A stretch of DNA of 26,024 bases, from the NCBI RefSeq assembly GCF_006345805.1, contig NW_021836004.1, positions 1 through 26,024 of the forward strand, in the 5' to 3' direction. The DNA is from Octopus sinensis. Its lineage: Eukaryota. Shown piece by piece: positions 1 to 26,024 of the stretch. Below the pieces are notes generated by a model, which saw only the letters and a program-made list of their open reading frames with translations, was not told the DNA's origin and ran no database searches. How positions within the stretch are numbered: the stretch's first letter is position 1; each line of letters starts with the position of its first letter. A program made the position numbers and the translations under genes.

Positions 1-650
1 ACATATATATATATATACACACACACACATATATATATATGTATATATACTGACATACCTGCATACTCATATACAAAAACACACATTTGCACACACACAC
101 ACACACACACACACACAATATATACATGCACAGGCATATATCTATATATATACATATACACACACACGTCTATATATACATAAGCGCATGTAAATATTTA
201 ATCAAGTGCCTCATTCACTGACCCTTGATAAATACACACACACACACACACACACTCACTCCAGCATACACACACACACAACGCAACACTTGCTGATGAG
301 AAAACAATATATACACCTGCTTAGAGGATGTAGATAACAGCTTGGGAAGAACGATTTACAAGAATGGTAGCACACACACACACACACACATATATATACA
401 CACACTCAAATATGCACACACAAACATACATGTACACAAACACACACATATATATATACACATACAAAAACACATATATATATCTATACACATTCAATAT
501 GTACACACACATATATAATGCACAAACATATATACACACAAACACACATACATGCACAAATATACACACACGCACACACACACACACAGATATACACACA
601 CATACATATACAAATACATACATAGATATACACACACACACACACACACA
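1..650. repeat. Compound (TA)n/(CA)n microsatellite field
   Basis: Interleaved TA and CA dinucleotide runs; source of the HT/CV/YI-rich spurious ORFs. Confidence 0.95.
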
Positions 651-757
651 AATGGTTCCGGGTTCAGTTCCACGGCATGGCATCTTGGGCAAGTGTCTTC
701 TACTATAACCTTGGGCCGACCAAAGCCTTGTGAGTGGATTTGGTAGACGGAAACTGA
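651..757 (+). mobile_element. 5' half of tRNA-derived CORE-type SINE (main family in window)
   Basis: B-box-like GGTTCAGTTCC and CORE-like CTTGGGCAAGTG; aligns by eye to the full copy at 8995-9410. Confidence 0.85.
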
Positions 758-807
758 ACAAGTATAGTATTAATGGATGTCTAGTATTATTGACCCCACC
801 AGAAACG

Positions 808-1169
808 GAAACAGTATGGTATCGCTTCCGTGCCCACCCTGTTGTCCATGGATACCCTGCTGTCATTGGTATCGCTTCTGTGCCCAGATTTAGCCCCTGA
901 AGACTTCCATCTCTTCCCCAAGATGAAAATGTGTCTCAAAGGTCTCTGCTTTGACACCATTGTCAAGACTGAAAACAAATTGTAGAAGGTCCTTGACACA
1001 ATGACGGAAAATTGACTTCCAGGTTGGATTCCAAAAGTGACGGGAATGCTGGGACAGGTGCAGTGCTGTGCAAGGAGACTATTTCAAAGGAGAAGATGTT
1101 AAAAATTAGGTAAATAAGTTATTTTTTAATGAGCATAATTAGTCTGGGAACTTTTTGATATCACCTCGT
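808..1169 (+). mobile_element. Degenerate Tc1/mariner transposon, 3' end with right TIR
   Basis: Translates to NSMVSLP...CPDLAPEDFHLFPKMK (YSPDLAP motif region), then after a stop and a frameshift to DFQVGFQK*RECWDRCSAVQGDYFKGED, a typical mariner C-terminus. TIR-like end reads (reverse complement) ACGAGGTGATATCAAAAAGTTCCCAGACT, followed by TA. Confidence 0.88.
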
Positions 1170-1174
1170 TAAGT

Positions 1175-1207
1175 CTGTGTGTATGTGTGTGTGTGTGTGT
1201 TTGCATG

Positions 1208-1255
<48 letters not shown>

Positions 1256-1379
1256 ATGAGGTGTGTGTGTGTGTGTGTGTTGTGTTGTGTTTGCATGAGG
1301 TGTGTGTGTGTGTTGTGTGTTGTGGTGTGTGTGTGTGTGTGTTTGCATGAGGTGTGTGTGTGTGTGTTTGCATGAGGTG

Positions 1380-1410
<31 letters not shown>

Positions 1411-1420
1411 TGTTTGCATG

Positions 1421-1458
<38 letters not shown>

Positions 1459-1670
1459 ATGAGGTGTGTGTGTGTGTGTGGTGTGTGTGTGTGTTGTGTT
1501 TGATGAGGTGTGTTGGTTGTGTGTGTGTGTGTGTGTGTGGTTTGCATGAGGTTTTGTTGTGTGGTGTGTGTGTGTTGTTGTGTGTGTGTTTGCATGAGGT
1601 GTGTGTGTGTGTGTGGTGTGTGTGTGTGTTTGCATGAGGTGTGTGTGTGTGTGTGGTGTGTGTTTGCATG

Positions 1671-1714
<44 letters not shown>

Positions 1715-1717
1715 ATG

Positions 1718-1752
<35 letters not shown>

Positions 1753-1764
1753 TGTGGTTTGCAT

Positions 1765-1804
<40 letters not shown>

Positions 1805-1835
1805 ATGAGGTGTGGTGTGTGTGTGTGTTTGCATG

Positions 1836-1877
<42 letters not shown>

Positions 1878-1927
1878 ATGGGGTGTGTGTGTGGTGTGTG
1901 TTGTGTGTGTGTGTGTGTGTTTGCATG

Positions 1928-1969
<42 letters not shown>

Positions 1970-1974
1970 ATGAG

Positions 1975-2010
<36 letters not shown>

Positions 2011-2108
2011 ATGAGGTGTGTGTGTGTGTGTGGTGTGTGTGTGTGTGTGTTTGCAATGAGGTGTGTGTGTGTGTGTTGTGTGGGTGTGTGTGTGTGTTTG
2101 CATGAGGT

Positions 2109-2144
<36 letters not shown>

Positions 2145-2300
2145 ATGAGGTGTGTGTGTGTGGTTGTGTGTGTGTGTGTGTGTGTTTGCATGAGGTGTGT
2201 GTGTGTGTGTGTGTGGTGTGGTGTGTGTGTGTTTTTGCATGAGGTGTGTGGTGTTGTGTGTGTGTGTGTGTGTGTGTGTTTGCATGAGGTGTGTGTGTTT
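1175..2300. repeat. (GT)n array punctuated by TTGCATGAG (about 26 interruptions, variable period)
   Basis: Seen directly in sequence. Confidence 0.95.
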
Positions 2301-2493
2301 GTGTTACCGTCACTGCTTGACAACCAACGTTGGTTTGTTAACATCCCCATGACTTAGCAGTCCAGCAAGAGAGACCAAGAGAATAACAATAAAAGAAACA
2401 AAAGTCCCGGGGTCGATTCGTTTGACTACAACCCCTTCGAGGTGGTGCCCCAGCATGGCCAGAGTCCAATGATTGAAACAAGTTCAAAGATAA
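2297..2493 (+). mobile_element. 3' half of main-family SINE (diverged)
   Basis: CTTGACAACC...GTCCCGGGGTCGAT...CCAGCATGGCC...GAAACAAG matches the 3' half of the 8995-9410 copy. Confidence 0.85.
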
Positions 2494-3024
2494 ATCTGTA
2501 ATTATCTGATTAATTCTTAACGATGATAACCTCGCTGAACGTCACACTTCGACGCCACCAGACACACAGACAGATTTATCAATTGCCAAACTTCGGCTTC
2601 ACTCTACGACATCGTTAAATTTTTAATTAATTGAGAATTTCCTCAGTTCTCTCCCCCTTGGTTCCCCGCAGAAACCCCAGGACAAAAACATTAAAAACCT
2701 TCGTTATCGCTAATTCGTTATTCCTTTTAATTACTGCTTCAAATTTAAAGTGATTAAACTTTTTTGTTTGTTTGTTGTTGGTTGACGAGTTTAGTCGAGC
2801 ATAGGGAGACTAATGGGGGGGGGGAATGGGGTTAGGGGTTACTGGGGGGGTCGATGGTGGTGGTGGTGGTGTGTTGGGGTTAATTTCAATGGTGGTTTGT
2901 TGTGGTTTATAGGTGTGTGTGAAGAGGGAGACGGTGGGAAGAAGAGGAAGAGAGAGAGAGAAGACATAGTGGGGTACTGTGGCTGGGTGTACCTCTAGTG
3001 GACATTTGGGGTACTGTCAGCTGA

Positions 3025-3582
3025 TACACTCACACACATACACACACACACTCAAACACTCACTCACACATACACACACTCGTATATACTCTCATGCACA
3101 CACACACACAGACACACGCATTCAGTCTCACACACACACACACACACACACTCACAGCCTCAGACACACACACACACGCTCACAGCCTCAGACACACACA
3201 AGTGCACACACACTCACAGCCTCAGACACACACACGTGCACACACACTCACAGCCTCAGACACACAAGTGCACACACACTCACAGCCTTAGACACACACA
3301 CGTGCACACACACTCACAGCCTCAGACACACACACGTGCACACACACTCACAGCCTCAGACACACACAAGTGCACACACACTCACAGCCTCAGACACACA
3401 CACACGTGCAAACACTCACAGCCTCAGACACACACACACTCACAGCCTCAGACACACACACACTCACAGCCTCAGACACACACACACATGCACACACACT
3501 CACAGCCTTACACTCAAACACATATGTGCATACACACACACACACACACACACACTCACAGTATCACACACACACACACACA
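3025..3582. repeat. CA-rich minisatellite with core CACTCACAGCCTCAGAC (about 12 copies, 3150-3510)
   Basis: Seen directly; period about 22-34 bp with GTGCAC variants. Confidence 0.92.
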
Positions 3583-3744
3583 CGTTGCTCCAGTCCACTC
3601 AGCTGGCAAAAAGGAGTAACTCTGCGATGGACTAGGGTCCCGTCCAGCTGGGGAACACATACGCCACTGAAACCGGAAACTGGGCCCATGAGCCTGGCTA
3701 GGCTTTAAAAGGGCGCATTTATTATTATTATTATTATTATTATT
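3583..3744 (+). mobile_element. 3' part of a second SINE family with (ATT)n tail
   Basis: Shares TTGCTCC.GTCCACTCAGCTG with the SINE at 19993-20165 and ends in AAAAGGGCGCAT(TTA)n. Confidence 0.7.
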
Positions 3745-3748
3745 CAAT

Positions 3749-3930
3749 ACACTCACTGGTAAAATTTCCACTCATTCCCTTATTTTTATTTTCCTAAAAT
3801 TTTCGTTGCATCTTGCAACCTTTTCAATAGTTATTGATTAGACAGCAAGTGATCAAAAAGGTTGCACGATGCAATGAAAATTTTAGGCAAAATAAAGAAG
3901 GAAATGAGTGGAAATTTTATCAGTGTGTGT
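3749..3930. repeat. Imperfect long inverted repeat (about 76-bp arms, 31-nt spacer), probable Penelope-like element remnant
   Basis: Arms 3749-3824 and 3856-3930 are reverse complements, roughly 85-90% identical by eye; contains a hammerhead-like motif. Confidence 0.85.
3794..3830 (-). ncRNA. Minimal type I hammerhead-like motif, U3-A8 core variant
   Basis: Minus strand: CUA UUGAAAA G GUUGCA-AGA-UGCAAC GAAA AUU U UAG. Stem I CUA/UAG, 6-bp stem II with G-C closure, GAAA, palindromic AAUU stem III. Confidence 0.55.
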
Positions 3931-4230
3931 GTTAAATTATAAGGCACTAAAAGAGAATGACCCTCCCCAGACACAACAGAATGTAACTTTTAATTTTTTT
4001 GTTAAAAATAAATATTGTACGTGCTTCTTTTTTCTTAATTGTATACCCTCAATTTCTGAACCCCCCTATATGTATATATATATATAAAAGCAATTAAGAT
4101 TCAAGTCAATTCTAATGAATTCACTTGAATGCGGTACTTAACTTAGATGCACCAGAAAACTATATGGTGTTAACCATACAGTAATGTGAGGTGATTATAA
4201 ACGAGAAAGAAGCAACAAGAATGGATTAGT

Positions 4231-4321
4231 TTTTAGTACAATTGTTTCATACAAAGACAGGCTTTATTAAAAGTTGCAAATATTGCAGCAGATAAAAGTG
4301 TCCCATACTCATCAGCTAAAA
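4231..4321 (-). ncRNA. Type I hammerhead ribozyme motif (mirror copy in left arm)
   Basis: Exact reverse complement of 4366-4456. Confidence 0.78.
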
Positions 4322-4365
4322 TACATATCAGCCTCACCCACTAAGATATTTGGAGAACTCATGTA

Positions 4366-4456
4366 TTTTAGCTGATGAGTATGGGACACTTTTATCTGCT
4401 GCAATATTTGCAACTTTTAATAAAGCCTGTCTTTGTATGAAACAATTGTACTAAAA
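4366..4456 (+). ncRNA. Type I hammerhead ribozyme motif with canonical core and long stem II
   Basis: UUUUAG(4366-71) CUGAUGA(4372-78) [60-nt stem II, 4379-4438] GAAA(4439-42) CAAUU GUA(4448-50) CUAAAA(4451-56). Stem I 6 bp, stem III palindrome ACAAUUGU, GUA cleavage triplet. Confidence 0.8.
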
Positions 4457-4504
4457 ACTAATCCATTCTTGTTGCTTCTTTCTCGTTTATATATATACAT
4501 ATAT

Positions 4505-4702
4505 AACGGGAAGGTTTACAAAAATAAACAAAAGACGAAGGCAGGTGGAGTACAAACAAACAAATGTATTAGTATGGCGCTCAGGAATAGAAATAGAAAA
4601 AGTGTTTTACGTTTCGAGCATACGCTCCTCGACAGAAAGATACACAGAAAAGAAACAAGGAGAGAAAAAAATGTGTGTAGGAGCTAACGATCCAACATGG
4701 CG

Positions 4703-4703
<1 letters not shown>
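4505..4703 (-). mobile_element. Short Penelope-like element fragment (family shared with 20715-20930 and, more distantly, 24000-24205)
   Basis: AAACAAAAGACGAAG.CAGG...TGTATTAGT...TTTCGAGC...AAACAAGGAGAGAAAA is shared with the 20.7-kb copy; (TA)n-flanked; carries a hammerhead-like motif. Confidence 0.65.
4604..4639 (-). ncRNA. Minimal hammerhead-like motif (GAGC/GCUC stem II family)
   Basis: Minus strand: CUUU CUGUCGA G GAGC-GUAU-GCUC GAAA CGU A AAAC; core deviates at A6. Confidence 0.55.
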
Positions 4704-4751
<48 letters not shown>

Positions 4752-5204
4752 TATACACACACACATGCATATATAAAACCCCCACACAAAACACACATAT
4801 ATAACCCCCCACACACACACATATACTGCACATACACAAACATGCGCACACTCGTCTAATATAAAAGTAATTAATTAGTCCTGTGTAACCTCGTTAACGA
4901 AAGATCAGCTTCTCTCTGTTGTTGTCCATGGAAATTAAATCTTTGGTCAATTAGCCCAAAATAACAGAGATAATTACAGAATGCACCCCCCCCCCTGCCC
5001 GCCCCCCTCTCGACACTGAACTTGTTTAAAAACTCACTTCTTCATTAAGATATAGGCTCGTTTTCATTAAGCAGCTGGTAATTAACATGGAATGAATGGA
5101 ATCTGGATGGATGGGGGTGTAGGATGAAGGGTTTATGGGGTGCTGACAGATGGGCTCAGCAGGCTGAGAAGGTTCTGACACAAAGAATATATTTTGTACC
5201 AGTT

Positions 5205-5322
5205 TTGGATTCTATTGGTGGTTTGTAAGCCTAGTACTTATTCTATCAGTCTCTTTTGCTGAACCACTAAGTTACGGGGATGTAAACACACCAACATCAG
5301 TTGTCAAGCAATGGTGGTGGGA
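5205..5322 (-). mobile_element. Main-family SINE, internal 3' fragment
   Basis: AAGCCTAGTACTTATTCTATC.GTCTCTTTTGC...GTTGTCAAGC matches the reverse complement of 9232-9315. Confidence 0.8.
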
Positions 5323-5438
5323 TAAATTTTCTATAGGGGTAACAGGGTGCATAAGTAATAAAAAGGTAAAATAAAAACTTCACCATAATGGGATACGCCA
5401 ACAGGTCCAGAAAAAGAAGGAGGGATTAATGCCATCCA

Positions 5439-5586
5439 TAACGTTCAGAAGTAATCCTAATAGTTCTTAAGATTATGTTAATAATATTAATTAATAGTTT
5501 AATTACTGGGCATTTTATTAGGATAAACTATTCATTAGTATTATTAACATAATCTTAAGAACTATTAGGATTACTGCTGAACATTA
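5439..5586. repeat. AT-rich inverted repeat (about 60-bp arms, 22-nt loop)
   Basis: 5443-5501 and 5524-5582 are reverse complements with 3 mismatches. Confidence 0.9.
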
Positions 5587-5599
5587 AACACTGTTTCGA

Positions 5600-5998
5600 C
5601 CCTGTGCTTGAGGAGACCTACTGAGTCAAGTACATCAACATCAAAAATCATTGGAAATTGTAGTTGTGATCCCTGTGCCAGTGGCATGTAAAAAGCACCA
5701 ACAGAATGTGGCTGATGCCAGCGCCACCTTGACTGGCTTCCGTACCGGTGGCATGTAAAAAGCATCAACCGATCATGACAGTTGCCAGCCTCCCCTATCA
5801 CCTGTGCTGGTGGCACCTAAAAAGCACCCACTACACTCTCGGAGTGGTTGGCGTTAGGAGGCAGCAGGCGTAAAAAGCCATCACCAGATGTGACAAACGC
5901 CTGGTGCTGCCTCCTGGCTTGCCAGACCCCGGTCGAACCATCCAACCCATGCCAGCATGGAGAAAGAACGTTAAACGATGATGATGGTGATGATGATT
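5600..5998 (+). mobile_element. (GAT)n-tailed non-autonomous retroposon (RTE-associated by tail type; family not assigned)
   Basis: Three GGTGGCA.GTAAAAAGCACC-like modules, GGAGTGGTTGGCGTTAGGA, CCAACCCATGCCAGCATGG and a (GAT)n tail; many copies in the window. Confidence 0.75.
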
Positions 5999-6140
5999 AT
6001 GGATGGCACTTTCACTCCTCCTTTTTCTAGACTGACCTATTGTTATGGTAATACGCTAATACGAAATTCCAGTCATGACACACCATAAATCACAATCGTC
6101 AGTCATCAATCAACACCTCCACTGCAGTAACTAAGATGGC

Positions 6141-6512
6141 TTTTATTCAGGCATAGTGTATCTAGGACTACATTATTTAATGTATAGTATAGTAGTTAGT
6201 ATTAGTGGCTATAGTTATTGTTGTTTAACCCCAGGTCAGTCCTGATCCATACAGACCTATGATCAAAGATGCTCCAGCTATGACCATCCCATATTTTATT
6301 CAGTCACATCTTTTATTCAGGCATAGTGTATCTAGGACTACATTATCTAATGTATAGTATAGTAGTAAGTATTCGTGGCTATAGTTGTTGTTTAGCCCAA
6401 GGTCAGTCCTGATCCAGGCAGACCTATGATGAAAGATGTTCCAGCTGTGACCATCCCATCTTATATTCAGGCCTAGTGTATCTAGGACTACATTATCCAA
6501 TGTATAGTATAA
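6141..6512. repeat. Tandem repeat of 150-170 bp, about 2.3 copies
   Basis: TT(T/A)TATTCAGGC(A/C)TAGTGTATCTAGGACTACATTAT starts at 6141, 6311 and 6461. Confidence 0.9.
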
Positions 6513-7023
6513 GTGTAAGTGGGTGTAGTTTTTTGTTGTGTCCATTTTCAGCTGGAAACGGAGAAACGGGGATGAAGGAGAGAGAAATCTATTAAAGTTT
6601 GGAACTTGACAAGATTTTGACAGAAAAATCCAAAGGATTTTCCTCCAAATCTGATGAGATGGAAAAGGTTGGAGTGTTTTGGATGGAATATTCAAAATGA
6701 TGGACAGAAAAATTAGTTTGTATGTGTATAGGGAGAGAGAGAGGGAGAGAGAGAGAGTGGTGTGTGTGTATGTACACAGGTTTATGAGTGTTTGTGTGTA
6801 TGTGCATGCTTTATAGTGTATATATATATATAACAAACACACACACATAACAATTTTGCCAGCATGCCGTATGGATGTTCTGATATTTTCATACATATAT
6901 ATTTGTATGTGCTTCTATGTGTGTGTGTGTTTCTCTCATTGTGTATATATATATATGTGTGAGTGTGTGTGTATGTTTCTGTGTGTGTGTGTGTATACAT
7001 ATATATTATTCTTTTCTTTTTTC

Positions 7024-7408
7024 TTTTACTTGTTTCAGTCATTTGACTGTGGCCATGCTGGAGCACCGCCTTTAGTCAAGCAAATCGACCCCAGGACTTA
7101 TTCTTTGTAAGCCCAGTACTTATTCTATTGGTCTCTTTTGTTGAACCGCTAAGTGACGGGGACATAAACACACCAGCATCGGCTGTCAAGCAATGCTAGG
7201 GAGACAAACACAGACACACAAACACAAACACACACATACATATATATATACATATACATATATATGACGGGCTTCTTCCACTCACAAGGCATTGGTCTGC
7301 CCAGGGCTATAGCAGAAGACACTTGCCCAAGGTTCCATGCAGTGGGACTGAACCCGGAACCATGTGGTTGGTTAGCAAGCTACTTACCACACATCCACTC
7401 CTACGCCT
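7024..7408 (-). mobile_element. Near full-length main-family CORE-type SINE
   Basis: Reverse complement of 8995-9410 with a small internal deletion. Confidence 0.92.
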
Positions 7409-7455
<47 letters not shown>

Positions 7456-7560
7456 AGTGTGTGTGTGTGTGTGTGTGTTATACATATATATATATTATTT
7501 ATTATAATTATACATACCTACACACACACATATCATATATATATATGTATATCTTTTATC

Positions 7561-7666
7561 TTTTACATGTTTCTGTCATTTGACTGTGGCCATGCTGGGG
7601 CACCAGCTTGAAGGGTTTAATCAAACAAATTGACCCCAGAACCTCATCTTTTAAAGCTTGGTACTT
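7561..7666 (-). mobile_element. Main-family SINE 3' end fragment
   Basis: GTCATTTGACTGTGGCCATGCTGG...GACCCCAG. Confidence 0.8.
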
Positions 7667-7920
7667 GTAAAGTGGTTGGTGCTTGGAAGGGAATCCAGCT
7701 GTAAAAACCTTGCAAAGACTGACCTCGCCTGTGCTTGTGCCCCGTAAAAAGCACTCACTCCACTCTATTGAGTGGACGGTGTTAGGAAGGGCATCAAGCT
7801 GTAAAAACCATGCCAAAGCAATCACAGAAGCCTGGTTGGCTCCTGTCAAACCGTCCCACCCATGCCAGCATGTAAGGTGGATGTTAAACGATGATGGTGA
7901 TGATGATGATGATGATGATG
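7667..7920 (+). mobile_element. (GAT)n-tailed retroposon, with duplicated GTGGTTGG..AGGAAGGGCATCCAGCTGTAAAAACC module
   Basis: Same motifs as 5600-5998; long GAT tail. Confidence 0.78.
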
Positions 7921-7956
7921 TATGTATGACCCTCACTTCGTGGATTTGATAGACAA

Positions 7957-8078
7957 CTTCTTTTGGTTTCCGTCTCTCAAATCCATTTGCAAGGCTTTGC
8001 CTGGCCTGGGGCTATAATAGAACACACTTTCCCAAGGTGCTGTAGAGCAGGATTGAACCTGGAACCATGTGGTTGGGA
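7957..8078 (-). mobile_element. Main-family SINE 5' half (diverged)
   Basis: TTTCCGTCT..CAAATCCA...CCCAAGGTG...GAACCATGTGGTTGG. Confidence 0.78.
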
Positions 8079-8809
8079 AAAAAAAATTCACAAACTTCTT
8101 GACTGCCCCTGTTGTATCTGTGTGTGTGTGTGTGTGTGTGCTCGCATGTATGTCTGTGTGCGTCAATGTGTATTATGTATATATTGCATAAATATACATG
8201 CACACACCTGCATATACACACACATACACATGTGTGTATATGCAGGTGTGTGCATGTATATTTATGCAATATAATTTGGGATATACATTATATATATATA
8301 TATATATAATATACATGCCTATATACATATATATATATATGCAACCTCACCTGGGTGTGTGAAATACCTGTGTTATCTTTAAAAGATATCAACATGAAAC
8401 TTGGAGTTGGAAATCATATTACAAGACATATAGGCATGCATGCACGTGTGTGTGTGTATATATGTATGTGTGTATGTGTTTGTGAGTGTATGTGTGTGCA
8501 TGTGTGTGTATGTGTGTGCATGTGTGTGTATGTGTGTGCGTATTCCATAGCTATTTATAGACCTACACACCTATTAATCAGATGATTGTCTGCCCTGCCC
8601 TGCACAGTAATGTTACCCCCCACACACACACACCTTCCTACCATGTCCCACATCCTTTCCTTTAACCAGCATCTCTACTCCATCTCTCACGCATCAGTGC
8701 TGCTTCTTCATCATCGCCCCCTCATCTCCACCCCCAGCTCACGTCATGTATCACTGATATACCTGTAGTTAGTAACACACCTGTCACTGCTACCTGTGTC
8801 AGGTCCATG

Positions 8810-8953
8810 ATGGCGTTAGGAAGGGCATCCAGCTGTAGAGACATTACCAGATCAGACTGGGCCTGGTGCAGCCTCCTGGCTTCCCTGACCCCAGTCGAAC
8901 CGTCCAACCCATGCTAGCACGGAGAGCGGATGTTAAATGATGATGATGATGAT
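8810..8953 (+). mobile_element. (GAT)n-tailed retroposon 3' end
   Basis: GGCGTTAGGAAGGGCATCCAGCTGTAG...CCAACCCATGCTAGCA...(GAT)n. Confidence 0.82.
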
Positions 8954-8994
8954 ATATACATACATACATGTGTGTATATATATATATATATAAT

Positions 8995-9410
8995 AGGCGC
9001 AAGAGTGGCTGTGTGGTAAGTAGCTTGCTTACCAACCACATGGTTCCGGGTTCAGTCCTACTGTGTGGCATTTTGGGCAAGTGTCTTCTGCTATAGCCTC
9101 GGGTCGACCAATGCCTTGTGAGTGGATTTGGTAGACGGAAACTGAAAGAAGCACGTCGTATATTTATATATATATATATATGTGTGTATGTATGTGGTTT
9201 GTTGTGTCTGTGTTTGTCCCCCTAGCATTGTTTGACAACTGATGCTGGTGTGGTTACGTCCCTGTCACTAGCGGTTCGGCAAAAGAGACCGATAGAATAA
9301 GTACTGGGCTTACAAAGAATAAGTCCCGGGGTCGATTTGCTCGACTAAAGGCGGTGCTCCAGCATGGCCGCAGTCAAATGACTGAAAACAAGTAAAAGAG
9401 TAAAAGAGAG
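8995..9410 (+). mobile_element. Full-length tRNA-derived CORE-type SINE (possibly one of the described octopus OR/OK families; not assigned)
   Basis: A-box TGGCTGTGTGG, B-box GGTTCAGTCC, CORE-like TTGGGCAAGTG, internal TA/GT microsatellite and (GTAAAAGA)n tail. Confidence 0.92.
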
Positions 9411-9463
9411 AGAGTATATATATATATGTGTGTGGGCGTGTGTGTGTGTGTTTATATATATAT

Positions 9464-9808
9464 TCTTTCACTTGTTTCAGTCATTTGACTATAGCCATGC
9501 TGGAGCACTGCCTTTAGTTGAGTAAATCAACACTAGGACTTATTCTTTCTAAGCCTAGTACTTATTCTATCAGTCTCTTTTGCCGAACCGCTATGTTACA
9601 AGGATGTAAACACACCAGTATTCATTGTCAAGCGATGGTGGGGTGACAGACATAGACACACAAACATATGTGTGTGTATATACATACATATATACATATG
9701 TATATATATATATATAAAGAAGCCTGTTGTATATATATATATATATACATATAATTAGTGAATGGAAGAAATGGAGTTGAACGAAGATTGTACAGAATTC
9801 CTTTTAAA

Positions 9809-9858
<50 letters not shown>

Positions 9859-10025
9859 TATATACAACAGGCTTCTTTCAGTTTCTGTCTACTAAATCCA
9901 CTCACAAGTCTTTGGTCAGCCCGAGGCTATAGTAGAAGACATTTGCCCAAGGTGCCACACAGTGGGACTGAACCCAGAACCATGTGGTTGGTAAGCAAGT
10001 CTCTTACCACAGCCACACTTGTGCA
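9464..10025 (-). mobile_element. Full-length main-family SINE with expanded, interrupted middle
   Basis: 3' half at 9464-9665 and 5' half at 9866-10025, both reverse complement to 8995-9410. Confidence 0.9.
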
Positions 10026-10493
10026 TATTCGAAAACAACACAGAACCAAATGAATGCTTTCTTAATTCTGTGTCTTGATTTTAATATAATTTAATTAGCA
10101 ATTTGTCATTTATATATTTTAATTACAAAATGAACTATTAATAACAAGTGTCTATGTGTGGCAGTGCAAGAGTACACCAGACTCCGGAATGTTCTAAATG
10201 GAAAAGATAACAATTTCATTTCTTAAATGCTAATTCTCCAAAGGAAATCCAATCTTAAGCTGAACAGATCTTCATCAACATCTGTCCTGAGTTATTTAAG
10301 ATATTTTTTAGATTTAGAAATGCCAAGGATTTTGCATATGCCTTTTCATTCACACTCACAGAGTTCAACTCATGTCTGCATGGGAAGTGGATGTTAAATG
10401 ATCGTATATGTAAATATATGTGGTTGTAACGAAGGCCATTGTCAGTGGTGTGTGACTGGCCTATTAAAAGCACCTTTGAATCGTTGGATGATG

Positions 10494-11180
10494 TCATCAT
10501 CATCATTGTTCGACCGTGGTCGAGACAATGGAATTTACCATGCTACGCCAGACTTCACGGTCCATCATAGCATTTCGGAGGTCCTGTTGCTGGATGCCTG
10601 TATCCCTGGAGATTACATCAGGGTAGGAGAGTGTGCACCCTCTGGTATCACGACCGTGGTTGAGACAATGGAATTTACCATGCTACGCCAGACTTCACGG
10701 TCCATCATGGCATTACGGAGGTCCTGTTGCTGGATGCCTGTATCCCTGGAGATTACATCAGGGTAAGAGAGTGTGCACCCTCTGGTATTGCGAGTAGATG
10801 GCTTCCAGAGGAGAAGAGTAGAAATTACCTCTTTTCCAGTTCTACAACAATGTCCAGCAAACTGGACTCTCTTACCTTTCACAAGAGATGACAGGTGGTA
10901 GTTTCCATATATTTGCTTTTGGTTGGATGGCGCTTCCACGAGAGATTTTGAGCTCTCATAAGGAGGCGAGTGTAAGTTCCATCCAACCGCCTCTCAAGCT
11001 TCTTTGATAACGTCCAGGTTTCTGAGCCATATAGTAGAATTGGTTCGACTGTGGCTTTGAAGATTTCAAGTTTGAAGTCTCTACTTAGATTTGATGACCA
11101 GATCTTATGCATGTCATTACAGGCTGACCAGGCCATACCCTTTCTAGTTAGAAAATCTTTTCCAGATGATGTGCTGTGCA
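10494..11180 (-). mobile_element. 5'-truncated RTE-clade LINE (C-terminal part of RT-containing ORF, frameshifted) with (TGA)n tail
   Basis: ORF 10879-11265 contains RKGMAWSAC..KIW..FKATVEPILLYGSETWTL..RRLDGTYTRLLM. The next frame (10613-10939) continues QFAGHC..DLRNAMMDREVWR. These are typical RTE post-RT motifs. Confidence 0.9.
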
Positions 11181-11182
11181 TG

Positions 11183-11692
11183 TGAAGACCTGTCGAACCG
11201 AGTGAATTCATAGTTGTGGCCGATGCCAGTGCCGTCTGACTGGCACCCATGCTGGTGGCACACAAAAAGCACCATTTGAGGTTTGAGTCTCAGGGAGGCA
11301 GTGACAGGTAACCAAAGCCCTTGGTGATGTATATTTGTGTAATCAAAGGAGGTGACTTTGTGCCAGGGGGATGGAAAGTTAGAGAATGGGTGGAGGGAAA
11401 GAAATAGGGGTCATGCTGTAGGGGAGGTACATATATGTATATATCTATGTATACACACACACACACACACACTATCAAGTCAAGTGAGGCTGTAGTCGTG
11501 GCTGATACTGGTTTCAGGCCAATGGCACCTGTGCCAGTGACACATAAAAAAAAACACCCACTACACTCTCGGAGTGGTTGGCATTAGGAAGGGCAGCCAG
11601 ATTGGAACCCGGTACAGCTCCCTGGCTTACCAGTCTTCAGTCAAACCGTCCAACCCATGCCAGCATGGAAAGCAGACGTAAATGATGATAAT
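11183..11692 (+). mobile_element. Composite (GAT)n-tailed retroposon copy or copies with inserted segment
   Basis: GAAGACCTGT...GGTGGCAC.CAAAAAGCACC and CACTACACTCTCGGAGTGGTTGG...CCAACCCATGCCAGCATGG motifs. Confidence 0.7.
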
Positions 11693-11707
11693 ATATATAG
11701 AAAGTGA

Positions 11708-11745
<38 letters not shown>

Positions 11746-11865
11746 TCTATGTACAAGTGTGGGGGTGAAAAGATCCTAAATTTAAGAGCATCACGACAGG
11801 CCTAGTTTCCCTCTCTCTCTTTCGGAGAGGCACTGAGCAGCTACACGCACATATACACCCATGGC

Positions 11866-12010
11866 AGTAACTTCCACCTACCAAATTCAATCACAAAGCT
11901 TCGGTCGACTCGGGGCTATAGTGGAAGACACCAGCCCAAAGTGCCACGCAGTGGGACTGAACCCGAAACCATGTAGCTAGAAAGCAAGCTCCCTAACCAC
12001 ACAGCCATGC
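11866..12010 (-). mobile_element. Main-family SINE 5' half (diverged)
   Basis: GGGGCTATAG..GAAGACAC...CAGTGGGACTGAACCC...AACCACACAGCC. Confidence 0.8.
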
Positions 12011-12085
12011 CCACGAAACATAAATAGTTCAGGATCTTTTTAACATCATCTCGTATATATGTGTGTGTGTGTAGGTATGTATATG

Positions 12086-12240
12086 CATGTATGGGTTGGA
12101 CGAAGTGACAGGAGGTGGTAAGTGAGAAGAATGCACCAGGCCATGCTGCCTGCCTTGAAATGGTTTCTACAGCTCAATGCTCCTCCTGACATTAACCGCT
12201 TTACAGGACGTATTGGGTGATTTTTACATTGCACTGGCAC
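12086..12240 (-). mobile_element. Old (GAT)n-tail family fragment
   Basis: ATGGGTTGGAC...GGTTTCTACAGCT similarity to other copies. Confidence 0.6.
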
Positions 12241-12324
12241 GGTATAAATCCAAAGAAGTTTTGTGAAGATAAATCACTGAAACTTTAGAGTTAGAATTAC
12301 TTTGGCCTGACATTTTGTGTATCC

Positions 12325-12530
12325 TCATTGTCATCATTTAACATCCGTTTTTCCATGCTGTCATGGGTTGGATAATTTGACAGGAGGTGGTGTGCCAAGT
12401 TCTCTTGCCTGTTTCAGCATGGTTTCTATGACCGGATGCCCTTCCTAATGCCAGCCTCTTTACAGAGTGTACAGGGAGCTTATTATGTGGCACCAGCACC
12501 AGTGAGGTCACCAGGTAACTTGCAAAGCCA
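12325..12530 (-). mobile_element. (GAT)n-tail family fragment
   Basis: TCATCATTTAACATCCG..TTCCATGC...GGATGCCCTTCCTAATGCCA. Confidence 0.75.
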
Positions 12531-12666
12531 AGAACCCCACAACAGAAGTAGGGGGTAGCATCAAAGAAGGTGACTTTGTGCCAGGGGATGGAAAGTTAGA
12601 GAATGGGTAGAGGGAAAGAAATAGGGGTCATGCTGTAGGGGAGGTACATATATGTATACATCTATG

Positions 12667-12710
<44 letters not shown>

Positions 12711-13367
12711 GACATGCATACACATACATATATATATATTATGCTTATTCATCACACACAGACACACACGGAAAGAGGGTTGGGTGAAGATGGAGACAAT
12801 TTCTAATGAATTGATTCCAGTAAGTATACATTTAATTAACTAATTAGTTATAATGATCCACATCCACGTCGCACCACACCCGTTCATTGGCAGCCGCAAC
12901 CCCGCTCCCACCATCACACAAATATATATATATATATATATGTACTCACACACACACACACACACACACTCTAACCCCACCCCCATCTTCTATAGCCGCA
13001 CGTATGTCACACTCACTAATTGATTATGATAATTACAGTGAAACCTGAACTGCAAATGAGTAACACAAACAACAACAATAACAACAACAACATTGATCTA
13101 ATTAAAAATTAAAATCAAACCAAACACTGGGAATATTAATTAGTATGAAACTTAATTAGATGCTGATTAATTGCTTTGTGTCATGTGACCTACATAAATC
13201 AGCTGACCAATGGTGGGTGACGGCGAGAGGTGCATCACTCGGGATTTGAAACCCAGCACGATAAGAGTACATGGAGTTACTGTGTGTCTTGTTTCAGCTT
13301 CTTCCGAGCAGGGATGCGGTCAAGAGGCTGACCGGTCATCACTGCGTTCATCCATATTGGTCATAGC

Positions 13368-13620
13368 CTTTTGCTAGTTTCAGTTATTTGACTACGACCA
13401 TGCTGGAGCACCAGCTTAAACAGAGAAACCTTAAAGGGTTTGTATTTTTGAGTCAAAGAAATCGATCCCGGCAATTAATCTTTGTTAAGCTTAGTACTTA
13501 TTCTATCAGTCTCTTTTGCTGAACTGCTAGGTTGCAGGGACATAAGCAAACCAACATCGGTTGTCATGAGGCACTGGGGGGGGGGAAACAAACACAGACA
13601 CAAAGACAAACACACATATA
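13368..13620 (-). mobile_element. Main-family SINE 3' half, running into the 65-bp array
   Basis: GTTTCAGT.ATTTGACT..GACCATGCTGGAGCACC...AGTACTTATTCTATC...ACAAACACAGACAC. Confidence 0.85.
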
Positions 13621-15091
13621 TGAAGGGCTTCTTTCAGTTTCCATTTACCAAATCCACTCACAGCCCTCAGACAAACACACATATATGAAGGGCTTCTTTC
13701 AGTTTCCATTTACCAAATCCACTCACAGCCCTCAGACAAACACACATATATGAAGGGCTTCTTTCAGTTTCCATTTACCAAATCCACTCACAGCCCTCAG
13801 ACAAACACACATATATGAAGGGCATCTTTCAGTTTCCATTTACCAAATCCACTCACAGCCCTCAGACAAACACACATATATGAAGGGCTTCTTTCAGTTT
13901 CCATTTACCAATCCACTCACAGCCCTCAGACAAACCACATATATGAAGGGCTTCTTTCAGTTTCCATTTACCAAATCCACTCACAGCCCTCAGACAAACA
14001 CACATATATGAAGGGCTTCTTTTAGTTTCCATTTACCAAATCCACTCACAGTTCTCAGACAAACACACATATATGAAGGGCTTCTTTCAGTTTCCATTTA
14101 CCAAATCCACTCACAGCCCTCAGACAAACACACATATGTGTAGGGCTTCTTTCAGTTTCCATTTACCAATCCACTCACAGCCCTCAGACAAACACACATA
14201 TATGAAGGGCTTCTTCAGTTTCCATTTACCAAATCCACTCACAGCCCTCAGACAAACACACATATGTGTAGGGCTTCTTTCAGTTTCCATTTACCAAATC
14301 CATTCACAGCCCTCAGACAAACACACATATATGAAGGGCATCTTTCAGTTTCCATTTACCAAATCCACTCACAGCCCTCAGACAAACACACATATATGAA
14401 GGGCTTCTTTCAGTTTCCATTTACCAAATCCACTCACAGCCCTCAGACAAACACACATATATGAAGGGCTTCTTTCAGTTTCCATTTACCAAATCCACTC
14501 ACAGCCCTCAGACAAACACACATATATGAAGGGCTTCTTTTAGTTTCCATTTACCAAATCCACTCACAGTTCTCAGACAAACACACATATATGAAGGGCT
14601 TCTTTCAGTTTCCATTTACCAAATCCACTCACAGCCCTCAGACAAACACACATATGTGTAGGGCTTCTTTCAGTTTCCATTTACCAAATCCATTCACAGC
14701 CCTCAGACAAACACACATATATGAAGGGCTTCTTTCAGTTTCCATTTACCAAATCCACTCACAGCCCTCAGACAAACACACATATGTGTAGGGCTTCTTT
14801 CAGTTTCCATTTACCAAATCCATTCACAGCCCTCAGACAAACACACATATATGAAGGGCTTCTTTCAGTTTCCATTTACCAAATCCACCCACAGCCCTCA
14901 GACAAACACACATATATGAAGGGCTTCTTTCAGTTTCCATTTACCAAATCCATTCACAGCCCTCAGACAAACACACATATATGAAGGGCTTCTTTCAGTT
15001 TCCATTTACCAAATCCACCCACAGCCCTCAGACAAACACACATATGTGTAGGGCTTCTTTCAGTTTCCATTTACCAAATCCACCCACAGCC
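13621..15091. repeat. 65-bp SINE-derived tandem array, about 23 units
   Basis: Unit TGAAGGGCTTCTTTCAGTTTCCATTTACCAAATCCACTCACAGCCCTCAGACAAACACACATATA; units start at 13621, 13686, 13751, 13816 and so on. Confidence 0.97.
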
Positions 15092-15158
15092 TTCAGTCAA
15101 ATCGTACAGCCCATGCCAGTATGGAAAGCGGACATTAAATGACGACAACGACGATGAT
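15092..15158 (+). mobile_element. (GAT)n-tail family 3' end
   Basis: TTCAGTCAAA.CGT.CA.CCCATGCCAGTATGGAAAGCGGAC.TTAAATGACGAC...GATGAT. Confidence 0.8.
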
Positions 15159-15329
15159 ATATATATATATATACACACACATATATATAAGGCCAGGTGG
15201 GGTGTGAATTTTCGGTATTTCCAAGGAAGCACTCAACCTGAATCCTGGGTTTCCAGCCAAAACTGGAATTCTTCAGGTGCAGAAAATTCCAGTTTCATAA
15301 CAATTATACTGTAAAATGGTAACCCCCCC

Positions 15330-15948
15330 ACACACACGACTATACACACACACACTCACGGCTATATACACACACGACTATACACACACACACTCACGGC
15401 TATATACACACACGACTATACACACACACTCACGGCTATATACACACACACTCACGGCTATATACACACACACTCACGGCTATATACACACACACTCACG
15501 GCTATATACACACACACTCACGGCTATATACACACATGACTATACACACACACACTCACGGCTATATACACACGGGACTATATACACACACACTCACGGC
15601 TATATACACACATGACTATACACACACACTCACGGCTATATACACACACACTCACGGCTATATACACACACACTCACGGCTATATACACACACACTCACG
15701 GCTATATACACACACACTCACGGCTATATACACACATGACTATACACACACACACTCACGGCTATATACACACGGGACTATATACACACACACTCACGGC
15801 TATACACACACACACTCACGGCTATATACACACGGGACTATATACACACACACTCACGGCTATATACACACACACTCACGGCTATATACACACGGGACTA
15901 TATACACACACACTCACGGCTATACACACACGGGACTATATACACACA
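15330..15948. repeat. About 20-bp minisatellite (ACACACACTCACGGCTATAT)n with GACTAT variants
   Basis: Seen directly. Confidence 0.95.
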
Positions 15949-16094
15949 ATGATATATTGGCTTGGCTATGGTCTTAGGTAAGGTTTGATGGGGTGGAGGA
16001 CTGGAGAAACTGGATTTAGGTTTGAATGCAGGTGAAAGTCTTTAAGAAAAGGAGGAAGAAAAATATCCTGTTTTAGATTTGAATATCATTGTAG

Positions 16095-16575
16095 AATGGG
16101 AAGGGAGAGGGGGAGGAAAGAGAGGTAGAATGAGAGAGTGGGGAGAAAGAGAGGAGAGAGAAAGAGAGAGAGTGGAAGAAAGAGAAAGAGGGAGAGAGAG
16201 TGTGGGAGAAAGAGAAAGAGGGAGAGAGGAAAAGAGAGGTAGAATGAGGGAGAGAGAGGGGGAGAAAGAGAGAGAGTGGAAGAGAGAGAGTGGAAGAAAG
16301 AGAGAGGAATGGAGAGTGAGAAAGAGAGGAGAAAGAAGGAAGGAGAAAGAGAGAAAGCGAGAGGAGAGGGAAAGAGAGAGGATAAAGAGGGAGAGAGGAA
16401 AAGGGAGGTAGAATGAGGGAGAGAGAGAGGGGAGAAAAAGAGAAGGAGAGAGAAATGGAGAGTGAGAAAGAGAGGAGAAAGGAGGGAGAAAGAGAGAAAG
16501 CGAGTAGAGAGGGGAAGAGAGAGAGAGAAAGAAAGAGAGGGAGAAAGAAAGAGAAGGAGAAAGAGAGAGAGAGAG
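16095..16575. repeat. Polypurine (GA-rich) degenerate satellite
   Basis: Almost pure A/G with recurring GAGGTAGAATGAG and ATGGAGAGTGAGAAA blocks. Confidence 0.9.
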
Positions 16576-16899
16576 GGTGTATGAGAGCTGAAGACTTTGG
16601 AGGAAGAAATTTTTTGTGGGTTGAAAAAAGAAGGGATTTGAATAATGATTGAAGACAAAGGAAAAACATAAAGATGATTGACGGGGCTGAAGGGGGTGGG
16701 ACGATGGGGCTTAGGGGACACTTCACAATGGATGGAATAATGGGAGGGGAAATGATGGGAGGGATTTGGTGAGGTGGAGATACTTGCTTAAGATGGGAAG
16801 GAAGAAAATGGCTGACGTAAGGAGGAGGAGGAGGGGAACAATGGAAGAGAAGAAGGGTCAAATATGAGGGGTGGTGGGCATGGACGGGTGTTACTGGGA

Positions 16900-17283
16900 A
16901 GTTTGTGTGTGTGTGTCTGTGTGTGTGTGTGTGTATATGAGTGTGTGTGTGTGTGTATGTGTGTATGAGTGTGTGAGTTTGTGTGCATGTGTGTGTGTGT
17001 ATGTATGAGTGTGTGAGTGGTTGGGTGTGTGCGAGTTTGTGTGCATGTGTGTGTGTATGAGTGGGTGAGTTTGTGTGTGTGTGTGGGTGTGTGTGTATGA
17101 GTGGTTGGGTGTGTGTGAGTGTGTGTGCCCACACATTTATGTGTGTGTGTGTGTGAGTTTGTGTATTTGTTTGTGTCTGTGTGTATGTGTGTGTGTGAGT
17201 GTGTTTGGTTGGGTGTGTTCAAATTTGTCTGTGTGCAAACTTGTGTATGTGTGTGTGTGCATATGTTGTGTGTGTGTGTGTGT
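16900..17283. repeat. GT-rich degenerate micro/minisatellite
   Basis: Seen directly. Confidence 0.9.
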
Positions 17284-17494
17284 ATTTGGAATATCTAATG
17301 AGAAGGAGACAAAAGGCCCCTTTACAAAGATTAAGGGCCACATTTAACAACAGACTCTTCACCCCTCAACTATTTCCTTACGTATTTGTTTTCTTCGTTT
17401 AAAATTCTCTGCAATTATTTTCTTAGTTAATTACCCAATCAATGGTTTTCCAGTATAATTGTTCATTCCATTCAAAGAGTCAGTGTGTGACCAC

Positions 17495-18130
17495 GTACAC
17501 ATAAACACACACACATTCACACACACACTCATATACACACACATACATACACACACATACTAATATATAAATACATACATATATATATATATACATATAT
17601 ATATGTGTATATACGTACAATCATATGCATACATACAACACTATATATATATTATGTATATATATATTACGTATATATATATATACACACACACATATAT
17701 ATATACATATATATACAATCGTATACATACATACATACAACACTACATATATATATATATATATATATTGGAATATATATATTGTGTCTGTGTATATATA
17801 TATGTATATATATACATACATGTACATACACACATACATATATATAAATTGGTGCATACGTACCTATACGTATACACACACACACATATATATATACATA
17901 CATACATGTATACATACACATACTCATCTAGATGTGCATACATGCATACACACATATACACTAAAAAATACACACATATACACACACCCAAATATACAGA
18001 CATACACACACATATACACACACAGGTATACACACACACAGACACAGATACACACAAACACACACATACATACATACACACATTCATACACACAAGTATA
18101 CACACATCCGCACCCAGATACACATGAACA
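17495..18130. repeat. Compound TA/CA microsatellite
   Basis: Seen directly. Confidence 0.9.
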
Positions 18131-18134
18131 CCCA

Positions 18135-18770
18135 CACACACACACCCTCAGATACACTCACACACCTGGATACACACACCCATACACAGGTATACACTCA
18201 CACACACACCCTCAGATACACTCACACACCTGGATACACACACCCATACACAGGTATACACTCACACACACACCCTCAGATACACTCACACACCTGGATA
18301 CACACACCCATACACAGGTATACACTCACACACACACCCTCAGATACACTCACACACCTGGATACACACACCCATACACAGGTATACACTCACACACACA
18401 CCCTCAGATACACTCACACACCTGGATACACACACCCATACACAGGTATACACTCACACACACACCCTCAGATACACTCACACACCTGGATACACACACA
18501 CCCACACACAGGTATACACACACACACAGAGCCAAACACCAACGCCCCCACACTCACACACCTGGATACACAAACACCCATACACAGGTATACACACACA
18601 CACAGCCAAACACCAACCCCCCCACCGTCACACACCTGGATACACACACACCCACACACAGGTATACACACACACACACACACACAGCCAAACACCAACC
18701 CCCCACCCTCACACACCTGGATACACACACACCCACACACAGGTATACACACACACACACACACCTGGCC
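18135..18770. repeat. 64-bp tandem array (6 copies) followed by 3 variant units
   Basis: CCCTCAGAT occurs at 18145, 18209, 18273, 18337, 18401 and 18465; later units replace it with GCCAAACACCAAC. Confidence 0.95.
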
Positions 18771-19099
18771 GTGCAAATGTCTCCCCCCCCGCACTTCAGT
18801 TACAAAATTCTTCTTAAATCTTTTCTTCAAATTCTTTTTGTTTTTTTAATTCCTCAAAGAATAAAAAATTTTTTTTAAATTCTAAAAAAACCCCCCAAAA
18901 AATCCTCAGACAAAAGCCGAAACAATAAACATTGCAACATAATGAGTAGAGAGATGGAAAGACTTGCTTAAGGTGTGAATGGAGACAATGGCTGATGTGA
19001 CAGAGTCAAGTTTAAGACAGAAACAAACAAAAAACAAAAAACAATCTGTTTGCCATTGTTTTCAAACAATTTTACTAAATTTTACAGGTTTTTTTACCA

Positions 19100-19760
19100 T
19101 TTTCTTCTTCAATCTCTCTCTCTTTCTCTCTCTCTCTTTTTCTTCTTCAATCTCTCTCTCTCTCCCCTTTGTTCTCTCTCTCACACTCTCTCTCCTTTGT
19201 TCTCTCTCTCTCTCTCTTTCTTTTTCTTCTTCAATCTCTCTCTCTCTCTCTCTCTCTTTCTTTTTCAATCTCTCTCTCTCTCTCCCCTTTGTTCCCTCTC
19301 TCTCTCTTTCTTTTTCTTGGTCTCTTTCTCTTCTTGATCCCCTTCTCTCTAATTCTCTCTATATTCTCTTCCTCTCCAGCTTTCTCCTGTTTCTTACTCT
19401 CCCTCTCTCTCTCCGTCTCTCTCTTGTGTTCTCCTTCCCTTACTCTCTCCTCTCTCTCTTTCTCTCTTGCTTTTTTCTTCTCTTACTCTCTCTCCTCTCT
19501 CTCTCTGACTTTCTCCCATGGCCCTTCCTCTTTCTCCCTTTCTCTATCTCTCTTTCTCTCTCTGTCTGCCACTCCAACTTTCTCCTCTCTCTCCCTATTC
19601 CCCCTCCCCTCTCTTTCTCCTCCACCCTTCTACCTCACTCACACCCCTTTCTCCTCCCTCTCCTCCTCTCTCACCTGCTCCCTTTCCTCTTTCCTCCCCC
19701 TCCCCCCATTCTCTCTCCTCCCTCCCTCCCCATTCCCTCCCACCCTGGTCCCTCTTCAAA
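19100..19760. repeat. Polypyrimidine (CT-rich) tract
   Basis: Almost pure C/T with repeated TTCTTCAATCTCTCTC blocks. Confidence 0.9.
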
Positions 19761-19992
19761 TTTCTTTTCTCCTCACAAAAAAATAAAAAGAAAAAAATCT
19801 TTAAACCAAAACCATTCTTTCTGTTGTCTTTCATTCTTTCTGGGGTTAGGAGTGGAGGTCAGGGAAGGAACGGTTTTCAACACTGTTTTCTACTCTGTTT
19901 TTTGTGGTTTCCTTTTTTGACTTTTTAAAAATAAATATTCGGCTTTCAAAGGTTTTCTTTGAATGCCTTCAACTATGGCCACCACCACCAGG

Positions 19993-20165
19993 TGGAAGCA
20001 CATGGCCTAGTGGTTACGGTGTTTGACTCATGGCTGCAAAACCGTGGTTTCAAATTCTGGACCGGGCGATGCACAATGTCCTTGAGCAAAACCCTTCGTT
20101 CCACTTTGCTCCCGTCCACTCAGCTGATAAAAGGGAATAAATCCTGTGACCGACTGGTATCTCAG
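19993..20165 (+). mobile_element. tRNA-derived CORE-type SINE, second family (5' part)
   Basis: A-box TGGCCTAGTGG, B-box-like GGTTTCAAATTC and CORE-like GTCCTTGAGCAAAAC. Confidence 0.75.
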
Positions 20166-20358
20166 TCATGGGAGACATTGTAATCACAAGATCACGGTTT
20201 CAATTCTTAGAGCAGGCCACTATTACCACCATGACAACCACCACCACCACCACCACCACCACCACAGTCGACACCACCCCAATCACCATTTTATTCTTTC
20301 CGTTTTCTCTCTTCTTTTTCTTCAGAATCCTTCAGCCTTTCTCCCTCTTTCTCCCAAT

Positions 20359-20404
<46 letters not shown>

Positions 20405-20416
20405 GTATGTATGTGT

Positions 20417-20710
20417 GGAGGCGCAATGGCCCAGTAGTTAGGGCAGCGGACTCGCGGTCACAGGATCGCGGTTTCAATTCCCAGACCGGGCGTTGTGTGT
20501 GTTTATTGAGCGAAAACACCTAAAGCTCCACAAAGCTCCGGCAGGGGATGGTGGTGATCCCTGCTGTACTCTTTCTCCCACTCTTCTTCTGTCGGCCTGC
20601 TCGCTTAGCCAGCGGGGTGACGTCATTCAAAGGCTAAAACAATGCGAACGCATTGTGACCAGCGATGTGTAACTACGTCTGATGGTCTGGTCGGTCACGT
20701 GATCACGTGA
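20417..20710 (+). mobile_element. tRNA-derived SINE, third family, apparently full length
   Basis: A-box TGGCCCAGTAG, B-box GTTTCAATTCCC; ends in (TCACGTGA)2 then TA repeats. Confidence 0.8.
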
Positions 20711-20714
20711 TATA

Positions 20715-20930
20715 TGTATGTATAGTTGGAATTTACACAAAAAAAAAACAAACAAAACAAAAGACGAAGACAGGTGTGTGAACAACAAACGGATGTATTA
20801 GTTTAACGCTGCGGAAGTGAGGAAGACTTTTACATTTCGAGCCTATGCTCTTTGATAGAAAGGAACACAGAAATAAACAAGGAGAGAAAATTAAAAAATG
20901 TTTAGGGGCTAGCGAACAATCACGGCGAAT
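20715..20930 (-). mobile_element. Short Penelope-like fragment with decayed hammerhead motif (20827-20862)
   Basis: Homologous to 4505-4703; followed by (TA)n. Confidence 0.62.
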
Positions 20931-20960
20931 ATATATAGATATATATATATATATATATAT

Positions 20961-20995
<35 letters not shown>

Positions 20996-21164
20996 TATTT
21001 TTTTTTTTTTGAGAAAAAAATTCATCATAATTTTTGGGAAAAAATCCTCAAATTGGCCAGGCCTGGTCAGCGTTTGAGAGATGCAGCATTGAGGATAAAT
21101 GAAGCCAGCTCAACCCACCCCGGGTGAATGCTATAAGAAGAAGAAGAAGAAGAGACTTTTAGAG

Positions 21165-21601
21165 ATATGCTGTGTTTGAGAAGACCCGGCAAGCCAAGAG
21201 AGACCATAAATGTGGCCTATGCCACTGTAGCATGACCGGCCCTTTTAAGAGTACCCTTTAATCATTGGGCAATAAACTGTGCTTGAGAAGACCTGTTGAG
21301 TCAAGTGAAGTCATTGTCGTGCCTGATGCCAGTACTGCATTAGTGGCACCTGTGAGGTGGCACTTCAAAAGCACCGTTCGAGCATGGTCCATGACATTAC
21401 CACCTAATTGGCCCTCATGCCGGTGGCACATAAAAGCATCTACTGTACTCTTAAAGTGGTTGGTATTAGGAAGGACATCCAGAAATAGAAACTTTGTCAG
21501 ATCAGATTGGAGCCTGGTGCAGCCTTCTTGCTTGCCAGTCCTCAGTCAAACCGTCCAACCCATGCCAGCATGGAAAGCAGACGTTAAACAATGATGATGA
21601 T
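21165..21601 (+). mobile_element. (GAT)n-tailed retroposon, long copy
   Basis: GAGAAGACC..., GGTGGCAC modules, GTGGTTGG.ATTAGGAAGG, CCAACCCATGCCAGCATGG and GAT tail. Confidence 0.8.
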
Positions 21602-21721
21602 ATATATATGTAAATATATTTATAAAAATACCTGAACATTGTATATACAAACACACATATACATGCTTGAATTGAGACAATGCTCTGTGTGTGTATATAT
21701 GCATATATATATATATATACG

Positions 21722-22117
21722 CTTTTACTCTTTTACTTGTTTCAGTCATTTGACTGCGGCCATGCTGGAGCAGCGCCTTTAGTCGAGCAAATCGACCCCG
21801 GGACTTATTCTTTGTAAGCCCAGTACTTATTCTATCGGTCTCTTTTTGCCAAATCGCTAAGTGACGGGGACACACCAGCATCAGTTGTCAAGCAATGCTA
21901 GGGGGACAAACACAGACACACAAACACACATACATACACACAAATATATATATATATATACATATATATACGACAGGCTTCTTTCAGTTTCCGTCTACCA
22001 AATCTACTCACAAGGCATTGGTCGGCCTGGGGCTATAGCAGAAGACACTTGCCCACGATGCCACGTAGTGGGACAGAACCTGGAACCATGTGGTTGGTAA
22101 GCAAGCTACTTACCACA
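21722..22117 (-). mobile_element. Near full-length main-family SINE
   Basis: Close reverse complement of 8995-9410. Confidence 0.93.
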
Positions 22118-22396
22118 TACATAAACATTTTAATACTGCGAATATAACACTCCACTGCCACTGTCACCACCAAAAAAAAAACCATGACCATCACCACCAC
22201 AACGACTGTCTCTAATCACAACAAAGTAACAATTGGTTAAAATAACAAAACAATTAATATGTTGATTACCTCAAGTCATAAAATATCTCTCGAGAACAGG
22301 AGAGCGGGGTGGGTGGGTGAGAAGGGGGGGTGAAGAATGGTGAGATGTGAGGGGGAAGTGTAAGGTGGTGAGGGTTGTTCCCCCCCACCGACCACT

Positions 22397-22433
<37 letters not shown>

Positions 22434-22661
22434 ATAAATACATGGATGTAAACGTGTGTGTGTGTGTTTGTATATATGGAAATACGTACGTGTAGACCTC
22501 TGAGTGTGTGTGCATATTCACATATATATCTATGTACAGACACATATATACACTCACAAACATGCATACACACACACACATACGCACACACAACGTATAT
22601 ATGTATGTGTATATATATATATATATATATATGTATTAGACAAGAACAGATAACAAAGCCA

Positions 22662-23079
22662 AGGCTGTGAGTGGCCGTGTGGTAAGTAGCTTGCTTACCA
22701 ACCACATGGTTCCGGGTTCAGTCCCACTGTGTGGAACCTTGGACAAGTGTCTTCTACTATAGCTTCAGGCTGACTAAAGCCTTGTGAGTGGATTTGGTAA
22801 AAGAAAACTGAAAGAAGCCTGCTGTGTATATGTATATATATATATATATGCGTGTGTGTGTGTGTATGTGAGTCTGTGTTTGTCCTCCCAACATCACTTG
22901 ACAACCGATGCTGGTGTGTTTACGCCCTTGTAACTTAGCGGTTCGGCAAAAGAGACTGATAGAATAAGTACTAGGCTTACAAAGAATAAGTCCTGGGGTC
23001 GATTTACTCGACTAAAGGCCATGCTCCAGCATGGCCACAGTCACATGACTGAAACAAGTAAAAGAGTAAAGAGTAAGAG
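22662..23079 (+). mobile_element. Full-length main-family SINE
   Basis: A/B boxes, CORE-like block, internal microsatellite and GTAAAAGA tail. Confidence 0.92.
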
Positions 23080-23110
<31 letters not shown>

Positions 23111-23150
23111 GTTTATACTTTATTTAAAGCAGCAGAAAATTCAACAAAAC

Positions 23151-23188
23151 CTGTTACTCTGAGTTTCTCGTTCCTGTTCATCAGACAG
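23151..23188 (-). ncRNA. Type I hammerhead-like motif (left-arm copy, canonical core, disrupted stem II)
   Basis: Minus strand: CUGU CUGAUGA ACAGGAACGA GAAA CUCAGA GUA ACAG. Confidence 0.58.
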
Positions 23189-23199
23189 TTTTTGCTAAA

Positions 23200-23237
23200 C
23201 TGTCCGATGAACGGCAACGAGAAACTCAGAGTAACAG
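23200..23237 (+). ncRNA. Type I hammerhead-like motif (right-arm copy, U4C core)
   Basis: CUGU CCGAUGA A-CG-GCAA-CG-A GAAA CUCAGA GUA ACAG. Stem I CUGU/ACAG, stem III ACUC-A-GAGU, GUA triplet. Confidence 0.65.
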
Positions 23238-23380
23238 ATTTTGTTGAATTTTCTGCTGCTTTAAATAAAGCATATTACTCTACCACTGGTATTTGAGTAC
23301 TCTTTCTTTCCACCTTGTTTCACATTTATGTGTTTACTCCGGCATATATATATGTATGTATATATATATATATATATACA

Positions 23381-23512
23381 TGTGGTAAGATGTTTGTTTT
23401 CCAACTGCATGGACCCAGGTTCAGTACCACAACAAAGCACCTGGACAAGTGTCCCCTATTGTATAGCCTTCTGAATAGATTTGGTAAATGGAAACTGAAA
23501 GAAGCCTGCTGT
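23381..23512 (+). mobile_element. Old main-family SINE 5' half
   Basis: TGTGGTAAG...GGTTCAGT.CC...GGACAAGTGTC...GGAAACTGAAAGAAGCC. Confidence 0.75.
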
Positions 23513-23529
23513 GTGTATATATATATATA

Positions 23530-23860
23530 TCATCATCATTTTACACCCGCTTTCCATGCTGGCACGGGTTGGATGGTTTGACTGGGGACTGGCAAGCTGG
23601 GAGGCTGCACCAGGCTCCAATCTGATCCGGCAATGTTTCTACAGCTGGTTTCCCTTCTTCTCAAGCATGACAGAATGCAAAAGGTTTCATTCATTGCCTT
23701 CGTGAGGCCCAACGCTTGAAAGGGACTCAGCCACACAGCCTCCATGTAGCCCAAAGCTCAAAAGGCACCCTCTACATGTCACCAGCACAGGTGCCTCTTA
23801 CGTAACACCAGCATCATCATGACTACGATTTCTACGTTGCCTGACGGGTCTTCTCAAGGT
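23530..23860 (-). mobile_element. (GAT)n-tailed retroposon
   Basis: CATCATCATT..CACCCGCTTTCCATGCTGGC...CACCAGGCTCCAATCTGATC...GGTCTTCTCAAG. Confidence 0.78.
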
Positions 23861-23862
23861 AC

Positions 23863-23910
<48 letters not shown>

Positions 23911-23944
23911 TATAGGTGTGTGTGTGTGTGTGCGTGTGTGTTAG

Positions 23945-23975
<31 letters not shown>

Positions 23976-23999
23976 CTATATATATAATATATATATATA

Positions 24000-24205
24000 A
24001 TTTTATCCAAACAAGAAAGCACAAAAAAAACACAACAATGTGAGGACGTGGAACAAATATAGTATTATTGGACGCTCAGGAAAGAAGGGAAGAAGGAGGG
24101 TTTAACGTTTCGAGCGGAGCTCTTCGTCGGAAACATAGAAGGAAAGATCCAGAGAAGGGAAGACAGAGGAAAAAAAATCACCAACGGTAGACACGAGGTC
24201 ACATT
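24000..24205 (-). mobile_element. Short Penelope-like fragment with minimal hammerhead motif (24100-24134)
   Basis: Shares ACGCTCAGGAA...ACGTTTCGAGC..GCTC with 4505-4703; preceded by (TA)n. Confidence 0.62.
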
Positions 24206-24295
24206 TTAAATAAATATATATTTGAGGAGGTGCTGGAAAGTTCCTGGTTTTGGGTAAAAGAAAATCGAGGAGAATTAGTTAATTATGATTTTATT

Positions 24296-24753
24296 TAACA
24301 CTAGCAGCATAGCCCGGCGTTGCCCGGGTATGTAAGAGCCCCTAGTAGGCAACAACTAATCCCGATCTAAGTATTGTGGCCGTTATTAAATGTGATGCCA
24401 TTTTTTTCTGAAGGTAAGGTATTGCATGGAAAACTAACGACAGAATTAAGTTTCTTAGGGCAACATTAAGCTTCACCATGAGTTTGGTGAAAATCGATTG
24501 CAAGTTGCGAAAACTACAACAGAAAATGTGTTGCATATGAAAAGCTTAGATTCTCGACCCCACGTCGAATTTATCGATTTTTTTTCAGAACTGGGGGAAC
24601 TTTTCAAAATTTTCGCTGCGTTAGTTTTGAATTATGACATTGGGCTACGTGTGTGTCAAGTTTCATCAGAATCGGTTGAAAGCCGTGGTCAGGGTGAGGG
24701 TACAACCTGACAGCCACACAGACAGATAAACTGCCGTTTATATAGAGAGAGAT
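24296..24753 (+). mobile_element. Non-autonomous Helentron/Helitron2-like element (DINE-1/Lep1-like architecture)
   Basis: 5' ACTAG...CCCGGCGTTGCCCGGG hairpin; 3' AAGTTTCATCAGAATCGG, (ACAG)-like microsatellite and TTTATATAGAGAGAGAT end. Architecture recognised, family not verified. Confidence 0.65.
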
Positions 24754-25239
24754 ATTCCCCTCTCAGATTCACACACATATTGCAGGAGGCCTTCAGTTTT
24801 TCTAAGCCCTGTAAAAAAACTCGGAAGATTGGGCCTCCAACCAGGCCTTTTATGAAACCCTTAAAGCCAGGAACTTTTCAGCAGCCCCTAGTTAAGGATG
24901 GAGCATAGCAGAGAGGGGTGAAAAGTTGGTGATGGCGCTAAAGAGAGATGATTGGTGGAAGCAGAGAACAAGGAAGTTTTTGAGAAATAAAAGTAGTTCT
25001 AGGGGGGAAGTGGAGGAAGTTAACCGAGGGGGGAATACCAGGGGGTGTACCTACTCTGCTCTTGGGTGATTAGGGAAGCTAAATAACACAATTTCTGTGT
25101 GTGTGTGTGTGTGTGTATGCGTCTGTTCCTCAACTCCAATTACCAAAATACATTACATAAATATTAATCCACAAAGGAATTGCTGAAATTACAGACATCA
25201 ATGATGGCCAGACTTGGTCAAGTGTGGACACACGGACAC

Positions 25240-25310
25240 ACACATATATAGTCATATACAGACATAGGTAATATGCACATAAATACATATATATGTATGA
25301 ATTCTTATAT

Positions 25311-25367
<57 letters not shown>

Positions 25368-25800
25368 GTATGCATATATATATGTATGTATACATATATA
25401 CATACATACATATAAATACCTATGCATATATGCATATGTGTATATATATATATAATTAGATACATGTGTATATTATATAAGTATATATACCCATATATAT
25501 ATATATATATATATATAATATACGTGTACACATGTATGTACACATATATTATATATATACACATATATATATGCATATGTATATATATATGTATGTACAT
25601 ATGCATATGTATCCATATGTATATATATATAAATATGTATATATATATATATAATACTTATATGCATATATGTATATTTATATATATTTATACATACACA
25701 CATGTGCATATATATATATATATATATATATTCACAAGTATATGTGAGAGCTATATATTCACCTGTGCATGACTACAGATATATGTACATACTAACACAC
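25240..25800. repeat. (TA)n-dominated microsatellite field
   Basis: Seen directly. Confidence 0.95.
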
Positions 25801-26024
25801 ACACACAGAGCAATGGCCCCACCATGTGTATGAATTAATAGCCTGTCTACGGACACTAATGTGAAGTGAGGACAATGGACGTAGGCAGTGGTCATTATTT
25901 AGTCACTTATTGGTGATTTGATGGTCAGTCAGCGGTCATTATACATCCTGGCTATCACTGGCCAGTTCTCTGCATGTATAAATGTTTGTGTGTACACACA
26001 CACATAAATATTGTGTGTATGGTG

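What the first reader, a model, noticed from the sequence alone, without database searches (positions are those of the whole stretch)
4196..4491. Perfect 131-bp palindrome encoding two canonical-core hammerheads with an unusually long stem II
The arms are identical with a 34-nt spacer. The plus-strand motif (4366-4456) has stem I UUUUAG/CUAAAA and an exact CUGAUGA and GAAA. Its 60-nt stem II (GUAUGGGACA/UGUCUUUGUAU, wobble-rich, G-U closure) contains a nested UGCAA-UAU-UUGCA hairpin. Stem III is the palindrome ACAAUUGU, and predicted cleavage is after GUA at 4450. The mirror copy is on the minus strand (4321->4231). Palindromic stem III matches dimer-cleaving hammerheads reported for Penelope-like elements (Cervera and De la Pena 2014; Lunse et al. 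2017). Arm identity implies a young insertion or arm homogenisation.
Basis: partly seen in the sequence, partly recalled or inferred. Interest (0 to 1): 0.85.

Follow-up and report, generated by a model that had tools for sequence, protein, structure and literature searches.

The report
Inverted pair of hammerhead retroelement fragments
Two identical short pieces of a mobile genetic element, each carrying a hammerhead self-cleaving RNA motif, sit head-to-head in an animal genome in the arrangement typical of Penelope-like retrotransposon insertions; the motif is real, but it is a known kind of thing and this copy is probably a poor or inactive ribozyme.

Summary
Arms 4196-4326 and 4361-4491 are 131 nt and 100% complementary, with a 34-nt unique centre. 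Each arm carries, reading outward, a type-I hammerhead with exact CUGAUGA and GAAA, a 6-bp helix I, a 60-nt helix II and the palindrome ACAAUUGU as helix III.

The motif is not chance: about 0.003 loose hits are expected per shuffled window, and about 0.002 per 3-Gb genome at the observed quality. Support for an active ribozyme is weak:
- No Rfam hammerhead model matches, even at E<=10.
- The hammerhead fold is about 8-9 kcal/mol worse than the MFE.
- Helix II is no more structured than shuffles.
- The 10.1-11.1 pair is G-U, not the conserved G-C.
- The two copies lie on opposite strands, so they can never share one RNA and dimerise in cis.

The geometry is head-to-head, with a 34-nt length difference, an AT-rich TATA/(TA)n target and strong 5' truncation. 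This matches published Penelope-like element (PLE) insertion architecture. My best reading (0.58) is a young, dead-on-arrival double insertion of a PLE or PLE-dependent 3' end.

No other copy was found in any accessible collection, so conservation and covariation remain untested. It is a new member of a known kind, of modest interest.

The parts
4196..4326 (-). Left arm: a 5'-truncated copy of the element, with the sense strand on the minus strand reading outward (leftward). It carries the mirror hammerhead motif at 4321->4231, with the predicted cleavage site between 4237 and 4236.
   Evidence: exact reverse complement of the right arm; descriptor hit on the minus strand.
4327..4360 (.). A 34-nt unique, non-palindromic centre. 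I infer it is the extra 5' extension of the longer of the two copies (165 versus 131 nt). Which arm it belongs to cannot be decided without other copies.
   Evidence: no self-complementarity. The size difference parallels the inverted pLTR that is 37 bp shorter than the direct one in PMC3846280. This is inference.
4361..4491 (+). Right arm: a 5'-truncated copy of the element, with the sense strand on the plus strand reading outward (rightward).
4366..4456 (+). Type-I hammerhead motif: helix I 4366-4371/4451-4456 (6 bp), CUGAUGA 4372-4378, helix II region 4379-4438, GAAA 4439-4442, helix III palindrome ACAAUUGU 4442-4449, A17 4450. Predicted scission is between 4450 and 4451.
   Evidence: Chance estimate.
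4379..4438 (+). The 60-nt helix II region. The closing stem is 4379-4388 / 4428-4438 (10 pairs, 5 of them G-U, with bulged C4431), followed by CUUU/AAAG and the distal hairpin 4400-4412. It contains AAUAAA at 4419-4424.
   Evidence: constrained fold; MFE -7.9, z=-0.19; AATAAA.
4196..4199 (.). TATA at the left outer end. It is self-complementary and is a candidate target-site duplication or (TA)n target remnant.
   Evidence: PLE preference for (TA)n and AT-rich targets: PMC8557442 and PMC11167929.
4488..4505 (.). TATA at the right outer end, running into the TA-rich tract TATATACATATATA. This is the inferred AT-rich target site.

Best explanation
The locus is a short, dead-on-arrival insertion of the 3'-terminal non-coding part (pLTR or 3'UTR type) of a Penelope-like retroelement, or of a non-autonomous element mobilised by one. 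It is present as two 5'-truncated copies joined head-to-head.

Inferred mechanism:
1. The element's endonuclease cut an AT-rich TATA/(TA)n site.
2. cDNA synthesis on the element RNA was primed at both sides of the break, or by self-priming or template switching.
3. Each cDNA stopped after about 131 and about 165 nt, and the two 5'-truncated ends were joined in the middle.

This gives perfectly identical arms, 3' ends facing outward, and a 34-nt unique centre that is simply the extra length of the longer copy.

Each copy carries the family's type-I hammerhead. In a donor element arranged in tandem, two sense copies on one RNA would pair their ACAAUUGU segments into an 8-bp helix III and cleave after GUA. 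At this locus the two motifs are on opposite strands, the monomer fold is weak, and any read-through transcript would form a 131-bp hairpin. Self-cleavage here is therefore unlikely, and the ribozyme is best seen as a passenger relic of the donor family.

What is shown: the motif, its non-chance status, the geometry, the AT-rich flanks and the weak folding.

What is inferred: the donor family, the priming mechanism and the youth of the insertion.
For: 1. The hammerhead core and helices are present and not chance.
2. A palindromic helix III, a large helix II and a short open helix I are the published traits of PLE and metazoan type-I hammerheads (PMC4209133; PMC6765202).
3. The sense strands read outward on both arms, which is head-to-head.
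[quoted passage not shown] Hammerheads lie near the 3' ends.
   - PMC3846280: head-to-head is the most frequently observed inverted arrangement. The typical structure there has an inverted pLTR 37 bp shorter than the direct one, compared with the 34-nt difference here.
4. PMC4209133 reports pairs of min-HHRs 100-700 bp apart on opposite strands, with most motifs dispersed as truncated-PLE relics.
5. The target is AT-rich: TATA at both ends and TATATACATATATA on the right.
   - PLEs show microsatellite and (TA)n insertion bias (PMC8557442).
6. The sequence continues 37-41 nt beyond the predicted cleavage site. This fits uncleaved RNA as the insertion template, as found for PAc.
7. Zero differences in 131 nt contrasts with 78-91% identity among the other dispersed repeats of the window, as expected for two cDNAs made in one event.
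Against: - No PLE reverse transcriptase or GIY-YIG ORF was seen in the window. ORFs >=100 aa show only a LINE tail, and a full six-frame domain scan could not be run.
- No second copy of the element was found anywhere, so homology to any PLE pLTR is untested: the window, related-host contigs, JGI metagenomes, GTDB genomes and IMG/VR, and a six-frame peptide search of 5.8 billion proteins.
- The 30-40-bp 'tail' typical of one outer end of PLE insertions is not evident, because the outer ends are symmetric.
- No unambiguous target-site duplication exists, because TATA is self-complementary.
- The window holds other unrelated hairpin-like inverted repeats (3737-3942; 23114-23274, which also abuts (TA)n). 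This raises the prior for a generic palindromic MITE.
Confidence: 0.58

Rival explanations
1. A palindromic MITE or foldback DNA transposon: about 127-nt terminal inverted repeats, a 34-nt loop and a TA or TATA target-site duplication, mobilised by a Tc1/mariner-like transposase. Its arms happen to derive from, or have captured, a hammerhead-bearing retroelement fragment.
For: - Perfect long inverted repeats bounded by TA/TATA in a TA-rich site.
- The window contains other short hairpin elements, one of which (23114-23274, 78-nt arms, 94%) also abuts (TA)n and ends in TA.
- No PLE ORF is nearby.
- Sub-threshold Rfam hits to MITE-like plant miRNA hairpins show only that it is a long hairpin.
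Against: - A hammerhead of this quality inside an unrelated inverted repeat is expected about 0.002 times per 3-Gb genome, so the arms must descend from a hammerhead-bearing element anyway.
- The outward sense orientation, with the motif near the outer (3') ends, is what PLE head-to-head copies give.
- No second copy exists in the window.
- The termini (AACGAG...) do not resemble the other hairpins.
Confidence: 0.18
2. A single hammerhead-bearing retroelement fragment (PLE relic, retrozyme monomer or SINE-like element) inserted once. It was later duplicated in inverted orientation by a DNA-level event such as a replication template switch or fold-back repair, or its arms are kept identical by intra-palindrome gene conversion.
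For: - The arms are perfectly identical although the surrounding repeats are old.
- The centre is unique, as in template-switch products.
- The hammerhead lineage is established.
Against: - This requires an extra event, whereas PLE integration itself routinely yields this structure.
- Both outer ends stop at the same element nucleotide next to TA-rich DNA. That is natural for two 3'-anchored cDNAs but not for a random duplication breakpoint.
Confidence: 0.12
3. A functional hairpin-RNA or miRNA-like locus: the palindrome is transcribed through and diced into small RNAs, and the hammerhead resemblance is irrelevant.
For: - The whole locus folds into a perfect 131-bp hairpin of -219.5 kcal/mol.
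- Several miRNA-precursor models give sub-threshold hits, for example MIR1435 at 80 bits against a gathering score of 94.
Against: - All those hits are below gathering and are to plant families. They reflect hairpin shape only.
- There is no conservation evidence.
- It does not explain the complete hammerhead core.
- Small-RNA production would be a by-product of any inverted transposable-element pair.
Confidence: 0.04
4. An assembly or read artefact (fold-back chimeric read), so the palindrome does not exist in the genome.
For: - Perfect arm identity.
- PMC8557442 notes that PLE tandem/inverted structures cause assembly problems.
- Independent reads could not be checked.
Against: - The mirrored segment is only 131 nt and is bounded on both sides by unrelated unique sequence (3900-4195 versus 4492-4800). 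A fold-back read would mirror everything distal to the turn.
- The centre is not an adapter-like hairpin.
Confidence: 0.04
5. A chance hammerhead look-alike in an unrelated palindrome.
For: - No Rfam hit.
- Weak fold.
- AT-rich helix I and G-U-rich helix II.
Against: - Expected 0.0033 loose hits per window and none of this quality in 300 shuffles.
- About 0.002 per 3-Gb genome analytically.
- It coincides with a geometry typical of hammerhead-bearing elements.
Confidence: 0.04

Closest known systems
Hammerhead motifs in the pseudo-LTRs of Penelope-like elements (min-HHR and small palindromic-helix-III variants; Cervera and De la Pena 2014, PMC4209133)
   Same: - Type-I topology with an open, short helix I.
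- An exact catalytic core.
- A larger-than-canonical helix II.
- A palindromic helix III that can only form a stable helix in a dimer.
- Occurrence as dispersed truncated relics and as pairs on opposite strands 100-700 bp apart.
- No loop-loop tertiary contacts.
   Different: - Helix II is 60 nt instead of a 6-8-bp hairpin.
- G10.1-U11.1 replaces the conserved G10.1-C11.1.
[quoted passage not shown]
- No link to a PLE ORF could be shown.
- Cleavage is untested.
PLE insertion architecture: direct and inverted pLTRs, with head-to-head inverted 5'-truncated copies (Arkhipova et al. 2013, PMC3846280; Craig et al. 2021, PMC8557442)
   Same: - Head-to-head orientation.
- Strong 5' truncation.
- An arm-length difference of a few tens of nt (34 here, 37 in Pen2a_Av).
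- An AT-rich or (TA)n target.
- The hammerhead lies near the outer 3' end.
   Different: - Only two short fragments are present, with no ORF or direct pLTR between or beside them.
- There is no recognisable 30-40-bp tail at one outer end.
- There is no palindrome at the inverted junction itself.
- The target-site duplication is ambiguous.
Metazoan non-LTR retrozymes (Cervera and De la Pena 2020, PMC7229834; Li et al. 2026 preprint, 10.64898/2026.07.22.740005)
   Same: - Short non-coding units with type-I hammerheads and a weak, palindromic helix III.
- Now argued to be non-autonomous derivatives of PLE pLTRs.
- The unit size here (>=165 nt) is near the published 170-400-nt range.
   Different: - Retrozymes are tandem direct repeats that give circular RNAs. 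Here there is no tandem array, only one inverted pair.
Naiad/Chlamys PLE 3'UTRs with 'HHR_half_core' (PMC8557442)
   Same: - The core halves are separated by an unusually long distance (35-50 nt there, 60 nt here).
- (TA)n target preference.
- Complex tandem/inverted insertions.
   Different: - Those elements do not fit the stem/loop descriptors. This motif has all three helices and a full core. No sequence comparison was possible, because the supplements are not held.
L1 twin priming (from my own knowledge, not checked here)
   Same: - Two cDNAs are primed at one target break, giving inverted 5'-truncated copies.
   Different: - L1 twin priming gives an inversion within one element with poly(A). 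It does not give a symmetric head-to-head pair of identical 3' ends.

Membership tests
Hammerhead ribozyme, type I | Conserved core: C3 U4 G5 A6 N7 G8 A9, G12 A13 A14, A15.1-U16.1, and H17 not G | tested here: met
   CUGAUGA at 4372-4378, GAAA at 4439-4442, A15.1(4442)-U16.1(4449), A17 at 4450.
Hammerhead ribozyme, type I | Three helices radiating from the core, with helix I open-ended | tested here: met
   Contiguous pairs: helix I 6; helix II 7 plus 3 after a bulge; helix III 2 as a monomer or 8 as a dimer. No such motif of this quality in 300 shuffles.
Hammerhead ribozyme, type I | The hammerhead fold is the MFE or a well-populated structure of the RNA | tested here: not met
   Constrained fold -3.9 to -4.9 against MFE -12.8 kcal/mol. 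Helix I and II pair probabilities <=0.11. CUGAUGA is mostly paired.
Hammerhead ribozyme, type I | G10.1-C11.1 closing pair of helix II | tested here: not met
   G4379-U4438 wobble. The pair is listed as highly conserved in PMC4209133.
Hammerhead ribozyme, type I | Match to a curated covariance model (Rfam hammerhead families) at gathering score | tested here: not met
   No hit at gathering on the whole window. No hammerhead hit at E<=10 on 4150-4540. The 60-nt helix II and 2-bp helix III are the likely cause.
Hammerhead ribozyme, type I | Core conservation and compensatory changes among homologues | not testable with these tools
   No homologue found. The two arms are identical and carry no information.
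Hammerhead ribozyme, type I | Site-specific self-cleavage 3' of H17 | not testable with these tools
   Requires transcription and cleavage assays.
PLE-associated dimeric hammerhead | Short helix III with palindromic 15.2-16.2 / loop 3, able to form an extended helix III in a dimer | tested here: met
   ACAAUUGU is a perfect 8-nt palindrome. Duplex energy -8.4 kcal/mol.
PLE-associated dimeric hammerhead | [quoted passage not shown] | tested here: not met
   The best register pairs G4379 directly. Allowing the extra nucleotide gives no helix II.
PLE-associated dimeric hammerhead | A second sense copy on the same RNA (tandem arrangement) for dimer formation | tested here: not met
   The only other copy is on the opposite strand. 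There is no tandem copy in the window.
Penelope-like element insertion | RT plus GIY-YIG ORF, or demonstrable homology of the repeat to a PLE pLTR | tested here: inconclusive
   ORFs >=100 aa show only a LINE RT tail. No PLE reference sequences are available.
Penelope-like element insertion | 5'-truncated copies in direct and/or inverted (mostly head-to-head) arrangement | tested here: met
   Two copies with 5' ends at the centre and 3' ends outward, 131 and 165 nt. Definition from PMC8557442 and PMC3846280.
Penelope-like element insertion | AT-rich or microsatellite target | tested here: met
   TATA at both ends and TATATACATATATA on the right flank. Literature.
Penelope-like element insertion | Optional 30-40-bp tail at one outer end | tested here: not met
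   The outer ends are symmetric to the last base. The feature is optional, so this has little weight.
MITE / foldback DNA transposon | Family of copies with the same two termini and a fixed-length target-site duplication | tested here: inconclusive
   TA/TATA at both ends is compatible. There is no second copy in the window or any collection searched.
Non-LTR retrozyme | Tandem direct repeats of about 170-400 bp, each with a type-I hammerhead | tested here: not met
   No tandem repeat at or near the locus.
miRNA / hairpin-RNA precursor | Match to a curated family at gathering score, or conservation of the hairpin | tested here: not met
   All miRNA hits are below gathering, and there are none at gathering.

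The most novel reading that the evidence does not exclude
The arms represent a currently active, undescribed family of PLE-dependent elements. Its hammerhead carries a genuine 60-nt helix II domain containing a polyadenylation-type AAUAAA, tolerates a G10.1-U11.1 closure, and still cleaves as a trans or tandem dimer. That would be a new structural subclass of natural hammerhead, possibly coupling cleavage with 3'-end formation. The perfect arm identity would mark very recent retrotransposition in this genome.
Probability: 0.1. Interest if true: 0.55.

Novelty: new member of a known kind. Interest (0 to 1): 0.3.

Why it matters
As it stands, this is one more example of the very abundant hammerhead relics that Penelope-like elements and their non-autonomous derivatives leave in animal genomes.

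It has some value as a compact illustration. It shows both 3'-anchored, 5'-truncated copies of a head-to-head insertion with their junction intact and unmutated. Such a junction could inform the still unsettled PLE integration mechanism (dual-strand priming versus self-priming).

If the family turned out to be active, and the long helix II turned out to be conserved and compatible with cleavage, it would widen the known structural range of natural hammerheads. It would also explain why covariance-model scans miss such copies.

Tried and rejected
1. Rfam. Gathering on the whole window and E<=10 on 4150-4540 gave no hammerhead hit. Only sub-threshold miRNA, snoRNA and sRNA hairpin matches appeared, which I reject as shape-only.
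2. Free folding of the monomer, of helix II alone, and of the dimer cofold. None yields the hammerhead fold.
3. Other copies in the window by blastn with word size 7: none.
4. Related host DNA.
   - Homologues of the window's LINE tail led to five ENA long-read contigs, L001-L005.
   - They hold no arm copy and share only the LINE at about 72% nucleotide identity, so the host is a distant relative.
   - An exact look-up of the window's own ORF found nothing.
5. JGI metagenome scan with CTGATGAGTN{40,70}TGAAACAATTGTAC. It returned three identical contigs, L006-L008, without helix I/II complementarity and unrelated to the arm. These are chance hits.
6. IMG/VR and GTDB scans with the gapped pattern and two exact 22-mers: none.
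7. Six-frame peptide query of spacer plus arm against 5.8 billion proteins: no hit at E<=10.
8. Empty-site paralogue. The right-flank repeat 4518-4755 matches 20748-20982 at about 79%, but it starts 27 nt outside the palindrome and does not span the insertion point.
9. Relatedness of the HHR arm to the second palindrome at 23114-23274. The local alignment is 25 nt with p about 0.01-0.05. I reject it as marginal.
10. Supplementary sequence files of PMC4209133 and PMC8557442 are not held. Lunse et al. (PMC5785218) is not held.
12. Host identification by SINE sequence in the literature: no hit. ARAGORN finds no tRNA. My impression that the tRNA-derived SINE and the microsatellite load look cephalopod-like is recollection only and is unverified.

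Full report
**1. Observation**

The window is eukaryote-like, with no tRNA or Rfam genes at gathering. It consists of:
- long CA, TA and CT microsatellites;
- a 65-bp satellite;
- SINE-like dispersed repeats;
- a LINE reverse-transcriptase tail.

At 4196-4491 there is an inverted repeat with 131-nt arms (4196-4326, 4361-4491). The arms are 100% complementary around a 34-nt centre that is not self-complementary.

- UUUUAG, 4366-4371
- CUGAUGA, 4372-4378
- a 60-nt helix II region, 4379-4438
- GAAA, 4439-4442
- ACAAUUGU, 4442-4449
- A17 at 4450
- CUAAAA, 4451-4456

Helix II closes with GUAUGGG-ACA / UGU-(C)-UUUGUAU. That is ten pairs, five of them G-U (including G10.1-U11.1), with one bulged C. 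The distal hairpin UGCAA-UAU-UUGCA is at 4400-4412. The mirror motif is on the minus strand of the left arm (4321->4231).

**2. Is it chance?**

No.
- A type-I descriptor finds only this motif and its mirror in the window. The descriptor requires helix I >=5, CUGANGA, helix II >=4 contiguous pairs, GAAA, A15.1-U16.1 with >=2 bp, and H17 not G.
- 300 dinucleotide-preserving shuffles give 0.0033 hits per window, and none with helix I >=6 and helix II >=7.
- A much looser descriptor adds only low-complexity matches with degenerate cores.
- With the window's composition, a motif of the observed quality is expected 1.7e-8 times per window and about 0.002 times per 3-Gb genome. The figure is about once per 3 Gb if any helix III of >=2 bp is allowed.

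**3. Is it a good ribozyme?**

The evidence says probably not, at least for this copy at this locus.
- No Rfam hammerhead family matches at gathering or at E<=10 on the local 391 nt. The only hits are sub-threshold matches of long-hairpin miRNA models.
- The free MFE of the 100-nt and 91-nt monomers is not the hammerhead, and z = -0.30 against shuffles.
- The hammerhead-constrained fold is -3.9 to -4.9 kcal/mol. The MFE is -12.8 kcal/mol and pairs the CUGAUGA box with the 5' half of helix II.
- Ensemble pair probabilities are 0.05-0.11 for helix I, <=0.076 for helix II and about 0.01 for helix III.
- The 60-nt helix II region is no more structured than shuffles (z = -0.19).
- The closing pair is G-U, where PMC4209133 lists G10.1-C11.1 as highly conserved. 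[quoted passage not shown]
However, the locus's two motifs are on opposite strands and can never be on the same RNA.
- A read-through transcript would form a perfect 131-bp hairpin of -219.5 kcal/mol.
- Published PLE hammerheads cleave poorly even as dimers (PMC4209133). For the one PLE reconstituted in vitro, cleavage was not needed for insertion (PMC11167929).

**4. What the palindrome is**

The sense strands of both motifs read outward. The two copies therefore meet 5'-to-5' in the centre and have their 3' ends at the outer edges, both ending ...CTCGTTTATA.

This is the head-to-head arrangement described for Penelope-like elements:
[quoted passage not shown] Hammerheads lie in the pLTRs near the 3' ends, and insertion is biased to microsatellites such as (TA)n.
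- PMC3846280: head-to-head is 'the most frequently observed' inverted arrangement. In the typical structure the inverted pLTR is 37 bp shorter than the direct one.
- PMC4209133: pairs of min-HHRs occur 100-700 bp apart on opposite strands, and most motifs are dispersed singles from truncated PLEs.

Here the arms end in TATA. This is self-complementary, so it is either a 2-4-bp target duplication or part of the target. The right flank continues as TATATACATATATA.

On this basis, the 34-nt 'spacer' is most simply the extra 5' length of the longer of two cDNAs (165 versus 131 nt). It is not a designed loop.

The 0/131 differences bound arm divergence at under about 2.3%. Other dispersed repeats in the window are 78-91% identical. 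That fits two cDNAs made in one recent event, although gene conversion between the arms cannot be excluded.

**5. Limits**

I could not find any other copy of the element. Searches that failed:
- the window itself;
- five contigs from a distantly related host;
- JGI metagenomes, which gave three identical chance hits;
- IMG/VR and GTDB genomes;
- a six-frame peptide search of 5.8 billion proteins.

No PLE ORF is evident in the window, but a full domain scan was not possible. The host species is unidentified.

The window also holds unrelated hairpin-like inverted repeats: 3737-3942, and 23114-23274 next to (TA)n. This keeps a palindromic-MITE origin alive as a rival. Even then, the arms must derive from a hammerhead-bearing element.

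A fold-back read artefact is unlikely, because the mirrored part is short and is bounded on both sides by unrelated unique sequence.

**6. Comparison and novelty**

- It works like a PLE-type or metazoan type-I hammerhead with palindromic helix III. This rests on inference from anatomy.
- Membership in the hammerhead class is supported by the core and the helix topology. It is not supported by the covariance models, the fold stability or the G10.1-C11.1 pair. Cleavage and covariation are untested.
- The insertion geometry meets the PLE definition for head-to-head truncated copies and an AT-rich target. The ORF or pLTR link is unproven.
- It is not a retrozyme array, because there are no tandem repeats.
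- The long helix II recalls the 'HHR_half_core' cases with 35-50-nt spacing noted in Naiad PLEs (PMC8557442), but no sequence comparison was possible.

Verdict: a real hammerhead-lineage relic in a PLE-style head-to-head double insertion. It is a new member of a known kind, and the modest oddities (60-nt helix II with an internal AAUAAA, and a G-U closure) are more likely signs of decay or a copy-specific insert than of a new ribozyme subclass.

- Confidence in the best explanation: 0.58
- Interest: 0.3

Noticed in passing
window 23114-23274: A second near-perfect palindrome: 78-nt arms, 94% complementary, 5-nt centre. It lies immediately after a (TA)n tract and ends in TA on both sides. It has no hammerhead core. 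Its similarity to the 4196-4491 arm is marginal (25 nt, p about 0.01-0.05). It looks like a palindromic MITE.
   Followed up: partly
window 3737-3942: An imperfect hairpin-like inverted repeat (66-nt arms at 79%; inner 41-nt arms at 88%), 250 bp upstream of the palindrome and preceded by (TTA)8. It is single-copy in the window and absent from the fetched loci.
   Followed up: partly
window 13604-15101: A tandem satellite with a period of about 65 bp, about 23 copies at about 96% identity.
   Followed up: no
window 6979-7452, 8952-9429, 21690-22117, 22669-23109 (plus fragments 9461-9716, 9824-10029): A dispersed repeat family of about 430 bp at 83-91% identity, in both orientations. It includes an inverted pair forming 119-nt arms at 89% (9269-9387 / 9475-9593). 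SINE-like; not classified.
   Followed up: partly
window about 20418-20720: A tRNA-derived SINE-like sequence (GGCGCAATGGCCCAGTAGTTAGGGCAGCGGACTCGCGGTC...GGTTTCAATTCCCAGACCGGGCG). ARAGORN calls no tRNA. From memory it resembles cephalopod SINE heads, but this is unverified, and a literature string search found nothing.
   Followed up: partly
window 4518-4755 and 20748-20982: A repeat unit of about 190 bp (79% identity between the two copies), each followed by a (TA)n tract. The first copy starts 27 nt to the right of the hammerhead palindrome.
   Followed up: partly
window 10398-11265 (minus strand ORFs 10613-10939, 10879-11265): A C-terminal remnant of a LINE reverse transcriptase (weak DUF6451 hit; 246 homologues, mostly on ENA metagenome contigs, best 88-92% amino-acid identity). 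It contains an internal 138-bp tandem duplication (10511-10648 / 10651-10788, 97%).
   Followed up: partly
window 4419-4424 (and mirror 4263-4268 on the minus strand): A canonical AAUAAA hexamer lies in the 3' strand of the long helix II, about 26 nt upstream of the predicted hammerhead cleavage site. Its significance is unknown.
   Followed up: no
window 1-3600 and 15600-19900: Very long compound microsatellite or low-complexity blocks (CA/TG, CT/AG and 24-36-nt CA-rich periods) with abrupt GC-skew sign changes. Together with the other repeats, they leave little unique sequence in the window.
   Followed up: no
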